DNA of 64,000 nucleotides. Source: an uncultured Gemmatimonadales bacterium (GTDB taxonomy: Bacteria > Gemmatimonadota > Gemmatimonadetes > Gemmatimonadales > GWC2-71-9). Numbering within the stretch: position 1 is the first letter of the stretch; each line of letters starts with the position of its first letter. The DNA is taken from positions 15,518 through 79,517 of the forward strand of contig CAWCVB010000015.1 of NCBI GenBank assembly GCA_963798915.1. Direction: 5' to 3'. The position numbers and the translations under genes were made by a program. Shown one piece after another: positions 1 to 64,000 of the stretch. Below the pieces are notes generated by a model. The model did no database searches. It worked only from the letters and a program-made list of their open reading frames with translations, and was not told where the DNA came from.

Positions 1-354
1 GACAGCGCCCTGACCGTTGCGTCCTTCCTGCAGAACGCCGCCACCTTTCCATCGACCGTGCAGGCGGACCTTTCCGCTGAGGGCTACGCCACATATTACG
101 ACGGCACCTCCACGTATCTCGCCAATAGTGGCGACTTTGCCGTCACCAGCACCGCGTTCGGTTCAACCCAGGACTGTCCCAACATCGAGCCGGGCTCGGG
201 CATCAATGCCTGCCGTTTCGCCGTCGGCACCATGACTGGCAGCTTTGATTTCGAGGCTGAGAATGCCTCGAACGACACCTACACTCGCGGCAATACCTCA
301 TTCAGCGTTCCCGCGGTGCAGCTTTCGATCACGATCGACGCATCCGCCCAGTAG
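1..354 (+). CDS. 3' part of a hypothetical, probably exported beta-rich protein (start lies outside the window)
   Basis: Frame open from base 1 (DSALTVASFLQNAATFPSTVQADL...) to TAG at 352-354; Ser/Thr/Gly-rich, two Cys; no recognised motif. Confidence 0.6.
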   Translation, partial: DSALTVASFLQNAATFPSTVQADLSAEGYATYYDGTSTYLANSGDFAVTSTAFGSTQDCPNIEPGSGINACRFAVGTMTGSFDFEAENASNDTYTRGNTSFSVPAVQLSITIDASAQ

Positions 355-457
355 CCGGGACCACCGCGCCAGGCGCCGCGCGCAGCAGGAGCTGTCCGCG
401 TCGCCTGCCCGGTCGCTGGGCCTATATTGAGGGCAGATCTCAACCAAACGGGCCACC

Positions 458-952
458 ATGACAAAGCCACTGGTCGGGCTGGTGATGGGGAGCGACTCCG
501 ACTGGGACGTGATGCAGCACGCCGAGCTTCGCTTGCGCGAGTGCGGCGTGGCCTGTGAGCGGCGGATCATCTCGGCGCACCGTACGCCGGACCTGTTGTT
601 CGAATACGCCGCGAGTGCCGCCGACCGGGGGCTCCGCTGCATTATCGCTGGGGCGGGCGGCGCGGCCCATCTACCGGGCATGCTCGCGGCCAAGACCGTG
701 CTCCCGGTGCTCGGCGTTCCCGTGCCCAGCCGGCACCTTCAAGGCCTCGATTCACTGCTCTCCATCGTTCAGATGCCTTCGGGTGTGCCCGTCGCAACTT
801 TTGCGATCGGAACGGCCGGTGCGGCCAATGCCGGATTGTTCGCCGCCGCCATCCTGGCCACGACCGATGAGGCCCTCCGCACCAGATTGCAGCAACTCCG
901 TGCCGCGCAGACGGACCGGGTGCTGGGGCTCTCTCTCCCCGATCCCGGATGA
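458..952 (+). CDS. purE: N5-carboxyaminoimidazole ribonucleotide mutase
   Basis: [25 protein letters not shown] and [13 protein letters not shown] motifs; coupled to purK. Confidence 0.97.
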
Positions 953-2088
953 TTCTACCGACCGCCACCGTGGGCGTTCTCGGCGGCGGCCAGCTCGGGC
1001 GCATGTTTGTCTTTCGGGCTCACGAGATGGGTTACCGGACGGTCGTTCTGGACCCGGACCCGGTAAGCCCGGCCGGCACCGTTGCCGGCGAGCATCTCTG
1101 CGCTTCGTACGACGACGAAGCTGCACTCCGGAGCCTGGCCAAGCGCTGCCGCGCGGTCACGACCGAATTCGAGAACGTTCCAGCCGGGGCACTGGCCCTG
1201 CTCGCCGAGCTGACGGGCGTGAGCCCGTCCGCAGTCGCAGTGGCAATTGCGCAGGATCGCATCCTCGAGAAGACCCACTTTGCTGATGCCGGCTTCCCGA
1301 CGGCCGCGTTCCTTCCGGTTCGCACCAGCGCGGACGCCAATTCCGCGTTTCAGCGTCTGGGCCGCTCGGCGCTCCTGAAGACCAGCCGGCTGGGATACGA
1401 CGGAAAAGGTCAGGCGCAGGTCGAGTCTGCCAAGGAATGCATGGCTGCCTTCGCGCTGTTTGGGGGCGTGGAATGCATCCTGGAGGAACGGCTTGACCTC
1501 GAATGCGAACTGTCGGTGATCCTGGCTCGGGGCAGCGACGGGGAGACGGCGGTGTATCCAGCTGGCGAGAACGTTCATCGCGGCGGCATCCTGCACACCA
1601 CGGTCGTCCCCGCTCGCGTCGCGCCCCCGCTCTCGGCGGATGCCGCCGGGTTGGCCGTGCGCGCGGCCGAGTCGCTGGATTATGTGGGGGTGATGGGGTT
1701 GGAGCTGTTCGTAGCCGATGGGGGGCGGCTCTACCTGAACGAGATGGCGCCTCGGCCACACAACAGTGGTCACTACACCATTGATGCGGCCGCTACGGAC
1801 CAGTTCGAGCAGCAATTGCGGGCCATGTGCCAACTCCCGCTCGGTTCGACCCGGCTCCTGTCTCCGGTCGCGATGGTGAACCTCCTGGGCGACCTCTGGA
1901 CCGACGGCGAGCCCAAGTGGGGCGGCGCATTGGCCGTTCCAGGCGTGCGGCTTCATCTGTATGGCAAGGCCGAGCCCCGCATGGGCCGGAAGATGGGTCA
2001 CCTCACCTGCGTATCGGAGTCACCCGACGCGGCGCTCAAGGGTGTGCTCGAGGCCTACAACAGGCTGGATGGCGCGGCGCTCACCTGA
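949..2088 (+). CDS. purK: N5-carboxyaminoimidazole ribonucleotide synthase
   Basis: [27 protein letters not shown] and [13 protein letters not shown] motifs; ATGA overlap with purE. Confidence 0.97.
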
Positions 2089-2171
2089 GGTGAAGCAGGC
2101 TCATGCTTCAGGCCATGATTAGGTACAGGTCACGTAACTTGTGATGTCACAAAAGACTGCTGTGACAATAG

Positions 2172-2606
2172 TTACACGTCACCTGCATTATGTTCATCCC
2201 GGGGTTCTGCCGTAATCTCCTCGCGGCTCCCGCCGCTCCGCCGCCGGGCCAGGGCACTCGAACGCCAGGTCCGGAGCTCCGCCGCCAGCCCTCCACCGAA
2301 GGCGCCGAGCAGCAGTGGCCCCAGATTGAGCAGCGAGAGCGCGGCAGCACCGAGGCCCGCCAGCACGCCCCAGAAGGCGTCGGTCAGGTAGGTCACCCCG
2401 GCAAATGTCATGATGAAGAGCAGCACGGCTGGGAGGAACACCGCCGCGAAGGCGCGGCCCACGGAGCCCGCCTTCCAGCCACCCACCAGTCCGGCAACCA
2501 GAGGGCCGGCGACTGGAATCCAGAAGAGCAGCATGGAGAGCCCGCCCATCCAGTTCATGGCGCTTATGAGCTGACGGCGGCGCGAGGGATTCACGGGAGA
2601 AGTCAC
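2172..2606 (-). CDS. Small hydrophobic membrane protein, unknown function (start uncertain: GTG 2606 or ATG 2558)
   Basis: Three to four Gly/Leu-rich hydrophobic segments (LLFWIPVAGPLVAGLVGG...). The ORF-track extension to 2777 overlaps tmRNA and is rejected. Confidence 0.7.
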   Translation of the reverse strand: MTSPVNPSRRRQLISAMNWMGGLSMLLFWIPVAGPLVAGLVGGWKAGSVGRAFAAVFLPAVLLFIMTFAGVTYLTDAFWGVLAGLGAAALSLLNLGPLLLGAFGGGLAAELRTWRSSALARRRSGGSREEITAEPRDEHNAGDV

Positions 2607-2661
2607 AAGTCGCGGGTCTCGAGTCGCGGGTCTCATGACCCGCAGCCCGGGACTCGCGACC
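2602..2661. repeat. Inverted heptamer repeat forming a hairpin just downstream of the tmRNA 3' end
   Basis: GTCACAA GTCGCGG GTCTCGA GTCGCGG GTC, then the inverted arm 2637-2661; 19 of 25 positions pair, all mismatches are transitions. Confidence 0.7.
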
Positions 2662-2662
2662 A

Positions 2663-3022
2663 TGGAGGCGCAGGGAATCGAACCCTGGTCCGAATCGGCA
2701 TCCAAAACAGCGCCTACGTGCGTAGACCGGATTTCCTGCCGTCGTCGCTGTCCGGTAGCCGGACCACCGTGCAGCAATCTATCTCTTGGATCTCACACCG
2801 TCCGTCAGAGTTCCAGACGATGCCAGCCCGGATTTGCGATCCGATGGCAGCGCCCCAGGCGGGCTCTGCTCAACGGAGGTGCGTAAAGCGAGACTAGCTC
2901 AGCTTACGCAGCCAGTGCCATTTCTGAGTTGGCAGTTGAAACGTTCCAAGCGGTTTTACCAGGAACCTGGACCTGGGCACGCAGCCATTTCTTCACCCGA
3001 CCCGTCGAAGCCAGTCGCCCCC
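2663..3022 (-). ncRNA. ssrA: tmRNA; tag peptide (A)ANSEMALAA* at 2933-2904
   Basis: 5' GGGGGCG pairs with 3' CGCCTCC-A (G3.U alanine identity); T-arm CCAGGGTTCGATTCCCTG; resume context TTCAACT-GCC; tag ends LAA-TAA; 360 nt. Confidence 0.95.
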
Positions 3023-3034
3023 GGATCAAGAGGA

Positions 3035-3040
3035 AATATA
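3035..3040 (-). promoter_or_regulatory. Probable -10 box of ssrA
   Basis: TATATT 12 nt upstream of the mature 5' end, in an otherwise GC-rich context. Confidence 0.5.
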
Positions 3041-3070
3041 ACCAGCAAGGAATAGGCCGGGAAGGAGCGG

Positions 3071-3102
3071 CGAGACGGCGAGACGGCGAGACGGCGAGAC
3101 GG
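3071..3102. repeat. Perfect octamer tandem repeat (CGAGACGG)x4
   Basis: Read directly from the sequence. Confidence 0.9.
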
Positions 3103-3203
3103 CTTGCGAAGCTCGCCCGTGCCGTCACCCCGGTGCCAACCGGGGTCCATGAGGGATCGGGATCCCGGCGTGGCGGCTCATTCGGGTGAGCCCTCATGGA
3201 TTC

Positions 3204-4242
3204 CCTAGATTCACAAACGAAGTGCAACACCTTGGGGGTGAGGTGTTGCCATGGGCGCTCATTACACGCAGTTCACCCTCGAGGAGCGGTGCACCCTGGC
3301 CCGTCTGCAGGCCGCCGGGCGCTCGCTCCGCCAAATCGCAGCAGCTCTGGGTCGCGCGCCATCGAGCGTGGCTCGGGAAGTGAGGCGCAATATGGGCCGC
3401 CAGGTCGGCTATGCCCCCGCGTACGCCGAGCAGCAAGCCCGGGCCCGGCGCTGGCACGGCTTGCGCCTGGAGCGCGATCCGGCCCTCCAGGACGACGTGC
3501 TGGAGCGCCTGAAGGCCGGCTGGTCGCCGGCCCAGGTCGTGGGGCGGCTTGCCCGCGAGGCGGGCCATGCGGTGCTCAGTCACGAGACGATCTACCGCTT
3601 CGTGTATGCCCAGATCCGCCGCACCAACGACTACACCTGGCGGCACTACTTGCCCCGCGGCCAAGAGTCGCCGCGGCTGGCGCGGGCGCAAGGGGGGCTC
3701 GCCGGCCGAGCACATCCAGGGCCGGGTGGGCATCGCTGAGCGCCCGGCCGCGGTCGCCACCCGCAGCGAGGCGGGCCACTGGGAGGCGGATCTCATGCTT
3801 TTTGCCCGCTACGGCCAAGCCGTGTTGACGATCCACGAGCGCCAGTCGCGCTTCCTCTGGCTGCACCGGCAACCGAGCAAGGCGGCCGCCCCCGTGGCGC
3901 AGGCGCTGCGCGGCTTTTTCGGGTCCCTGCCGCCGAGCCTGCGGCAGAGCGTGACCTTTGACAACGGCACCGAATTCGCCCAGCACCGGCAGCTCCACTC
4001 CCTGGCCATGCGGACCTATTTCTGTGATCCGCATGCCCCATGGCAGAAGGGTGGCATCGAGAACGCCATCGGCCGGCTGCGGCGCACCCTGCCGCGCAAG
4101 ACCGACCTCGCCACGCTGACCGCGGCGGCGCTGGACCGGCTGGTCCTGCGGCTACAATCACACGCCACGCGCCTGCCTCGACTTTCAGACCCCCGCCGAG
4201 GTCTTTGGCGCTCAGCTGTTGCACTTCAACTGTGAGTCCACC
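3204..4242 (+). mobile_element. IS30-family insertion sequence (~1039 bp) with probable 3-bp target duplication TTC
   Basis: Terminal IRs TAGATTCACAAACGAAGTGCAACA (3206-3229) and TGTTGCACTTCAACTGTGAGTCCA (4217-4240), 19/24 identical; TTC at 3201-3203 and 4243-4245. Confidence 0.9.
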
Positions 4243-4263
4243 TTCCTGCTTTCGCAGGAATGA
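3251..4263 (+). pseudogene. IS30-family DDE transposase with two +1 frameshifts (~3660 and ~4151); possibly sequencing errors
   Basis: N-terminal HTH (SLRQIAAALGRAPSSVAREVRRN), SHETIY, GHWEADL, TFDNGTEF, YFCDPHAPWQKGGIEN; the corrected C-terminus reads YNHTPRACLDFQTPAEVF. Confidence 0.9.
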
Positions 4264-4316
4264 CGTGGCTCGGATTCAGAACACACGGCTGACGACCGGC
4301 GATCGACGACCCTCCC

Positions 4317-5735
4317 TTACCGCACCCGCTCGGCCACGACCACCCGGTCCCTGCCCTGCTCCTTGGCCTGATACAGGGCCCGATCCGCCTGTGCCGGCAG
4401 GTTGTCGATGGCGCGGCTGGTTTCCGGGCACGCTGCCACACCGAGCGACGCCGAGAGCGCCGGGGTACTGCCCTGCCACTCCCAGGGCCGGGACACCAGT
4501 GCCGCCCGGATGCGTTCGGCAATCACGCGGCCGACCTCCAGCGAAGCGTCGGGCAGCCAGACGACGAACTCCTCGCCGCCGACACGCGCCACCGTGTCCA
4601 TGCTGCGCACCTGATCGCGCAGCAGGGCTGCGAGGTGCACCAGGGCAGAGTCCCCGGCCGCGTGCCCCAGGCGGTCGTTGATCTTCTTGAAGTGGTCCAG
4701 GTCAATGGCGATGACCGCGCCACCCGCCAGCTTGGCCCGATGCATGGCGCGCTGCAACTCGGCGCGGTTACCGAGCCCGGTAAGCGGGTCGCTGAAGGCG
4801 CCCCGCTCGCTGATCTCATGCTCCTGGGCAATGTCGAGTCGTGTCCCTGCTTCCCGAATCGATTCCCGGATTTCGGCCAGGCGGCCGCCGATAGGTTCCA
4901 CCCCTCCGGGCAACCAAAGTGCCACGGCCCCGCAGACTCGCTGTGCGCGGCCGATGATTGGCTCCAGCTGGACCAGGACCGGCCGCTGGCGCCGATCCGT
5001 TGTCGTGCCGCCCAGTGGATCGCCGCGAACGGTCATGCCGTCCATGGTGCCGCGGAGGACCTTGTCCAGATCACAGTCGGGCGGAATGATTTTGTTCAGC
5101 AGCCGCCGGTCTCCGTGTCCCGACACGCCGACAATCCGGGCTCCGTCCGGATCTGCCGACGCGACAATCACGGCGCCATTGGTGGTCCGTTCGAGCTGGT
5201 AGGCAAGCCGAAGCCCAACACTGCCCACCGACTCGATGGCTATTCGATCGGGGCGGGCCTGCGCGAATTCGACCACCTCCGGGCGCCGCTTGAGCCCCTC
5301 CAGGAGACGATCGAGATCCTCCGTAACCTCGGGACTCGGGGTTGCGCCGGCCGGCACCAGCAACGCGACGGCGAAGCGGTTGCTGCTGCGGATCACGAGT
5401 GTGCCGGCCTGCAGCCGCTCGACGCCGCTACGCTCACTGTCGCGAGCGGCCTCGACCCGGCGGTCCAGGGCCACGACGACATCGACGGCCAGGCGGTCCG
5501 CGTCGATCACGCGTTCGATGATCGGTTCGTCATCACCGACGGCTCGCTCGGACAGCCAGACGCCCAGGGCAGTGTGGGCCCGGAGCAGCCAGCGAAGGGC
5601 GGGCTCCGGCAGCAGTTCCGGGCCGGCCGTGGCCCGCGTGGCCAGTCCGGTGTGCGTGGCTGCACGTCCGAATCGCCGGTGCGCAAACCACCCAGCGAGG
5701 AGGCCGACCAGGAGCGTCAGGAGAAAGGGTGTCAC
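4317..5735 (-). CDS. Membrane-anchored diguanylate cyclase (GGDEF domain)
   Basis: N-terminal TM segment; DPLTGLGNR, DLDHFKKIND..GHAAGD, RxxD I-site (RSMD), intact GGEEF, ADRALYQAKEQGRD. Confidence 0.93.
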   Translation of the reverse strand: MTPFLLTLLVGLLAGWFAHRRFGRAATHTGLATRATAGPELLPEPALRWLLRAHTALGVWLSERAVGDDEPIIERVIDADRLAVDVVVALDRRVEAARDSERSGVERLQAGTLVIRSSNRFAVALLVPAGATPSPEVTEDLDRLLEGLKRRPEVVEFAQARPDRIAIESVGSVGLRLAYQLERTTNGAVIVASADPDGARIVGVSGHGDRRLLNKIIPPDCDLDKVLRGTMDGMTVRGDPLGGTTTDRRQRPVLVQLEPIIGRAQRVCGAVALWLPGGVEPIGGRLAEIRESIREAGTRLDIAQEHEISERGAFSDPLTGLGNRAELQRAMHRAKLAGGAVIAIDLDHFKKINDRLGHAAGDSALVHLAALLRDQVRSMDTVARVGGEEFVVWLPDASLEVGRVIAERIRAALVSRPWEWQGSTPALSASLGVAACPETSRAIDNLPAQADRALYQAKEQGRDRVVVAERVR

Positions 5736-6478
5736 GCCGAGAGGATGCGGCTGGCCGCGACGGCGGCGCCGAAGCCATTGTCAATGTTGACCACGGTCAC
5801 GCCGGAGGCGCAGGAATTCAGCATGCCGAGCAATGCCGCCACGCCACCGAAGGACGCGCCGTATCCCACGCTCGTCGGCACCGCGATCACCGGCTGCGGC
5901 AGCAGTCCGCCGACCACGCTTGGCAGCGCGCCTTCCATGCCAGCCACAACAATCACCACATCCGCGGCGCGCAACCGCTTCTCCTCGGCGAAGAGCCGAT
6001 GCAGCCCGGCGACACCAACATCCACCAGGCGCTCCACTCCATGCCCGAACGCCTCGGCCACGGCCGCCGCCTCTTCCGCCACTGGCAGGTCGCTGGTGCC
6101 GGCACACACGACGGCGATGCTGCCGATCCGCTCGGCCGGCGCGTGGGCCTCAAGATACGCCACACGCCCGGCTTCGTTCCATTGGAGCGTGGGATACTGC
6201 TGTCCCAGGAGCGAGCGCTGCTCCGCCGTCACGCGGGTTGCGAGAAAGCCCCCGGTGGCATGCTCGAGCCGTTGACAGATGGCGAGGACCTGCCCGGCGG
6301 TCTTGGCGTGGCAGAATACGACTTCCGGCCGACCCTGGCGGAGCGCCCGATGATGGTCAATGGTGGCGAAGGGAAGCTGTTCAGAGGGGAAATAACGTAG
6401 CTGTTCGAGTGCAGCCGACACACCTAGCTGCCCGGAGGCCACTGCGGCAAGCAGCTCGGACAGCGCCGATGGCGTCAC
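5732..6478 (-). CDS. larB: LarB-family NaAD carboxylase/hydrolase (nickel-pincer cofactor biosynthesis)
   Basis: DHHRALRQGRPEVV, AGTSDLPVAEEA, DVGVAGLHRL, VAGMEGALPSVVGGL, PTSVGYGA, NIDNGFGAA; GTG start overlaps the dusB stop. Confidence 0.9.
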   Translation of the reverse strand: MTPSALSELLAAVASGQLGVSAALEQLRYFPSEQLPFATIDHHRALRQGRPEVVFCHAKTAGQVLAICQRLEHATGGFLATRVTAEQRSLLGQQYPTLQWNEAGRVAYLEAHAPAERIGSIAVVCAGTSDLPVAEEAAAVAEAFGHGVERLVDVGVAGLHRLFAEEKRLRAADVVIVVAGMEGALPSVVGGLLPQPVIAVPTSVGYGASFGGVAALLGMLNSCASGVTVVNIDNGFGAAVAASRILSA

Positions 6479-7470
6479 GCCACGCGCTGGACCGCCAGCA
6501 AGTCGCGATCCAGGTAGGCGTGGAAGATCTGCTCGGCCTCGGACATGCATTCCACCTGGAAGAGGCGCTGGCGCAGCTCACTCGCCGCATGCAGTCCGCG
6601 AGTGTACCAGCCAAGATGCTTCCGGAACTCGATGACGGTCTTCCGTGAATCACCCTGCAGCCGAAGTGCGAGCTGCGCATGGCGGAGTGCCACCCGGAAC
6701 CGCTCGCGCGCATCCGGCGCTGGTGGGGCTGCCTTGCCGGCCAGCAAGGCCTGCGCATCGCGGAATATCCACGGATTGCCGAAGGCGCCCCGGCCCACCA
6801 TGACCCCCGCACATCCCGTATGCTGCCGCATCCGCACTACATCCTCTGCCGTCTGGATATCACCATTCCCGATCACGGGAATGTCGAGCGCCTCGACGAC
6901 GCGTGCGATCTCGTCCCAGTCAGCGTGACCCGAGAACATCTGGGTTCGCGTCCTCGCATGGAGCGTGAACGCGCGCGCGCCGGCATCCTGCATCAGCAGC
7001 GCGATCTCAACCGGCGTACGCGCCTCCTCATTCCAGCCGGAGCGGGTCTTGACGGTAACCGGAAGGTGCGTCGCGCCGATGACCGCCCGGATAATCCGAC
7101 GCACCAGGCCGAGGTCCTTGAGGCATCCGGATCCGCCATTGCGCCTGACGACTTTCTTGACGGGGCAGCCGAAATTGATGTCGATGAATTCTGGCGCGTA
7201 GTGCTCCGTTATGAGCGCAGCAGCCTCGGCCATGGCATCAGGATCGGCACCATAGATCTGGATGCCGATGGGGCGCTCACACGCTTCGAATTCGGCGCCT
7301 TCCAGCGTGCTGCGGATGCGGCGGCGGATGGCCTCCGAGGACAGGAACTCCGACAGCACCACGTCCGCCCCCATTTCACGGCAGATCTGCCGGAAGGGTG
7401 CCTCGGAGACGCCCGCCATGGGCGCCAGTGAGAGCGCGAACGGATGCGCGGACGGATAGGGCAAGTGCAT
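6475..7470 (-). CDS. dusB: tRNA-dihydrouridine synthase DusB
   Basis: LAPMAGVS, IDINFGCPVKKV, PVTVKTRSGW, LHARTRTQMFSG, IGNGDI, VMVGRGAFGNPWIF. Confidence 0.93.
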   Translation of the reverse strand: MHLPYPSAHPFALSLAPMAGVSEAPFRQICREMGADVVLSEFLSSEAIRRRIRSTLEGAEFEACERPIGIQIYGADPDAMAEAAALITEHYAPEFIDINFGCPVKKVVRRNGGSGCLKDLGLVRRIIRAVIGATHLPVTVKTRSGWNEEARTPVEIALLMQDAGARAFTLHARTRTQMFSGHADWDEIARVVEALDIPVIGNGDIQTAEDVVRMRQHTGCAGVMVGRGAFGNPWIFRDAQALLAGKAAPPAPDARERFRVALRHAQLALRLQGDSRKTVIEFRKHLGWYTRGLHAASELRQRLFQVECMSEAEQIFHAYLDRDLLAVQRVA

Positions 7471-7621
7471 GGGAGGAAAATAGGTTTGCGCTGGGGCGAC
7501 GGCAATCCGCCGTCGCAGCCCAGTCCGTGCCACCCGCACTGGCGAGATCCGGAACCACGGCGCAGATTGACAATGTCGGACCTCCATTCAAATCCGCTCA
7601 CATCACCTGCAGGAGCCCCTC

Positions 7622-8590
7622 ATGCGCACCGCCCGTGCAGCAGCTGCGATACTGGCGTTCTCCGCCCTCGCCACCGCGTGCGATCAGACCAACCCGACGG
7701 CTGTGGGCCCGGCGTTCAACAAGGCGCCCGTCGCCCCCTTGCCCCATGGCGACGGTGCCGTGAGCCCTGTGCTCGACAGTATCAATCACGCACTGGTCGC
7801 CCGGGACCTGAACGTACAGATAGCGCGCGCCGAATTCGTCCTGGCAAACCGGCCTGGGGATGCGGCCACTGGCCAGGTGATATTTGCCAATGATCGAGCG
7901 AAGCGCCTTACCTCAGGGTGGGTTGGTGGCGATGGCCGGCGTCTCGCGGATGGAGACCGGATCACCTGGCTGGACCTCGATCCCTTCATGGCGGCAAACG
8001 GAGCTGGTGGCCCTGTAGACGCGGGCCCCGCCGTCGATGCTGCCTTCGCGACTTGGGGGAAGCAGACCTGCACCACGCTCGATGTTGCGAAGCGGGCCTG
8101 GGATGGGACTACCAACCCCAGTGCCATCCTGGACCTCGGTATCCCCTCCGACCCCTTCGCTGCGGACATTTCCGTGCTGGGGTATCTGCCCGGGTCGCTG
8201 TTTGACCTTGTCCTCGGCGACGGCGCCGCGGAAAACGTCCTGGGCGTCACTTTCACCTTCGTCTTCGTTGATGGGGATGGACACCCCACCGACATCAATC
8301 ATGACGGTCATGACGACACGGCACTGAAAGAGATCTGGTTCAACAATGAATTCATCTGGACCACGACGGGCCTGGGCGGTGCCATCGACGCGGAGACAGT
8401 CGCCCTGCATGAGAGCGGCCACGCGTTCGAGCTGGGCCACTTCGGAAGGATTTTCGGCACGCTGGGCAACCTCACACTGCATGTTGCCCCCCGTGCGGTC
8501 ATGAATGCCGTCATTCTGGGTACACTTCGCAGTCCGCTCGGCACCGACAACGCCGCGTTCTGTGGCTTCTGGTCCGCATGGCCGAGGTGA
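7622..8590 (+). CDS. Lipoprotein zinc metallopeptidase (metzincin / matrixin-like)
   Basis: AGGAG RBS; lipobox LATA-C; HESGHAFELGH zinc motif; downstream Met-turn-like AVMN. Confidence 0.75.
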   Translation: MRTARAAAAILAFSALATACDQTNPTAVGPAFNKAPVAPLPHGDGAVSPVLDSINHALVARDLNVQIARAEFVLANRPGDAATGQVIFANDRAKRLTSGWVGGDGRRLADGDRITWLDLDPFMAANGAGGPVDAGPAVDAAFATWGKQTCTTLDVAKRAWDGTTNPSAILDLGIPSDPFAADISVLGYLPGSLFDLVLGDGAAENVLGVTFTFVFVDGDGHPTDINHDGHDDTALKEIWFNNEFIWTTTGLGGAIDAETVALHESGHAFELGHFGRIFGTLGNLTLHVAPRAVMNAVILGTLRSPLGTDNAAFCGFWSAWPR

Positions 8591-8774
8591 GCTGAACGTC
8601 GGCCTCGCGCGCTCAAAGCCTCTCTGCGATGCTGCAGGGTGCATCGTGCAACCTGCATGCGGATCGGCGGCATTAGCATCAGAATGGAGAAGCGCGCAGG
8701 GATGGAGGCGATGTGACTCGCGTGATGGGCACGAGGGAGAGCGCCTGATGTCCCGGGCGGAGCGGGAGGCCAGC

Positions 8775-10217
8775 ATGGCCAGGCGTTCGGGCAGTGCGGA
8801 GCAGTTCGACGCCATCGTGATTGGCGCGGGCGAAGCCGGCACGGTGGTGGCAAGCCAAGCCGTGCAAGCGGACAAGCGCGTGGCGATGATATTTCTCCCG
8901 CCATACGGCAGTACCTGCCTGAACGCCGGCTGCGTACCGAGCAAGTTTCTCATCCATCGCGCGCGGATCGCTCATCAGGTGCGCACAGCTCGCCGCTTTC
9001 ATATCGAAACGGAGGGCCCTCGCGTCCACTTTGGCCTCATCGCGGAGGAAAAGGACGCGATGGTCGAGGCTCACCGCCACGAAAGCTGGGCGGCGGCCCG
9101 GTCGGACCCTCGGCTGGCGCTCGTAGAAGGCTCGGCGCGGTTTTATTCCGCGCGAGAAGTGCGGGTGAACAATCGTCGCTTGTCGGCCAATGACATCTTC
9201 ATCGCCACCGGTTTGCGCCCGCATGTCCCCGATCTGCCGGGCCTCGTAAGGGATCGCGCGCTCACTAGCGACACTGTGATGATGCTCACGGCGATTCCGG
9301 AGCATCTCATCGTCATTGGAGGTGGTTACGTGGCCTGCGAACTGGGCCAGACATTCCACCGCTTCGGTTCTCGAGTCACCATCATCCAGAGCGGCGCACA
9401 CCTCCTGGCGCACGAAGAGCCCGACGTGAGCCGGGTGCTGGCCAAGGCGCTGCGCGAGGAGGGGCTGCAGCTGCTGCTCGGGCACAAGGCGACCCGGGTG
9501 GAGCATTCCCCATCGGCGGTTCGGGTATGGACTCAACCAGCCGAAGGCGCGGAGGTGGTGTGTGAAGGTTCTCATCTGCTTCTGGCCACCGGGCGACGGC
9601 CCAATACCGGCCAACTCGGGCTGGATGCAGCCGGTGTTGTGACCGACCAGGAAGGGTACGTGAAAGTAGGTGAGGACATGGCAACCTCGGTGCCCGGCAT
9701 CTGGGGCATCGGTGATGTAAATGGCCTGCAACCCTTTACCCGCGTGTGCCAGGAGGAGGCCAAGGTCTCGTATGCAAATGCGTTCGAGGGTGCGAGCCAG
9801 CGGCTGCATCGTGGTTGGCTGGGTCATGCCGTCTTCACCGACCCGGAGATCGGCAGTGTCGGCCTGACCGAGGCCGCTGCGCGGGCTGAGGGCCATGACG
9901 TAGCGGTGGGACTGGTGACGTTCGACCAGGTGGCGAGGGCAAGGCTGACAGGAGAGACCACCGGGATGATCAAGTACGTGGTGGAGCGGCAAACCCATCA
10001 AGTGCTTGGATGCCACGTGATCGGGCCCCATGCCGCCGAGCTGGTGTATGCTGCTATCCCCACGATGCGGCAGAATGGCCGGCTCGAAGAAGTCGCCGAG
10101 GCGGTGGGCATCTTCCCGACCCTTCAGGAGGGACTGGAAGGCGCCGCTCGGGGGCTTATGAAAAAGTTGGGCGCGAGCGATCGCCGCGGTCCGCCCGCGA
10201 TGAATCCAGTTCTTTGA
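8775..10217 (+). CDS. Class-I pyridine nucleotide-disulfide oxidoreductase (MerA/LpdA-like; substrate unknown)
   Basis: GGAGG RBS; IVIGAGEAG, redox CLNAGC, IGGGYVACE, ATGRRPNT, GIGDV, FTDPEIGSVG; C-terminal FPTLQE. Confidence 0.9.
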   Translation: MARRSGSAEQFDAIVIGAGEAGTVVASQAVQADKRVAMIFLPPYGSTCLNAGCVPSKFLIHRARIAHQVRTARRFHIETEGPRVHFGLIAEEKDAMVEAHRHESWAAARSDPRLALVEGSARFYSAREVRVNNRRLSANDIFIATGLRPHVPDLPGLVRDRALTSDTVMMLTAIPEHLIVIGGGYVACELGQTFHRFGSRVTIIQSGAHLLAHEEPDVSRVLAKALREEGLQLLLGHKATRVEHSPSAVRVWTQPAEGAEVVCEGSHLLLATGRRPNTGQLGLDAAGVVTDQEGYVKVGEDMATSVPGIWGIGDVNGLQPFTRVCQEEAKVSYANAFEGASQRLHRGWLGHAVFTDPEIGSVGLTEAAARAEGHDVAVGLVTFDQVARARLTGETTGMIKYVVERQTHQVLGCHVIGPHAAELVYAAIPTMRQNGRLEEVAEAVGIFPTLQEGLEGAARGLMKKLGASDRRGPPAMNPVL

Positions 10218-10237
10218 CCGCGGAAAAGGACACTATC

Positions 10238-10354
10238 ATGGCGAAGGATTTCAAATGCCAGATGTGCGGGGCGGAGTTTGACACCCGCGAGCAGCTGGAC
10301 GAGCACAATCGAACCAAGCACGCCGGAGCAGGGAGTCCGGCGACGAAAAGCTGA
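10238..10354 (+). CDS. 38-aa classical C2H2 zinc-finger microprotein
   Basis: AAAGGA RBS 7 nt upstream; MAKDFKCQMCGAEFDTREQLDEHNRTKHAGAGSPATKS matches F-x-C-x2-C-x3-F-x5-L-x2-H-x4-H. Confidence 0.8.
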   Translation: MAKDFKCQMCGAEFDTREQLDEHNRTKHAGAGSPATKS

Positions 10355-10440
10355 AGGCTGAAGGCTGAAGGCTGAAGGCTGAAGGCTGAAGCGAACGTAC
10401 CGCTTCGAGCTTTCAGCCTTCAGCTTTTGGCTTTCAGCCC
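10350..10440. repeat. (GCTGAAG)x6 followed by ~4 degenerate inverted copies; hairpin between convergent genes
   Basis: Six perfect units at 10350-10391; GCTTTCA GCCTTCA GCTTTTG GCTTTCA at 10409-10436. Confidence 0.9.
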
Positions 10441-11993
10441 TACTCCCATTCAATCGTCGCCGGCGGTTTCGAGCTCACGTCGTACACGACTCGGTTGACG
10501 CCATCCACTTCATTGGCGATCCGATTGGAAATGTGCGCCAGCACATCCGGTGGAAACGGAAACCAGTCCGCCGTCATGCCGTCCCGGCTGGTGACGGCAC
10601 GGAGCGCGATGACCTGGTCGTAGCTCCGTTCGTCCCCCTGCACCCCGACCGAGCGGATGGGCAGCAGCACCGCGAAGGCCTGCCAGATGTCGTCGTAGAG
10701 GCCGGCAGCGCGGATTTCCTCGATGTAGATCGCATCGGCCCGCCGAAGGGTGTCGAGTGCAGACGCGTTGACATCTCCCAGGATCCTGATGGCGAGGCCA
10801 GGCCCGGGAAAGGGATGCCGTCCCACCATCTCCTCCGGCAAGCCCAGCTCACGCCCGACCTGACGAACCTCATCCTTGAACAGTTCGCGGAGCGGCTCGA
10901 TCAGCTTGAACGGCAACCGCTCCGGCAATCCGCCCACGTTGTGGTGGCTCTTGATCGTGACGGACGGACCACCCATGGGCGAGACCGATTCGATCACGTC
11001 CGGGTAGAGCGTGCCCTGCACCAGGTAGGCCACCTCACCATCCACGGAACGTGCTTCCGCCGCGAACACGTCGATGAAGGTGTGACCGATACGACGTCGC
11101 TTGAGCTCCGGGTCGGTCACATCGGCAAGCTGGGCCAGGAACTGCTGGCTGGCATCCACCACCCGGAGATCGATGCCAAGATTACTGCGGAACGCCTGCT
11201 CCACCTGCTCGCGCTCGTGCAGCCGGAGCAGGCCATGGTCCACAAAGATGCAGGTCAGCCGGTCGCCAACAGCGCGATGCACCAGTGCTGCCGCCACCGC
11301 GCTGTCCACCCCACCCGACAGACCGCAGATCACCCGCTGGTCGGGCCCAACCAGCTCGGCGATGCGGGCCACTTCGCGATCGACAAAATGTCCCGGCGTC
11401 CAGTCGGGCGTGCATCCGCAGATATCGAAGATGAAAGCCGAGAGGATCTCGCCTCCCCGCGGCGTGTGGGCCACCTCGGGATGGAATTGGACACCGAACA
11501 GTGGCCGTGATTCGTGCTCGATGGCGGCAATCGGAGTGTTGGGACTGCGGGCCACCACCCGATAGCCGCGCGGGGCCGCATCGACGTGATCACCATGGCT
11601 CATCCAGACCGGTGTTTCCTCGCCAGCAGCAAAGCTCCGCAACAGCCGTCCACCATCTGTGCGAATCATCGCTCGGCCGTATTCCCGGCGCGAGGCGCGC
11701 ACCACAGTCCCACCGCTCAACTGCGCCAGCAGCTGCATCCCATAACAGACGCCGAGAATCGGGATGCCCAGCTCCAGCAGGGCCGGATCGGCCGTCGGGA
11801 CGTTGTCGCCGTAGACCGAGTTGGGCCCGCCGGACAGAATGATCCCCCGCGGCTGCCAGTCCCGAATCCAGTCAATCGCCCGGCTGGGTGGGTGAATTTC
11901 GCAGTAGACGTGGGCCTCGCGCACGCGCCGGGCGATGAGCTGCGTGTATTGCGAGCCGAAGTCGATGATCAGGATGCCTGGCTCATGTGCCAT
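10440..11993 (-). CDS. guaA: GMP synthase (glutamine-hydrolysing)
   Basis: [51 protein letters not shown]. Confidence 0.98.
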
Positions 11994-12000
11994 GGTGCGT

Positions 12001-13326
12001 TCAGTCTCCCGCGCCCAATTCGCCCCGCATGAGATCGTCCGCCGATTCGCGCGGCCGGATGATGGAAAACGTTCCGGCGCTCAGCAGGACCTCGGCCGCT
12101 CGAGGTCGGCTGTTGTAGTTGGAACTCATGACGAACCCGTACGCGCCCGCACCGAGCAAGGCCAACTGCTCGCCCCGGCGAACGTCCGGCAGGTCGCGCC
12201 CAAGGGCCAGGTAGTCGCCTGATTCACAGACCGGCCCGACCACGTCCACGCGCCCCACCGCGCGTCCGGAGTCGCGCAGCTCCAGGATCTCATGCCACGC
12301 CTGATAGTGACTCGGTCGCACGAGGTCGTTCATGCCCGCGTCCACGATCACCACGTCCCGGCCGCCGGTATGCTTGCGATACAGCACGGTTGTCAGCAGC
12401 ACGCCGGAGGCGGCCACCAGGTAGCGTCCGGGTTCGAGCGCCAACTCGAGGCCCGTCTCGCCCACCAGCGGCGCAATGGCCGCCGCCAGCGCTGCGGGCT
12501 CGAGCGGCTTCTCGTCGTGGTAGCGCACGCCGAGGCCGCCTCCGATGTCGATCGTCCGTATGGTGTCCACCCCGGCGCCACGGAGCTGATCCAACAGCAG
12601 CAGCAGTCGCGCGATCCCCTCCTGGTAGGGGGCCGGATCCAGCAACTGGCTGCCCAGGTGCATTGCAATGGTGTCGAGCTCAAGCCACCGCTGGCGCGCA
12701 ATCGCCTGCGCCATGGGCACCACCTGGTCGACTGGCACCCCGAACTTGATGCCTCCCTGTCCCGTCGCGATGAACGGATGGGTCTCCGCGGTGACGTCAG
12801 GGTTGACCCGGATTCCGACGGTCGCCCGGTGCTGCAGCCGCTCGCACACCTGCACCAGCGCGTCGAGTTCCGCCACCGATTCCAGGTGGATGTGACCGAT
12901 GCCGCCGCGAAGCGCGGCCTCAAGTTCGGCATCGGTCTTTCCGACACCACTGAAGACAATGCGAGCGGGCGGAAAGCCGGCGGCCTGCGCCCGACGGAGT
13001 TCGCCACCCGAGACGATGTCGGCCCCGGCGCCCAGGCGGCGCAGCAGGCGCAGGATAGCCAGGTTCGAGTTGGCCTTCACGGCGTAGGCAATGCGGTGCG
13101 GCAGCGCGCCCAATGCGTCATCCAGCGCCTGATAGCGCGCCCGGATCACATCGGCGCTATACACGAAGGTCGGCGTGCCGGCAGCAGCAGCGATCGCGGA
13201 CAATGCCACGCCGCCCATGACGAGTTCGCCATCCTGGCGCTCGAGCCCGGCGTCGGCCAGCAGCTGGGCCCGGGCAGCGGGTGGTGTCTGGCGGGCCTGC
13301 GGCTGGCTCAGTAAGCCTTTGCCCAC
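12001..13326 (-). CDS. lysA: Diaminopimelate decarboxylase (start approximate; overlaps proS end)
   Basis: [11 protein letters not shown] lysine, [44 protein letters not shown]. Confidence 0.95.
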
Positions 13327-14756
13327 ACGGCCTCCGCCACGCTGGGGCGATCGCACCAGGTGCAGCGCTCGGGCGCCGGGGTCGACTGAAATTCCGGATC
13401 AGGGAGCACCCGGATCGTTGCCTTGGTCTGCTCCTTGATCTCTGCCTCGCAGGCGGGATCACCACAGAAGCCGCCATACACGAACCCGCCCTCGCCGGCC
13501 ATGCGCTCGATGAACTGTGCCTTGGTCGCTCCCCGAAGGCTGGCCGCCTCGCGGCGCGCGCGCGCGGCCTCCAGCAGCGCGGCCTGCATGGCGTCCATTT
13601 CCTGCTGCAGCCGCTTGGCAATCCCCACGAGCGAAACCGGCTCTTTCCGGCCGCCCGTTCGACGGGCCAGCATCACCGATCCCGCGGCCAGATCCCGAGG
13701 CCCGATCTCGAGACGGAAGGGAACGCCCCGCGCCTCCCATTCGTAGTATTTTGCCCCGGGCTTCAAACCATCGCGATCATCAAGGTGAGTGCGGATCTGC
13801 GCCGCGCGCAGATCGTGCAGGAGCGCCCGCGCGGCAGCGGTCACGGCCTCCTGCTCCTCTCCGGTCCGGTAGATTGGCACGATCACCACCTGCCACTGCG
13901 CCAGCCGGGGCGGACAGATCAGGCCCTGGTCGTCGCTGTGGGTCATGATGAGCGCTCCCACCAGCCGGGTCGAGACGCCCCACGACGTATTCCATACGTG
14001 ATCGAGCCGCCCATCGGCGGTCTGGTAGGTCACCTCGAACGCCTTGGCAAAGTTCTGGCCCAGGTTGTGACTGGTGCCCGCCTGCAGGGCTCGGTTGTCC
14101 TGCATCAGTGCCTCGCAGGCATAGGTCCGCAAGGCCCCCGCAAACCGCTCACTGTCGGTCTTCCGGCCGGTGAGGACCGGCATCGCCATCCATTCCTCCA
14201 TGAAGGTCCGGTAGAGGCCAAGGATCATGAGTGTTTCCGCCTCCGCCTCCGCTTCGGTTGCATGCGCCGTATGGCCTTCCTGCCACAGGAACTCGGTGGT
14301 GCGCAGGAAAAGCCGTGTCCGCATCTCCCACCGGACGACATTGGCCCACTGGTTGATCAGGAGCGGAAGGTCGCGGTAGCTCTGGATCCACTTGGCATAC
14401 ATCGCGTAGATGATGGTTTCCGACGTCGGCCGGACTACCAGTGGTTCCTCGAGCTCCTTGCCGCCGCCAATGGTGACCACGGCCGTCTCAGGCGCAAAAC
14501 CCTCGACATGCTCGGCCTCGCGCGCAAGAAAGCTCTGCGGGATGAAGAGCGGGAAGTACGCGTTCTGATGCCCGGTGTCCTTGAACATCGTATCCAGTGC
14601 CCGCTGCATCTGCTCCCAGATCGCGTAGCCGTTGGGGCGGATGACCATGCACCCGCGCACCGGGCTGTAGTCGGCCAGCTCGGCCTTGGCGATGACATCG
14701 TTATACCACGCACTGAAGTCTTCGGCCCGCGTGGTCAGCGCCTTCTCTTGCGACAT
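13308..14756 (-). CDS. proS: Proline--tRNA ligase, archaeal/eukaryotic type
   Basis: RPTSETII, QWANVVRWEMRTRLFLRTTEFLWQEGHT, QAGTSHNLGQNF; C-terminal domain ending AKAY; no INS editing domain. Confidence 0.97.
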   Translation of the reverse strand: MSQEKALTTRAEDFSAWYNDVIAKAELADYSPVRGCMVIRPNGYAIWEQMQRALDTMFKDTGHQNAYFPLFIPQSFLAREAEHVEGFAPETAVVTIGGGKELEEPLVVRPTSETIIYAMYAKWIQSYRDLPLLINQWANVVRWEMRTRLFLRTTEFLWQEGHTAHATEAEAEAETLMILGLYRTFMEEWMAMPVLTGRKTDSERFAGALRTYACEALMQDNRALQAGTSHNLGQNFAKAFEVTYQTADGRLDHVWNTSWGVSTRLVGALIMTHSDDQGLICPPRLAQWQVVIVPIYRTGEEQEAVTAAARALLHDLRAAQIRTHLDDRDGLKPGAKYYEWEARGVPFRLEIGPRDLAAGSVMLARRTGGRKEPVSLVGIAKRLQQEMDAMQAALLEAARARREAASLRGATKAQFIERMAGEGGFVYGGFCGDPACEAEIKEQTKATIRVLPDPEFQSTPAPERCTWCDRPSVAEAVWAKAY

Positions 14757-16099
14757 CAGGTCTCCTTCACACCTGGATATTGTTCCTGTCCTGAACCACC
14801 GGCAGGCTGCGGCGCGCGCGCCAGATCGGTCACAACGCGACTTCGATCCACCCTGCGCTGTTCTCCGCTGGTCAGGTTCTTGATGACCACGCCCCCTGCG
14901 CCGAGATCGTCAGGTTCCATCACAACCACCCATCTGGCTCCGCGGGCATCCGCCAGCTTGAACTGTCTCGCCAGTGACTGGCCGCCCATGGCAAATTCGG
15001 TCCCAAGTCCCGCATCTCTACACTCGTGCACCAGTGCCAGAACAGCCGGTGCGTCCTCCGGCGTGACACCAGCCACAAAGACGTCGACCGTCGACCGTCG
15101 ACCGTCGACCAACTTGCGATCCTTCAACAGTTCACCGAGCACCACGTCACCCATACCGAAGCCGAGAGCCGGGAGGTCCACGCCGCCCAGGTTGGCGAGC
15201 AGGTTATCGTAGCGCCCGCCGCCGCAAATGGCGCGAAGAGTGCGCCCGGCGTCGAACAGCTCGAAGACCGTTCCCGTGTAATACGCCAGGCCCCGCACGA
15301 TCCTGAGGTCCACATCCACGAAATCACCGAGGCCCATTGCCTCAAGGCCGGCGACGGTGCGCTCGAGCGGGTCCAGCACATCGGCGGCGACTGGCGCGCC
15401 GGCCAGCAGCGACCGGACATCCTCCAGTCCGCGCAGTTCAGCGACCCGAAACACCGCTTCGTTGGCCTCGCCGGAGAAGCCCGCCGCATGCAGCCGGGAG
15501 GCCAGCTCACTGCGCGATGACCGCTCCAGCTTGTCGATGGCCAGAAAGGCTTCGGGAATGCCCTGCTCGGGTACGCCGGCATGCCGCAGCAGGCCGGTGA
15601 GCACGCGGCGGTCCGAGAGGCGGACCCGCACATCTTCGTGTCCCAGACCCAACGCGCGCATCACATCCAGCGCGAGAGCGATGATCTCGACGTCGGCGAG
15701 AGGACCAGCTTCGCCGATGAGGTCGCAATTGAGCTGGAAATGCTCGCGCAGCCTGCCGCGCTGCTGCCGCTCGTAACGGAAGAGCTGGGGAATGGAGAAC
15801 CATCGCACCGGCTTCTTGAGGCCATTGGCGCGCGCGGCCACCATGCGCGCCAGTGTGGGAGTCATCTCGGGTCGAAGCGCTACAGCCCTGCCACCCTTGT
15901 CCTCGAAGCTGTACAGTTGGGCAACGATCTCCGGTCCGCTCTTGCCCGTGTAAAGATCGAGCGGTTCAAGCGGAGGGCCGTCATATTCCTCGAACCCGTA
16001 GCGGCGGGCCACATCCCGCCAGGTGCGAAAGATGTGCGTCCGCAGCGCGAGATCTTCCGGATAAAAGTCGCGAAATCCCGGCAGGGCCTGACTTTGCAT
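14756..16099 (-). CDS. hisS: Histidine--tRNA ligase
   Basis: LRPEMTP, FRYERQQRGRLREHFQ, RGLAYYTG, GGGRYDNL, GFGMG. Confidence 0.97.
   Translation of the reverse strand: MQSQALPGFRDFYPEDLALRTHIFRTWRDVARRYGFEEYDGPPLEPLDLYTGKSGPEIVAQLYSFEDKGGRAVALRPEMTPTLARMVAARANGLKKPVRWFSIPQLFRYERQQRGRLREHFQLNCDLIGEAGPLADVEIIALALDVMRALGLGHEDVRVRLSDRRVLTGLLRHAGVPEQGIPEAFLAIDKLERSSRSELASRLHAAGFSGEANEAVFRVAELRGLEDVRSLLAGAPVAADVLDPLERTVAGLEAMGLGDFVDVDLRIVRGLAYYTGTVFELFDAGRTLRAICGGGRYDNLLANLGGVDLPALGFGMGDVVLGELLKDRKLVDGRRSTVDVFVAGVTPEDAPAVLALVHECRDAGLGTEFAMGGQSLARQFKLADARGARWVVVMEPDDLGAGGVVIKNLTSGEQRRVDRSRVVTDLARAPQPAGGSGQEQYPGVKET
15083..15110. repeat. (GTCGACC)x4 inside hisS
   Basis: Four perfect units, translated as VDGRRSTVD. 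Confidence 0.85.
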
Positions 16100-16128
16100 G
16101 GGCGGGAAGATAGTGGATCGAGGGCCCG

Positions 16129-17373
16129 TCAGTCACCGTCCATCAGTCCCAGAGCAGCCATGACATCGCCGACGGTGTGGAAGCTGCCGGTTACCAGCAC
16201 CGTGCCGGCGCCCTCCTGGGCCAGGGCGAGCGCACGGTTGAAGTCGGGCTCCAGGTGCCACTCGGCCCGTGCTGGCGGTCGGTCCGGACGTGCCAGCCAT
16301 TCCGAGAGCCAACCAAGATCCCAGCCCCGGCTCGCCGCCGTGGGCGCAAGCGTCAGGACGCCCCGGTCGACCACGCCATCGAGGCGGACCAGCATCTCGG
16401 ACCATTCCTTGTCACCGAGGATGGATACCAGCGCGTGGAGCGGACGGGCCGGCCGCATGTCCTCGAGCGCACGTACCAGGGAGTCCATTCCGTCGGGGTT
16501 GTGAGCGACGTCAAAAAGCCAGCGGCCACGGCGATCCAGCCGGCCGGGAAGGCGCGCATCTTCGAATGCCTGGGCCACGACCGCTGGCGGAGGCCGAAAC
16601 CCGGCAGGCAGCGCCTCGAGCACGGCCTGCGCAATCGCGGCATTACGCCGCTGGTGACGCCCTTCCAGGCCAAGAGCGGCCGGCCAGTGCGCCGGCGGCG
16701 GAACGATACGCACATCAGCCTCGGCGCCCGGCATCGCCGCCTGCACCGCCTCCTCCGCCCCCGCTCGAAGCACCGCCACGATGGAAGGATCCGTCTCGCC
16801 AATCACGAACGGCGCCCCGGGCTTGGCGATGGCCGCCTTCTCACGTGCAATCTCCTCAAGGGATTCACCGAGGTACTTCATGTGGTCGCGCGCGACCTTG
16901 GTCACGGCACTCACCAGCGGCCTGAGCACGTTGGTGCTGTCGAGCCGCCCCCCCAGGCCAACCTCGACCACGGCGATCTCGGCGCCACGAGCCGCAAAAT
17001 CCGCCAATGCGATGGCGGTGGTGACCTCGAAGAAGGTGGCGCCCAGCTGCTCAATCAGGGGCCTGAGGCGTTCGACCCACATGGCGACGGCGTCACGGTT
17101 GATCTGGCGACCATTGACCGTGATGCGCTCGCGAAACGAGACGAGATGGGGTGACGTGTAAAGGCCGGTGCGGAACCCGGCGGCCGAGAGCGCCTGCGCC
17201 ACAAGCGTGGCGACACTGCCCTTGCCGTTGGTGCCGCCGACGTGGACCGTGGCAAACTGGTCCTGCGGATTCCCGAGTTCCGCCAGCAGGGCCCGGGTCG
17301 TCTCGAGGCCGAACTTGATGGTGGTCGTGCGTGGGAAGAGGTACTGGAGTGCGTCGCTGTAGGAGAGTGTCAC
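16129..17373 (-). CDS. folC: Dihydrofolate synthase / folylpolyglutamate synthase
   Basis: HVGGTNGKGS, YTSPHL, TFFEVTT, EVGLGGRLDSTN, DVAHNP. Confidence 0.95.
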   Translation of the reverse strand: MTLSYSDALQYLFPRTTTIKFGLETTRALLAELGNPQDQFATVHVGGTNGKGSVATLVAQALSAAGFRTGLYTSPHLVSFRERITVNGRQINRDAVAMWVERLRPLIEQLGATFFEVTTAIALADFAARGAEIAVVEVGLGGRLDSTNVLRPLVSAVTKVARDHMKYLGESLEEIAREKAAIAKPGAPFVIGETDPSIVAVLRAGAEEAVQAAMPGAEADVRIVPPPAHWPAALGLEGRHQRRNAAIAQAVLEALPAGFRPPPAVVAQAFEDARLPGRLDRRGRWLFDVAHNPDGMDSLVRALEDMRPARPLHALVSILGDKEWSEMLVRLDGVVDRGVLTLAPTAASRGWDLGWLSEWLARPDRPPARAEWHLEPDFNRALALAQEGAGTVLVTGSFHTVGDVMAALGLMDGD

Positions 17374-17382
17374 GCGCGGGCG

Positions 17383-18243
17383 TCAGGCCTCGGCCTCCGG
17401 CTGTGCCTTGTGGCGCTGCATGTGCCGCAACAGGCGCGCCGTGGTGTCGCGCAGCGATCCGCGCGGCACCACCTCATCCAGCTGGCCGTGCTCCAGCAGG
17501 AACTCGGCGGTCTGGAAGCCCTCCGGCAGGTCCTGGCCGATGGTCTGCTTGATGACCCGCTGGCCCGCGAAGCCGATGAGGGCACCCGGCTCCGCCAGGA
17601 TGACGTCGCCCTGCATCGCGAATGAGGCCGAAACGCCGCCGGTGGTCGGGTCGGTCAGAATCGTGATGAATGGCACTGATTCACGGTACATGCCCGCAAT
17701 CGCAGCTGAGGTCTTGGCCATCTGCATCAGCGACAAGGTGCCTTCCTGCATCCGGGCGCCGCCCGACGCACAGACCAGCACCAGGGGCAACTTCCGCTCG
17801 GCCGAGCGACGGGCAAGCCTCGCTACCTTCTCGCCCACCACCGAACCCATCGACCCGCCCATGAAGGCGAAATTCATCACGCCCAGATGATATGGAAGCT
17901 CTTCCAGCCGACCAATGCCGGCGTACAAGGCATCCGACGGGCCCGCCTTTTTCCAGGCCCGCTCCAGCCGCTCGGGATACTGTTCGAACTCCAGCGGGTC
18001 GGTCGAACGAAGATCCGGCCAGAGCTCGCGCCAGGTGCCTTCGTCCGTAAGGAGTGCCACGTACTCCTCGGCCGAAAAGCGCTTGTGCTGCCCGCACTCG
18101 GGGCAGACGTTGAGCGCCTTCTCGAACTTCTCGCGAATGTCGATATGACCGCAGCCCTCACACTTTTCCCAGGCGTCGGCAGGAATCTCGAGCCGTTCGC
18201 GCTGGGACGAGCGCGGTTTCCGTTCTTTCTTGAACCAGGCCAT
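17383..18243 (-). CDS. accD: Acetyl-CoA carboxylase carboxyltransferase beta subunit
   Basis: WEKCEGC..CPECG zinc ribbon, FMGGSMGSVVGEK, SGGARMQEG, DPTTGGVSAS, FQTAEFLLEHG. Confidence 0.96.
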   Translation of the reverse strand: MAWFKKERKPRSSQRERLEIPADAWEKCEGCGHIDIREKFEKALNVCPECGQHKRFSAEEYVALLTDEGTWRELWPDLRSTDPLEFEQYPERLERAWKKAGPSDALYAGIGRLEELPYHLGVMNFAFMGGSMGSVVGEKVARLARRSAERKLPLVLVCASGGARMQEGTLSLMQMAKTSAAIAGMYRESVPFITILTDPTTGGVSASFAMQGDVILAEPGALIGFAGQRVIKQTIGQDLPEGFQTAEFLLEHGQLDEVVPRGSLRDTTARLLRHMQRHKAQPEAEA

Positions 18244-18357
18244 TACTGCCATAGGATTCGGGCCGCCGCGGTTGCAGACTTTTTGACGGGCGTGCGTCAA
18301 CCCATCAATGTCGCGCGTCGAGGGCTCCGGCGCCAGACCTCGAATCGTAACCTATTG

Positions 18358-19599
18358 TCAGCTATCGAGATAACCAGCGAGCCGGGCGTCCCAGGATGCC
18401 CGCAGCGCCAGCCCCAGGCAGACGCAGCAGATGAGGAAGAACGACCCGCCGTAGGAGAAGAACGGCAGCGGGATGCCGGTGACCGGCATCAGGTTCACGG
18501 TCATGCCCACGTTTTCGAAGACGTGGGTAAACCAGAGGCCGAGAATGCCGAAGACCACCAGGCTGCTGAACGGATCGGCCGCTCGCCGAGCAACCCGGAT
18601 GAGCGAGGTGAAGAGCAAGATGAACAGGCCGAGGGCCACCAGTACCCCCACGAAGCCCAGCTCCTCACCGACCACCGAGAAGACAAAGTCGGTGTGCTGC
18701 TCGGGCAGGAAGGCCAGGCGCTTCTGCGGACCCTGGGTCAGTCCGGAACCAAACCAGCCGCCGGACCCGATAGCTGTCTTGGACTGGAGCAGGTGGTAAC
18801 CGGCACCCCTCGGATCCGCTTCCGGATTGAGGAACGACAGCAGGCGGTTCTGCTGGTAGAACGCGAGCTTGTTCCAGAGCACGAGCGCGGCAACGCCGGT
18901 CATCACGTTGAGCCCCACGACCGTCACGGATTCCCAGACATATGGCCGCCAGGCGATCATCAGCACCACCACCAGCATGATCCAGATGCCCCAGCTCCAG
19001 GTCGTCACGGCCAGGAGCAGGCTCAACGCCGGGCTCGCCACCATGAACAGCAGGCGCGGGCGGACCCCGGCCCAGTACAGCATGGCGAAGAAGATGCCGA
19101 TGAACACCACGGCACTGCCCAGGTCGGGTTGTTTCATGACCAGGAGAAAAGGCAGCCCGACGATCAGTGAGGGCTTCCACAGGCTTCGGAGGGAGCGGGG
19201 CGCTTCCTTGAGCGACGACAGGTGTCGTGCCAGCATCAGCACGGTGGCCAGCTTGGCGAGTTCGGCGGGTTGGCCGATACGATGGCCTCCAACTGCGAGC
19301 CAGCTCTTGGTGCCGGCCGCCGTTCCTGCCCCGGTGCCGACAACGAGCACGGCGATCAGGAGCATGAGGCCAAAGACGTAGATGGCCGGCGTCAACCATT
19401 CGATCAGTCGGAACGACGTGCGGAAAACCACGAATCCGGCAACTGCGCCGACGCCCACCCACATGAGCTGGCGGGTCCACACCCCTTCCGCAGACGTCGT
19501 CACGTCGGTCTGGCCGGCGGAGTAGAGGATGACCACACCGTAGATGATGAGCCCCAGCGCCGCCATTGCCAGGGTCCGGTCAATGCGGGCCATGCTCAA
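18358..19599 (-). CDS. rodA: Rod shape-determining protein RodA (SEDS family)
   Basis: QPAELAK, QPDLGSA, GYHLLQSKTAIGSGG, LPEQHTDFVF, TGIPLPFFSYGGS; follows mrdA. Confidence 0.95.
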   Translation of the reverse strand: MSMARIDRTLAMAALGLIIYGVVILYSAGQTDVTTSAEGVWTRQLMWVGVGAVAGFVVFRTSFRLIEWLTPAIYVFGLMLLIAVLVVGTGAGTAAGTKSWLAVGGHRIGQPAELAKLATVLMLARHLSSLKEAPRSLRSLWKPSLIVGLPFLLVMKQPDLGSAVVFIGIFFAMLYWAGVRPRLLFMVASPALSLLLAVTTWSWGIWIMLVVVLMIAWRPYVWESVTVVGLNVMTGVAALVLWNKLAFYQQNRLLSFLNPEADPRGAGYHLLQSKTAIGSGGWFGSGLTQGPQKRLAFLPEQHTDFVFSVVGEELGFVGVLVALGLFILLFTSLIRVARRAADPFSSLVVFGILGLWFTHVFENVGMTVNLMPVTGIPLPFFSYGGSFFLICCVCLGLALRASWDARLAGYLDS

Positions 19600-21491
19600 T
19601 GGGGCGGCTCCAGCGGCACGGTGTCGGGAGAGGTCGTAGTCGGCGCCACGACCCGCCGCCCGCCGCTGTCGTTGATCTCAACCGGCAGGGGCGCGCTGTC
19701 GCGGATGAAAGCCGATGGTGGCGGCGTGTTCTCCTGCGCCTTCGTCGTGTCCGGGCCAAGCACGTAGCGGGCCAGCACCTTGCTGACGTAGGGCCCGACC
19801 ACGGAACCATGTTCGGCGGCCTCCATGATGCCCCCGACCACAATCACCGGCTTGTCGGCCGGCGCAAAACCGATGAACCACCCATGGTCCTTCCCGTGGG
19901 AATTCTGGGCCGTGCCGGTCTTGCCTGCGATGAGCAGGCCCGCCTGACGAGAGCGGGCGCCCGTCCCCTGCTCGAGCACCGCGATGAGCGCGCGTCGCAA
20001 CGCGTCGAGTTGCTCGGGTGTGAGGCCAAGCTTCAGCTCGGCTTCCCCGGGCCGGGGCCGGACCACGAACGGCGGCACCTCGGTCCCGTCGCCGGCGAGC
20101 GCCTGGTAGAACTGGACCATGTTGATCAGCGTCTGGGTGTTCTCACCCTGGCCGATCGAGAAGTTGAGCACCGTCGCCGGCGGGCTCCAGTTGCGCGGAC
20201 CGTAGTGCTTGTCGAAATATTCATAGCTGGCGGGATAGAGCGATGCCTGCTCGCTCGGAAGATCCACGCCGGTTCGGCCGCCGAAGCCCATGGCGACGCC
20301 GTCGCTCAGCAAGTTGTCCAGGCCGAGCTTGAGGCCAAGCTGGTAGAAATAGACGTCGCAGCTCTGGGCCACCGCGCCGATCAGGTCCAGGCTCCCGTGA
20401 CCGTCACGCTTCCAGCATCGGAAGATGCGATTCCCGAGACGATAGCCGCCGGTACATGGCTGCGGCATGTGCGAGTGCAGGTCAATGAGCCCCCTCTTCA
20501 GGGCCATGGCCGCGGTCGCCAGCTTGAACGGAGACGCTGGCGGATACCCGCCATTGATGGCCCGATTGAGCAGCGGCTTATCGGTATTTTCGTTGAGGGC
20601 CCGCCAGTCCGAGGTCGATATGCCGCCCACAAACAGGTTGGGATCGTAGGATGGCGCCGAATACAGCGCCCTGATTTCCCCCTTGGGCGTCATGGCGATC
20701 ATCGCACCGCGAAACTCCGCCGGCCAGATGCTGTCAATGAAACGCTGCAGCGGCAGGTCAATGGTGGTGACGAGCGGGTTGCCGGGCTCGGGCGGCAGGA
20801 GCGCGGAGCCGACATTCTCTCGCACCAGCCTTCCCCGGGCATTCACTTCGACGTAGCGCACCCCTGCCCTGCCACGCAGGACCGAGTCGTACTGCCGCTC
20901 CAGTCCCGACTTGCCGACAATGGATCCAGCCTCCGCGCCCGGATATCTGTCGTTGTCCAGGTCGCGCTCCGTGACTTCCCCCACATACCCGACCAGGTGC
21001 GCTACGGCCTTGCCGTAGGGATAGAAGCGCTTCGGCTCCGACTGGATGATCAACCCGGGCAGCAGTGCACGGCGCTCTTCGAGTCGGGATACCGTCTCGA
21101 AGGTCGCATCCCCAAAGACCACGACTGGCTGGTAGCGCGCCACCCGCCAGCGCCGCTCGATATCGATCATGGTGCTGCTGTCGAGCGGTACCACGCCGGC
21201 AAACCGTTCCAGCACCGCGGCGAGGCTGTCGCGCGATGTCGCGAACAGCTTGACCGCAAATCCCGGAAGGTTTTCGGCGATAGTCTGCCCGTTCCGATCG
21301 AGAATGGCGCCCCGTGGCGGCTCCAGCGGGATGGCCCGAAGCCGGTTGGTCTCTGCCCGCAACTGGTACTTGTCGTGCTGGAGGATTTGCGTCCGGAAGA
21401 AGGCACCGATCAGCAGGGCAAAAGCCAGCGAGAGTACCCAGCGCGCGCCGGAAGCCCGCCGCCGTACCTGGTAGGAGTCAAAACCGTTCAT
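19596..21491 (-). CDS. mrdA: Penicillin-binding protein 2
   Basis: PPRGAILDRNG, GKSGLE, SxxK (SPFK), SCD, KTGTAQ; mre operon context. Confidence 0.95.
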   Translation of the reverse strand: MNGFDSYQVRRRASGARWVLSLAFALLIGAFFRTQILQHDKYQLRAETNRLRAIPLEPPRGAILDRNGQTIAENLPGFAVKLFATSRDSLAAVLERFAGVVPLDSSTMIDIERRWRVARYQPVVVFGDATFETVSRLEERRALLPGLIIQSEPKRFYPYGKAVAHLVGYVGEVTERDLDNDRYPGAEAGSIVGKSGLERQYDSVLRGRAGVRYVEVNARGRLVRENVGSALLPPEPGNPLVTTIDLPLQRFIDSIWPAEFRGAMIAMTPKGEIRALYSAPSYDPNLFVGGISTSDWRALNENTDKPLLNRAINGGYPPASPFKLATAAMALKRGLIDLHSHMPQPCTGGYRLGNRIFRCWKRDGHGSLDLIGAVAQSCDVYFYQLGLKLGLDNLLSDGVAMGFGGRTGVDLPSEQASLYPASYEYFDKHYGPRNWSPPATVLNFSIGQGENTQTLINMVQFYQALAGDGTEVPPFVVRPRPGEAELKLGLTPEQLDALRRALIAVLEQGTGARSRQAGLLIAGKTGTAQNSHGKDHGWFIGFAPADKPVIVVGGIMEAAEHGSVVGPYVSKVLARYVLGPDTTKAQENTPPPSAFIRDSAPLPVEINDSGGRRVVAPTTTSPDTVPLEPPH

Positions 21492-21495
21492 GACG

Positions 21496-21993
21496 TCAGG
21501 CCTCCAGTCGGACGTCGAACCACTCTCGCGTGACAAAGACAACGGCCGTGCCGGCCACCGCGGTGGTCAACGCCTGCAGCAGCCCGCCTGAGATGGCGCC
21601 CGTCAGGAATTCGCCTGGTGACGATCCTGACAGCATGAGTACCAGCAGATTGCGAAGCCAGCAGCCCGCAAAGAACAGCCCGGCGTGCACCAGGTAATTC
21701 TCGGCAAAGAAGACGGCGCGCGCCCAGGAAGCGAGATAGCCGACGATCGTGTGCGCCAGCATGCCGGCACCCATCGCCGCGGGCGTCATGGCGTCCGCCA
21801 GCAGACCGGTCAGCAGCCCGGTGATGGCTCCGGCCGCCGGCCGGGAGGACGAGGCCAGCATGATCAGCAAGACCAGGAGGAAATCAGGCGCGGCAGCAGC
21901 ATTCCAGAACCGGGGGCGCACAAAATATTGCAGCAGCAGCAGCACGGTGGCGAGCACTACGATGGCGAACCGGTTGGCGCGGTTGAATGTCAT
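21496..21993 (-). CDS. mreD: Rod shape-determining protein MreD
   Basis: Polytopic membrane protein with PDFLL and GLLAD motifs, between mreC and mrdA. Confidence 0.85.
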   Translation of the reverse strand: MTFNRANRFAIVVLATVLLLLQYFVRPRFWNAAAAPDFLLVLLIMLASSSRPAAGAITGLLTGLLADAMTPAAMGAGMLAHTIVGYLASWARAVFFAENYLVHAGLFFAGCWLRNLLVLMLSGSSPGEFLTGAISGGLLQALTTAVAGTAVVFVTREWFDVRLEA

Positions 21994-22988
21994 TGCGGCA
22001 CCGCCGCGGTGGTGCCCGATCCCGCAGGCGCAGCGGCGCGGGCCAGCGAGTCGCGCAGCCACGCCCGCACCGAGTCTCCGACTCGGATGCGCAGCAGCGA
22101 GTCGCGCTGTTCGGCCTGGCGGAGCGAATCGGCTCGGAGAGCCGCAAGGATGGAATCGCCCGGGAAGGCCGGCGTCATGTCACTGTCGACGGTGGACGTG
22201 AGAATCATGACGTGGGCCACCGCGCTGGGGTTGGCCGATGGTCGGAGCGAATAGATTCGCTCCCAGCCCAGCTGCTCGCGCGCAACACCGGTGACAGCCC
22301 CCACAGGAATGCCCCGGGGATAAACGCCACCTAGCCCGGACGAGAAAATGAGCGTCCCAGCCGGCAGGGTGTCGCGGTAGCTCGCTGCCCGGAATTCGAG
22401 GGAGGCCTCGCTGGCGCTGCCGGCGCTTGAAGGTGCCACCATTCCGGCGACTCGCCCGCCTTCGGCATAGGCGCTGACCCGGAAATCCGGATGCGCCCAG
22501 GTCATGACGCTCGCTGTCGCCGGTGTGGTGCCCGCCACCACCCCGACCAGGCCCTCCGGCGAGACCACCGGCTGGAAGGGACTGATCCCCGAGGCCGACC
22601 CGGCGTTGAGCAGCAGCATCCGCCCGTCGCTGGCCGTGGACTGGTGCAACACTTCCGCCGCTATGTACCGAGTCTGAAGCCGACGGGACAGACCCAGCAG
22701 TTCCCGGAGGCGCCCATTCTCGGCCCTGAGGACGGGCATCGCCTGTGCCGCGAGCGCGACCGAGTCCCGCTGCGCCGCGACGGCCCGAAAGCGGCTGCGG
22801 CTGGTACGACCCATCTCAGCCTGCGATTGCAGCCACACGAGGGGTGAGAACAGGGACTGGCGCAGTCCGCCGCTGACAACCTGGCCCGCATGATCGGAGA
22901 GAAAGAGGAACACGAGCGAAATCATGACGCACCCGGCAAGCGCCATGGTGTCACGTCGGGAATACGAGCGGTCCGACGCGGTCAGCAT
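21990..22988 (-). CDS. mreC: Rod shape-determining protein MreC
   Basis: TM then coiled coil ENGRLRELL, EGLVGVV, SSGLGGVYPRGIPVG. Confidence 0.92.
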   Translation of the reverse strand: MLTASDRSYSRRDTMALAGCVMISLVFLFLSDHAGQVVSGGLRQSLFSPLVWLQSQAEMGRTSRSRFRAVAAQRDSVALAAQAMPVLRAENGRLRELLGLSRRLQTRYIAAEVLHQSTASDGRMLLLNAGSASGISPFQPVVSPEGLVGVVAGTTPATASVMTWAHPDFRVSAYAEGGRVAGMVAPSSAGSASEASLEFRAASYRDTLPAGTLIFSSGLGGVYPRGIPVGAVTGVAREQLGWERIYSLRPSANPSAVAHVMILTSTVDSDMTPAFPGDSILAALRADSLRQAEQRDSLLRIRVGDSVRAWLRDSLARAAAPAGSGTTAAVPQ

Positions 22989-22991
22989 TCG

Positions 22992-24029
22992 CTAGACCTG
23001 CAGAACGCTCTTGTACTTGTCGTGCTCGTCGAGGATGCGGCCGGTGCCGCGAACCACGCAGGTCAGCGGATCCTCGTCCACGTGGATAGGCAGACCGGTT
23101 TCCTGTGCCAGCAGGATATCGAGCCCGCGGATCAGCGCGCCGCCCCCCGTCATGACGATCCCGCGGTCCACGATGTCGCTCGCCAGTTCCGGAGGCGTGA
23201 TCTCGAGTGCCCGCCGCACGGCATCGACGATCTGCTGCACCGGCTCCTGCACCGCTTCCCTGATCTCGGCGGAGTGCACTCGCACGGTCTTGGGAATGCC
23301 CGAGACCAGATCGCGCCCCTTGACTTCCATCTCGCGCTCGTCGCCTGTCGGGGCCGCCGATCCGATTCGGATCTTGATCTGCTCGGCGGTGGGCTCGCCC
23401 ACCAGCAGATTGTAGTTCTTGCGCATGAACTGGACGATGGCCTGGTCCAGCTCATCGCCGCCGACCCGGATGCTCGTATCGGAAACAATGCCGGAGAGCG
23501 CGATGACGGCGATTTCGGTGGTGCCGCCGCCGATGTCGATCACCATGTTGCCAGTCGGTGTTTCGACCGGGAGCCCCACGCCAATGGCCGCGGCCATGGG
23601 CTCGGCCACCATGTAGACCTGCTTTGCCCCGGCGGTCTCCGCCGAGTCACGAACGGCGCGACGCTCGACTTCAGTAATGCCGGATGGCACGCAGACAATG
23701 ACCTTCGGCTTTACCCGGAAGAAGTGCTTGTCGATGATCAGCTTGAGAAAATGCCGCAGCATCTTTTCCGTGACGTCGAAGTCCGCGATAACGCCGTCCT
23801 TGAGCGGACGCACCGCGATGATCCCTTCCGGGGTGCGGCCCAGCATCCGCTTGGCTTCCAGTCCGATACCCCGGATCCGGCCGGTGGCCTTGTCGATGGC
23901 CACGACCGATGGCTCGTTCAGGACGATTCCCTCGCCCTTCACGTAGACCAGGGTATTGGCCGTGCCAAGGTCGACCGCGATTTCGTTGGCGGGCAGCAGC
24001 GAGGACAACTTGAGAGAGCCCAATTTCAT
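22992..24029 (-). CDS. mreB: Actin-like cell shape protein MreB
   Basis: [41 protein letters not shown]. Confidence 0.98.
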
Positions 24030-24112
24030 CAAGGAAGCGCCGGGTCAGAGGCCGGGAGGGTGCCGAACCGACCAAAGCTAAAGGACCGGAGAAGGGTGAA
24101 CAAGCGGATGGC

Positions 24113-24562
24113 CTAGCGGGGACCGAGACCGGTACTGCCAAATCCGCCCGCGCCTCGGGCCGAATCCCCGAGCGACTCCCGTTCGGCGAGTTCCACATGG
24201 GCGACCGGCGCGACGACCAGCTGGGCAATCCGCATCCCCCGTTCAATGCGGAACGGCTCGGTCCCGAGGTTGACCAGCGCGACCTTGAGCTCGCCGCGGT
24301 AGTCGCTATCGATGGTCGCCGGACTGTTTGGCAGGGTAATGCCATGGCGATAGGCCAGGCCGGACCGCGGCCGGATCTGGGCCTCGAAGCCCTCCGGCAG
24401 CGCGATGGCAAAACCGGTCGGAAACAGCCGCCGCTCCAGTGGGGCCAGCGTGGCATCTTCCGCGCTGGCCAGATCCAGGCCGGCCGCCCCCGCCGTCGCG
24501 TATGACGGCAGGGGCATTCCCGATCCATGCGGGAGCCGCTGGATGTCCACCGCTACCGGCAT
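24113..24562 (-). CDS. dut: dUTP diphosphatase
   Basis: [37 protein letters not shown]. Confidence 0.96.
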
Positions 24563-25678
24563 TCAGTTGAGCACCGAGGCCGAGTCGGTCAGTTCCAGCC
24601 CGAAGGCCTCGGCCACGCCCGGATAGACCACCTTGCCGCGAACCACGTTGAGTCCCAGCCGCAGCGCATTATCGTCCCGGCACGCCTTCTGCCAACCGTC
24701 ACGCGCCAGCCTGAGCGCGTATGGCAGGGTGGCGTTGGTGAGCGCCAGTGTGGAGGTGCGGGGGACCCCGCCGGGCATGTTGGCCACGGCGTAGTGGAGG
24801 ATGCCATCGACGAAGTAGGTCGGTTGTTCGTGCGTCGTGGGCTTGATCGTCTCCACGCACCCGCCCTGATCCACTGCCACGTCCACGATCACGGAACCGG
24901 GCTTCATCAGCTTGAGGTCGGCTCGCGTCACGAGACGGGGTGCCTTGGCACCAGGCAGCAGCACCGCCCCGACGACCAGGTCCGCCCGGCGCAGGCAATC
25001 CACGATGTTGTGCCGGTTGGAGTAGAGGGTGTCCACGTTGGCCGGCAGGACGTCGGCCAGGTACCGGAGCCGGTGGAGCGACAGGTCAAGAATGGTGACA
25101 TGGGCGCCGAGTCCCGCCGCCATCTTGGCCGAGTTGATCCCGACCACGCCACCCCCGATCACCACGACCTCGGCCGGCGCCACACCGGGCACGCCGCCCA
25201 GGAGCACGCCACTGCCACCGGAATGCTTCTCGAGGTACTTGGCCCCCTCCTGCACCGCCATGCGGCCGGCAACTTCCGACATCGGCGTGAGCAGCGGCAG
25301 CTCGCCCGACGGCAGCTCCACGGTCTCGTAGGCGAGCCCGATAGCGCCCGATTCCATGACGGCGCGGGTCAGCTCTTCGGAGGCGGCGAAATGGAAGTAG
25401 GTATAGATCAATTGATCCCGCCGCATCCGCGGCCATTCCACCGCAATCGGCTCCTTCACTTTCATGATCATGTCGGCCTGCTTCCAGACCGCATCGGCGT
25501 CAGGCAAGATGGTCGCCCCGACCTCCGCATAGGCATCGTCCGGGAAGCCACTGCCGTCGCCAGCGCCGGCCTCCACCATGACCTGGTGGCCACCGGCCAC
25601 GAGGGCCAGCGCGCCGGCTGGCACGAGGGCGATCCGGTTCTCGTTTGTCTTGATTTCCTTCGGGACGCCGATGATCAT
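24563..25678 (-). CDS. ald: Alanine dehydrogenase
   Basis: GVPKEIKTNENR, KVKEP, PMSEVAGR, DVAVDQGGC, VANMPGGVPRTST. Confidence 0.96.
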   Translation of the reverse strand: MIIGVPKEIKTNENRIALVPAGALALVAGGHQVMVEAGAGDGSGFPDDAYAEVGATILPDADAVWKQADMIMKVKEPIAVEWPRMRRDQLIYTYFHFAASEELTRAVMESGAIGLAYETVELPSGELPLLTPMSEVAGRMAVQEGAKYLEKHSGGSGVLLGGVPGVAPAEVVVIGGGVVGINSAKMAAGLGAHVTILDLSLHRLRYLADVLPANVDTLYSNRHNIVDCLRRADLVVGAVLLPGAKAPRLVTRADLKLMKPGSVIVDVAVDQGGCVETIKPTTHEQPTYFVDGILHYAVANMPGGVPRTSTLALTNATLPYALRLARDGWQKACRDDNALRLGLNVVRGKVVYPGVAEAFGLELTDSASVLN

Positions 25679-25722
25679 CGCTTTTCCATGAAGAGTTGAA
25701 GGGAGCCGCGAGTTCCCAGCCG

Positions 25723-26979
25723 TCAGGCCGGTGGACCCAGGGACAGTACGGTTTGCCGGGTACTGGGAAAGAACTCGGCTGCCACCGCAGCCGCGTCATC
25801 CGCGGTCACAGCGTCAACCAGACGGAGCACTTCATCCAACGGGCGGTAGCGCCCCTCCATCAGCTCGCCGGCCGCCAGCCGGCTCATCCGGCTGACGGGA
25901 CTCTCGAGGGCCAGCATGATCTGCCCCTTGAGTTGCCGCTTGCCGTCATCGAGCTCGGCAGGCGTCAGGCTGTTGCGCGCCAGAGCATCCAACTCAGCTC
26001 GAATGGCCTCGATGGCTGCAGCGGCAGAGGCCGGCTGGGTCCCGACGTAGACACCCACCTGGCCGCCGCTCTGATAGAGCTGATTGAAGGCGTACACCGT
26101 GTAGGCCAGCCCGAGTTCCTCGCGCACGCGCTGGAAGAGACGGCTGGACATGCCACCGCCCAGGGTATTGCAGAGGATGGCGAGGGCAAAGCGTCGCAGG
26201 TCGCGCCCCGCAAATGCGTCCGTGCCAAACACGATGTGGCACTGGGCCGTTTCCCGCTGTTCGCTGCGAACGAGGTTTGCCGCTGCCGGCGCCGGGGCGA
26301 CCGCCGGCAGCGGTAGCCGGGGCTCTGCCTCGGTGAACCACCCCTCCTGCTCCAGGGTCGTCAGCAGGGCCGTGTGCTCCACCTGGCCCGCGGCGGCGAT
26401 CACGCAGTTGCCCGGGTAATAGGCGGCGTCATGGAGCGATCGAAGATCGTCCGCCTGGAGCGCCGACACGGAGTCGCGAGAGCCGAGGATGGTGTAGCCG
26501 TAGGGGTGGCTGGGCCAGAGCGCGCCGGCATGCAGGTCAAAGACAATATCATCGGGCGTGTCTTCCACGCCGCTGATTTCCTCGATCACCACCCGGCGTT
26601 CCGCCACCAGGTCGGCTTCGCGCAGGAGGGGCCGGCGCACCAGATCGGTGAGCAGATCGACCGCCAGCGGAAGATCGTCGTCCAGGGCGTGGGCCTGGAA
26701 ACTGGTATTGTCCCGGCCAGTATAGGCGTCGAGACTCCCCCCACGCACCTCCAGCTCGAGGGCGATCTGGCGCGCACTCCGCCGCTCGGTCCCTTTGAAG
26801 ACCATGTGCTCCAGCAGGTGGGAAAGTCCCATCTTGCCACGGGGCTCATGGGCGCTGGCCGTCCGGACCCAGACACCCATGGCCACGGAGCGAAGCGCCG
26901 GCATCCGCTCCGAGAGGACGACCAGTCCATTCGGCGCGACGCTGCGATGGAGCCCCTCGTCGAGGCGAACGGTATGCAC
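25723..26979 (-). CDS. M16 (pitrilysin-like) zinc peptidase
   Basis: Inverted zinc motif HLLEHMVFKGT; GGGMSSRLFQRVREELGLAY; usual position downstream of pnp. Confidence 0.92.
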   Translation of the reverse strand: MHTVRLDEGLHRSVAPNGLVVLSERMPALRSVAMGVWVRTASAHEPRGKMGLSHLLEHMVFKGTERRSARQIALELEVRGGSLDAYTGRDNTSFQAHALDDDLPLAVDLLTDLVRRPLLREADLVAERRVVIEEISGVEDTPDDIVFDLHAGALWPSHPYGYTILGSRDSVSALQADDLRSLHDAAYYPGNCVIAAAGQVEHTALLTTLEQEGWFTEAEPRLPLPAVAPAPAAANLVRSEQRETAQCHIVFGTDAFAGRDLRRFALAILCNTLGGGMSSRLFQRVREELGLAYTVYAFNQLYQSGGQVGVYVGTQPASAAAAIEAIRAELDALARNSLTPAELDDGKRQLKGQIMLALESPVSRMSRLAAGELMEGRYRPLDEVLRLVDAVTADDAAAVAAEFFPSTRQTVLSLGPPA

Positions 26980-26985
26980 GCGGGG

Positions 26986-29073
26986 CTACTCCTTGGGAAG
27001 GAGCGCCTTCCGGGAGAGCTTCATCCGGCCGCGTTCGTCGACCGACAGCAGCTTGACCTGGATGACGTCGCCCGCCTTGACCACGTCCTCGGTCTTCTCA
27101 GTGCGCCCGTGCTGGAGCTCACTGATATGCAGCAGTCCCTCGACGCCCGGCAGGATTTCCACGAAGGCACCAAACGGTGTGGTGCTCTTGACCGGGCCCT
27201 CGTAGACCTTGCCCACCTCGGGCTCGGTGGTGATGGCGGCGATCATCTCCCGCGCCTTTTCGATGGTCTCGGCGCCAACGCCTGCGATGGTGATCACACC
27301 GCTGTCTTCGATCGAGATGCGCGCGCCGGTGGCGTCCTGGATGCCACGAACGGTCTTGCCCTTCGGCCCGATGACATCGCCAATCTTGTCCGGCCGGATC
27401 TGCATCGTGACAATCCGCGGGGCATAGGGCGAGAGATCCTGTCTCGGCGCGGCCAGTGCCTTCTTCATTTCGCCGAGAATGTGGAGCCGGCCCGCCCGGG
27501 CCTTCTCGAGCGCCTGCTTCATGATGGCCAGATCCAGTCCCTGGATCTTGATATCCATCTGGATGGACGTAATGCCCTTGTCGGTTCCGGCGACCTTGAA
27601 GTCCATGTCGCCCAGGTGATCCTCGGAGCCAAGGATGTCGGTCAGGATCGCGACCTTCTTCCCGTCCTTGATCAGGCCCATCGCCACACCGGCGCAGGCC
27701 GCCTTCATCGGCACGCCCGCATCCATGAGCGCCAGCGACCCTCCGCAGACCGTTGCCATCGAGGAGGAGCCGTTGGACTCCAGGATCTCGGAGACCACGC
27801 GCAGCGTGTACGGGAAAGTGTCGTAGTCCGGCAGCAGCGGCTGGAGCGCGCGCTCCGCCAGAGCACCATGGCCGATTTCGCGTCGGCTGGTGCCGCGGAT
27901 CATCTTGACTTCACCCGTCGAATAGGGCGGGAAGTTGTAATGGAGCATGAACGACTTGGTGGTCTCGCCCGCGACATCGATGTTGTCGAGCCGCTGCTCG
28001 TCGTCGGCGGTCCCAAGGGTGACGCTCACCAGGGCCTGGGTCTCTCCCCGCGTAAAGAGGGCTGAGCCGTGGGCCCGCGGCAGCACGCTGGTATCGATGC
28101 TGATCGGCCGCACCGTGTCAGTGTCGCGCCCGTCGACCCGCTCGCCCTTGTCCAGCACCTGGGAACGCATGACACGGTACTCGATCTCCTCGAGCTCGTT
28201 CACGATTTCCTTCTGCCGGTCGGGCCACTTCTCCGCCAGTGACGTGAGCACGTCGTCGCGCACCACACGGAGGCTTGCTGCCCGGCCGCTCTTCTCCTTG
28301 GCATTCATCGCGCTGGTGACCTTCTTCTCCGCCAGCTTGCGAACCGCGGCGGCCAGCTCGGCATCGGCCGCGGGCGCCTTCCACTCCATCTTGGTGGGCG
28401 TTGCCTTGCTGACGAGCTTCTTCACGACGCTGACCAGCTCGGCAATACCCTTCTGGGCGACGCCCAGGGCCTCGAGCATTTCGCTTTCCGGGACCTCGAG
28501 CGCGCCACCTTCCACCATCATGACCGAGTCGGCGGAACCGCTGACCACGAGATCGATGTCGGAGAACTCGAGCTGCTGGAAGGTCGGATTGAGGATCCAG
28601 TTGCCGTCCACCCGGCCAACCCGCACCGCGGCCAGGGGTCCATTCCAGGGCACCGTGCTGAGGGTCAGCGCGGTGGAGGCGGCGATCAGCCCCACGATGT
28701 CCGCATCGTTTTCCTGGTCGGCCGAGAGCACGGTCACAAAGACCTGCACTTCGTTCTTGAACCCTTCAGGAAAGAGCGGACGAATCGACCGGTCGATCAG
28801 GCGCGCCGCCAGAATTTCCTCATCCGAGGGCCGGCCTTCACGCTTGAGGAAGCCGCCCGGGATCTTGCCCGCCGCGTAGGTCTTCTCGCGATACTCGACC
28901 GTCAGCGGGAAGAATGGCAAGGCGGAGATGTTGGCGGAGACGGTCACGGCGGCAAGTACCTGGGTCTCTCCGAACTGGAGCAGCACGGCTCCCGCGGCCT
29001 GCTTCGCCATCCGGCCGGTTTCCAGCGTCAGCGGGCGTCCCGCGAATTCGGTTTCGATCTTCTGCATGCTCAC
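26986..29073 (-). CDS. pnp: Polyribonucleotide nucleotidyltransferase
   Basis: AGKIPGGFLKREGRP, RREIGHG, ESNGSSSMA, EDHLGDMDFKVAGT; KH and S1 domains. Confidence 0.98.
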   Translation of the reverse strand: MSMQKIETEFAGRPLTLETGRMAKQAAGAVLLQFGETQVLAAVTVSANISALPFFPLTVEYREKTYAAGKIPGGFLKREGRPSDEEILAARLIDRSIRPLFPEGFKNEVQVFVTVLSADQENDADIVGLIAASTALTLSTVPWNGPLAAVRVGRVDGNWILNPTFQQLEFSDIDLVVSGSADSVMMVEGGALEVPESEMLEALGVAQKGIAELVSVVKKLVSKATPTKMEWKAPAADAELAAAVRKLAEKKVTSAMNAKEKSGRAASLRVVRDDVLTSLAEKWPDRQKEIVNELEEIEYRVMRSQVLDKGERVDGRDTDTVRPISIDTSVLPRAHGSALFTRGETQALVSVTLGTADDEQRLDNIDVAGETTKSFMLHYNFPPYSTGEVKMIRGTSRREIGHGALAERALQPLLPDYDTFPYTLRVVSEILESNGSSSMATVCGGSLALMDAGVPMKAACAGVAMGLIKDGKKVAILTDILGSEDHLGDMDFKVAGTDKGITSIQMDIKIQGLDLAIMKQALEKARAGRLHILGEMKKALAAPRQDLSPYAPRIVTMQIRPDKIGDVIGPKGKTVRGIQDATGARISIEDSGVITIAGVGAETIEKAREMIAAITTEPEVGKVYEGPVKSTTPFGAFVEILPGVEGLLHISELQHGRTEKTEDVVKAGDVIQVKLLSVDERGRMKLSRKALLPKE

Positions 29074-29119
29074 GTCTGTGTCCTGTTTCTTTGGTGTCGG
29101 CGGCCCGTCAAATGCGCAG

Positions 29120-29152
29120 AGGGCGTCCCGGTCCCAGTGACCGAGACGCCCT
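29120..29152 (-). terminator. Stem-loop between rpsO and pnp (terminator or processing site)
   Basis: AGGGCGTCCCGGTC / GACCGAGACGCCCT stem; weak U-tract. Confidence 0.5.
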
Positions 29153-29168
29153 GGCCATCGCTGACTGC

Positions 29169-29429
29169 CTAGTGGCGGAGACCCAATTCCTCGATCAGCG
29201 CGCGATATCCATCGAGGTCCGTGCGCCGGAGGTAGGTAAGGAGCCGGCGGCGCGTGCCCACCATCTTGAGCAGGCCCTGCCGACTGTGATGATCCTTGGG
29301 ATGGGTGCGGAAATGCTCGGTGAGCGAGTTGATCCGCTCGGTCAGCAGGGCCACCTGGAGCCGGGTTGACCCGGTGTCAGTCTCATGGGCCCGGTGCTTT
29401 TCCATCACCGGCTGCTTTTCAAACGTCAT
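29169..29429 (-). CDS. rpsO: 30S ribosomal protein S15
   Basis: [43 protein letters not shown]; upstream of pnp. Confidence 0.97.
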
Positions 29430-29510
29430 GCGTGCGATGTCCCCTGTTCGGCCCAAAGTCCCTAAATTCTCAAAGCTGAGGAAGATAACTCGGTGCGGCG
29501 GCGGCCGGCA

Positions 29511-29646
29511 AGGGTCGAGGGTCGAGGGTCGAGGGTCGAGGGTCGAGGGTCGAGGGTCGAGGGTCGAGGGTCGAGGGTCGAGGGTCGGGGGTCGAGGGTC
29601 GAGGGTCGAGGTGAGATCGAGGGTCGAGGGTGAGGGTCGAGGGTGA
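29511..29646. repeat. Heptamer tandem array (AGGGTCG)x14 plus ~4 degenerate units
   Basis: 14 contiguous units at 29511-29608 with one substitution, then decayed copies; intergenic between rseP and rpsO. Confidence 0.95.
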
Positions 29647-29738
29647 CTGACCGACCACGAGCCCGACGAGACCGACGACCCGAGCTCTCTGCCTTCCTGA
29701 CACCAGATGGTGCGTAACGAGCGCGGCGAATTCCCGCC

Positions 29739-31113
29739 TCAGCCCCACAGCCCGGCGAGGAGGCGCCGGATGTCGTTCGAGAAGGCGAACACCATGATCA
29801 GCAGCAGCAGCACCAGACCCACCATCGAAAGCACCTCTCGCAGCCGCACTGGCAGCGGCCGCCGCAGGACGCCCTCGGCCAGCAGAAAGACGAACTGACC
29901 CCCGTCCAGCAACGGAATCGGGAGCAGATTGAGTACAGCCAGGTTGACCGAAATCAGCGCCATGAAGGCCAGGAAGGCCGCCACGCCCAGCCTGGCGCTC
30001 TGCCCGGCGAGCTGGCCAATGAGGATCGGCCCTCCCAGTTCCCGGCCAGCCACCTCGCCATTGAGCATGCCCTTCACCGACCGGACGATCTGAATGACGG
30101 TGTCCCAGGTCTGGGCACCGCCAGCCGCCAACGAGCCAACGAAGCCGAGCGGCTCATGTCGCGACGGCAGCTCGCTGCCGACACCCAGCCGGCCGACCAG
30201 CCTGGTCGTCTTGCCGGAATCGGGCACTGACATGGTGTCGGTGACCAATCCGAATTCCCGTGCCTCGCCATCCCTGACCACCGAAATGGCCAGTTGCTGG
30301 CGCGGCCGTGCCTCGACCACACGCTGCAGGTCATACCACTGGGTGACCGGTTCGCCGTTGATGGCGGTCACCGAGTCCCCGACCTTCAGTCCGGCGTGGC
30401 CCGCGGGTCCGGAAGAATCGACTGTGGCAAGGATTGGAGCACGCCATGGCTGGACGGCGAGGGCTGCCCTGATACGTTCACCGATGGCCTCCGCCGGAAT
30501 GGCCAGTGCAACACGCCTCCCGCTGGCAAGGGCTATCGCGAAGGCTGTCGCCAGCGGCGTTCTGCAGCTGATTCACAACATCGTTCCAGACGTGCACCGT
30601 GTCGTCATTGATGGCAATGATTCGATCGCCTGGAGCCAGCGTGCGGAGCGCCTCGCCTCCCTTCGGAAGCACGGTCGAGTCCACCATGCCGACGCGCGTC
30701 TCGAGCGTGAGCGTCCGGCCGGCATGAAGCGCCAGACCGGTGTAAACCAGCCAGGCGAACAGCATGTTCATGGTCACGCCCGCCAGGATCACGATGATGC
30801 GCTTCCAGAGCGGCTTGGCCTCGAACATCCGGTCCGGCGGAACGGGCTCGATGGCCTGGCCGCCTTCCAGCGCCGCTCCCATCGCCTCCTCTTCGGCACT
30901 GGCCATCTTGACGTAGCCACCGAGCGGAAGCCATGACACGGCATACTCGGTCTCGCCACGCCGGAAACTCAGCGCCTTGATGGGCGAGCCCAGCCCCAGT
31001 GAGAACCGGTGCACGTAGATACCGGCCCACTTCGCGGCCAGGAAATGCCCCAGTTCGTGCACGAAAATGAGCACGCCCAGCACGACGACGAGGGCGAGGA
31101 CGGCAATGGTCAT
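29739..31113 (-). CDS. rseP: RIP metalloprotease RseP, split by a +1 frameshift near 30543 (likely sequencing error)
   Basis: HELGH, PLGGYVKM, two PDZ domains, NLLPIPLLDGG; removing one base joins both ORFs. Confidence 0.9.
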
Positions 31114-32249
31114 GCAGCAGTCCGTTGAATGAGGTCATGCGCGCAGCGGCGTGCTCCGGCATCGGCTGCCAGGACCGCCTCAAGGGTGAGGCCGGATTCA
31201 GTCGGCACCGCCTCGAGTGCGGCACGGATTACGGTGGCAATCTGGCCGAACCGGAGCCGGCCCTCGAGAAACGACGCTACCGCCACTTCGTTGGCGGCAT
31301 TGAACACCGCGGGCGCGGTGCCACCGGCCCGGCCCGCCTCGAGGCCGGCCTGGAATGCTCCGAAGACATCGCGGCGGACCGGCTCGAAGGTGAGCGGGCT
31401 GGCCGCCACCGGGTCGAATCGCCGCACGGCTGTGTCGGAGAGCCGCTCTGGCCAGGTGAGCGCGTAGAGAATGGGCAGTTCCATGGTGGGAAACCCGACC
31501 TGCGCGATCACGCTGCCGTCGCAGAACTCGACCAGGGCGTGAATGATGCTCTGGGGATGCACCACGGCGTCCAGGGCGTCAAAGGGCAATCCAAAGAGAA
31601 AATGCGCTTCGATGATTTCCAGCGCCTTGTTGACGAGGGTGGCGCTATCCACCGTGATCTTCCGGCCCATGCGCCAGGTCGGATGTGACAGCGCCTGCTC
31701 GACCGTGGCGGCGTCCACGGCCGCCGCCTCCCACTGGCGAAACGGGCCGCCCGACGCAGTGAGTGTCAGCCGGCAGGCCGGCGAGCGCTGACCCGCGAGG
31801 CACTGCAGCACGGCGCTGTGTTCGCTGTCCACTGGCACCAATTCCCCGCCGCCCGCCCGCGCGGTCTCGAGCACCAGCGGCCCGGCCATCACCAGCGACT
31901 CCTTGTTGGCGAGCGCCACGCGTTTGCCCGCACGGAGTGCGGCGAGCGTGGCCGCCAGTCCGGCCGCACCCACCACGGCATTGACCACGATATCCGCGTC
32001 CGCCAGTGTGGCGGCCTCCGTCAGCACTCCGGCGCCGGCCGGAAAGCCCTTGTCATTCCCGACGCCGTCGGCCAGGCCGGCGTAGTCCGGCTTCCACTTC
32101 TCGACCTGGTCGGCGAGCAGCTCCGCATTGCAGCCTGCCGTCAGGGCCACCAGGTGGAAACGTTCCGGGTGACGGCGGAGCACCTCGAGCGTGCTCCGTC
32201 CAATGGAGCCGGTCGAGCCCAGGATCGCCACGCCCCGCGTTCCCCTCAT
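31110..32249 (-). CDS. dxr: 1-deoxy-D-xylulose-5-phosphate reductoisomerase
   Basis: LGSTGSIG, LANKESLV, PVDSEHSA, TASGGPFR, HPTWRMGRKITVDSAT. Confidence 0.97.
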   Translation of the reverse strand: MRGTRGVAILGSTGSIGRSTLEVLRRHPERFHLVALTAGCNAELLADQVEKWKPDYAGLADGVGNDKGFPAGAGVLTEAATLADADIVVNAVVGAAGLAATLAALRAGKRVALANKESLVMAGPLVLETARAGGGELVPVDSEHSAVLQCLAGQRSPACRLTLTASGGPFRQWEAAAVDAATVEQALSHPTWRMGRKITVDSATLVNKALEIIEAHFLFGLPFDALDAVVHPQSIIHALVEFCDGSVIAQVGFPTMELPILYALTWPERLSDTAVRRFDPVAASPLTFEPVRRDVFGAFQAGLEAGRAGGTAPAVFNAANEVAVASFLEGRLRFGQIATVIRAALEAVPTESGLTLEAVLAADAGARRCAHDLIQRTAA

Positions 32250-33115
32250 TCACGCAATCCCGAAGACGCGATAGAGGAAGGCACTCACCGGAAGCGCAAA
32301 ATAGAGCGAATCGAACCGGTCCAGCACGCCTCCATGGCCGGGGATGAGCGTTCCCGAATCCTTCACACCAGCCTCGCGCTTGAACAGCGACTCGAGGAGG
32401 TCGCCAAGCTGACCCAGCACCGAGAGCGCAAGGGCAATGATGAGCACCGCCGGCGCCGATGCTGCCACACCGGCCGCAGGGAAAACCCACCAGGCGAACA
32501 CCGCACCCACCGCCAGCGAACCCACGACGCCGGCGATCCCGCCTGCGCGGGTCTTTCCCGGGCTCACCACCGGGGCCAGCTTGGGTCCGCCGATCAGCAT
32601 GCCGCCGAACATGGCGAACGTATCGCAGATCCAGATGATGACCAGCGGAAAGAACACCAGCCAGACGCCGGCCCAGGAGGACGTTCCATGGTCACGGTGG
32701 CGGAGGACGACGAGAAATGCCGGCAGCGCCGCGCTGTACAGCACCGCCAGGAGCGTTACGGCAGCGGCCTCGATCGGATGTCCGTCCGGTGGCCGCACGG
32801 CGAGCACCCAGAGCAACACGCCCAGCAGCCACAGGGCCCCGGCATAGCCCCACCACTGCGCCCAGAACGCACCGGCGGCGGGATTGCTGAGGGCCAGGTA
32901 TACCAGCGGCGCGATGAGGGCCGCGGAGAGCTGACAGGGCGCCGCCATCGGCCCAATGTCGCGCTGCGGAACGAGCTGCAGGAGTTCGCGTGCGCCGAGC
33001 ATGCCGAGCAGGCCCGTGAGGATCGCCAGGGGCCAGCCACCGAAATACACCACGCCGAACGCAACCGGAATCGCCACGGCAGCGACGCCGATACGGCGGC
33101 CGAGATCCGCGGCCA

Positions 33116-33116
<1 letters not shown>
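32250..33116 (-). CDS. cdsA: Phosphatidate cytidylyltransferase
   Basis: SPGKT, GDLLESLFKREAGVKDSG..IPGHGGVLDRFDS. Confidence 0.95.
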
Positions 33117-33856
<740 letters not shown>

Positions 33857-33860
33857 GCGG

Positions 33861-34415
33861 TCAGACTTCCATGATCTCGGCTTCCTTCACCGAGATCATC
33901 TGGTCAATCTGTCTGGTGTGGTCATCGGTGAATTTCTGAATGTCCTTCTCGGCCCGGCTCTTGTCATCGTCGGAGACGTGCTCGACCTTCTTGATGCGGC
34001 TGAGCGTCTCGGTCCGGGCATGGCGCACGGCGACCTTGCCTTCTTCCGCCAGCTTCCGCACCACCTTGACCAGCTCCTTGCGGCGCTCTTCGGACAATGG
34101 TGGCAGCGGGACGCGAATCAGCGTCCCCTGACTCGCCGGATTGAGGCCCAACCCGCAGTCACGAATGGCCCTTTCGATCACCTGCGCGAGGCCCTTGTCG
34201 AACGGCTGGACCGCGAGCATGCGCGGCTCCGGCGCCGAAACCATGGCGACCTGGTTGAGCGGCACCTGGCTGCCATAGGCATCCACGCGAACGGTGTCGA
34301 GCAGCTGAGGCGACGCCTTCCCGCTTCGGATACCCTGCAGCTCGCGACGGGTGGCGTCCACGGCCTTCGCCATCTGCTCCCTGGCGTGCCTCATCAGTTC
34401 CGGAATCGTGTTCAT
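33861..34415 (-). CDS. frr: Ribosome recycling factor
   Basis: [24 protein letters not shown]. Confidence 0.97.
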
Positions 34416-35122
34416 TGAACGATTGTCCCGACCCGGTCTCCCTGCAGCACGCGCGAGATGGCGCCGGGCCTGTTCATGTTGAAAACGACAATGGGCAGGT
34501 TGTTCGCCTTGCAGAGGCCGAACGCATTCGCATCCATGACCGCGTAATTCTTGACGATGGCTTCCTGGAAGGTCAGCTCGGGAATGAACTCGGCATCGGG
34601 ATTCTTGCGCGGATCGCTGGTGTAGATGCCATCCACGTTGGTGGCCTTGAGGATGACTTCCGCCTCGATTTCCAGTGCGCGAAGCACGCCAGCCGTGTCG
34701 GTGGAAAAGAACGGGTTGCCGGTGCCGCCGGCAAAGATGATCAGCCGCCCCTTCTCAAGGTGCCGGATGGCGCGACGGCGAATGTATGGCTCCGCGAGCG
34801 ATTCCATGCGGATGGCCGTCATGACCCGCGTGTCCACTCCGACTTTTTCAAGCACATCCTGCACCGCCAGCGCGTTGATGACGGTGGCGAGCATGCCCAT
34901 GTAATCGGCTGAGACGCGGTCGAGCCCTTCCCGGCTCGCCACGGCGCCCCGAATGATGTTGCCCCCACCGACCACCAGGCACAGTTGCACGCCCACGGCG
35001 TGCACCGCCTTCAATTCCTCGGCGAGGGTCTCGACGACTGAGTAGTCGAGACCCTGCCCCTTCTCGCCTGCCAGCGCCTCCCCGGAAATCTTGAGCAGGG
35101 CGCGACGGTAGGCGAGCGGCAT
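34412..35122 (-). CDS. pyrH: UMP kinase
   Basis: [37 protein letters not shown]. Confidence 0.97.
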
Positions 35123-35988
35123 CAGGCGCCGACCTGGAACCGCACGAAGCGCGTCACCGTGTTCTCCTTGCCCGCCTTGGACACCAGCTGGCCCACGGTG
35201 ACTGTGTCATCCCGCACGAAGGGCTGCTCCAGCAGCGTTCGCTCGGCGACGAACTTCCGCAACTTGCCGTCCACGATCTTGCCGCGGATCTGTTCCGGCT
35301 TGCCTTCCTGCGCCACCTGCTCCTCGGCAATGCGCCGCTCCCGCTCGAGCAGTTCGGCCGGGATGTCCTCCGGGCGCACGCCCAGTGGATCGGCCGATGC
35401 GATGTGCAGGGCGACATCACGGGCCACGCTGTTGGCCGCCTCGTCGCCCGGGCCACTCATCGCCACCAGCACGCCCACCATGCCGTTGTGATGCAGATAC
35501 TGCCCCACCACGCCGTCGGGCTGCTCGAGCTTGGCGTAGCGGCGAAACGCCATGGCCTCGCCGGTCTTGCCGGAGACTTCCTTGACCACCTGGCCGACCG
35601 TCTTGGACTGGTCGTCGGACCAGGCCATGGCGTCGAGGTCCGCACCATCGCCGATGCCGCCGCTGGCGCTCGCCAGCACTTGCCGGGCCAGGGCCCGGCC
35701 CAGGTTGCGGAACTCTTCAGTTCGCGCCACGAAGTCGGTCTCGCAATTCAGTTCGACCATGGCCCCGGACCTCGCGTCGGGCGCAAGCTCGATCACGATG
35801 ATGCCCTGGGAGGCGCTGCGGCCGGCCCGCTTCTCGGCCTTGGCAATGCCCTTGGCGCGCAGCAACTCGCCGGCCTTCTCCATGTCGCCGCCGGCTTCTT
35901 CCAGCGCCTTTCGGCAATCCAGGATGCCGGCCCCCGTTCTGGATCTGAGCTCGCTGACTTCCTTGGCTGTAATCGTTCCGCTTGTCAT
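35122..35988 (-). CDS. tsf: Elongation factor Ts
   Basis: [35 protein letters not shown]. Confidence 0.97.
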
Positions 35989-36033
35989 ATCGATAACCCG
36001 CAAAAGGTTCAGGAATGCTGGTGAATAGTAGTC

Positions 36034-36073
36034 AAAACCGCCGCCCCGGGCCCGTCGGGCCGAAGGCGGCGGT
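36034..36073 (-). terminator. Intrinsic terminator/attenuator between rpsB and tsf
   Basis: ACCGCCGCC / GGCGGCGGT stem followed by a short T-run on the minus strand. Confidence 0.55.
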
Positions 36074-36099
36074 CGGGCGTCCGGGAAGGCCCGGCGCGC

Positions 36100-36990
36100 C
36101 TATGCGTCGGTGGCTGGTGCGGCGCTGCCCGCCTCGGCCGAACCCTCGCCTTCGGTACGAAGCCGGGCGGCAATGGCCTCCGGCTTGGGACGCCGCTTCC
36201 GCCGGCCCGGCCGGCGGCGCTTCTTGTCCTCGGAGCCGTCGTCGGCGGCCAGGTCGCTGGTGTAGATCTCACCCTCGGCGTCTTCAGATGCATCGCGGAC
36301 CGGCGCCGCCGCGCGCGCTTCCTTGATCGTGTCGCACAGCGCGGCGGTAATCAGCGAGACCGAGCGGATGGCGTCATCGTTGCCGGGAATCGGCACGGTG
36401 ATCACGTCGGGATCCGCGTTGGTATCCACGATGGCGACCACCGGGATGCCAAGCTTGTTGGCTTCCGCCACGGCGATCTTTTCCTTCTTGGCGTCCACCA
36501 CGAACAGCACGCCGGGCAGCCGGTTCATGTTCTTCACGCCTTCGAGATTGCGCGAGAGCTTGATGCGTTCGCGCTCGAAGAGCAGCTTTTCCTTCTTGGT
36601 GTAATTGCTGCCGAACTCGCCATCGGTGCTGCCCTGGTCCAGCTCGCGCAAGCGCCGGATCTGCTTCTTGAGCGTCTGGAAGTTGGTCAGCATTCCGCCC
36701 AGCCAGCGCTCAGTCACATACAGCGCCCCTGCCTCAGCGGCTTCCGCCTGCACAATGGCCTTGAGCTGGCGCTTGGTGCAGACGAACAGCACGCTCTCGC
36801 CACGGCTGACGACCCCTCGCAGCGTTTCCTGGGCCTTGAGAATCTGTCGGAGCGTCTTCTGGAGGTCGATGATGTAGATGCCGGAGCGCTCCGCGAAAAT
36901 GAAGCGCCGCATCTTGGGGTTCCACCGGCGGGTCTGGTGGCCGAAATGGACACCGGCCTCGAGGAGATCCTGGAGCTGGGGCTGCGCCAT
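36100..36990 (-). CDS. rpsB: 30S ribosomal protein S2 with an extended C-terminus
   Basis: LLEAGVHFGHQTRRWNPKM, RWLGGMLTNF, DTNADPD, PGNDDAIRS. Confidence 0.98.
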   Translation of the reverse strand: MAQPQLQDLLEAGVHFGHQTRRWNPKMRRFIFAERSGIYIIDLQKTLRQILKAQETLRGVVSRGESVLFVCTKRQLKAIVQAEAAEAGALYVTERWLGGMLTNFQTLKKQIRRLRELDQGSTDGEFGSNYTKKEKLLFERERIKLSRNLEGVKNMNRLPGVLFVVDAKKEKIAVAEANKLGIPVVAIVDTNADPDVITVPIPGNDDAIRSVSLITAALCDTIKEARAAAPVRDASEDAEGEIYTSDLAADDGSEDKKRRRPGRRKRRPKPEAIAARLRTEGEGSAEAGSAAPATDA

Positions 36991-37014
36991 GCGAGAACTG
37001 TGTTCCTTTCCTCA

Positions 37015-37085
37015 GGGTTATGCGTCCACCGCGTTCATCTCCCGGCCCGACCCGAAGGCACCCAGACCGGAATCCCGCGGTGTGC
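37015..37085 (-). ncRNA. rpsB leader (t44 / S2 autoregulatory-like RNA)
   Basis: CACCGCG / CGCGGTG outer stem, internal GGGTGCC-TTCG-GGTC element and 3' GCATAACCC, resembling the E. coli rpsB leader layout as I recall it. Confidence 0.7.
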
Positions 37086-37100
37086 GAAGTATGCTGCGAC

Positions 37101-37502
37101 CTACCGCTTGCTGAACTGGAACCGCTTGCGAGCGCCAGGCCGGCCCGGCTTCTTGCGCTCCACGGCGCGCGCATCGCGGGTGAGCAGGCCGCCCGCCCGA
37201 AGCTTGGCACGATGCTGCTCGTCCGCCGACACCAGCGCCCGAGCAATGCCCAGACGGAGCGCGCCGGCCTGCCCGGTCTGGCCCCCGCCATTGACATGCG
37301 CCTTCACGTCATAGGCGCCAAGCGTATCGGTGGCCGTGAAGGACTGCTGAATATGCTGCACCAGCGATGGGCGCGGGAAATAATCCCCCAGGGTCCGTCC
37401 GTTCACATCCCACTTGCCGGTGCCGGGCGTGATATAGACACGCGCGACGCTGGTCTTCCGGCGGCCGGTGGCCTGCCAGCGATTCTCGGGAGTCGGGCTC
37501 AT
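37101..37502 (-). CDS. rpsI: 30S ribosomal protein S9
   Basis: [37 protein letters not shown]. Confidence 0.98.
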
Positions 37503-37951
37503 GCCTCTGCCTTGTCAGTCGTCAGTGCATAGGGCCGGGGCTGCTGCGCCGCATGCGGATGCTCAGCGCCGGCATAGACCTTGAGCTTGGTCCGCAGCTT
37601 TTGGCGGGCCAGCGAATTCTTGGGCAGCATGCCAAAGACAGCCTTCTCGATGACCCGATCGGGATGCTTGTTCAGCATGTCGCGCGCCGGCGTGTGACTC
37701 TCATGGCCCATGTAGCCGGTGTGCTTGAAATAGGTCTTCTGGTCCAGCTTGCGGCCGGTCAGCCCGACCTTGCTCGCGTTGACCACCACCACGAAATCCC
37801 CACCGTCCATGTGGGGCGTGAAGGTGGGCTTATGCTTGCCGCGAATCAGCTGTGCCACCTGGCTCGCGAGCCGGCCGAGAGGTACCCCGGTCGCGTCCAC
37901 GATAAACCAGTCATGCGTAATGTCGCTCGGCGTGGCCGAAAAAGTCTTCAT
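37499..37951 (-). CDS. rplM: 50S ribosomal protein L13
   Basis: [35 protein letters not shown]. Confidence 0.98.
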
Positions 37952-38030
37952 CCTGGCGTTTCCTGCCGGCTGCGTGAAAAGTCCCTGAATCAAGACAGAC
38001 CTCTAAAATAGCTCCGCCCGGCAAGGGCGG

Positions 38031-38546
38031 TCAAGTGGATGTGGATGGTGGGCCCAGAGTTATCAGCAGCTGGCCCTTCTCCACCACGGCGCCGGGGGCC
38101 ACCTGCAGATCGGCCACGGTGCCCGCAACCGGCGCGCGAAGCTGATTTTCCATCTTCATGGCCTCCAGCACGACCAGCGGATCCCCCGCGGCGACTTGCT
38201 GGCCAGGCTCGACCTGCACCCGTACGACGAGCCCCGGCATGGGGGCCTTGAGAACTCCACCGGCCGCCGGCCCGGCCTCCTGAGCGGTGAGGCTCCGAAT
38301 ATGGCGAGTGCGCTCGTCCAGGACCTCGGCCTCGAAGCGGCGACCCGCGAGCGCTACCAGCCACCGTCCCCGGCCTTCCCGCTCCACGCCAAGGGTCATG
38401 GAACTGCCATCCACGACCAAGGCGCTAAGCGGCGTCCCCACGAGTGGCTGGAGCGACGCGCGGTAATCCCGGGCGGCCACGCTGACCTGCTCGCCTCGGA
38501 TCTCCACCTCGATTTCCCGACCTTCCACTGACACCCAGTATTTCAT
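38031..38546 (-). CDS. Biotin carboxyl carrier protein of an acyl-CoA carboxylase
   Basis: KAPMPG and EAMKMEN biotinylation motif. Confidence 0.92.
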
Positions 38547-39781
38547 CACCGCTCCATGACAGCGACCGATTCAACGTGGGCCGTCTGCGGAAAGAGGTCA
38601 TACGCCCGCAGCCCGACAAGCCGATAGGGGCTGAAACGAGCCACGTCCCGGGCCAGCGTCGCCGGGTCGCAAGAGATGTACACGATCCGTCGTGGCCCGG
38701 CGGCTACTATCTGGCTCACCGCGTCGGCATGCATTCCTGTCCTTGGTGGGTTGACGATGACCCGCGCCGGAAGTGGCAGCGTGGCGAGCGACAGTTCCAC
38801 CCGGCCGACGATGCGTCGCGCGGGCGGACCGTGATGCGCTGCCCAGCGCACCGCCTGCTCATCCAGTTCGACGCTGGACACTGTCGCACCCAGCTCCACC
38901 AGCAGCGTGGTGGTCTCGCCAATGCCAGCGTACAGGTCCCAGACCTGCTCGCCGGCAAGCGCGCCCAGCTGGCTCACGGCCTGCTGCCGAACACGTGATC
39001 CCATGATCCGGTTCACCTGCTCAAACGAGCCGGCCGGCGCGCCATCACCGTTGCCTTCGATGCACTGGGCCGCCGCACCGGCGTTCATCACCCAGAGCGT
39101 CACGGCGAGGCCCTGGGTCGCGAGCGCGGCGGCAAAATCGCCAGCCCGGTCCCACTCCGAACGCCGCGGCAGACCGGCCATGACATGGAGCCCGCCGCCG
39201 CCGTCCAGCCGCAGGGTCAGGCGCTCGAGCTGCCTTGGCAACAGCGCTCGAAATGGCTGAAGCGCAGTCCAGAGCTGCTGCAACGCCGGTTCGGCGATGT
39301 GACAGCGATCGAGGTCGAACGCGTCATCCGGCCGATCCATGGGTCGGAGCCCGATCCGGTCCCCGACGGCGTGGAGCGACAAGCGGGAACGATAGGCCCA
39401 GTCGTCGGGTGCGGGCTCGAGCGGCGGATCATCGATCCTGACCTTGCCGATGCGCCGCATCGCGTCGCCCACAATGCGCCGTCGGGCTTCGCGCTGGGCA
39501 GGGGCGGCGAGATGCTGGAGCTGGCAGCCGCCGCACCGATCCCGTTCATAATGCGAGCACGGGGGAGCGACCCGGTCAGGGCCGGACTCGAGCAGCTCAT
39601 CCACCTGTGCCCGAGCGAAGCCTTTTCGACGGCCGATCATTCGCAAGGTGACAACGTCGCCCGGCGCCGTGCGAGGGACGAAGACCGTCAGTCCATCGGC
39701 CAGGCGTCCCACGCCGTCGCCCCCAGCAGCCAGCCGCGCGATCCTTACTGCAGCGCGTCGCGGCGGGCCAGTCGCGCCCAT
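38546..39781 (-). CDS. TRAM-domain RNA m5U methyltransferase (RlmD/TrmA family)
   Basis: TRAM N-terminus, C..CGGC Fe-S motif, [40 protein letters not shown]. Confidence 0.9.
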
Positions 39782-41244
39782 TCCGATTCCATCGAAGCAG
39801 TTGTGACGCCAGGGGGGACCTGCTTGCTGCGCCGAGCGTCGTCTTCCGCCAGTGCCGCGGAGATCGCGATGGTCGCGAGTTCGTCGTTGGTGAGGGAGGG
39901 CCGCATCAAGTCGCCGCGTCGCTCCAGGAACTGGATATCGATGTCGCCGGCGGCAAAATCGGCATCAGCAAGGAGGCGGGCGTGGAAGTGCTGGTTGGTG
40001 GCCACGCCGTGCAGCACAAGTTCATCGAGTGCCCGTCGCATCCGTCCGATGGCCTGGTCGCGGGTCGGAGCCCAGACGATGAGCTTGGCGAGCATGGAAT
40101 CGTAGAAGAGCGTCACCGAGGAACCGGCCTCGATCCCGGCATCCCACCGCACGCCCGGACCGGACGGCGCGCGCAGCCAGGAAATCCGGCCGGTGGTGGG
40201 AAGGAACCCAGCAGCAGGATCCTCACTGGTGATGCGGCACTCAATGGCCCAGCCCCGCGGGTGCAGCGGTCCGGCGTGCACCCGCATCCGCTCACCACCC
40301 GCGATCCGCAACTGCTCGCGCACGAGGTCCACGCCGTAGACCATCTCGGTGACCGGGTGCTCCACCTGGATGCGGGTATTCATCTCAAGGAAGTAGAAGC
40401 GACCACCGGCACCCAGCAGGAACTCGCAGGTGCCCGCACCACGATAGCCCACCGCCTCTGCCGCCGCGACCGCAGCGGCGCCCATCTCGGCGCGAAGCGC
40501 CGCGGAGACTGCGACCGATGGCGCCTCCTCCAGCAGTTTCTGGTGGCGACGCTGAATCGAACACTCGCGCTCTCCCAGATGAGTTGTCCGTTCGTGGTCA
40601 GCCAGGATCTGGATTTCGATGTGCCGGGGACGCTCGATGAACTTCTCGAGGTAGACGGCGTCGTCGCCAAATGCCTTCAGTGCCTCGGACGCCGCCGCCA
40701 CCAGCGCGCCAGGAAGTTCGGCTTCATCGTGGACCACGCGCATGCCCTTGCCGCCGCCGCCGGCGGCGGCCTTCACCATGACGGGATACCCGATTTCGCG
40801 GGCGAGCCCGCGCGCCGTCGCAGGATCGCGGATCGGCTCCGAACTACCGGGCACGATCGGCACGCCCGCGGCCGCCATGCGGCGCCTCGCCTCGGTCTTG
40901 TCTCCCATCGCGGCGATCGCCGATGCCGGCGGTCCGATCCAGGTCAGGCCGGCGTCCTCCACCGCTGCGGCAAAGGCCGCGCGCTCGGCCAGGAAGCCGT
41001 AGCCAGGGTGCACTGCGTCGGCGCCACTGCTGCGCGCCACCGCACACAGTTTTTCGATCGACAGGTAGGTCTCGCCGGGCAGGTTGCTGCCGAGCGGTAC
41101 GGCGAAATCGGCGGCCTGCACGTGGGGACTTCCCCGATCGGCGTCGCTGTAGACAGCGACGGCTTCCAGGCTCTCTTCATGGCAGGCGCGCACGATGCGC
41201 AGCGCGATCTCGCCTCGATTGGCAATCAGTACTCGTCGGATCAT
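39745..41244 (-). CDS. Biotin carboxylase (acetyl/propionyl-CoA carboxylase alpha subunit)
   Basis: LIANRGEIA, HPGYGFLAE, GGGGKGMR, ERECSIQRRHQK, EMNTRIQVEHPVTE. Confidence 0.95.
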   Translation of the reverse strand: MIRRVLIANRGEIALRIVRACHEESLEAVAVYSDADRGSPHVQAADFAVPLGSNLPGETYLSIEKLCAVARSSGADAVHPGYGFLAERAAFAAAVEDAGLTWIGPPASAIAAMGDKTEARRRMAAAGVPIVPGSSEPIRDPATARGLAREIGYPVMVKAAAGGGGKGMRVVHDEAELPGALVAAASEALKAFGDDAVYLEKFIERPRHIEIQILADHERTTHLGERECSIQRRHQKLLEEAPSVAVSAALRAEMGAAAVAAAEAVGYRGAGTCEFLLGAGGRFYFLEMNTRIQVEHPVTEMVYGVDLVREQLRIAGGERMRVHAGPLHPRGWAIECRITSEDPAAGFLPTTGRISWLRAPSGPGVRWDAGIEAGSSVTLFYDSMLAKLIVWAPTRDQAIGRMRRALDELVLHGVATNQHFHARLLADADFAAGDIDIQFLERRGDLMRPSLTNDELATIAISAALAEDDARRSKQVPPGVTTASMESEWARLARRDALQ

Positions 41245-41283
41245 CGGATGACAGGCAGGGGCGCTCGCACGCGCCGGAGCAAA

Positions 41284-42288
41284 CTAGGGAGCGCAGGCGC
41301 CAGCCGGCAGGCTGGCGGTGACCGGGGCGAGGCTGAGGCAGAGAACGTTGTTGCGGCGTGCGGCCGCTGCATAGATCGCGAGCACATCAGGTGTCCAGGT
41401 GCTCCCCCCCTGGGAGACATCCACCACCAATGCGGTCAACGAAAGCGGCTCCTGCGGCAGGGCCGCGGCGCTGTCACTGACCCGCGCCAGGCGCATCGAT
41501 GCCCATGCCACGTCGGGCATGGCGCCGTGCCCCATGCCCGGTGAGAGGCACAGTGGCCGCGACGCCGCAGCCTGACCCAATGCTTCAGCGAGCGGCTGAT
41601 CGGGACGCACACCGAGCACCCGTGCCATTCGCATCCGATACAGCGAATCTGTGACGTAGAGGTCGGCCCGAAGCGGCAGGAGATCGGCGCGGCCTCCGGG
41701 GGTGAGCACTCCGTACCAGACCGCCACGCCCTCCAGTTCGGAGCCAGTGATCAGGACGCCCTGGGCTGGGCAGGAAGCCACGAGGTTGCGGCCCAGTTCG
41801 GCGACGGTCGGCGGCAGCGGCGGCAGCTCGACGGCTCCGGCGGTGAGCCCTTCCCAGCCGGCGCTCTCGAGGATGAGCAGCGACTGGTCCAGGGCCACGA
41901 GCGCGCGGTAGAGTGGAGCGGAATCAACGTGAAGACGGATGGACTCGTCGACCGCCACCGATGCCAGCGACAGGTAGACATCGGCGGACGGAGTGCCGCG
42001 GTGGCCGGCGAGGTGCCAGTCGCGAGCGTCCATACGGTAGAACTGGGCCAGGAGGAACCAGGCCCGCCCATCGCTCTGCGCCACCGCCAGGTAGCGGCCC
42101 AGCATCTCGATGCCAAGCCCACGCTCACCCTGGCGGTTCAGCTCCGAGGCGCGCGGCGCCACGTTCGGGTCCACGGCGCCCTGTGCCCCGAGCGCTGCTG
42201 GCCAGAAAGCCAGCATGGCGCCTAGCGCAAGAACCCCCGCAGTCCGGGTCCGTGTGGCAGCTGCAATTGGTCGCATCACATCTAACAT
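41284..42288 (-). CDS. Hypothetical exported protein (start uncertain)
   Basis: Signal-peptide-like segment (LALGAMLAFWPAALGA-Q), helical N-terminal region; fills the gap between carboxylase genes. Confidence 0.6.
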   Translation of the reverse strand: MLDVMRPIAAATRTRTAGVLALGAMLAFWPAALGAQGAVDPNVAPRASELNRQGERGLGIEMLGRYLAVAQSDGRAWFLLAQFYRMDARDWHLAGHRGTPSADVYLSLASVAVDESIRLHVDSAPLYRALVALDQSLLILESAGWEGLTAGAVELPPLPPTVAELGRNLVASCPAQGVLITGSELEGVAVWYGVLTPGGRADLLPLRADLYVTDSLYRMRMARVLGVRPDQPLAEALGQAAASRPLCLSPGMGHGAMPDVAWASMRLARVSDSAAALPQEPLSLTALVVDVSQGGSTWTPDVLAIYAAAARRNNVLCLSLAPVTASLPAGACAP

Positions 42289-42322
42289 GCGCCCACACCA
42301 CGATTTCCGCCAGTCAAGGTGG

Positions 42323-43877
42323 TCAGAGCGGGATGTTTCCGTGCTTCCGGGGCGGATTCCGGTCGCGCTTGCCGCTCAGGGTCAGCAGGGCCTCGATCAG
42401 CCGGGGCCGGGTGTCCCGCGGATCAATGACATCATCCACATAGCCGCGCTCCGCTGCCGCATATGGGTTGGCGAACCGGGCCACGTACTGCTCAGTGAGA
42501 CGCGCGGCCTCGGCGGCTTGGATCGGCGGCCTCGGCGATTTCCTTCCGAAACAGGATTTCAACGGCGCCCTTGGGCCCCATCACTGCGATCTCCGCCGCC
42601 GGCCACGCAAAATTGACGTCGCCCCGGATGTGCTTGCTGCTCATGACGTCATACGCCCCGCCATAGGCCTTGCGGGTGATCACGGTCAGCTTGGGAACGG
42701 TCGCTTCGCAGTAGGCGTAGAGCAACTTGGCGCCGTGACGAATGATGCCGCCGTGCTCCTGGGCCACGCCAGGCAGGAACCCCGGGACATCCACCAAGGT
42801 GACGATCGGAATATTGAAGCAGTCACAGAACCGAATGAACCGGGCGGCCTTGGTGCTGGCATTGATGTCCAGCACGCCGGCCAGGACCGCCGGCTGATTG
42901 GCGACGATCCCAACCGGTCGTCCCAACAGCCGACCAAACCCCACCACGATGTTATCCGCGAAGCCGGCATGTACCTGGACGAAGTGGCCGTCGTCCACAA
43001 CCGGGCGGATGATATCCAGCATATCGTATGGCTGCGCCGCGGCGAGGGGCACGACATCGAGCAGGCTCTCCTCCCGGCGTTCGGCGGAGTCGTCGGTCGG
43101 CCGGATCGGAGGAGCGTCGACATTGTTGCCCGGCAGAAATCCCAGCAGTTCGCGGATGGCCTGCAGCGCCGCCGGTTCGTTGTCGTACGTGAAATGCGAC
43201 ACGCCGGAGACGGCCCCGTGCACGTCCGCGCCACCCAGCTCGTCGAAGCTCACGTCCTCATGCGTCACGGTCTTCACCACGCTCGGGCCAGTCACGAACA
43301 TGTAACTCACCTGCCGGACCATGAAGATGAAGTCCGTAATGGCCGGGCTGTACACGGCGCCGCCGGCGCACGGGCCCAAAATGGCACTGATCTGGGGAAT
43401 CACGCCCGACGCAAGCGTGTTGCGCAGGAAGATGTCGGCATAGCCGCCCAGCGAAGCGACGCCTTCCTGGATGCGGGCGCCTCCCGAGTCGTTCAGTCCG
43501 ACCAGGGGCGCCCCGTTCCGCATGGCCAGATCCATGACCTTGCAGATCTTTTCGGCGTGCGCCTCCGAGAGGGAGCCGCCGAAGACGGTGAAATCCTGCG
43601 AGAAGACGTACACCAGCCGTCCCTCGATCCGGCCGTGTCCGGTGACGACACCGTCGCCAGGGTACTTCTCCCCGTCCAGTCCGAACTCGGTCGCACGATG
43701 GGTAACAAATCGATCCAGTTCCTGAAAGGATCCCTCGTCCAGCAGCAGGTCGAGCCGTTCCCGCGCGGTGAGCTTCCCCTTCTTGTGCTGCTGCGCCACC
43801 CGCCGCTCGCCGCCTCCTTGCTCGGACGCAGCCTGCCGGCGGTGCAGGTCGTCGAGGCGTTCTCTGGATTGGGTCAT
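42323..43877 (-). CDS. pccB: Acyl-CoA (propionyl/methylmalonyl-CoA) carboxyltransferase beta subunit with a +1 frameshift near 42518 (likely error)
   Basis: [45 protein letters not shown]-terminal RKHGNIPL in the shifted frame. Confidence 0.88.
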
Positions 43878-43950
43878 GGGCAGAATGTAGGGGAAGCCGG
43901 TGGGTGGCGCGAGGTATCGGGCCATGGCGGCCGACTCTTTCCAAAACTGC

Positions 43951-44466
43951 CAACGCAAAGACGCGGAGGCGCAGAGGTCGCGGAGGAACGCTTCGCAGCG
44001 CGTTCAAATGGCGCCCGCTCGACCCTGTGCTAAGTGTAACGTGGAGAATGTCAATCGAGTTGCCTCAGAATGCGCTCAGCCAGCGCATTATCGGCGCCGC
44101 CATCGAGGTCCACCGAATTGTCGGACCGGGGCTACTCGAGTCCGCCTACCAGCGATGTATGGAGGCCGAACTGGAGTTGCGTGGCATTCCGTTTCGGAGC
44201 GGCATTGCACTGCCGATTCACTACAAGACGCTCGAGTTCGAGAATGCCTACCGGCTGGATCTACTGATCGCAAACCAGGTCGTGGTTGAGCTGAAGTCTA
44301 TCGAGGAAGTTCTTCCCGTGCACTCCGCGCAGTTACTCACGTATTTGCGCTTAACCAGCCACAAGCTGGGGCTGCTCATCAACTTCAATGTGCCGGTACT
44401 CTGGCGCGGTATATCTCGTGTCGTCAATAATCTGTAGACTCGGCGTCCTCTGCGCCTCCGCGGTTG
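43951..44466 (+). mobile_element. Putative GxxExxY cassette bounded by inverted repeats
   Basis: CGCGGAGGCGCAGAGG (43962-43977) and its exact reverse complement (44447-44462), each with an outer CAAC/GTTG; mobility is inferred. Confidence 0.5.
44048..44437 (+). CDS. GxxExxY protein (PD-(D/E)XK nuclease-like)
   Basis: IIGAAIEVHR..GPGLLESAY, YRLDLLI..QVVVELKS, HSAQLLTYL, GLLINFN; 129 aa. Confidence 0.93.
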   Translation: MSIELPQNALSQRIIGAAIEVHRIVGPGLLESAYQRCMEAELELRGIPFRSGIALPIHYKTLEFENAYRLDLLIANQVVVELKSIEEVLPVHSAQLLTYLRLTSHKLGLLINFNVPVLWRGISRVVNNL

Positions 44467-44501
44467 ATTCCAAGGGTCCACGAAGCCGGCCTGAGCAGTG
44501 G

Positions 44502-44533
44502 AAACGAAAAAGCCCCCGATTGCTCGGGGGCTT
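44502..44533 (-). terminator. Intrinsic terminator of rpsA (possibly bidirectional)
   Basis: AAGCCCCCGA-TTGC-TCGGGGGCTT with a T-rich tail on the minus strand. Confidence 0.85.
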
Positions 44534-44553
44534 CTGCACAGCAGCCGGTTGCC

Positions 44554-46314
44554 CTACTCCGACGCGGGTGGGACAGTCTCATCCGTGGATTCCTCGCCCT
44601 CATCCCCCTCGGTGGGAATGGGTCGGGCCGCCTTGGCCCGATTGGCCGCCATTTCCTCTTCGGTGGTCTCGGGATACCCGACGACCGCGAGGACGATGCG
44701 GTGATGGATGGGATCGACTTCCAGCACTGACATGTCGACCGGCTGGCCTTCCTGCACCGCGTCGCCCGGATTCTGGACATCGGGCTTGCCAAGCTGCGAG
44801 ACGGGCACGAAGCCCTCGATGTCGTTACCCACATCCACGACGACGCCCTTGTCCATCAAGCGCAGCACGACGCCACGCAACTCCATGCCGATGGGATAGG
44901 TCTCACCGATCCGCAGCCATGGATCTTCCTGCGCCTGCTTGAGGCCCAGGCTGATCCGCTTGTTTTCGGCGTCGATATTGAGGATCAGCACCTCGACCGA
45001 GTCGCCCTTCTTCACCACTTCCGACGGGTGCTGCACCCGCTTGGTCCAGGACATGTCGGAGATGTGGATCAGGCCATCGATACCGGGCTCGATCTCGACG
45101 AAGGCGCCGAAGCTGGTGAGGTTGCGGACCTTGCCCTCCAGCCGGGTGCCGACGGGGTACTTGAGCGGCAGCACCATCCACGGGTCCTGCTCGGTCTGCT
45201 TCATGCCCAGCGAGATCTTTTCCTCGCTCTCGTCGACCTTGAGCACGACGGCTTCGATGGTCTCGCCGATCGAGACGATCTTGGACGGATGGCGGACGTT
45301 GCGGGTCCAGCTCATTTCGCTGATGTGAACCAGCCCCTCGATGCCGGGCTCCAGCTCCACAAAGGCGCCGTAGTTGGTGATCGAGACGACCTTGCCCTGG
45401 ACCCGCGAGCCCACCGGATACTTCTGGGCCACGTCCTTCCAGGGATATGACTGCAGCTGCTTCATGCCGAGCGAGATGCGCTCGCGCTGCCAGTCGATGT
45501 CGAGGATCTTGACCTCGAGCTCCTGGCCGATCTGGACCATTTCGCTGGGATGCGAGACCCGCCCGTAGGACATGTCCGTAATGTGCAGCAGGCCGTCCAC
45601 ACCACCCAGGTCGATGAAGGCACCGAAATCGGTGACGTTCTTGACGACACCCTTCCGGACCTGGCCGACTTCGAGCTCCTTCATCAGGTGCTCGCGCTTG
45701 TGGGCCCGCTCGTGCTCCAGGATCACGCGGCGGCTGACCACGATATTGCGACGCCGCTTGTTGAGCTTGATGATCTTGAACTCGTAAGTGGACCCGAGCA
45801 GGTCGTCGATGTTGGGCACCCGCCGCAGGGCAATCTGCGAACCGGGGAGGAAGGCATCGACCCCCATCAGGTTGACCACCACGCCGCCCTTGATCTTCTT
45901 GGTGAGCGTGCCTTCGACCGGCTGGTCATTCTCGTGGGCCACGCGGATCTTCTCCCAGACCCGCATGAAGTCGGCCTTCTTCTTGGACAGCACCACGGCG
46001 CCCTCGTGGTCCTCGAGGTGCTCGAGGAACACTTCGACCTCGTCGCCCTCCTTGAGGCTGCCCGGGTCCTTGAATTCGTCGAGGGGCACCGAACCCTCGG
46101 ACTTGAAGCCGACGTCGAGGATGACGGCATTATCGGTGACACGCAGCACCTTGGACTTGACGATCTCGCCTTCGACGATCTGCGACATTGTCCCCTCGTA
46201 CATCGAGAGGAGCTGTTCGTATTCGTCGTCGCTGTAGTCATCATCGTACAGGTCGGCACGGACGCGGAGGCCAGTGGGGCTGATCTTTTCGGCGGCGACG
46301 GGGGCTTGGGCCAT
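44554..46314 (-). CDS. rpsA: 30S ribosomal protein S1 (start approximate)
   Basis: Six S1 repeats: DVGFKSEG, AFLPGSQ, FGAFIDLGGVDGLLHITDMS, GIEGLVHISEMSW and others. Confidence 0.97.
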   Translation of the reverse strand: MAQAPVAAEKISPTGLRVRADLYDDDYSDDEYEQLLSMYEGTMSQIVEGEIVKSKVLRVTDNAVILDVGFKSEGSVPLDEFKDPGSLKEGDEVEVFLEHLEDHEGAVVLSKKKADFMRVWEKIRVAHENDQPVEGTLTKKIKGGVVVNLMGVDAFLPGSQIALRRVPNIDDLLGSTYEFKIIKLNKRRRNIVVSRRVILEHERAHKREHLMKELEVGQVRKGVVKNVTDFGAFIDLGGVDGLLHITDMSYGRVSHPSEMVQIGQELEVKILDIDWQRERISLGMKQLQSYPWKDVAQKYPVGSRVQGKVVSITNYGAFVELEPGIEGLVHISEMSWTRNVRHPSKIVSIGETIEAVVLKVDESEEKISLGMKQTEQDPWMVLPLKYPVGTRLEGKVRNLTSFGAFVEIEPGIDGLIHISDMSWTKRVQHPSEVVKKGDSVEVLILNIDAENKRISLGLKQAQEDPWLRIGETYPIGMELRGVVLRLMDKGVVVDVGNDIEGFVPVSQLGKPDVQNPGDAVQEGQPVDMSVLEVDPIHHRIVLAVVGYPETTEEEMAANRAKAARPIPTEGDEGEESTDETVPPASE

Positions 46315-46437
46315 GAGGGAACCACTTTCGAAGTCGGACCGCGGGCGTGGAGCCGCGGGCTGGGGTGATGCCTGTGGATGCGGAGGTGCATTCACAGGAA
46401 GCCTGAAAATATAGCGCCGACCACTGCCGATGACAAC

Positions 46438-47517
<1,080 letters not shown>

Positions 47518-47534
47518 ATGCCCCCACTGACGAA

Positions 47535-48902
47535 ATGACCCCGTTGCAGGAGTTCCCGACCGGCTTCCTCTGGGGTACGGCGACCGCCGCGTACCAGATT
47601 GAAGGATCCCCACTGGCGGACGGCGCCGGCGCCAGCATCTGGCATCGTTTTGCGCATACCCCGGGTCGTACCGCAAGGGGCGAAACCGGCGATGTCGCAT
47701 GCGACCACTATCGGCGCTGGCGCGACGATGTGCGGCTGATGGCAGACCTGGGCCTCAATGCCTACCGCTTCAGTCTGTCCTGGAGCCGGCTGTTGCCCGA
47801 GGGAACCGGAACGGTCAATCCCGCCGGAGTGGCCTTCTACGACCAGTTGATCGACGCGCTGCTGGAGGCAGGGATCGCCCCGCTGGTAACCCTGTATCAC
47901 TGGGACCTCCCCGCGGCCCTCGACGATCGGGGCGGCTGGCTCAACCGGAACAGCGCCGACTGGTTCGGCGAGTATGCTGGCGTCGCGTTCAATGCCTACG
48001 GCGACCGGGTTCGCCGCTGGGTGACGCTGAACGAACCGTGGGTCGTGACCGATGGCGGCTATCTTCACGGCGCGCTCGCGCCCGGTCACAGCAACCTGTA
48101 CGAGTCGCCGATCGCGTCGCACAACCTGCTGCGGGCCCACGGCACCGGCGTCCAGGTCTTCCGCAGCCTGGCCAAGGGTGAGATCGGCCTGGTGGTCAAC
48201 TTGGAGCCGAAGGAGCCCGCGAGCGACAGCCCTGCCGACCGCGACGCGACCGCCCGGGCCGACGCGTACATGAACCGCCAGTATCTCGATCCTGTCTACC
48301 TGGGCGCCTACCCATCTGAACTTGCGCGGATTTTTGGCGACGCATGGCCTCGATTCCCTGACGAGGATTTTGCCCTCATCGGAACTCCCACCGACTTCCT
48401 TGGTATCAACTATTACACCCGCGGTGTCACAGCCCACGATCCCTCGGCCTGGCCGGTGCTGGCGAGCAACGTGCGCCAGACCGGCGCGCTCTACACCGAG
48501 ACGGGATGGGAGGTGCATCCCGCTTCCCTCACGTCGGTCCTGCTCTGGGTGACCCAGCGCTACGGCAGCATCCCGATCTACATCACCGAAAATGGTGCGG
48601 CCTTCCCCGATCCACCGACCGTGACCGGCGAGACGCTCGACGACCCGCTCCGGGTCGAGTACTACCGGGAACACTTCCGTGCCGCTCATGCAGCGATCGC
48701 CCAGGGCGTCGATCTCCGGGGTTACTGCGCCTGGTCCCTCCTCGACAACTTCGAATGGAGCCTGGGATATGCCAAGCGATTCGGCATCGTCCATGTGGAC
48801 TACGCGACGCAGAAGCGCACTCCCAAGGCAAGCGCCCGATTCATCAGCGAGGTGGCCCAGAGCAACGGTGCCTCGCTCAGGGCTGGTCCGGCCGAGCCGT
48901 AA
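47535..48902 (+). CDS. GH1 beta-glucosidase
   Basis: FLWGTATAAYQIEG, YRFSLSWSR, TLYHWDLP, TLNEP (acid/base), YITENG (nucleophile), DNFEW. Confidence 0.95.
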   Translation: MTPLQEFPTGFLWGTATAAYQIEGSPLADGAGASIWHRFAHTPGRTARGETGDVACDHYRRWRDDVRLMADLGLNAYRFSLSWSRLLPEGTGTVNPAGVAFYDQLIDALLEAGIAPLVTLYHWDLPAALDDRGGWLNRNSADWFGEYAGVAFNAYGDRVRRWVTLNEPWVVTDGGYLHGALAPGHSNLYESPIASHNLLRAHGTGVQVFRSLAKGEIGLVVNLEPKEPASDSPADRDATARADAYMNRQYLDPVYLGAYPSELARIFGDAWPRFPDEDFALIGTPTDFLGINYYTRGVTAHDPSAWPVLASNVRQTGALYTETGWEVHPASLTSVLLWVTQRYGSIPIYITENGAAFPDPPTVTGETLDDPLRVEYYREHFRAAHAAIAQGVDLRGYCAWSLLDNFEWSLGYAKRFGIVHVDYATQKRTPKASARFISEVAQSNGASLRAGPAEP

Positions 48903-51900
48903 TCCGCACCTCCGCCGGGGCGTTCGGCACCCTGATGCCGTCTGGCGTCACTGTCAGGAGCCGACCCGCTGCAGTCGCCGAAAGCCGACCGGTCAACGGC
49001 GGCTGCAGCAGCAATGCGGCTGCATTACTGGGGGCCGAGAGCACGGTGATCACGAGAGTGTCGCCCTCCATCCGGGCGCGGTATTCGACCGCGCCAAGTA
49101 CGCTCCACGGAAACCGGACATGAACACCGGCGCCCCGCACCCATTCCATGGGTACCCCCGCCATCAGCACCACCGAGGCGTCCGCCCGCTCATACGCGAA
49201 AAGATCCAGCGCTGACCGGACAAAATCCGATGCCACCCATGTGTGCGGGAGATCGCCCAGAAATTCTGGCGCGCGAGCATCACGGCGAATCACCTCGGGC
49301 CATTGACGCCACCCGGGCGGACGCTGGTCCGACAGGAGGTCCGTCACCTGCTGCAGGGCCGACGCACGCCAGCCGAGGCGTAGCTTGGCACCGATGGCGC
49401 GAGCCTCGTACGGCGTGTAGGCATTCCAGGGCCGGCCGGCCCGGCGGTCGGCCAGCATCGAGTCGAATCTCGCGAAGGTTCGGTGCAGCGCGGCTTCCGG
49501 CAGCGAGTCCAGCAACTCCACCGGATCGCCGGCAATGGTGGTTGAAGTGGCGTCGAAATCTCCCAGCTCCACCGACCCGGGAATGAAATCCAGCTGGTGT
49601 GCTGCCATTGTCCGGCGCACTGACGCGAGGAGATCGTGCCGAAAGCTGTCAGCCACGGCACGCCAGTGGGTCGAATCCGCACGACCCAGCCGCTCCGCCG
49701 CCTCGGCGGCGTCCGCCAACCCCCGCGCCGCCCAGAAGTCGTCCCAGTAGGAATGTTCGGGATGGGCCGAATACCCCTCGTGGCTGATGGACTCGGGCAT
49801 CAAGCCGTAAAACGCGCCGCCCAGCGAGTCCACCCAGGCGCCGCCCATGCGGCTGTGCCGCAGCGAGTCCATGTACCCTGCTGCCGCGGCGATGTGGGGC
49901 CACAACTCTTGGAGCAGCGCGTTGCTGCCAGTGCGCCGCGCGTATTCGGTGGCCAGATAGATGAACTCGCCCTGGCTGTCGTTCTCGGGCACCGGGTCCG
50001 CCCCGCGATGATCCACGCAACAGGGAATTTTGCCATTCTCGAACTGAAACGGCGCGTACCATTCGAGGAATTCGCGCACTGGCTCCGTCAGACCCAGGCG
50101 CAGCAATGCGGACGACGTGAGCGCCGCATCGCGAATCCAGGAGCGCGCGTATGCCCTGGAACCGGGCTGGATCGCCGCGTGGTCGCGGTTGACCAGGATA
50201 TAGCCAACCGACGCACGCACCGTCTGCGCGATCGTCTCAACCGGGGGTGGCCCACTCAGCTGGAATCCTGGCAGCACTTCTCGCCAATCAGCGACCGCCC
50301 GGATGCGGCTTGCGCTCACCCATGCGCCGTCCATCGTCACGTGGCGCCCGCTCCACCCATGCCAGGGAACCGCGAGCGTGACCGTGCGGCTTTCGCCTGG
50401 CGCAAGGGCGATGTGGTACTCCAGCAATGCGCTGGCGAGATGCCGAGGATCCGTGACTTCGCGCCGCTGAGGTTGCAGGGCGCGGGCAAGCCAATCGCTG
50501 ACGTCGCCGGCGTCAAAGGCAGCGACGCCGGCCCGGCCAGGATGGTCGAGCAGGAGGACCCGGGTAGAGTCGGCGAGCAACGTGTCGCCCATCACGGCCA
50601 GGTGCTCGAGACGGCCGATGCCGCCAGCGAGATTCAGAAACTGTGAGGGAGGATTGACCTGCAGCGGTCGGATGGCGAGCAGCAGCGTGGGAGCCGCCGC
50701 TGCCATGCCGTGATTAGTGAGCCGATATTGCACCAGCAGCACGGAACTGTCGGCCGGGCCGGTTGTCCAGGCGCTGGTTGCGAGCGTAACCGGATGACCC
50801 AGCCAGGTCGCGATGGGAAGCGGCAGCGCGCCATCGGTGAGCGAGTCATGAAGAGTGACGTCATGCCAGGTGACGAGACGGTCGGCCAGGCGCAGAAACG
50901 GCTCGATTGAAAAGCCGGCGCGGTCTACCTCCACCCGCCCGCTTTCCTCCATCAGCGCTTCTCGCGCATCGCCGTCGGTGCCCACGACGGTCCAGAACCC
51001 CAGTGAGCCGGTGAACGAGCGCGGAACGAGTCCAGGCGCAGCATCACGAGCCATCTGCTCGATCACCCGATTCGAGTCCGCGCCGAACGACATCGGGAGC
51101 AAGGTCAGCTCCCGGAGCGCCACTTCCGGCCCTGCCGCCAGATGGAGTCGGACCCACCGCGTCTCCTGCGCACCGGTGAAGAGATAATCCCGACCCCCGT
51201 CGGAGTGCCGCACGGAATAGACCGACTTCCAGTGGTGCCCATCGTCCGACACCAGGAGGGTGTACCCAGGTGGTGCGCTCCCGGCCCATGCGAGCCGGGC
51301 CGCCCCGAATCCGCGCAGCGTCCCCAGGTCGAACGTCAGCTCGGCCGCGCTGCCGGGCGGGGTGCGCCAGGCAGTGCCGCTATCGCCATCCATGGCATGT
51401 GCAGCGCTGGGAGAAGATGGCGTCGCGGAGACGCTCGCCGGCAGCACCGGCATGGTGGTGTCCACGGGAGGACGCACAGCAAACGTGAGGCTGTCAAACC
51501 AGACCGAGCCTCTTCCCCCCTCACCCGCCGTGAGCGCAATTTCGAGAGCGGCTACATCGCGCAGCTCGCCACCTCCGCGCGGCCCCCAGGCAAACGAAAC
51601 GGCTCGACGCGGGATCACGATGTCGGCCCAGCTGGAACCGAACGCGAAATTCCGGTGGACCGACCACCAGACGTTTTCACCGGTGTGGTCCAGCAACTTG
51701 AACTCGATGGAATTGCTGGGGAGCGTGCCGCGAACCTTGAAGCGGAAGACGTAGTTGCCGGGAAGCGAAAGGCTGAGCGGTCGGTGGATGACTGCGTACC
51801 CGGCACCGCCGTGATAATCCACGTCGGCCCGAAGGCTGCCGTGATCGGCATGAACGGCGATGCCGACTCCATCGGAAGCATAGGCGGTCCACTGGCCCAC

Positions 51901-51986
51901 CGCGTCGAAGTCATCCAGCAGGCGCGGCGCCTGCGCGCTCAGCCCCGACGCAGGCACCAGCGCGAGGAGGGCCAGGGCGCCCGTCC

Positions 51987-51990
<4 letters not shown>
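48877..51990 (-). CDS. Exported multidomain protein: CBM-like + F5/8 type C (discoidin) + (alpha/alpha)6 glycosidase-like domain
   Basis: Signal peptide; AMDGDSGTAW..LTFDLG discoidin pattern; YARSWIRDAA and HSYWDDFW motifs typical of six-hairpin glycosidases; sugar operon context. Confidence 0.75.
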
Positions 51991-52805
<815 letters not shown>

Positions 52806-52806
52806 C

Positions 52807-53691
52807 CTACTGCTCCCTCGGGCGCAGGCGGAACTGAATCAGCGTCGCGACCAGCATGATGGCAAAGAGCACAAACGCAATCGCCGCGGCATTCCCGATC
52901 CGCCACCACCGGAAGCCCTCTTCGTACATCAGCAGCACCACGCTGAGCGTGCTGCGGAGCGGGCCGCCCTGGGTCATGACGTAGGGCTCGGCAAAGAGCT
53001 GGAAATAGCCGATCATCGTGACAATGGCCACGAACATGAAAGTGGGTGCCAGCATCGGGAGCGTGATATGGCGGAATCGCTGCCACCAGCGCGCCCCATC
53101 AAGCTCGGCTGCGTCGTAGAGATCCTCGGGAATCGCCTGCAGGCCCGCGATGAAGATCAGCATGTTGTAGCCGAAGTTCTTCCACACCGCGAGCAGGATG
53201 ATGGCCGGCATGGCCCAATCCGGGCTCCCCAGCCAGTCGATGCGGCCCAGGCCGATCCAGCCCAGCAACTGGTCGATCGGACCGTAGATCGGGTGATACA
53301 GGTACCGCCACACGATGGCCACGGCCACCAGGGTAGTCACCACGGGCGCAAAGAACGCGCTCCGGAAAAAACTCTTCCATCGGGTGAGCCGGGCGTTGAC
53401 CAGCAGCGCGGCGGCCAGCGAAGTCGCCACTGACAGCGGGCCGCCCACCAGCACGAAATAGAAGGTGTTCCTGAGCGCCGCCCAGAAGACCGGGTTGCGC
53501 AACAGGTTCTGGTAATTCTCCAAGCCCACGAACCGTGCGCTCGCCGGATCCGCGATGGCGTAGATGTCGAAATCGGTCAAGCTGAGGAAGAACGCTGCGA
53601 CGACCGGTACCACAAAGAAGACCGCCAGCAGCAGCAGCGCCGGCAGCAGAAATGCCCAGGCCGCACGGGCCTGCTGCCGCTCGACGGTCAT
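52807..53691 (-). CDS. Carbohydrate ABC transporter permease (MalF-like)
   Basis: FVGLENY, AGLQAIPEDLYDAAELDGA, TQGGP. Confidence 0.95.
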   Translation of the reverse strand: MTVERQQARAAWAFLLPALLLLAVFFVVPVVAAFFLSLTDFDIYAIADPASARFVGLENYQNLLRNPVFWAALRNTFYFVLVGGPLSVATSLAAALLVNARLTRWKSFFRSAFFAPVVTTLVAVAIVWRYLYHPIYGPIDQLLGWIGLGRIDWLGSPDWAMPAIILLAVWKNFGYNMLIFIAGLQAIPEDLYDAAELDGARWWQRFRHITLPMLAPTFMFVAIVTMIGYFQLFAEPYVMTQGGPLRSTLSVVLLMYEEGFRWWRIGNAAAIAFVLFAIMLVATLIQFRLRPREQ

Positions 53692-54974
53692 CGCGCCCCG
53701 TCCGGGAGAATATGCCCGCCTCGCTGCTCCAGCAGGGCGCGCCGCTTGGCCAGTATGTCGTTGACCTGACCCTCGAGCGTCGCCAGCGCCTGTCGCTCCG
53801 TCACGCCTCCACGCACTGCGCGCTCCCCGGCCTCCGCAATCCGGGTTGCGATGAGTTCCCATTCCGCCACCTTCGGCGTGGGGACCACTCGCTCCAGCTG
53901 GTCGCGAAATGCCGTCACCCGCGGGTCCAGCCGCAGCGCCGAGTCGCTCCATGCCGCGCGGCGAGCCGGAAGGTTGCCACTCAAGTGAAAGAACCGCGCC
54001 TGCTGTTCGGGCGCCGACAGAAACCGGATGAGTTGCCATCCCTCGGCAGGATGTTCCGAGTGGCGAAACAGGACCAGGCTGGAGCCACCGGCCAGAGAGA
54101 CCCCGGGACCATCCGGTCCCGGCATCGGCGCGGTCGACCAGCGCTGCGCCACCGAATCCGGCAACCGCTTCCGGAACTCGTCGAGATTGTAGGGACCAGT
54201 GATGTACATGGCGATGTTTCCGCGGCCAAAATCCTGGTACAGATTGGCGACCTCGGTATTGGCCACCCTGGGTGCCAGGGTATCGCGGAAGATGCTCACG
54301 TAGAAATGGAAAGCCCTGGCGAAGGCGCTGTCGGTGAACGCCCCGTAGCGGCCTTGCTCCTTGAGGATCGGGGAACCGGCCTGCAGTGCCAGCAGCACCG
54401 GCTGGGCCCATTCGTTGAGGGGCATGAGCAGCGGGTAGCTGCGGGGCCCCGCGTCGGCTCGCAGGCGCTGCATCAGCTCCAGCCAGGCCGGCCAGGTGAC
54501 CGGCATGTCCCGCGCACCGGCTCGCGCCAGCAGGTCGGTCCGGTAGAAGAGCAGCCGCGTGTCCACGTACCAGGGTATCCCGAAGGCCCGACCCTCGATC
54601 ACGTTGGTGTCCCAGATGCCGGGAAAGAAACCATCCGGTGCCACGTCGGAACTTGCGTTCACCAGCGAATCAAGCGGGGCAATGGCATGCAGGATGGCGA
54701 ATTCGGGCACCCAGGTATTGCCGAGCTGGCCCACGTCCGGCGTCGCGTCACCGACATAGGCCGTCAGCAGCTTCTCGTGCGCTGCGGTCCACGGCATCTG
54801 CTGCACGTCCACCCGGATGCCCGGGTGCAGCCGCTCGAACTCGCGCATCAACGGCGCGACTACTTCGGCTTCGTGCCCCATGGCCCAGAAGTGCAGCGTA
54901 ATCCCGGCGGCGGGCGCGCTCTCCCGACACGACAGGAGCAGGCCGGCCAGCGCGAGCAGGAGACAGGACCTCAC
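53688..54974 (-). CDS. Sugar ABC transporter substrate-binding lipoprotein
   Basis: Lipobox LLS-C; FWAMG, PDVGQLGNTWVPEF, PWYVDTRLLFYRTD, GGSSL. Confidence 0.92.
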   Translation of the reverse strand: MRSCLLLALAGLLLSCRESAPAAGITLHFWAMGHEAEVVAPLMREFERLHPGIRVDVQQMPWTAAHEKLLTAYVGDATPDVGQLGNTWVPEFAILHAIAPLDSLVNASSDVAPDGFFPGIWDTNVIEGRAFGIPWYVDTRLLFYRTDLLARAGARDMPVTWPAWLELMQRLRADAGPRSYPLLMPLNEWAQPVLLALQAGSPILKEQGRYGAFTDSAFARAFHFYVSIFRDTLAPRVANTEVANLYQDFGRGNIAMYITGPYNLDEFRKRLPDSVAQRWSTAPMPGPDGPGVSLAGGSSLVLFRHSEHPAEGWQLIRFLSAPEQQARFFHLSGNLPARRAAWSDSALRLDPRVTAFRDQLERVVPTPKVAEWELIATRIAEAGERAVRGGVTERQALATLEGQVNDILAKRRALLEQRGGHILPDGAR

Positions 54975-56401
54975 GTGCCGGACGCGTCCAGCCACCCGCC
55001 GGTGAATCCTGCCTGCTTGAGGCCGCGCCGGATGGAGGGTTGCTGGCGCATGAGCCGCCAGATGAGTCCGGAGCGGAAGTTCTCCGTCATCAGGAGCGTC
55101 GGACCGACATCGATCCCGATGTAATCGCTATCGAACCATCCCACGCCATTGACGATGTGGCCGTGGTGCACCGGAGTCTCGAAGGTGAACGATTCATTGA
55201 ATGCGTCGAGGAAACCGTAGCGCGAGAAGAGGTTGTCGCCCAGTCGGTCCCGCATGGCCATCAGCGTCGGCACCACCACTTCGGGAGCAAAGGCGATGGA
55301 GCCCGCCGCCGCATGGGGCGTGATGGTTCCATCATCGTGGATCTCGGTATGCGAGGCGCCCCGGGCCGAGTAGGTCTGGAAGCGGCGCGGCTCGCCATTG
55401 TAGTCCAGCGTGACGTCCGCCGGGCCATCGCAGGCACTCAACCCCCAGCTCAGACTATCGTAGCCCTTCCAACTCATCGGATTCGCGATCGCGTAGTCGC
55501 GCTGGCTGAGCGTGGCCCGGCGGGAGTTCTCGAAATAGTCCAGTCCGTGTGAGCGCATGAACGCATCCTGGATACCACGAAAATCGATCCACGCCTGGGA
55601 ATACTGGTGTCCAAAGAGAGGCGCGAAGCCAACTTGTTCCCTGCCCTGGAACGTCCCCCACTGGTAAGTCGCCGTCCATGCCGGCCAGGCAGCCGGATCG
55701 ATGGAATGAGTGGGTGAGCCCAGCGCCAGCACATACAACAGCATCGCCTCGTTATAGCCCCTCCAGTCCCAGGTATGGAACCCCGACTCTGGCGTCCAGC
55801 CCATGGCCACCAGGGGCGGCCGCGGCTGGGCCCAGGTCCAGTCCACGCGACGATAAAGGGAATCGGCGAGCGCCCGGATGGCGGTCTCGCTGCTGTCGGT
55901 GCCATCGAAATACTGGCTGCAGAGCAGCGCACCCATCAGCAGGATGGAGGTGTCGATAGTGGAGAGCTCTACCTGCTCGAAGCGGGTGCCCGAACCGGGA
56001 TTCAGGAAGTGATAGAAGAAGCCATGAAAGCCGCCCATCCCGCTGGGCGCGTCCCCCTGCGGAAGGTTCCAGAGAAACTGCAGGGTGGTCAGTGCCCGAT
56101 CGCGGGCCGCCGCCCGGCTGATCCAGCCACGCTCCACGCCAACGGGATAGGCGGTCAACGCAAAGCCGATGGCGGCCACGCTGGAGAACGACTTGGTGGG
56201 CGCGCGATCGGGCGTGAGGCCGGTGGCCGGGTCAGTCAGTTCCCAGAAGTAGTCGAAACTTCGTCGGGAAAGCGTGTCGAGAAAGGCGTCCTGCGCGGCA
56301 GGCAGCGAGCCGCCATCGGTATTTTCAGCCGATGGCGGCAGGCCGCAGCCGAGCGCCATGCCTGCAAGCAGTGGAAGGAGTGCCCGGGCAGGCCGCGCCA
56401 T
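54971..56401 (-). CDS. GH144-like (glucoamylase-like) endo-beta-1,2-glucanase, lipoprotein
   Basis: Lipobox ALG-C; ELSTIDT, WRGYNEAM..LALGSPTH, PLFGHQYS, WGLSACDGP, DDGTITP, YGFLDAFN. Confidence 0.8.
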   Translation of the reverse strand: MARPARALLPLLAGMALGCGLPPSAENTDGGSLPAAQDAFLDTLSRRSFDYFWELTDPATGLTPDRAPTKSFSSVAAIGFALTAYPVGVERGWISRAAARDRALTTLQFLWNLPQGDAPSGMGGFHGFFYHFLNPGSGTRFEQVELSTIDTSILLMGALLCSQYFDGTDSSETAIRALADSLYRRVDWTWAQPRPPLVAMGWTPESGFHTWDWRGYNEAMLLYVLALGSPTHSIDPAAWPAWTATYQWGTFQGREQVGFAPLFGHQYSQAWIDFRGIQDAFMRSHGLDYFENSRRATLSQRDYAIANPMSWKGYDSLSWGLSACDGPADVTLDYNGEPRRFQTYSARGASHTEIHDDGTITPHAAAGSIAFAPEVVVPTLMAMRDRLGDNLFSRYGFLDAFNESFTFETPVHHGHIVNGVGWFDSDYIGIDVGPTLLMTENFRSGLIWRLMRQQPSIRRGLKQAGFTGGWLDASGT

Positions 56402-56479
56402 GGCAGGTCTCCTGGCGGTAGCCGCCGGCGGGACGGAGCGGAGCGCCGCGTGGTGCGGCGCCCGCCCGTCGGTGAAGGA

Positions 56480-59365
56480 TCAGAAGTCCAGTTGCATGCC
56501 GAGCTGAAGCTTGCGCGGATCGCTCACGATGCAATTGGCCATGCCGAATCCTGCATCGATTTCATTCCCGCCAGTGATGATCTGCGTGTTGTAGCAACCG
56601 AGGTTCTGGAAATTGAACACGTTGAACACGTCTGCCGTTATCCCGAGCGTGGCACCGGCAAAGTTCGGGAAATCCTTCCGAAGGCGGAGGTCCACGCGTT
56701 TGTAGGTCCGGCCGCGCGACTGGCCCAGCACCACATGCTGCCCGTTCGCGTTCGACACGCTATCAAACACCTGCCCCGAGCCGAACGTCGCCAGCCCGCT
56801 GAACTGGATTCCGAACACATAGGGAATATCAAGAATCCAGTTGGCCACGACCCGGTGTGGCTGGTCGTTGGGTGCCGGGTGCCTGGGCTGCAGCGCCACC
56901 TGTGGGAACGAGAAGAGATCATTTCCCTCCCGCTCTGCCTTGGAAAGCGTGTAGTTGATGCCTGCGCCCCAGCCAAAATCGCCGATGCGCCGATAGGGCC
57001 GGTCGAGCTGCACCTGCAGCGCGTCATACCAGGTGCGCACACTGTTGTTGCCGACGAGCACGTTCCGGTACGGCAGCGCGTCGAACGTGGTGCAGCAATT
57101 GTTGGATGGGTTCAGGGTGAGGTTGGCCCACTCGAAGCTGAAACCGTTCTTGCTCCGGGCGCCGGTGTATGCGACCGATCCGGTCCAGCCGCCGAAGTTC
57201 TGGCGAACGCCCATGTTCCACTGATAGGTCTTGGGTGGCTTCATGTCGTTGGGAAGCAGGAACACTTCCTGAGGCGGGGCCTTACCGTCAGCGATGATGC
57301 CCTCCAGGCCCGCCCGGCTCAGGTAGGACGGATCCCAGGCGATGCTGTCGCCACTGGTCGGATCACCAAACAGGAAGGTGTATTGCGGATGCTGACGCCG
57401 GTAGGTCTCGTCGATGAAGTTGTTGAACGGGATGCGGTCGTAGAAGATCCCGACTCCACCGAAGACGACCGTATTTCCTGCCTCATCGACGGCATAGGAG
57501 GCGCCCAGCCGAGGCTGAATTGCGCCCATGAAGGCCTTACGGTCAGTGCCATCGGTGAAGTAGCGTGCCGGGTCAATGTCCACGAACAGCTGGCTCCGCA
57601 CTGCAGCCAGCGAATCCACCACGGCTTGCGGGGTGACGTAGTCCTTGTTGTACCCACCGGATTCATAGTCCCAGCGAACGCCGACATTGAGCGTCAGGCG
57701 GCGCGTCGGTGACCAGTCATCCTGGGCGTAGAGGCCCAGTTCGCCATTGGTGCCCTTGATGTCGCCATCGCCAAACCCGAAGTTGGCCTGGAACGGGGTG
57801 GTGAAGTTGGTCCGGTCGTCAAAGAAGAAGAGCGGATTTTCGTTCAGCTGCTTGTTGAGGTCGTACTTCAGGTAGTCGAAGTTGGCCCCCAGCTTGATCA
57901 CGTGCTGCCCATTCCAGTCAAAGCCCGTGAACGTGATATCGTCACGGAGCGAAAGGCGCCGCTGACTGATGTCCTGGCGCGTGTCCCGGCCGCCGATACG
58001 ACCGATGCCATTGTACTGCCGGCCGACGACATCGAAATTGAACGGATTGGGGTTCCACTGGTACCACTGATAGTTGACGAATGCTTCGTTGACCCACTGG
58101 TTGCCGAAGTACGTGTGCTTGATCCCGCCGTTCACGATGTTGTTCCGGAAGTTCTCCCCGGCCTCGAACGCGACATCGGGACCGGCGAACTGATTGCCAA
58201 ATCCCCGCTTGTCGGTCTCTTTGCGCCAATTCCCGTTGATTTCCAGCAGCTGGTTCTCGCTCATGTTATACGTCAGCTTGCCGAAGAACAGATGCGAGCG
58301 GAACGGCGAGGTGTGAATCTCCCCGTTCAGCGCCGCAACATCGGCGGGCCAGATCCCCGGGTCCCCGTTGAAGCGGGTCACGCCGTCGCGATTCTGATAA
58401 TTGCCCTCGTAGGATCCAAAGAAGAACAGCTTGTCCCGAATCACGGGCCCGCCAATGCTGCCACCCGTCAGGTAGCGGCTGTAGTTGGGCTTCTTGAAGT
58501 CAGGATTGCTGGCATTGTTCCGCTTGGTAAAGGTGTCAACCGCGACGAAGTCTTCGCTCTGGAATTCGGTGAACACGCTGCCCTGCCACGTATTGGTTCC
58601 GGACTTGGTGGCGGCGGTGATCACTGCGCTCGACGCCTTCTGGTATTCCGCCTTGAAGTTGTTGGTCAGCACCCGGTATTCCTGCACCGCATTCCGGGGG
58701 AAGGGGTTGCCCCGGCTCGCGTCCTGCCCGGCGATACCGCCGTTGATCACGTCGTTCTTGTAGCTCGCGCCGTCCACGAAGACGTTGATGTTCTCGGCCG
58801 GGAGCGCGCCTGAGGTGAAGGTCTTGCCGGTACCGTCCACCCGATCCTCGGTGACCTGTACCCCCGGCGCCAGTGCCGCCAGGTCCAGAAAGTTCCGGCT
58901 GGGCGATGGCAGGGCTTCGATCTGCTGCGGCGTCACGTTGGTCGCAATTTCCGAAGTCTTCATTTCCGTCACGGGCGCGTTCAGGACCGTTATTTCCTCC
59001 AGCTCCACGGTCGTGGGGGCCAGCTGGAAGTTGAGACTCAGATTCTGCCCAATCTGGAGCCGAAGACGGCGGGCCTCCGGTGCAAAGCCAATCCCGCGAG
59101 CCTGCACTTCATACTCACCGGGTTGCAGGCTGGGCAGGACATAGGCCCCGCGGGCGTCGGCCGTCGCCGTCCGGCGGATGCCGGTCGACTGCTGGATGGC
59201 CACGACCTGTCCGTCGGCGATCGGCGTGCCAGAGGAATCCGTGACGGAGCCGGTGATCCGGCCGGTGGACGTCTGTGCGTGCAGGCGGCGCATCGGCAGC
59301 AGCACCGCCGCGGTGAGAAACAGGGCGATCAGCATTGTCAGGCGGACCAAGGGCGGGGATCTCAT
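56480..59365 (-). CDS. TonB-dependent outer-membrane receptor (Oar-like, N-terminal carboxypeptidase-regulatory-like domain)
   Basis: Signal peptide, GRITGSVTDSSG, RNFLDLAALAPGV, TKSGTN, YAQDDW, QPRLG; C-terminal Phe. Confidence 0.9.
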   Translation of the reverse strand: MRSPPLVRLTMLIALFLTAAVLLPMRRLHAQTSTGRITGSVTDSSGTPIADGQVVAIQQSTGIRRTATADARGAYVLPSLQPGEYEVQARGIGFAPEARRLRLQIGQNLSLNFQLAPTTVELEEITVLNAPVTEMKTSEIATNVTPQQIEALPSPSRNFLDLAALAPGVQVTEDRVDGTGKTFTSGALPAENINVFVDGASYKNDVINGGIAGQDASRGNPFPRNAVQEYRVLTNNFKAEYQKASSAVITAATKSGTNTWQGSVFTEFQSEDFVAVDTFTKRNNASNPDFKKPNYSRYLTGGSIGGPVIRDKLFFFGSYEGNYQNRDGVTRFNGDPGIWPADVAALNGEIHTSPFRSHLFFGKLTYNMSENQLLEINGNWRKETDKRGFGNQFAGPDVAFEAGENFRNNIVNGGIKHTYFGNQWVNEAFVNYQWYQWNPNPFNFDVVGRQYNGIGRIGGRDTRQDISQRRLSLRDDITFTGFDWNGQHVIKLGANFDYLKYDLNKQLNENPLFFFDDRTNFTTPFQANFGFGDGDIKGTNGELGLYAQDDWSPTRRLTLNVGVRWDYESGGYNKDYVTPQAVVDSLAAVRSQLFVDIDPARYFTDGTDRKAFMGAIQPRLGASYAVDEAGNTVVFGGVGIFYDRIPFNNFIDETYRRQHPQYTFLFGDPTSGDSIAWDPSYLSRAGLEGIIADGKAPPQEVFLLPNDMKPPKTYQWNMGVRQNFGGWTGSVAYTGARSKNGFSFEWANLTLNPSNNCCTTFDALPYRNVLVGNNSVRTWYDALQVQLDRPYRRIGDFGWGAGINYTLSKAEREGNDLFSFPQVALQPRHPAPNDQPHRVVANWILDIPYVFGIQFSGLATFGSGQVFDSVSNANGQHVVLGQSRGRTYKRVDLRLRKDFPNFAGATLGITADVFNVFNFQNLGCYNTQIITGGNEIDAGFGMANCIVSDPRKLQLGMQLDF

Positions 59366-60387
59366 GACTGTGCCTCCGATGGACTGGGTACAGCGTCAGC
59401 CCGGCTGCCACAGGAGCGCCGGATGACCAGGGATGTGGGAACCACATGGCGAAAAGGTGTCAGTCGTGCAGGAGCGTGCAGGACAGCAAACAGCCGTTCG
59501 GCCGCGCGCGCACCCAGCGCGCTGATATCCACGCGAACCGTCGTGAGCGGCGGCTCCAGGTACTGGGCCGCCGGAATGTCGTCAAAACCGGCCACGGCCA
59601 CGTCACCGGGTATGCGGAGCCCTTCGGCCCGGAGCGCACTCATGGCGCCGAGTGCCATCGAGTCGTTCAGGGCAAAGACGGCGGTGGGCCGAGGCGACAT
59701 GGCGCCGATTCTCACCCCCGCGGCGTACCCGGCCTCCTGCGTGAAGTCGCCGGCGATCTCCAGTGCCGGGTCCGGAGCGAGCCCCGCCTCCAGCAGCGCC
59801 GCGCGAAACCCGTTCAGCCGCTCCCGAACGTCGAGATTGCCCTCGGCGCCGGTGATCACGGCAATGCGCCGGTGCCCCAGGGACAACAAGTGCCGGCCCA
59901 TGGCCAGCGCCCCACCACGGTTATCCACCATGATGGCGTCATCGGCCGCCGCCTCCACCCCGGCGCCGATGCGCACCATCGGCAGCCGACCGGCCAGAAA
60001 GCGTTCGGCGTCCTGGTCGGTGGTCATGACCAGCAAGCCATCCACCCTGCCGCGCATCAGTGCCAGGGCCGCCTTGACTTCCGCTGCGCTGGAATGGGAA
60101 CTCGAGACGAGGAGGTGGTACCCGCGGGCGCGAGCCGACATGTCCACACCGCGGATGATTTCCGAGAAGAATTCGCCGTGCAAGTCCGGCAGGATGACGC
60201 CGATGGTCGAGGTGCGGCGGGTGATCAAGCTGCGGGCGGTGGCGTGAGGTGTGTAGCCCAGCCGGGTCCCGACTACCTGAACACGGGTGCGTGTCTGGTC
60301 GGCAACCGAGAGAGCGTCGTTGTAGACGCGCGAGACCGTCGCAATGGAAACACCGGCCTCGCGGGCGACATCCTTGATGGTGACCAA
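59362..60387 (-). CDS. LacI-family transcriptional regulator
   Basis: TIKDVAREAGVSIATVSRV HTH, FALNDSMALG, GFDDI, PPLTTV. Confidence 0.96.
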   Translation of the reverse strand: MVTIKDVAREAGVSIATVSRVYNDALSVADQTRTRVQVVGTRLGYTPHATARSLITRRTSTIGVILPDLHGEFFSEIIRGVDMSARARGYHLLVSSSHSSAAEVKAALALMRGRVDGLLVMTTDQDAERFLAGRLPMVRIGAGVEAAADDAIMVDNRGGALAMGRHLLSLGHRRIAVITGAEGNLDVRERLNGFRAALLEAGLAPDPALEIAGDFTQEAGYAAGVRIGAMSPRPTAVFALNDSMALGAMSALRAEGLRIPGDVAVAGFDDIPAAQYLEPPLTTVRVDISALGARAAERLFAVLHAPARLTPFRHVVPTSLVIRRSCGSRADAVPSPSEAQS

Positions 60388-60421
60388 GCCGGCACCGCCA
60401 GGAACGAGAAGAGCGAGCGAC

Positions 60422-60441
60422 CGATGTAAACGTTTACATCG
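60422..60441. promoter_or_regulatory. LacI-type operator
   Basis: Perfect 20-bp palindrome CGATGTAAACGTTTACATCG with central AAACGTTT, 35 bp upstream of the LacI-led operon. Confidence 0.85.
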
Positions 60442-60453
60442 AGGGCCAGTCTG

Positions 60454-61206
60454 TCAAGATGGTCGCGGGTCGCGGGTTGAGGGTCGTGGGCCCCGAGTCG
60501 AGCGCTCGGCGCCCAGCGCCTCACGTGCCCAGACCACAATCTGCTCCACCTGCTGCTCGAAGCTGAGCGCCGACGTGTCCAGCAGCCGCGCGTCCGCCGC
60601 CTGCCGCAGCGGCGCCACCGCCCGAGCAGAATCGGCCTCGTCCCGGGCTGCGAGGCGGGCTGCCTCACGCCTGACTTCTGCCTCGGAATCACTCTCAGCA
60701 CGTTGTCGAACTCTCCGGTGGGCACGCACTTCCGGGCTCGCGGTGAGAAACACCTTGAGGTCAGCGTCCGGGAAGACAATGGTGCCGATATCTCGACCGT
60801 CGACCACCACATCCCGGCCAGCGCGCACCAGGGCTCGCAGGTGGGCATTGACCCATTCACGGACCTGGGGATCCGCGCTGATGGCACTCACATGGCGGGT
60901 CACATCGGGTAGCCGGATGGCCGCGTCGATCGGTTCGCCCCCCAGATACGCGGCGAATCCCCTTCCGTCGGGATGCAGCACCAGCCCGCGATCTTCAGCC
61001 CTCCGCAGCAGCGCTTCAGCACCGCCGCCAGCCGCATCGCTTCCCTGCCCCATGCCTTCGCGCAAGGCAACCAGGGTCACGGCGCGGTAAAGTGCGCCGG
61101 AGTCGAGGTGGGCAAAGCCGAGCCGCTCGGCCACCGCGCGTGCGGTGCTGGACTTGCCCGAGGCAGATGGCCCGTCGATCGCGATGACCGCCCCGGCGCC
61201 GCTCAC
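60454..61206 (-). CDS. cmk: Cytidylate kinase
   Basis: IAIDGPSASGKSS, LDSGALYRA, DGRDIGTIVFPDA.LKVFLTAS. Confidence 0.95.
   Translation of the reverse strand: MSGAGAVIAIDGPSASGKSSTARAVAERLGFAHLDSGALYRAVTLVALREGMGQGSDAAGGGAEALLRRAEDRGLVLHPDGRGFAAYLGGEPIDAAIRLPDVTRHVSAISADPQVREWVNAHLRALVRAGRDVVVDGRDIGTIVFPDADLKVFLTASPEVRAHRRVRQRAESDSEAEVRREAARLAARDEADSARAVAPLRQAADARLLDTSALSFEQQVEQIVVWAREALGAERSTRGPRPSTRDPRPS
60461..60495. repeat. Degenerate heptamer repeat forming the cmk C-terminal tail
   Basis: GGTCGCG GGTCGCG GGTTGAG GGTCGTG GGCCCCG, translated as RGPRPSTRDPRP. Confidence 0.65.
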
Positions 61207-62468
61207 GTCTTCCTCCTCATGGACAGAAGCGCGCGCTCGAAGCCCGGGAAGCTGACGTCGGCGCAGGCCATGTCGTCCACTTTAACCCGCGCCCCGGGCA
61301 CCGTGCCGAGCACCCGGAATGCCATGGCGATACGATGATCGCCGTCAGTCCGGACCCGGCCCCGCGGCGGCGCGGTCACCCCTTCAACAACCAGGTCTTC
61401 CCCATCCACGGACGCACGCTGGCCGAGGGCGCGCAGATTGGACGCGATGAGGCCAAGGCGGTCGCTCTCCTTGACCCGTAGCTCGCCAACCGAGCGGAAC
61501 CGGGTTTCTCCGCTAGCCCGGGCCGCCAACACAGCCAGCATGGGGACTTCGTCCACCAGGCCTGGGATCTCATGCGCCTCCACCACGGTGCCAATGAGCT
61601 GGGCCGGGGTAACCACCATGGTGCCGACCGGCTCGCCCAGGTGTTCGACCACATGCTCCAGTGCCGGGCGAGCACCCATCCGCTGCAGCACGGCGAGGAA
61701 CCCGGTGCGCGTCGGGTTCAGGCCCACCCCTGGCAAGTGTACCTCACCCGCTTCGGCCAGGATCGCGACGCCAACCAGGAACGCTGCCGATGAGGGGTCG
61801 GCCGGCACGGCGAAATCGAGCCGTTCAAACCGTCCTCCCCGGCCCAGCTCGATCCGCCCGTGTCGCTCCGCCACGTCAAAGCCGAGCGCAGACAGCATGC
61901 GCTCGGTATGGTCCCGCGAGCGGCCGGACGGTTCGCGCAACGACACCTCGACACCGGCGCACGCTCCAGCGAGCAACAGCGCGCTCTTGATCTGGGCACT
62001 GGAGACCGGAAGATCATGTCGCAAGGGCCGCAACTCGCCGCCAGTCATCGAAAACGGCAACCGATCGGCAGCCGGGGGCTCGAATTGTGCCCCCATCAGC
62101 CCGAGTGGGAGCGTCACCCGTCGCATCGGCCGCTTGCGGAGTGAAGCGTCGCCGGTGAGGCGGGCGGAAAGCGGCTGTGCCGCCAGAATGCCAGAAATCA
62201 GTCGAGCGGTGGTTCCGGCGTTGCCGCAGTGGAGCGTCGACCGCGGCGCGGCGAAGGTCCGCTGGCCATGCACCTGCACGGCTGCGCCTGGCCGAAGGGG
62301 AGAGACTGCCACGCCAAGCTGCCGCAGTACGCTGGCAGTGGAGCGCGCATCGAGCGACGTAAGGGCCCCGCGAATCACGCTGGTGCCCGGCGCCAGGGCG
62401 GCGAGCATGAGGGCTCGATGCGTGATGCTCTTGTCGCCGGGAACGCGGATACTGCCACCAACGTGCAT
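61203..62468 (-). CDS. aroA: 3-phosphoshikimate 1-carboxyvinyltransferase (class II)
   Basis: PGDKSITHR, CGNAGTTAR, SAQIKSA, RDHTERML, DPSSAAF, ELRVKESDR, DHRIAM. Confidence 0.97.
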   Translation of the reverse strand: MHVGGSIRVPGDKSITHRALMLAALAPGTSVIRGALTSLDARSTASVLRQLGVAVSPLRPGAAVQVHGQRTFAAPRSTLHCGNAGTTARLISGILAAQPLSARLTGDASLRKRPMRRVTLPLGLMGAQFEPPAADRLPFSMTGGELRPLRHDLPVSSAQIKSALLLAGACAGVEVSLREPSGRSRDHTERMLSALGFDVAERHGRIELGRGGRFERLDFAVPADPSSAAFLVGVAILAEAGEVHLPGVGLNPTRTGFLAVLQRMGARPALEHVVEHLGEPVGTMVVTPAQLIGTVVEAHEIPGLVDEVPMLAVLAARASGETRFRSVGELRVKESDRLGLIASNLRALGQRASVDGEDLVVEGVTAPPRGRVRTDGDHRIAMAFRVLGTVPGARVKVDDMACADVSFPGFERALLSMRRKT

Positions 62469-62557
62469 GGGCCAGCCGGGAGAGGGGAAAGTTCGGCGTT
62501 GCCGAGACGCTGGCAGGATTGTAGTTATTGACTGCCGCCCGAACAACGGAGAGCGCA

Positions 62558-62932
62558 TTGGCCACGATCCTGATCGTGGAAGACAGCCCTGACAACATGA
62601 AGCTGTTTTCCACGTTGCTGACGCTTCGGGGACACGTCGTCGTGTCCTTGCCGGGGGGTGAGGGCTTGCTGACTGAGCTGGACCGTACCACGCCCGACCT
62701 GATCCTGATGGATATCCAGCTGCCGGGCAAGGATGGCTTTGCGCTGCTGCGCGAGATCCGCCAATCGGTCCACCGCGACCTGCCGGTCGTGGCCCTCACG
62801 GCCCACGCCATGAGTGGCGATCGGGAGCGAGCGATTGGGGCTGGCTTCACCGGCTACATCACCAAGCCCATTGATATCCGGACCTTTCCCGCCGAAGTCG
62901 AAGCTGCGCTCCCTGCTGGAGGATCCGCCTGA
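62558..62932 (+). CDS. Single-domain response regulator (DivK-like receiver)
   Basis: GGAGAG RBS with TTG start; IVED, LILMDIQLPGKDG, ALTAHAM.GD, YITKPI. Confidence 0.92.
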   Translation: MATILIVEDSPDNMKLFSTLLTLRGHVVVSLPGGEGLLTELDRTTPDLILMDIQLPGKDGFALLREIRQSVHRDLPVVALTAHAMSGDRERAIGAGFTGYITKPIDIRTFPAEVEAALPAGGSA

Positions 62933-63420
62933 TGGCGCCGGACCCATCTCCCGAGAAACGTGCCCTGCTGGAGGCGTACGACGCCGCCATCCAGCGAAAG
63001 AATGACGAGCCCGCCTCCCCGCCACCGGCCCGCCGCCGGCTCATGCATCCGGTCACGGCGCTCTGTCTCCTGGTGCTGGTAGCGATTGGCGTCTGGATCG
63101 CTGCGGCACGGCCCGCGTGGCTGCTTGCCCGTGGATTCCCCACCGAGACGGGCCCCGTGAGGGAAGCGAGCCTCAGGCTCGCCATGGCACTCCAGTATCA
63201 ACGTATCGAGCAGTTCCGCGACAGTGCCGGGCACCTGCCGGAACGCCTCGATCAGACCGGCCCTTCCCTCGGCGACCTGACCTACACCACCACGCAGTTC
63301 GGCGGATTCGTGCTCGAGGGCACCGATTCAACTGTGCGCCTCACCCTTCGCTCGGAAGACTCGCTGGCCACATTCGTGGGCGACAGCTACGAAATCGTCA
63401 GCCGGCGCGGTGCCCCATGA
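62932..63420 (+). CDS. Single-TM hypothetical protein (pilin/GspG-like periplasmic part)
   Basis: One TM segment, then IEQFRDSAGHLPERL; coupled to both neighbours. Confidence 0.6.
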   Translation: MAPDPSPEKRALLEAYDAAIQRKNDEPASPPPARRRLMHPVTALCLLVLVAIGVWIAAARPAWLLARGFPTETGPVREASLRLAMALQYQRIEQFRDSAGHLPERLDQTGPSLGDLTYTTTQFGGFVLEGTDSTVRLTLRSEDSLATFVGDSYEIVSRRGAP

Positions 63421-63881
63421 ACCGCCGGGGATATACAATCATCGAATTGCTCATGGTGATGATCGTGATCGGCATCCTCGCAGGATTGGCGATCCTGCGC
63501 TACATCGACCTGCGCAATCACGCCATGGTGGCGAGCATTGTGAGCGATCTCGAAAATGTGCGGCTCGGCGCCTACAACTACTGGGCCGACAAGGATGCCT
63601 TCCCGCCGGACGCCCCGGCCGGGACGATGCCGCCTGGCATGGTTCCCTACATGAGCACCGGATTCGAGTTCGCCAGACCGCAGTACACACTGGACTGGGA
63701 GAACTTCCAGGGCCCGGGCGGTGCCGGCGGCGGTGGCGGCATGCAGGTCGGAGTTGTCGTGACGTCGGATAACTCGCATCTGATGGCCCTGCTGGCCCGG
63801 CGCACTGGAGGAGGACTGCCCTACTTCGTGGCAGGATCAACGGTAACATTCATACTGGTCGGTGCTGACGGCGCCATGTAG
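63417..63881 (+). CDS. Type IV pilin / pseudopilin with class III signal peptide
   Basis: MNRRG|YTIIELLMVMIVIGILAGLAI prepilin cleavage/methylation motif. Confidence 0.9.
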   Translation: MNRRGYTIIELLMVMIVIGILAGLAILRYIDLRNHAMVASIVSDLENVRLGAYNYWADKDAFPPDAPAGTMPPGMVPYMSTGFEFARPQYTLDWENFQGPGGAGGGGGMQVGVVVTSDNSHLMALLARRTGGGLPYFVAGSTVTFILVGADGAM

Positions 63882-64000
63882 GCCGGTCACTACGCGTCAC
63901 GATATTGGCCGCGGCTCGTGCCCTGGCTCCAGTGCGAGCAAGGCACAAGCGGGAAGGCGCACGGTCTTGTCCACCAGCTGGCCAACGCCTTCCGGCGCAG

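Follow-up and report, generated by a model that had tools for sequence, protein, structure and literature searches.

A predicted two-part reductase system pairing a C2H2 zinc-finger microprotein with a MerA-like flavoprotein

The window analysed here, a stretch of 64,000 nucleotides from an uncultured Gemmatimonadales bacterium (contig CAWCVB010000015.1), encodes a 38-aa C2H2 zinc-finger microprotein directly after a flavoprotein disulfide reductase. Comparative sequence analysis indicates that the two constitute a real two-part reductase system, a MerA-like variant lying outside MerA. A literature search covering titles and the beginnings of abstracts found no description of a finger–reductase pair; within the openly searchable literature the system is previously undescribed. 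The preferred reading, to which a probability of about 40% is assigned, is that the finger CxxC serves as an external cysteine pair handing a soft metal, e.g., Hg(II), to the reductase. With similar reserve, the pair may exemplify a two-part flavoprotein reductase class, where a C2H2 finger acts as a detachable cysteine pair that shuttles metal ions or electrons. We infer physical contact between finger and enzyme, with the finger thiols as the carriers of metal or electrons.

The finger gene (10238–10354, plus strand) begins 20 nt past the stop codon of the reductase (10215–10217) and is preceded by a Shine–Dalgarno-like AAGGA (10226–10230, plus strand) located 7 nt 5' of its ATG. Its translation follows the pattern F5-x-C7-x2-C10-x3-F14-x5-L20-x2-H23-x4-H28 (codons 5–28, 10250–10321, plus strand); the ORF, ribosome-binding site, 20 bp spacing and full C2H2 consensus described in the first-pass annotation can all be seen in the sequence. 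A six-frame scan of the 3.3 Mb genome yielded one match to the strict C2H2 motif and 42 loose matches. The Pfam profile zf-C2H2 (PF00096) gave 22.7 bits (E 1.3e-4) for the 38-aa protein, missing the gathering cut-off of 25.2, and PF00096 is carried by double-finger homologues. Comparison of the 24-codon finger core with seven homologous genes revealed 47, 45 and 100 mismatches at codon positions 1, 2 and 3, respectively, a pattern pointing to selection at the protein level. As far as sequence comparison goes, the finger is confirmed as a real protein-coding gene conserved as a protein. It had been supposed that gene callers would miss it, yet the protein is catalogued in a public protein collection and many of its homologues are annotated as "uncharacterized C2H2 Zn-finger protein". 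AlphaFold2 modelling predicted a hairpin and a helix (mean pLDDT 76); the best Foldseek matches of this model were classical C2H2 fingers (7mc3 and 2drp, rmsd 0.8–0.9 Å over 27–28 residues), and none of the Foldseek matches reached E ≤ 0.001. In a search against 1.84 billion representative sequences, the best 150 matches were all long multi-finger proteins, and the ESM Atlas relatives form unnamed clusters of 32–57 aa, some with zf-C2H2, carrying no function.

Promoter and U-rich terminator searches gave no matches at 7300–10600. Between the finger gene and the convergent guaA lies a GCTGAAG heptamer repeat with an imperfect inverse copy (10350–10439, unstranded), predicted to form a hairpin of ~40 bp (z −10.5). 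GCTGAAG arrays of 3–11 copies occur at 15 further dispersed, intergenic sites of the same genome, often with an imperfect inverse on the 3' side giving a long hairpin; the repeat is genome-wide and unspecific to the finger–reductase module. Among congeners, guaA adjoins dusB or a matrixin-like remnant without an insert in 3/3 informative cases (the fourth contig stops at guaA), which suggests a joint gain (or loss) of reductase and finger. The upstream matrixin-like gene (7622–8590) encodes a secreted-looking protein of 322 aa that matches matrixin weakly (E 0.096), and two congeners have its 3' end at the corresponding position; as this remnant is still present in congeners without the pair, the gene was rejected as a part of the module. 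Stop codon read-through or selenocysteine insertion at the reductase TGA was also discarded, the finger being in frame at one locus and out of frame in the window and in L151.

The reductase gene (8748–10217, plus strand) encodes 489 aa, and an alternative start at 8775 (480 aa) has a stronger Shine–Dalgarno match and agrees better with the N-termini of homologues. Profile scores, homologues and trees assign the protein to a group of flavoprotein disulfide reductases referred to here as the FPT clade, defined by the best 119 of 4719 homologues at E ≤ 1e-50 (identity 55–65%). The redox-active C57-x4-C62 (8916–8933, plus strand) is invariant in the clade; across the 119 aligned proteins R71, T331, R332, E336, E337, R355, H360 and E461 are invariant as well. 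The FPTLQE motif (10113–10130, plus strand) places Phe456 at the position of the catalytic His of GR, E3 and RclA, occupied in MerA by Tyr (bacteria) or Phe (archaea). Phe replaces this His in 117/119 listed homologues, one having His and one a frameshift, and the HxxxxE dyad thus keeps its His in 1/119 listed proteins and its Glu461 in all. Neither the window reductase nor any of the 119 listed homologues has a terminal Cys-Cys. The position of MerA Tyr264, which is Tyr in the MerA rows of the alignment, is Trp114 in the window reductase and variable across the clade, and the position of archaeal MerA Glu317, the partner of the Phe, is Thr. Cys197 was dropped as a clade marker, as it is common in outgroups.

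Among the 25 best NCBIfam families listed, the window reductase missed every cut-off; the top match was PRK06370.1-4 (392 bits vs. a cut-off of 629), and TIGR02053 (MerA) gave 372.9 for this protein and 384–428 for four homologues, against a cut-off of 454.45. The best solved relative of the clade profile is MerA 5x1y (E 5.5e-115). In trees, the FPT clade forms a long-stemmed single group (support 100) apart from MerA (support 96), and the AU test does not reject a sister relation of the two (p = 0.24). The initial description of the enzyme as MerA-like therefore stands as to resemblance and falls as to membership, the TIGR02053 cut-off being missed and the tree group separate; by these measures the clade appears distinct, uncharacterised and outside MerA. 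No reductase orthologue of >39% identity turned up among 60 related genomes, and a survey with the clade profile, scoring 3–10 candidates per genome, found the reductase in 2/401 genomes of the window's phylum and in 5/251, 2/201 and 2/151 genomes of three other samples. No clade member was found in 838 plasmid records, where the best identity was ~40%.

A finger module is fused to the reductase or adjacent to it in 23/23 clade loci (13 fused and 10 with a separate gene within ~60 nt), spanning at least four phyla, vs. 0/25 MerA loci and 1/160 loci of other reductases, where the single match is an unrelated zinc ribbon. The clade loci were deduplicated by hand and the 160 control loci were not, and L113 was left out, as its sequence ends before the reductase C-terminus. 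The finger profile was built from clade-linked proteins, which makes the 23/23 count partly circular; direct reading of the motif agrees with it. Two further clade loci, found finger-first, are paired too, and 11/44 unfused listed reductases lie on a contig identical in size to that of a finger homologue (mean of 0.17 under a jittered null; 0/75 for fused ones). Three of the ten separate fingers are damaged, by an in-frame stop at codon 3 (L043), a frameshift (L109) or an internal deletion (L151). One locus, L039 (genome G948), comes from unpublished data and contributes 1/23 loci, 1/12 internal starts and 1/5 Chloroflexota genomes searched for MerA and MerB; it is also part of the MerR regulator comparison, and its neighbouring MerB alone passes the NF033555 cut-off. 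Complex prediction for the reductase dimer (residues 17–489) with finger residues 1–34 and Zn gave scores of 0.23 and 0.26, the mark being 0.32, values that count neither for binding nor against it. The first-pass annotation had proposed a two-gene module and named co-occurrence of homologues with this reductase clade as its check; the proposal is upheld by the count given above, by repeated fusion and by the joint insertion.

The module is C-terminal in 75/119 listed reductases, beginning 33–58 residues past the FPT motif. These 75 fusions comprise 65 with two His-less CxxC motifs, seven with one, one with three and two with intact fingers; the seven with a single His-poor CxxC have too few ligands for a four-coordinate finger. 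A finger search of longer proteins gave 72 matches, of which ~60 were reductase fusions. In a tree of 123 proteins, the fusion state changes at least six times, with at least three changes forced by strong branches, and His-less fusion changes four times, two of them forced, which indicates that fusion of the finger to the reductase arose repeatedly. Some of the intact-finger fusions look like frameshifts; a fused group of 68 members, which retained the fusion and remodelled the module, is no artefact. Free (184) and fused (143) modules have in common the consensus F-x-C-P-A-C-G-A-[ED]-[FY]-[ED]-x-Q-E-x-L. The His pair is 97–98% conserved in free modules and is not conserved in fused ones, and both Cys are present in 143/143 fused modules, the counting itself having required CxxC. 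The model of the His-less double module was of low confidence (pLDDT 62), its motifs being 26–50 residues apart across a variable, low-confidence linker, and it gave zero fold matches. An internal ATG precedes the module in 63/75 fused proteins; a Shine–Dalgarno match of at least 5 accompanies it in 10/12 fused loci (L041 having no suitable Met), compared with 2/66 control Met codons, the loci being related. The free small protein may therefore still be made from fused genes.

A MerB-like gene or a regulator of the MerR or ArsR family is present at 13/13 fused loci and 1/10 separate-finger loci; the named fused loci are all from Chloroflexota, which makes this link close to one observation. 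The window's locus contains no metal genes, and as they are absent from 9/10 separate-finger loci too, the metal link belongs almost wholly to one related Chloroflexota group. In L292, a MerR subfamily with Cys77/120/126 drives merB-merA, the MerA scoring 587 bits (cut-off 454). A regulator of this type (51–56% identity, with the same cysteines) is transcribed divergently from the clade reductase in five loci, three of which have merB lying between the two genes. L037, L039 and L108 are arranged merR (divergent)–merB–reductase, and L035 merB–reductase, an order matching that of L292; judging from it, the pair stands in the place of merA in merR-merB operons of Chloroflexota. In the upstream MerB-like gene, Cys96, Asp99 and Cys159 are conserved and Cys117 is not; the downstream copy of L108 has all four residues. 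In L043, the reductase–finger pair directly follows merT-merT-merP-merA. Four of five Chloroflexota genomes contain MerB-like genes (1–3 copies) and one contains MerA above the cut-off; of the genomes with both clade reductase and MerB, all of them incomplete, 3/4 have no MerA above the cut-off. True MerA is nevertheless present in L043 and G453, so the clade is not simply a MerA replacement. The window's genome has no MerA above the cut-off and one MerB-like gene, split and unlinked to the pair.

MerB-like genes split by TGA into two adjacent ORFs were seen both there (L250, G000:C2 near 371800), fused behind a long N-terminal domain, and in L242. A Cys-rich YHS-domain protein is encoded directly 3' of the fused reductase in L031 (5724–6059) and L033 (5732–6130), one genome carrying this operon twice. 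Other neighbours at clade loci include glutaredoxin–TrxR, AhpC/TSA, thioredoxin and an ECF sigma factor with a zf-HC2 anti-sigma factor. The Synechocystis MerA-like enzyme is reportedly glutaredoxin-dependent.

The finger family (144 homologues, 120 of them listed) is distributed more widely than the reductase, which the earlier annotation had not foreseen. Finger matches were found in 10/401 genomes of the window's phylum, four of which have close fingers and the clade reductase nowhere, and in 40/251 genomes of one Actinomycetota class. Of 30 Actinomycetota loci found finger-first, four adjoin the clade reductase, one a true MerA and nine a DUF6789-like membrane protein; 7/9 of the latter loci have no reductase, and the five such genomes checked all lack the clade. 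The existence of fingers without the reductase suggests that the reductase needs the finger and not the reverse, and the link appears to be one-way.

Fingers were also observed on other proteins. In Thermoplasmata (P0398, P0399 and P0401), a membrane domain with two His is followed by three fingers of this family, and P0418 and P0420 are cyclophilins that combine an N-terminal signal-like segment with a single finger of the same family. Three family f9 genomes have ORFs with a C-terminal C2H2 finger (L207:1537–2070, L208:1066–1626, L210:1573–2064) that resemble ribosomal protein L21. N-terminal C2H2 fingers are also present on thioredoxin-domain and DUF3105 proteins encoded by haloarchaeal plasmids (L258:5995–6981, L259:5911–7236) within heavy-metal or mer clusters. 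Both DUF6789 genes of the window's genome (L260 and L261) adjoin an ECF sigma factor gene.

In flavoprotein disulfide reductases, electrons pass from NAD(P)H to FAD and then to a cysteine pair, and Hg displaces Zn at thiol sites. According to the preferred reading, the finger would be the dedicated cysteine-pair partner of the reductase, encoded on its own in the window and attached as a C-terminal tail in many relatives. NAD(P)H would reduce FAD and then C57–C62, as is known for the family and as the conserved motifs imply. The zinc-loaded finger would expose its CxxC, and a soft metal, e.g., Hg(II) from MerB or from proteins, would displace zinc and bind both thiols. The acidic face of the hairpin would then dock at the cleft of the dimer interface, which carries invariant basic residues, and the inner cysteines would receive the ion for reduction, a transfer carried out in cis by the terminal Cys-Cys of MerA. 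Once the module is tethered, the His ligands would be dispensable; in lineages without mer genes, including the window's genome, a relay of this kind may handle other soft metals.

Such in-trans supply of a cysteine pair fits the loss of His with CxxC kept, and the merA-slot operons. The invariable pairing, the terminal Cys-Cys missing from all 119 listed homologues, the Phe of 117/119, the repeated fusion and the mer-type neighbours also argue for transfer of a soft metal. Phe at the catalytic-His position is the archaeal MerA residue (PMC8261052, in excerpt) and is found in L259. Several features argue against this reading: Tyr264 is absent, and Thr replaces Glu317, which pairs with Phe605 in archaeal MerA (PMC4500099, in excerpt); the Tyr-to-Phe change at the catalytic-His position of GbsMerA abolished activity (PMC10587081, in excerpt). 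In addition, true MerA coexists with the clade reductase in L043 and G453, and the L043 finger contains a stop; MerB-like genes are multicopy, with the upstream copy devoid of Cys117; fingers occur in genomes without the clade reductase, and most separate-finger loci contain no metal genes. Two His-less CxxC motifs could, moreover, form one structural Cys4 site.

A possible, albeit doubtful, alternative is that the finger relays electrons as a miniature thioredoxin-like carrier, its CxxC forming a disulfide as zinc leaves and being re-reduced by the reductase; it could pass the electrons to the DUF6789-like membrane protein or to other stress proteins. This four-helix protein with two conserved His is encoded in 9/23 clade loci, compared with 1/25 MerA and 3/160 other reductase loci, and it recurs in the 9/30 finger-first loci, seven of them lacking a reductase. 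The redox genes beside the pair, the archaeal proteins in which a membrane domain of similar appearance bears three such fingers, and the haloarchaeal plasmid fingers on a thioredoxin-domain protein adjoining dsbB (weak matches, E ~1e-3) point the same way. On the other hand, 117/119 listed homologues have lost the His-Glu pair's His, on which dithiol–disulfide exchange depends in glutathione reductase (PMC4500099, in excerpt). The membrane gene is also absent from 14/23 clade loci, and the two DUF6789 genes of the window's genome are unlinked to the pair. The DUF6789-like profile, seeded from clade loci, recovered 9/9 locus seeds in leave-one-out searches (E ~1e-3 or better) and did not recover the archaeal finger-bearing membrane domain. 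It is unlikely, to a slightly greater degree, that the finger is a structural zinc module, i.e., an adaptor, stabiliser or zinc-dependent regulator with no Cys chemistry, where the fused CxxC pair shares one zinc. The four ligands and the hydrophobic core kept by free fingers, the exactly two CxxC of 65/75 listed fusions and the similar fingers on unrelated proteins, such as cyclophilin and, presumably, ribosomal protein L21, would suit this role; the single- and triple-CxxC fusions, the spacing and variable linker of the His-less motifs with no fold match and the coupled loss of the catalytic His, which it leaves unexplained, do not.

An explanation of low probability treats the finger as a passenger of stress islands, a zinc buffer or metal sponge making no contact with the reductase, and the fusions as neutral losses of stop codons with the finger's own start still in use. 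The internal starts (10/12 vs. 2/66) and the frameshift-like look of some intact-finger fusions are consistent with it, as are the commonness of fingers in one Actinomycetota class (40/251) and their placement in islands of metal and redox genes, once next to a true MerA. Fusion or placement within ~60 nt of the stop at every one of the 23 clade loci, in at least four phyla, and the 68-member group that kept the fusion and remodelled the module speak against it. Very improbable is a DNA-binding operon regulator comparable to eukaryotic C2H2 fingers or Ros/MucR: the fold and spacing do match those of DNA-binding fingers, but the family has no more than two fingers, is found fused to an enzyme and is acidic. 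The mean net charge is −3.0 for free and −4.0 for fused modules, with −1 for the window finger, as against +2.4 for multi-finger matches, which argues against DNA binding.

If true, the cysteine-pair reading would mean a mercuric-type reductase in split form that MerA screens overlook, and a finger turning into a dithiol tail devoid of His while an internal start still yields the free protein. Some half of the genomes that carry merB lack a recognisable merA (PMC8261052, in excerpt). Lacking the terminal Cys-Cys, the FPT clade would be discarded by the MerA screen as described in the available part of that paper and, standing in the merA slot of some operons, it is a candidate for part of the merB-without-merA gap, which would explain some of these genomes. 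The reductase would be the first concrete partner for bacterial eukaryote-type C2H2 microproteins, and the comparisons suggest a non-DNA-binding, thiol-based role for the C2H2 fold. The series from free finger through intact fusion to His-less fusion offers a ready test set.

Compared with MerA (TIGR02053; 5x1y, 1zk7 and archaeal 4ywo), the FPT system has the same CxxxxC centre (C207/C212 there, C57/C62 here), an aromatic residue instead of the catalytic His (Phe456 at the position of bacterial Tyr605 and archaeal Phe605), an extra cysteine pair at or past the C-terminus and, in Chloroflexota, the merR-merB context. Of bacterial MerA with Phe605, none had been assayed for activity according to the accessible text of PMC8261052. 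Unlike MerA, the clade has no terminal Cys-Cys, NmerA domain or conserved Tyr264 and forms a separate long-stemmed group (373 vs. the cut-off of 454), and the extra cysteines reside in a zinc-finger module, often encoded by a separate gene. GbsMerA, RclA/Har and the PRK06370 family are similar to the clade in fold, inner cysteine pair and lack of a terminal CC, and GbsMerA reduces Hg(II) without the latter (PMC10587081, in excerpt); however, RclA keeps His-Glu and GbsMerA needs Tyr437 where the clade has Phe, and loci of these types include a finger partner in 1/160 cases (the unrelated zinc ribbon). The His-Glu reductases (GR, E3, mycothione reductase, RclA/Har) differ in the dyad His, missing in the FPT clade, and their NCBIfam cut-offs are missed.

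As to the finger, haloarchaeal C(P)XCG microproteins are also one-domain proteins with CPxCG motifs and some bind metals other than zinc, whereas they have two C(P)XCG per finger, and the available part of the source names no reductase partner (PMC11241148). Ros/MucR are likewise bacterial proteins with a Cys2His2 site; their different spacing and larger size, pointed out at the outset, agree with the excerpt of PMC9779718, where Ros is a DNA-binding protein of 142 aa with a 9-residue spacer in a 58-residue domain, compared with a spacer of 12 in the 38-aa finger. The classical C2H2 finger (PF00096) is closest, with the same 12-residue spacer, C-x2-C-x12-H-x3-5-H arrangement, F/F/L core and predicted β-β-α fold, and it is set apart from the modules described here in that the latter are bacterial, single or double, of acidic and not basic charge, linked to an enzyme and, in most fusions, stripped of their His ligands.

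Follow-up and report, generated by a model that had tools for sequence, protein, structure and literature searches.

The feature found at 43951..44466 of the 64-kb stretch of DNA analyzed here (the window), a GxxExxY gene together with the two inverted arms of short repeat units that bracket it, has the appearance of a selfish gene cassette of a type not described before, inserted between housekeeping genes. Bracketing by inverted unit arrays is an architecture seen across the whole gene family, and the cassettes that it defines occupy short spacers of conserved operons, mostly in the direction of the operon. The reading we favor is that of a widespread and compact selfish cassette with non-autonomous derivatives, similar to REPIN/RAYT or IS/MITE systems and built around a Cas4/RecB-like nuclease, and we would put its chances of being correct at about even. 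Our literature search, which left subscription journals and database family notes outside its reach, found no prior description of arms flanking GxxExxY genes, and it returned no matching paper for six array strings. The row dedicated to PF13366/TIGR04256 in a table of PMC3424549 lists the function of these proteins as unknown, and the conserved anatomy of the cassette now offers a concrete and testable job for what is a very large family (19,995 representatives of 50%-identity clusters at E <= 1e-3).

The bracketed gene in the window

The 516-bp feature consists of the gene and two inverted arms of repeat units (Table 1), and all the elements described in the earlier note, from the 129-aa gene and the 16-bp inverted repeat to the 8-9-bp units and the CAAC and GTTG at the outer edges (43951-43954 and 44463-44466, respectively), are indeed present in the sequence with the coordinates it gave. 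The units follow the pattern C[AG]C.[AG]AG at a spacing of 8-9 nt, with four copies on the left (43954-43985 when the array is delimited by regular expression) and three on the right, where the arm begins 1 nt past the stop codon. A repeat search pairs 43962-43985 with 44439-44462, which are 24 nt long and 92% complementary, and the perfect core of this inverted repeat is the exact 16-mer CGCGGAGGCGCAGAGG, whose sole occurrences in the 64 kb are at 43962-43977 on the plus strand and 44447-44462 on the minus strand. With a +1/-2 scoring, the inverted repeat reaches a score of 18, compared to 1000 shuffles that averaged 7.9 and peaked at 14, and to a highest score of 12 in the 123 other gene-sized slots of the window. 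Chance as the origin of the inverted repeat, in intergenic DNA rich in G+C, was rejected based on these shuffles, on the recurrence of arms throughout the family, and on the 16-mer being exclusive to the two arms; nothing speaks for it other than the high G+C content (65.8% for the whole window, against 55.6% for the gene), and we give it next to no chance.

Table 1. Features of the bracketed gene and of its surroundings (window positions)
Feature	Position	Strand	Description
Carboxyltransferase (pccB-like) ORF, context	42492-43958	-	Likelier start at an in-frame ATG, 43877
Left arm	43951..43985	+	CAAC, then purine-type units ACGCAAAG ACGCGGAG GCGCAGAG GTCGCGGAG; inverted repeat core 43962-43985
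Leader	43986..44047	+	62 nt, from left arm to start codon
GxxExxY / PDDEXK_3 gene	44048-44437	+	ATG 44048, TAG 44435-44437, 129 aa
Right arm	44439..44466	-	Three units, of pyrimidine type when read on the plus strand and of purine type on the minus strand; GTTG follows
Hairpin, outside the cassette	44510..44533	-	Perfect 10-bp hairpin; a T-rich run follows on the minus strand
rpsA, context	44554-46395	-	Contains six S1 domains; convergent orientation relative to the cassette gene

No further ORF fits inside the 516 bp, and PDDEXK_3 is the sole Pfam match. The earlier note had reported that no transposase is present and that no clear target duplication can be seen, and both statements hold, the latter also for the relatives of the gene, where the 12 nt beyond the extended arms (76 pairs listed) revealed on inspection neither a target-site duplication nor a target motif. 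The window copy is atypical, as it is antisense to both neighbors, carries a leader that is exceptionally long when compared to the 10.5-nt median of its relatives, and has the sole arrays in the window, where no other array of at least 3 units lies in the remaining 63 kb and only one GxxExxY gene is found. The GGAGA at 44043-44047 is likely the ribosome-binding site of the gene, and a simple scan of 43800-44600 identified no sigma-70-like promoter and no terminator. The best reading of this copy is that of an old or atypical insertion provided with its own leader and ribosome-binding site. With regard to the neighbors, the in-frame ATG at 43877 is the likelier start of the pccB-like ORF, which would place the left arm within or next to the upstream region of that ORF, while the hairpin ahead of rpsA is most likely the terminator of that gene. 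In the region spanning 43000-45500, a search of Rfam returned only a sub-threshold terminator look-alike (BjrC68) at this hairpin, with 19.6 bits compared to a threshold of 39.

Arms, insertion sites and gene-less doublets in relatives

The earlier note had asked whether inverted repeats also lie beside homologous GxxExxY genes, and they do: a flanking inverted repeat scoring above all 100 shuffles was found for 58 of 80 relatives belonging to many phyla, in contrast to 2 of 133 control slots. Using a strict motif, 56/80 relatives had an array of purine type on the upstream side and one of pyrimidine type on the downstream side, and 5/80 had the inverse arrangement. The arms of these relatives are tandem C-R-C-N-R-A-G units with 8-12-nt spacing that are not self-complementary, and the usual ends are (T)TCACC or AAC(C) for the left array and GGTGA(A) or (G)GTT for the right one. 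The same arrays are borne by the Bacteroidota copies. These cassettes are compact: in 38 of them, arm and start codon are separated by a median of 10.5 nt, and stop codon and arm by one of 9 nt. The whole element measures about 0.45-0.6 kb; at many loci the last purine unit lies directly against the ATG, and little or no space is left for a promoter of the cassette's own. No cargo other than GxxExxY was seen between the arms in the loci examined. Genes for the four-helix-bundle "23S rRNA IVS protein" may carry similar arms.

Across the 40 loci that were annotated, the insertion sites are highly diverse, and the host junctions include trpD-trpC, gatA-gatB, nuoM-nuoN, hutU-hutI, and the small and large subunits of methylmalonyl-CoA mutase. 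Annotated junctions of the same kind are fabD-fabG in Sphingomonas, and radA and its next gene in Bacteroides. When both neighbors could be called (70 loci), their strands relative to the cassette were (+,+) at 42 loci, (-,+) at 16, (+,-) at 9, and (-,-) at 3, in counts that derive from a crude ORF caller with at least one wrong call (upstream of the cassette in L017). Some junctions recur. The one between trpD and trpC is occupied in both a betaproteobacterial and a zetaproteobacterial MAG, a carboxyltransferase/HMG-CoA-lyase-like junction is also found repeatedly, and, within clades, 4 Acidobacteriota loci have their cassette upstream of a RarA-like gene and 2 Opitutaceae have theirs between gatA and gatB, although such within-clade recurrence fits long residence too. 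Only 8 of 72,556 plasmid records hold a relative, which argues that GxxExxY is not a plasmid trait. An integron gene cassette was considered and rejected, based on arms that bracket the ORF, on cassettes that occur singly in operons, and on a neighbor with an integrase domain being found in only 1/40 annotated loci (L045).

At shared sites, cassettes and flanks have diverged to different extents. Loci L029 and L070 share 84-96% identity in their flanks and about 64-70% in the cassette, with a drop located exactly at the arms and with termini that differ in a matched fashion (TCACC/GGTGA against TTAACC/GGTTAA). The pS values for this pair were 0.88 for the cassette and 0.36 for the neighbor, and those for L017-L019 were 0.82 and 0.40, respectively. 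Saturation of synonymous sites in the cassette, with unsaturated flanks, points to turnover, and the possibility weighed in the earlier note that the gene is fixed along with its flanks does not agree with these values. The GC content of the ORF is below that of the flanks in 76/77 loci, part of which may be owed to the strongly conserved protein. A tree of 81 cassettes has the phyla mixed, with 45/78 inner branches left unresolved by too few columns, and two copies (L044 and L061) are pseudogenized and contain internal stops.

Inverted array doublets devoid of a gene, which the earlier note had proposed to look for in relatives, were also found, with 27 pairs in the same ~6-kb loci that hold cassettes. 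In these loci, arrays of at least 3 units separated from the cassette by over 600 nt amount to 27 in 329 kb, compared to 0 in 452 kb of shuffled sequence. Two Gemmatirosa megaplasmids, on one of which no GxxExxY gene was found, each carry one and the same doublet in at least 39 places. The similarity between arms of gene-holding and gene-less pairs from the same locus had a median of 0.89, against 0.79 across loci (p = 0.013, n = 9), in a test that is weak due to the two kinds of pair sharing an arm in 2/9 loci. Overall, doublets appear to accompany cassettes with the same, genome-specific arms, with weak support for the match of the arms, and to reach a high copy number in at least one genome.

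The GxxExxY protein

The window protein matches both PF13366 (PDDEXK_3; E 1e-39, 136 bits, with a cut-off of 22) and TIGR04256 (GxxExxY; E 2.5e-41, 140.7 bits, with a cut-off of 35), and its conserved positions are E20, H22, G28-x-x-E31-x-x-Y34, D71, E81-x-K83, and Q95-x-x-x-Y99. In an alignment of 31 relatives, which has 32 invariant columns in all, G28, E31, Y34, D71, E81, and K83 never vary, and the earlier note was therefore right in reporting that D...ELK residues (D71 and E81-L-K83) are retained. The protein relatives P0002-P0007 stand at 80-88%, and, among relatives with genomic context, the best locus has 61% identity to the window gene.

The AF2 model of the protein has a pLDDT of 93.7, and its top Foldseek matches are all PD-(D/E)XK nucleases (Cas4, lambda exonuclease, and Hjc), even though the best of them (4r5q, 4ic1, and 6m9k) are weak, with E 3.7e-3 at best and TM about 0.5. 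As modeled, the window protein is a minimal PD-(D/E)XK fold of the Cas4/RecB/lambda-exonuclease kind. It has in common with its top structural matches the E...D...ExK...QxxxY residues, but differs from these enzymes in having neither the Fe-S cluster cysteines nor additional domains. Searching the PDB by sequence gave 0 matches at E <= 1, the PADLOC defense families gave 0 matches, and PHROGs gave a single weak match to an endonuclease family (E 0.005). Fused, two-domain GxxExxY forms also exist in which the second domain has lost the D/ExK, and such degenerate second domains suggest that the functional unit may be a dimer.

Mechanism, rival explanations and known systems

We infer that the cassette acts as selfish DNA. 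Its nuclease, in a probably dimeric form, would recognize the arrays as DNA, either as duplex ends or as a hairpin or cruciform made of both arms, and cleavage at the arrays would result in the cassette being moved or copied. The same enzyme could work in trans on the gene-less doublets, and the two would then form an autonomous/non-autonomous pair by analogy with RAYT and REPIN, or with IS and MITE. Expression would occur mainly by read-through from the host operon, with the last purine unit often acting as the ribosome-binding site. We also put forward, tentatively and at somewhat less than even chances, a broader proposal, according to which GxxExxY genes with heptamer-array arms would be pan-prokaryotic and hitherto undescribed mobile cassettes of housekeeping-operon spacers that drive REPIN-like gene-less doublets. 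They would represent a second and independent symbiosis between repeats and a nuclease, based on a PD-(D/E)XK (Cas4/RecB-like) enzyme and not on a tyrosine transposase, and what the nuclease reads would be tandem 7-nt units, in DNA that is folded or single-stranded.

The earlier note had offered as an alternative an RNA whose ends pair around the ORF, and this idea survives to the extent that the arms are paired in both the MFE and the centroid structure predicted for 43940-44545 (z = -5.5). In such an RNA device, the arms would pair within the polycistronic transcript, either to make a stem that RNase III processes in the manner of rRNA intervening sequences, or to sequester the ribosome-binding purine units and keep the nuclease low, and the DNA would spread by some other route. 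Co-orientation of cassettes with operons, the absence of promoter space, and the ATG that directly follows the last purine unit at many loci are all in line with this explanation, as are arrays that are poor in T or in A, which ribosomes would be able to read through. A selected RNA stem, however, would be enriched in G:U, and the arm mismatches on the sense strand have no such bias (46 of the G:U type vs 58 of the A:C type, p = 0.28) and consist of symmetric A/G transitions. Gene-less doublets, furthermore, are mismatched to the same degree as gene-holding pairs (10.4% and 10.6%, respectively), and Bacteroidota carry the same arrays even though they rely little on Shine-Dalgarno pairing. No Rfam family was matched, and the hits in ten doublet-bearing loci were limited to sub-threshold miRNA-precursor look-alikes, which are generic long hairpins; neither 43000-45500 nor any of these ten loci matched an rRNA. 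Doublets in high copy number and the replacement of cassettes would also be left without an explanation, and on the whole we see the RNA device as rather unlikely.

Two further explanations concern the gene itself. Very diverse insertion sites in the 40 annotated loci are not what one would expect of a free-standing homing endonuclease that cuts cassette-free junctions of conserved operons, has the cassette copied in by repair, and needs the arrays merely to permit operon expression. Dozens of gene-less doublets, conserved and genome-specific array arms, and chromosomal hosts of many phyla set the cassette further apart from such genes, and this possibility is in our opinion distinctly unlikely, in spite of what it accounts for. 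Free-standing homing endonuclease genes do sit between conserved genes, as in T-even phages, and PD-(D/E)XK is one of the folds known among these enzymes; a lone small nuclease gene amid conserved genes, the recurrence of the trpD-trpC, carboxyltransferase/HMG-CoA-lyase-like and RarA-upstream sites, and divergent cassettes with different termini at the same site between flanks about 90% identical would all agree with it. Similarly, strong purifying selection (evident from the invariant columns mentioned above), sites recurring inside clades, and the single copy in the window would be compatible with a domesticated or ordinary host gene that has a cellular role, for example in repair, with arrays acting as a regulatory or structural signal and with a window copy that is a fixed chromosomal gene. 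The variable genomic context of the loci, synonymous saturation of the cassette next to unsaturated flanks, the lower GC of nearly every ORF, the mixing of phyla in the tree, and the pseudogenized copies argue against it, however, and make it improbable, even if RAYTs, as portrayed in PMC3337134, are a precedent for a single-copy, repeat-associated gene that is maintained.

Comparison to known systems also helps to delimit a selfish cassette of this kind. The REP/RAYT analogy drawn in the earlier note is appropriate with regard to the inverted flanking repeats and to the gene-less doublets seen in relatives, but not as an assignment, as RAYTs are by definition HUH/Y1 (IS200-like) transposases according to PMC3337134, and the cassettes have a PD-(D/E)XK enzyme, no HUH/Y1, and tandem heptamer arms. 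That source describes a short nuclease-type gene between inverted repeat copies, gene-less inverted doublets with a spacer that are extragenic, genome-specific and in many copies, and a gene that is diverse yet under purifying selection, all of which resemble what is seen among the relatives of the window gene. A REP is a short palindrome, however, and the cassette arm is an array; the cassette gene, moreover, usually lies tightly inside the doublet, and cassettes lodge within operons in many phyla. Terminal inverted repeats, subterminal repeated units, gene-less derivatives, and the many contexts recall IS/MITE pairs, from which the cassettes differ for the lack of a transposase of a known class and of a visible target-site duplication, for their small size, and for a strong orientation bias with respect to host operons. 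The ORF-bearing intervening sequences of 23S rRNA, as described in PMC4990558, are selfish inserts of ~0.4 kb with one small ORF and ends that can pair, but the cassettes are located between protein genes, encode another protein family, and have arms without a wobble signature. Lastly, restriction-modification units are depicted in PMC2853133 as mobile units of PD-(D/E)XK type within long inverted repeats, with allelic substitution at the site; the cassettes are far smaller, lack a methyltransferase, and have arms made of unit arrays.

If the nuclease does mobilize the arrays, it would represent a new class of enzymes for repeat propagation, parallel to that of REPIN/RAYT. It would also be a small nuclease with specificity for sequence or structure, which might find practical uses. 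The fact that essential operons such as gatA-gatB, nuoM-nuoN, and fabD-fabG are split without apparent harm bears on the tolerance of operons to inserts, and the arrays also account for annotation errors, namely CDSs that overrun the arms and spurious ORFs.

A gene between inverted arrays in the window

The 129-aa product of the GxxExxY gene in the window was matched in profile searches by PF13366 (PDDEXK_3; E 1e-39) and by the TIGR04256 GxxExxY profile (E 2.5e-41). The gene is on the plus strand and its neighbours, a pccB-like carboxyltransferase ORF and rpsA, are both on the minus strand (see the table), and it is therefore antisense to both. The inverted repeat that the earlier note had described around this gene is real: its score of 18 compares with 14 or less in 1000 shuffles, and with 12 at most in 123 other slots of the window. 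The 16-mer core does not occur again in the 64 kb, the outer edges read CAAC (left) and GTTG (right), and the left and right arms hold four and three units of 8-9 nt, respectively. The hairpin downstream of the gene most plausibly represents the rpsA terminator. The left arm falls in the upstream region (43878-43985) of the divergent pccB-like gene and could therefore influence pccB expression; were TTG 43958 the start of that gene, its ORF would overlap the first left-arm unit.

Coordinates of the window cassette, its neighbours and related repeats (L-numbers are loci around relatives of the window protein)
Feature	Sequence	Position	Strand	Remark
GxxExxY gene	window	ATG 44048 to TAG 44437	+	129 aa
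Carboxyltransferase (pccB-like) ORF	window	42492-43958	-	likelier ATG at 43877
rpsA	window	44554-46395	-	other neighbour of the cassette gene
Perfect 10-bp hairpin	window	44510-44533		T-rich run follows on minus strand
Inverted repeat arms	window	43962-43985 / 44439-44462		24 nt, 92% complementary
Flanking inverted repeat	L004	2915-2946 / 3449-3480		perfect, 32 nt; GGCATGTAG-type units
Inverted repeat of second GxxExxY copy	L007	5619-5655 / 6091-6127		37 nt, 81%; CGCCAAG-like units
Gene-less doublets (examples)	L015	2836-2968, 4178-4301
Gene-less doublet (example)	L016	463-622
Gene-less doublet (example)	L036	3350-3420
Gene-less doublets (examples)	L051			three
Array clusters (near)	L081	1700-1847, 11602-11722, 14438-14604, 19799-19873, 20385-20460, 28173-28273

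Arrays across the family and their lodging in operons

A scan of genome contigs gave 80 loci whose proteins are 47-61% identical to the window protein, from Acidobacteriota, Pseudomonadota, Bacteroidota, Chloroflexota, Planctomycetota, Verrucomicrobiota, Cyanobacteriota and others (an archaeal label on two bins was not relied on). The same kind of inverted repeat flanks these homologues: the ungapped score of upstream against downstream flank exceeded all 100 shuffles per locus in 58/80 loci (49/80 with tighter windows), versus 2/133 control slots, which were pseudo-genes 1.5-1.9 kb off in the same loci. The arm unit is C-R-C-N-R-A-G in tandem, with a spacing of 8 nt in 183 cases, 9 in 125, 10 in 45, 11 in 25 and 12 in 6, and the commonest outer ends are TTCACC...GGTGAA or AACC...GGTT, with which the CAAC...GTTG edges of the window copy agree. 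By a strict motif, a purine-type array lies upstream in 62 of the 80 loci, a pyrimidine-type array downstream in 67 and both in 56; five loci have the inverse arrangement and seven have neither array, yet four of these seven (L004, L043, L053 and L058) combine variant units with inverted-repeat scores of 13-32. L004 is the nearest relative of the window protein in the tree, and between the two the unit sequence drifts and the array architecture is kept. In L007 a second, divergent GxxExxY copy (5696-6073), 36.5% identical to the window protein, is found 2.3 kb away from the first copy and has an inverted repeat of its own. Left-arm arrays are poor in T and right-arm arrays in A, so that they hold few stop codons; gene callers extend coding sequences through the right arm, giving tails like ...SSASSPPLR (L083:2971-3399; C-termini of the related proteins P0088 and P0122), and a Sphingomonas annotation runs through the arm as far as fabG.

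The cassettes are compact. In the 38 with a confident start, the left arm ends a median of 10.5 nt before the start codon and the right arm begins a median of 9 nt after the stop codon, and a final GAGG/AAGG unit is often found where a ribosome-binding site is expected; against such short gaps, the 62-nt leader of the window copy is unusual. Taken relative to the cassette gene, the strands of the two neighbours were (+,+) in 42, (-,+) in 16, (+,-) in 9 and (-,-), the rare class to which the window copy belongs, in 3 of the 70 loci with two neighbours, as called by a crude ORF caller that was wrong at least once (upstream in L017). Neighbours were annotated for 40 of these 70 loci, hand-picked mostly for short distances and so no random sample, and in at least 13 of the 40 the two genes around the cassette share a strand and belong to one operon or pathway. 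Cassettes occupy the junctions trpD/trpC (L034, L048), gatA/gatB (L035, L066), nuoM/nuoN (L053), hutU/hutI (L039), 2-oxoacid oxidoreductase alpha/beta-like (L010), methylmalonyl-CoA mutase small/large subunit (L020), rlmB/RarA-like ATPase (L012, L019), ABC binding protein/ATPase (L042) and carboxyltransferase/HMG-CoA-lyase-like (L070), and one lies between two flavorubredoxin-like genes (L076). Annotated records of Sphingomonas parapaucimobilis (fabD, cassette, fabG) and Bacteroides finegoldii (radA, cassette, next gene) also have the arms. A RarA-like AAA ATPase gene lies directly downstream in four Acidobacteriota loci (L009, L012, L017, L019), whose cassettes are mutually 59-66% identical, versus 78-94% for the ATPases. 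An integrase-domain gene follows the cassette in L045 (3592-4866), the sole such neighbour in the 40 annotated loci.

Turnover and gene-less doublets

Two Terriglobia bins (L029 and L070) share 84-96% identity per 50-nt window over about 900 nt on both sides, and identity drops to about 64-70% between the arms, with the boundary exactly there. Termini match within each cassette (TCACC...GGTGA vs TTAACC...GGTTAA), and a 20-nt indel marks the left joint. The proportion of synonymous differences (pS, Nei-Gojobori) was 0.88 for the cassette and 0.36 for the neighbour (dS 0.50) in this pair, 0.82 and 0.40 in L017-L019, and 0.73 and 0.53 in L009-L017. Relaxed protein constraint cannot raise synonymous divergence, which argues that the compared occupants of shared sites were inserted independently or replaced; the gatA/gatB pair L035-L066 is uninformative because its flanks are themselves near saturation. 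ORF GC is below that of the flanks in 76/77 loci, by a median of 9 points (55.6% vs 65.8% in the window), which may come partly from the conserved protein. Phyla are mixed in the cassette tree, itself poorly resolved, with 38 label changes against a minimum of 13 and a shuffled mean of 52. Decayed copies were seen in L044 and L061, each with an internal stop in the matched frame, and in L081, where the Gemmatirosa match is split over two HSPs.

Gene-less pairs, for which the earlier note had advised a search, do exist: 27 purine-array/pyrimidine-array doublets, with loops of 9-224 nt, were found within the approximately 6-kb loci. Beyond 600 nt from the cassette, arrays of at least three units numbered 27 in 329 kb of loci, and arrays of that length were absent from 452 kb of block-shuffled loci and from the remaining 63 kb of the window. 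In Gemmatirosa kalamazoonensis a complete doublet lies on either side of the GxxExxY gene, and one of these (96 nt) is present on two megaplasmids, at 39 or more places on each, and in none of the other entries of a 72,556-record plasmid set among the matches listed; no GxxExxY match was found on the second megaplasmid. In L081 (40 kb; Gemmatirosa plasmid 1) clusters of arrays recur every 5-10 kb or so, some being mosaics of alternating orientation that recall BIME-like arrangements. In L014 (180-1720) at least eight gene-less doublets of about 120-145 nt stand in tandem, each with a purine array, a loop that is rich in A and contains a small hairpin, and a pyrimidine array; the GxxExxY cassette is one member of the run.

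The nuclease, the arms and known systems

Thirty-two columns, among them E20, H22, G28, E31, Y34, D71, E81, K83, Q95 and Y99, are invariant in an alignment of 31 relatives, with which AlphaFold produced a confident model (pLDDT 93.7, pTM 0.86). Its best PDB matches by Foldseek, all with E of 3.7e-3 or more, were Cas4 (4r5q, 4ic1), lambda exonuclease, LHK-Exo, archaeal Hjc and tRNA splicing endonucleases; at the sequence level, a profile search of the PDB gave no match. Residues, model and structural matches together indicate that the window protein is a minimal PD-(D/E)XK nuclease, with the E...D...ExK...QxxxY pattern of RecB/Cas4-type nucleases. With more than 8000 proteins scored and 19,995 cluster representatives at E <= 1e-3, the family is very large. 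The 12 best-scoring representatives (P0121-P0132) are fused forms of 240-295 aa with two GxxExxY domains, which suggests a dimeric enzyme; the second domain lacks D and ExK in the three full-length fused proteins examined (P0121, P0122, P0123), as would be expected if one chain formed a dimer with a single active site. The listing by Steczkiewicz et al. 2012 (PMC3424549) gives the family's function as unknown, with multiple transfers.

The arms might act through RNA, as the earlier note allowed: they pair in the predicted RNA fold of the window region, and operon context makes it likely that both are co-transcribed. A selected RNA stem, however, should favour G:U, and sense-strand mismatches comprised 46 of G:U type vs 58 of A:C type (p = 0.28), so that a DNA-level role is favoured. 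Arm mismatches, mostly A/G transitions in both directions, were equally frequent in 49 gene-holding and 27 gene-less pairs (10.6% vs 10.4%). We therefore regard an RNA role as a side-issue or second function, and favour, from these sequence comparisons, arms that act as DNA, their ends or hairpins being recognised by protein.

Over and above what was observed here (the anatomy and distribution of the cassettes, their lodging in operons, the gene-less derivatives, a high copy number that is genome-specific, and turnover), the GxxExxY nuclease would recognise the unit arrays and move or copy both cassette and doublets. Neither a target duplication nor a target motif outside the arms was found, and the openly available papers searched held no account of the arms or of a role for the family. 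The cassette would work most like REPIN/RAYT (PMC3337134) or IS/MITE pairs; membership fails in both cases, since the cassette lacks an HUH/Y1 transposase and palindromic REPs in the one, and any known transposase and target duplication in the other. An rRNA intervening sequence was excluded as its identity. Further resemblances are to homing endonuclease genes of the free-standing kind and to restriction-modification units flanked by inverted repeats (PMC2853133).
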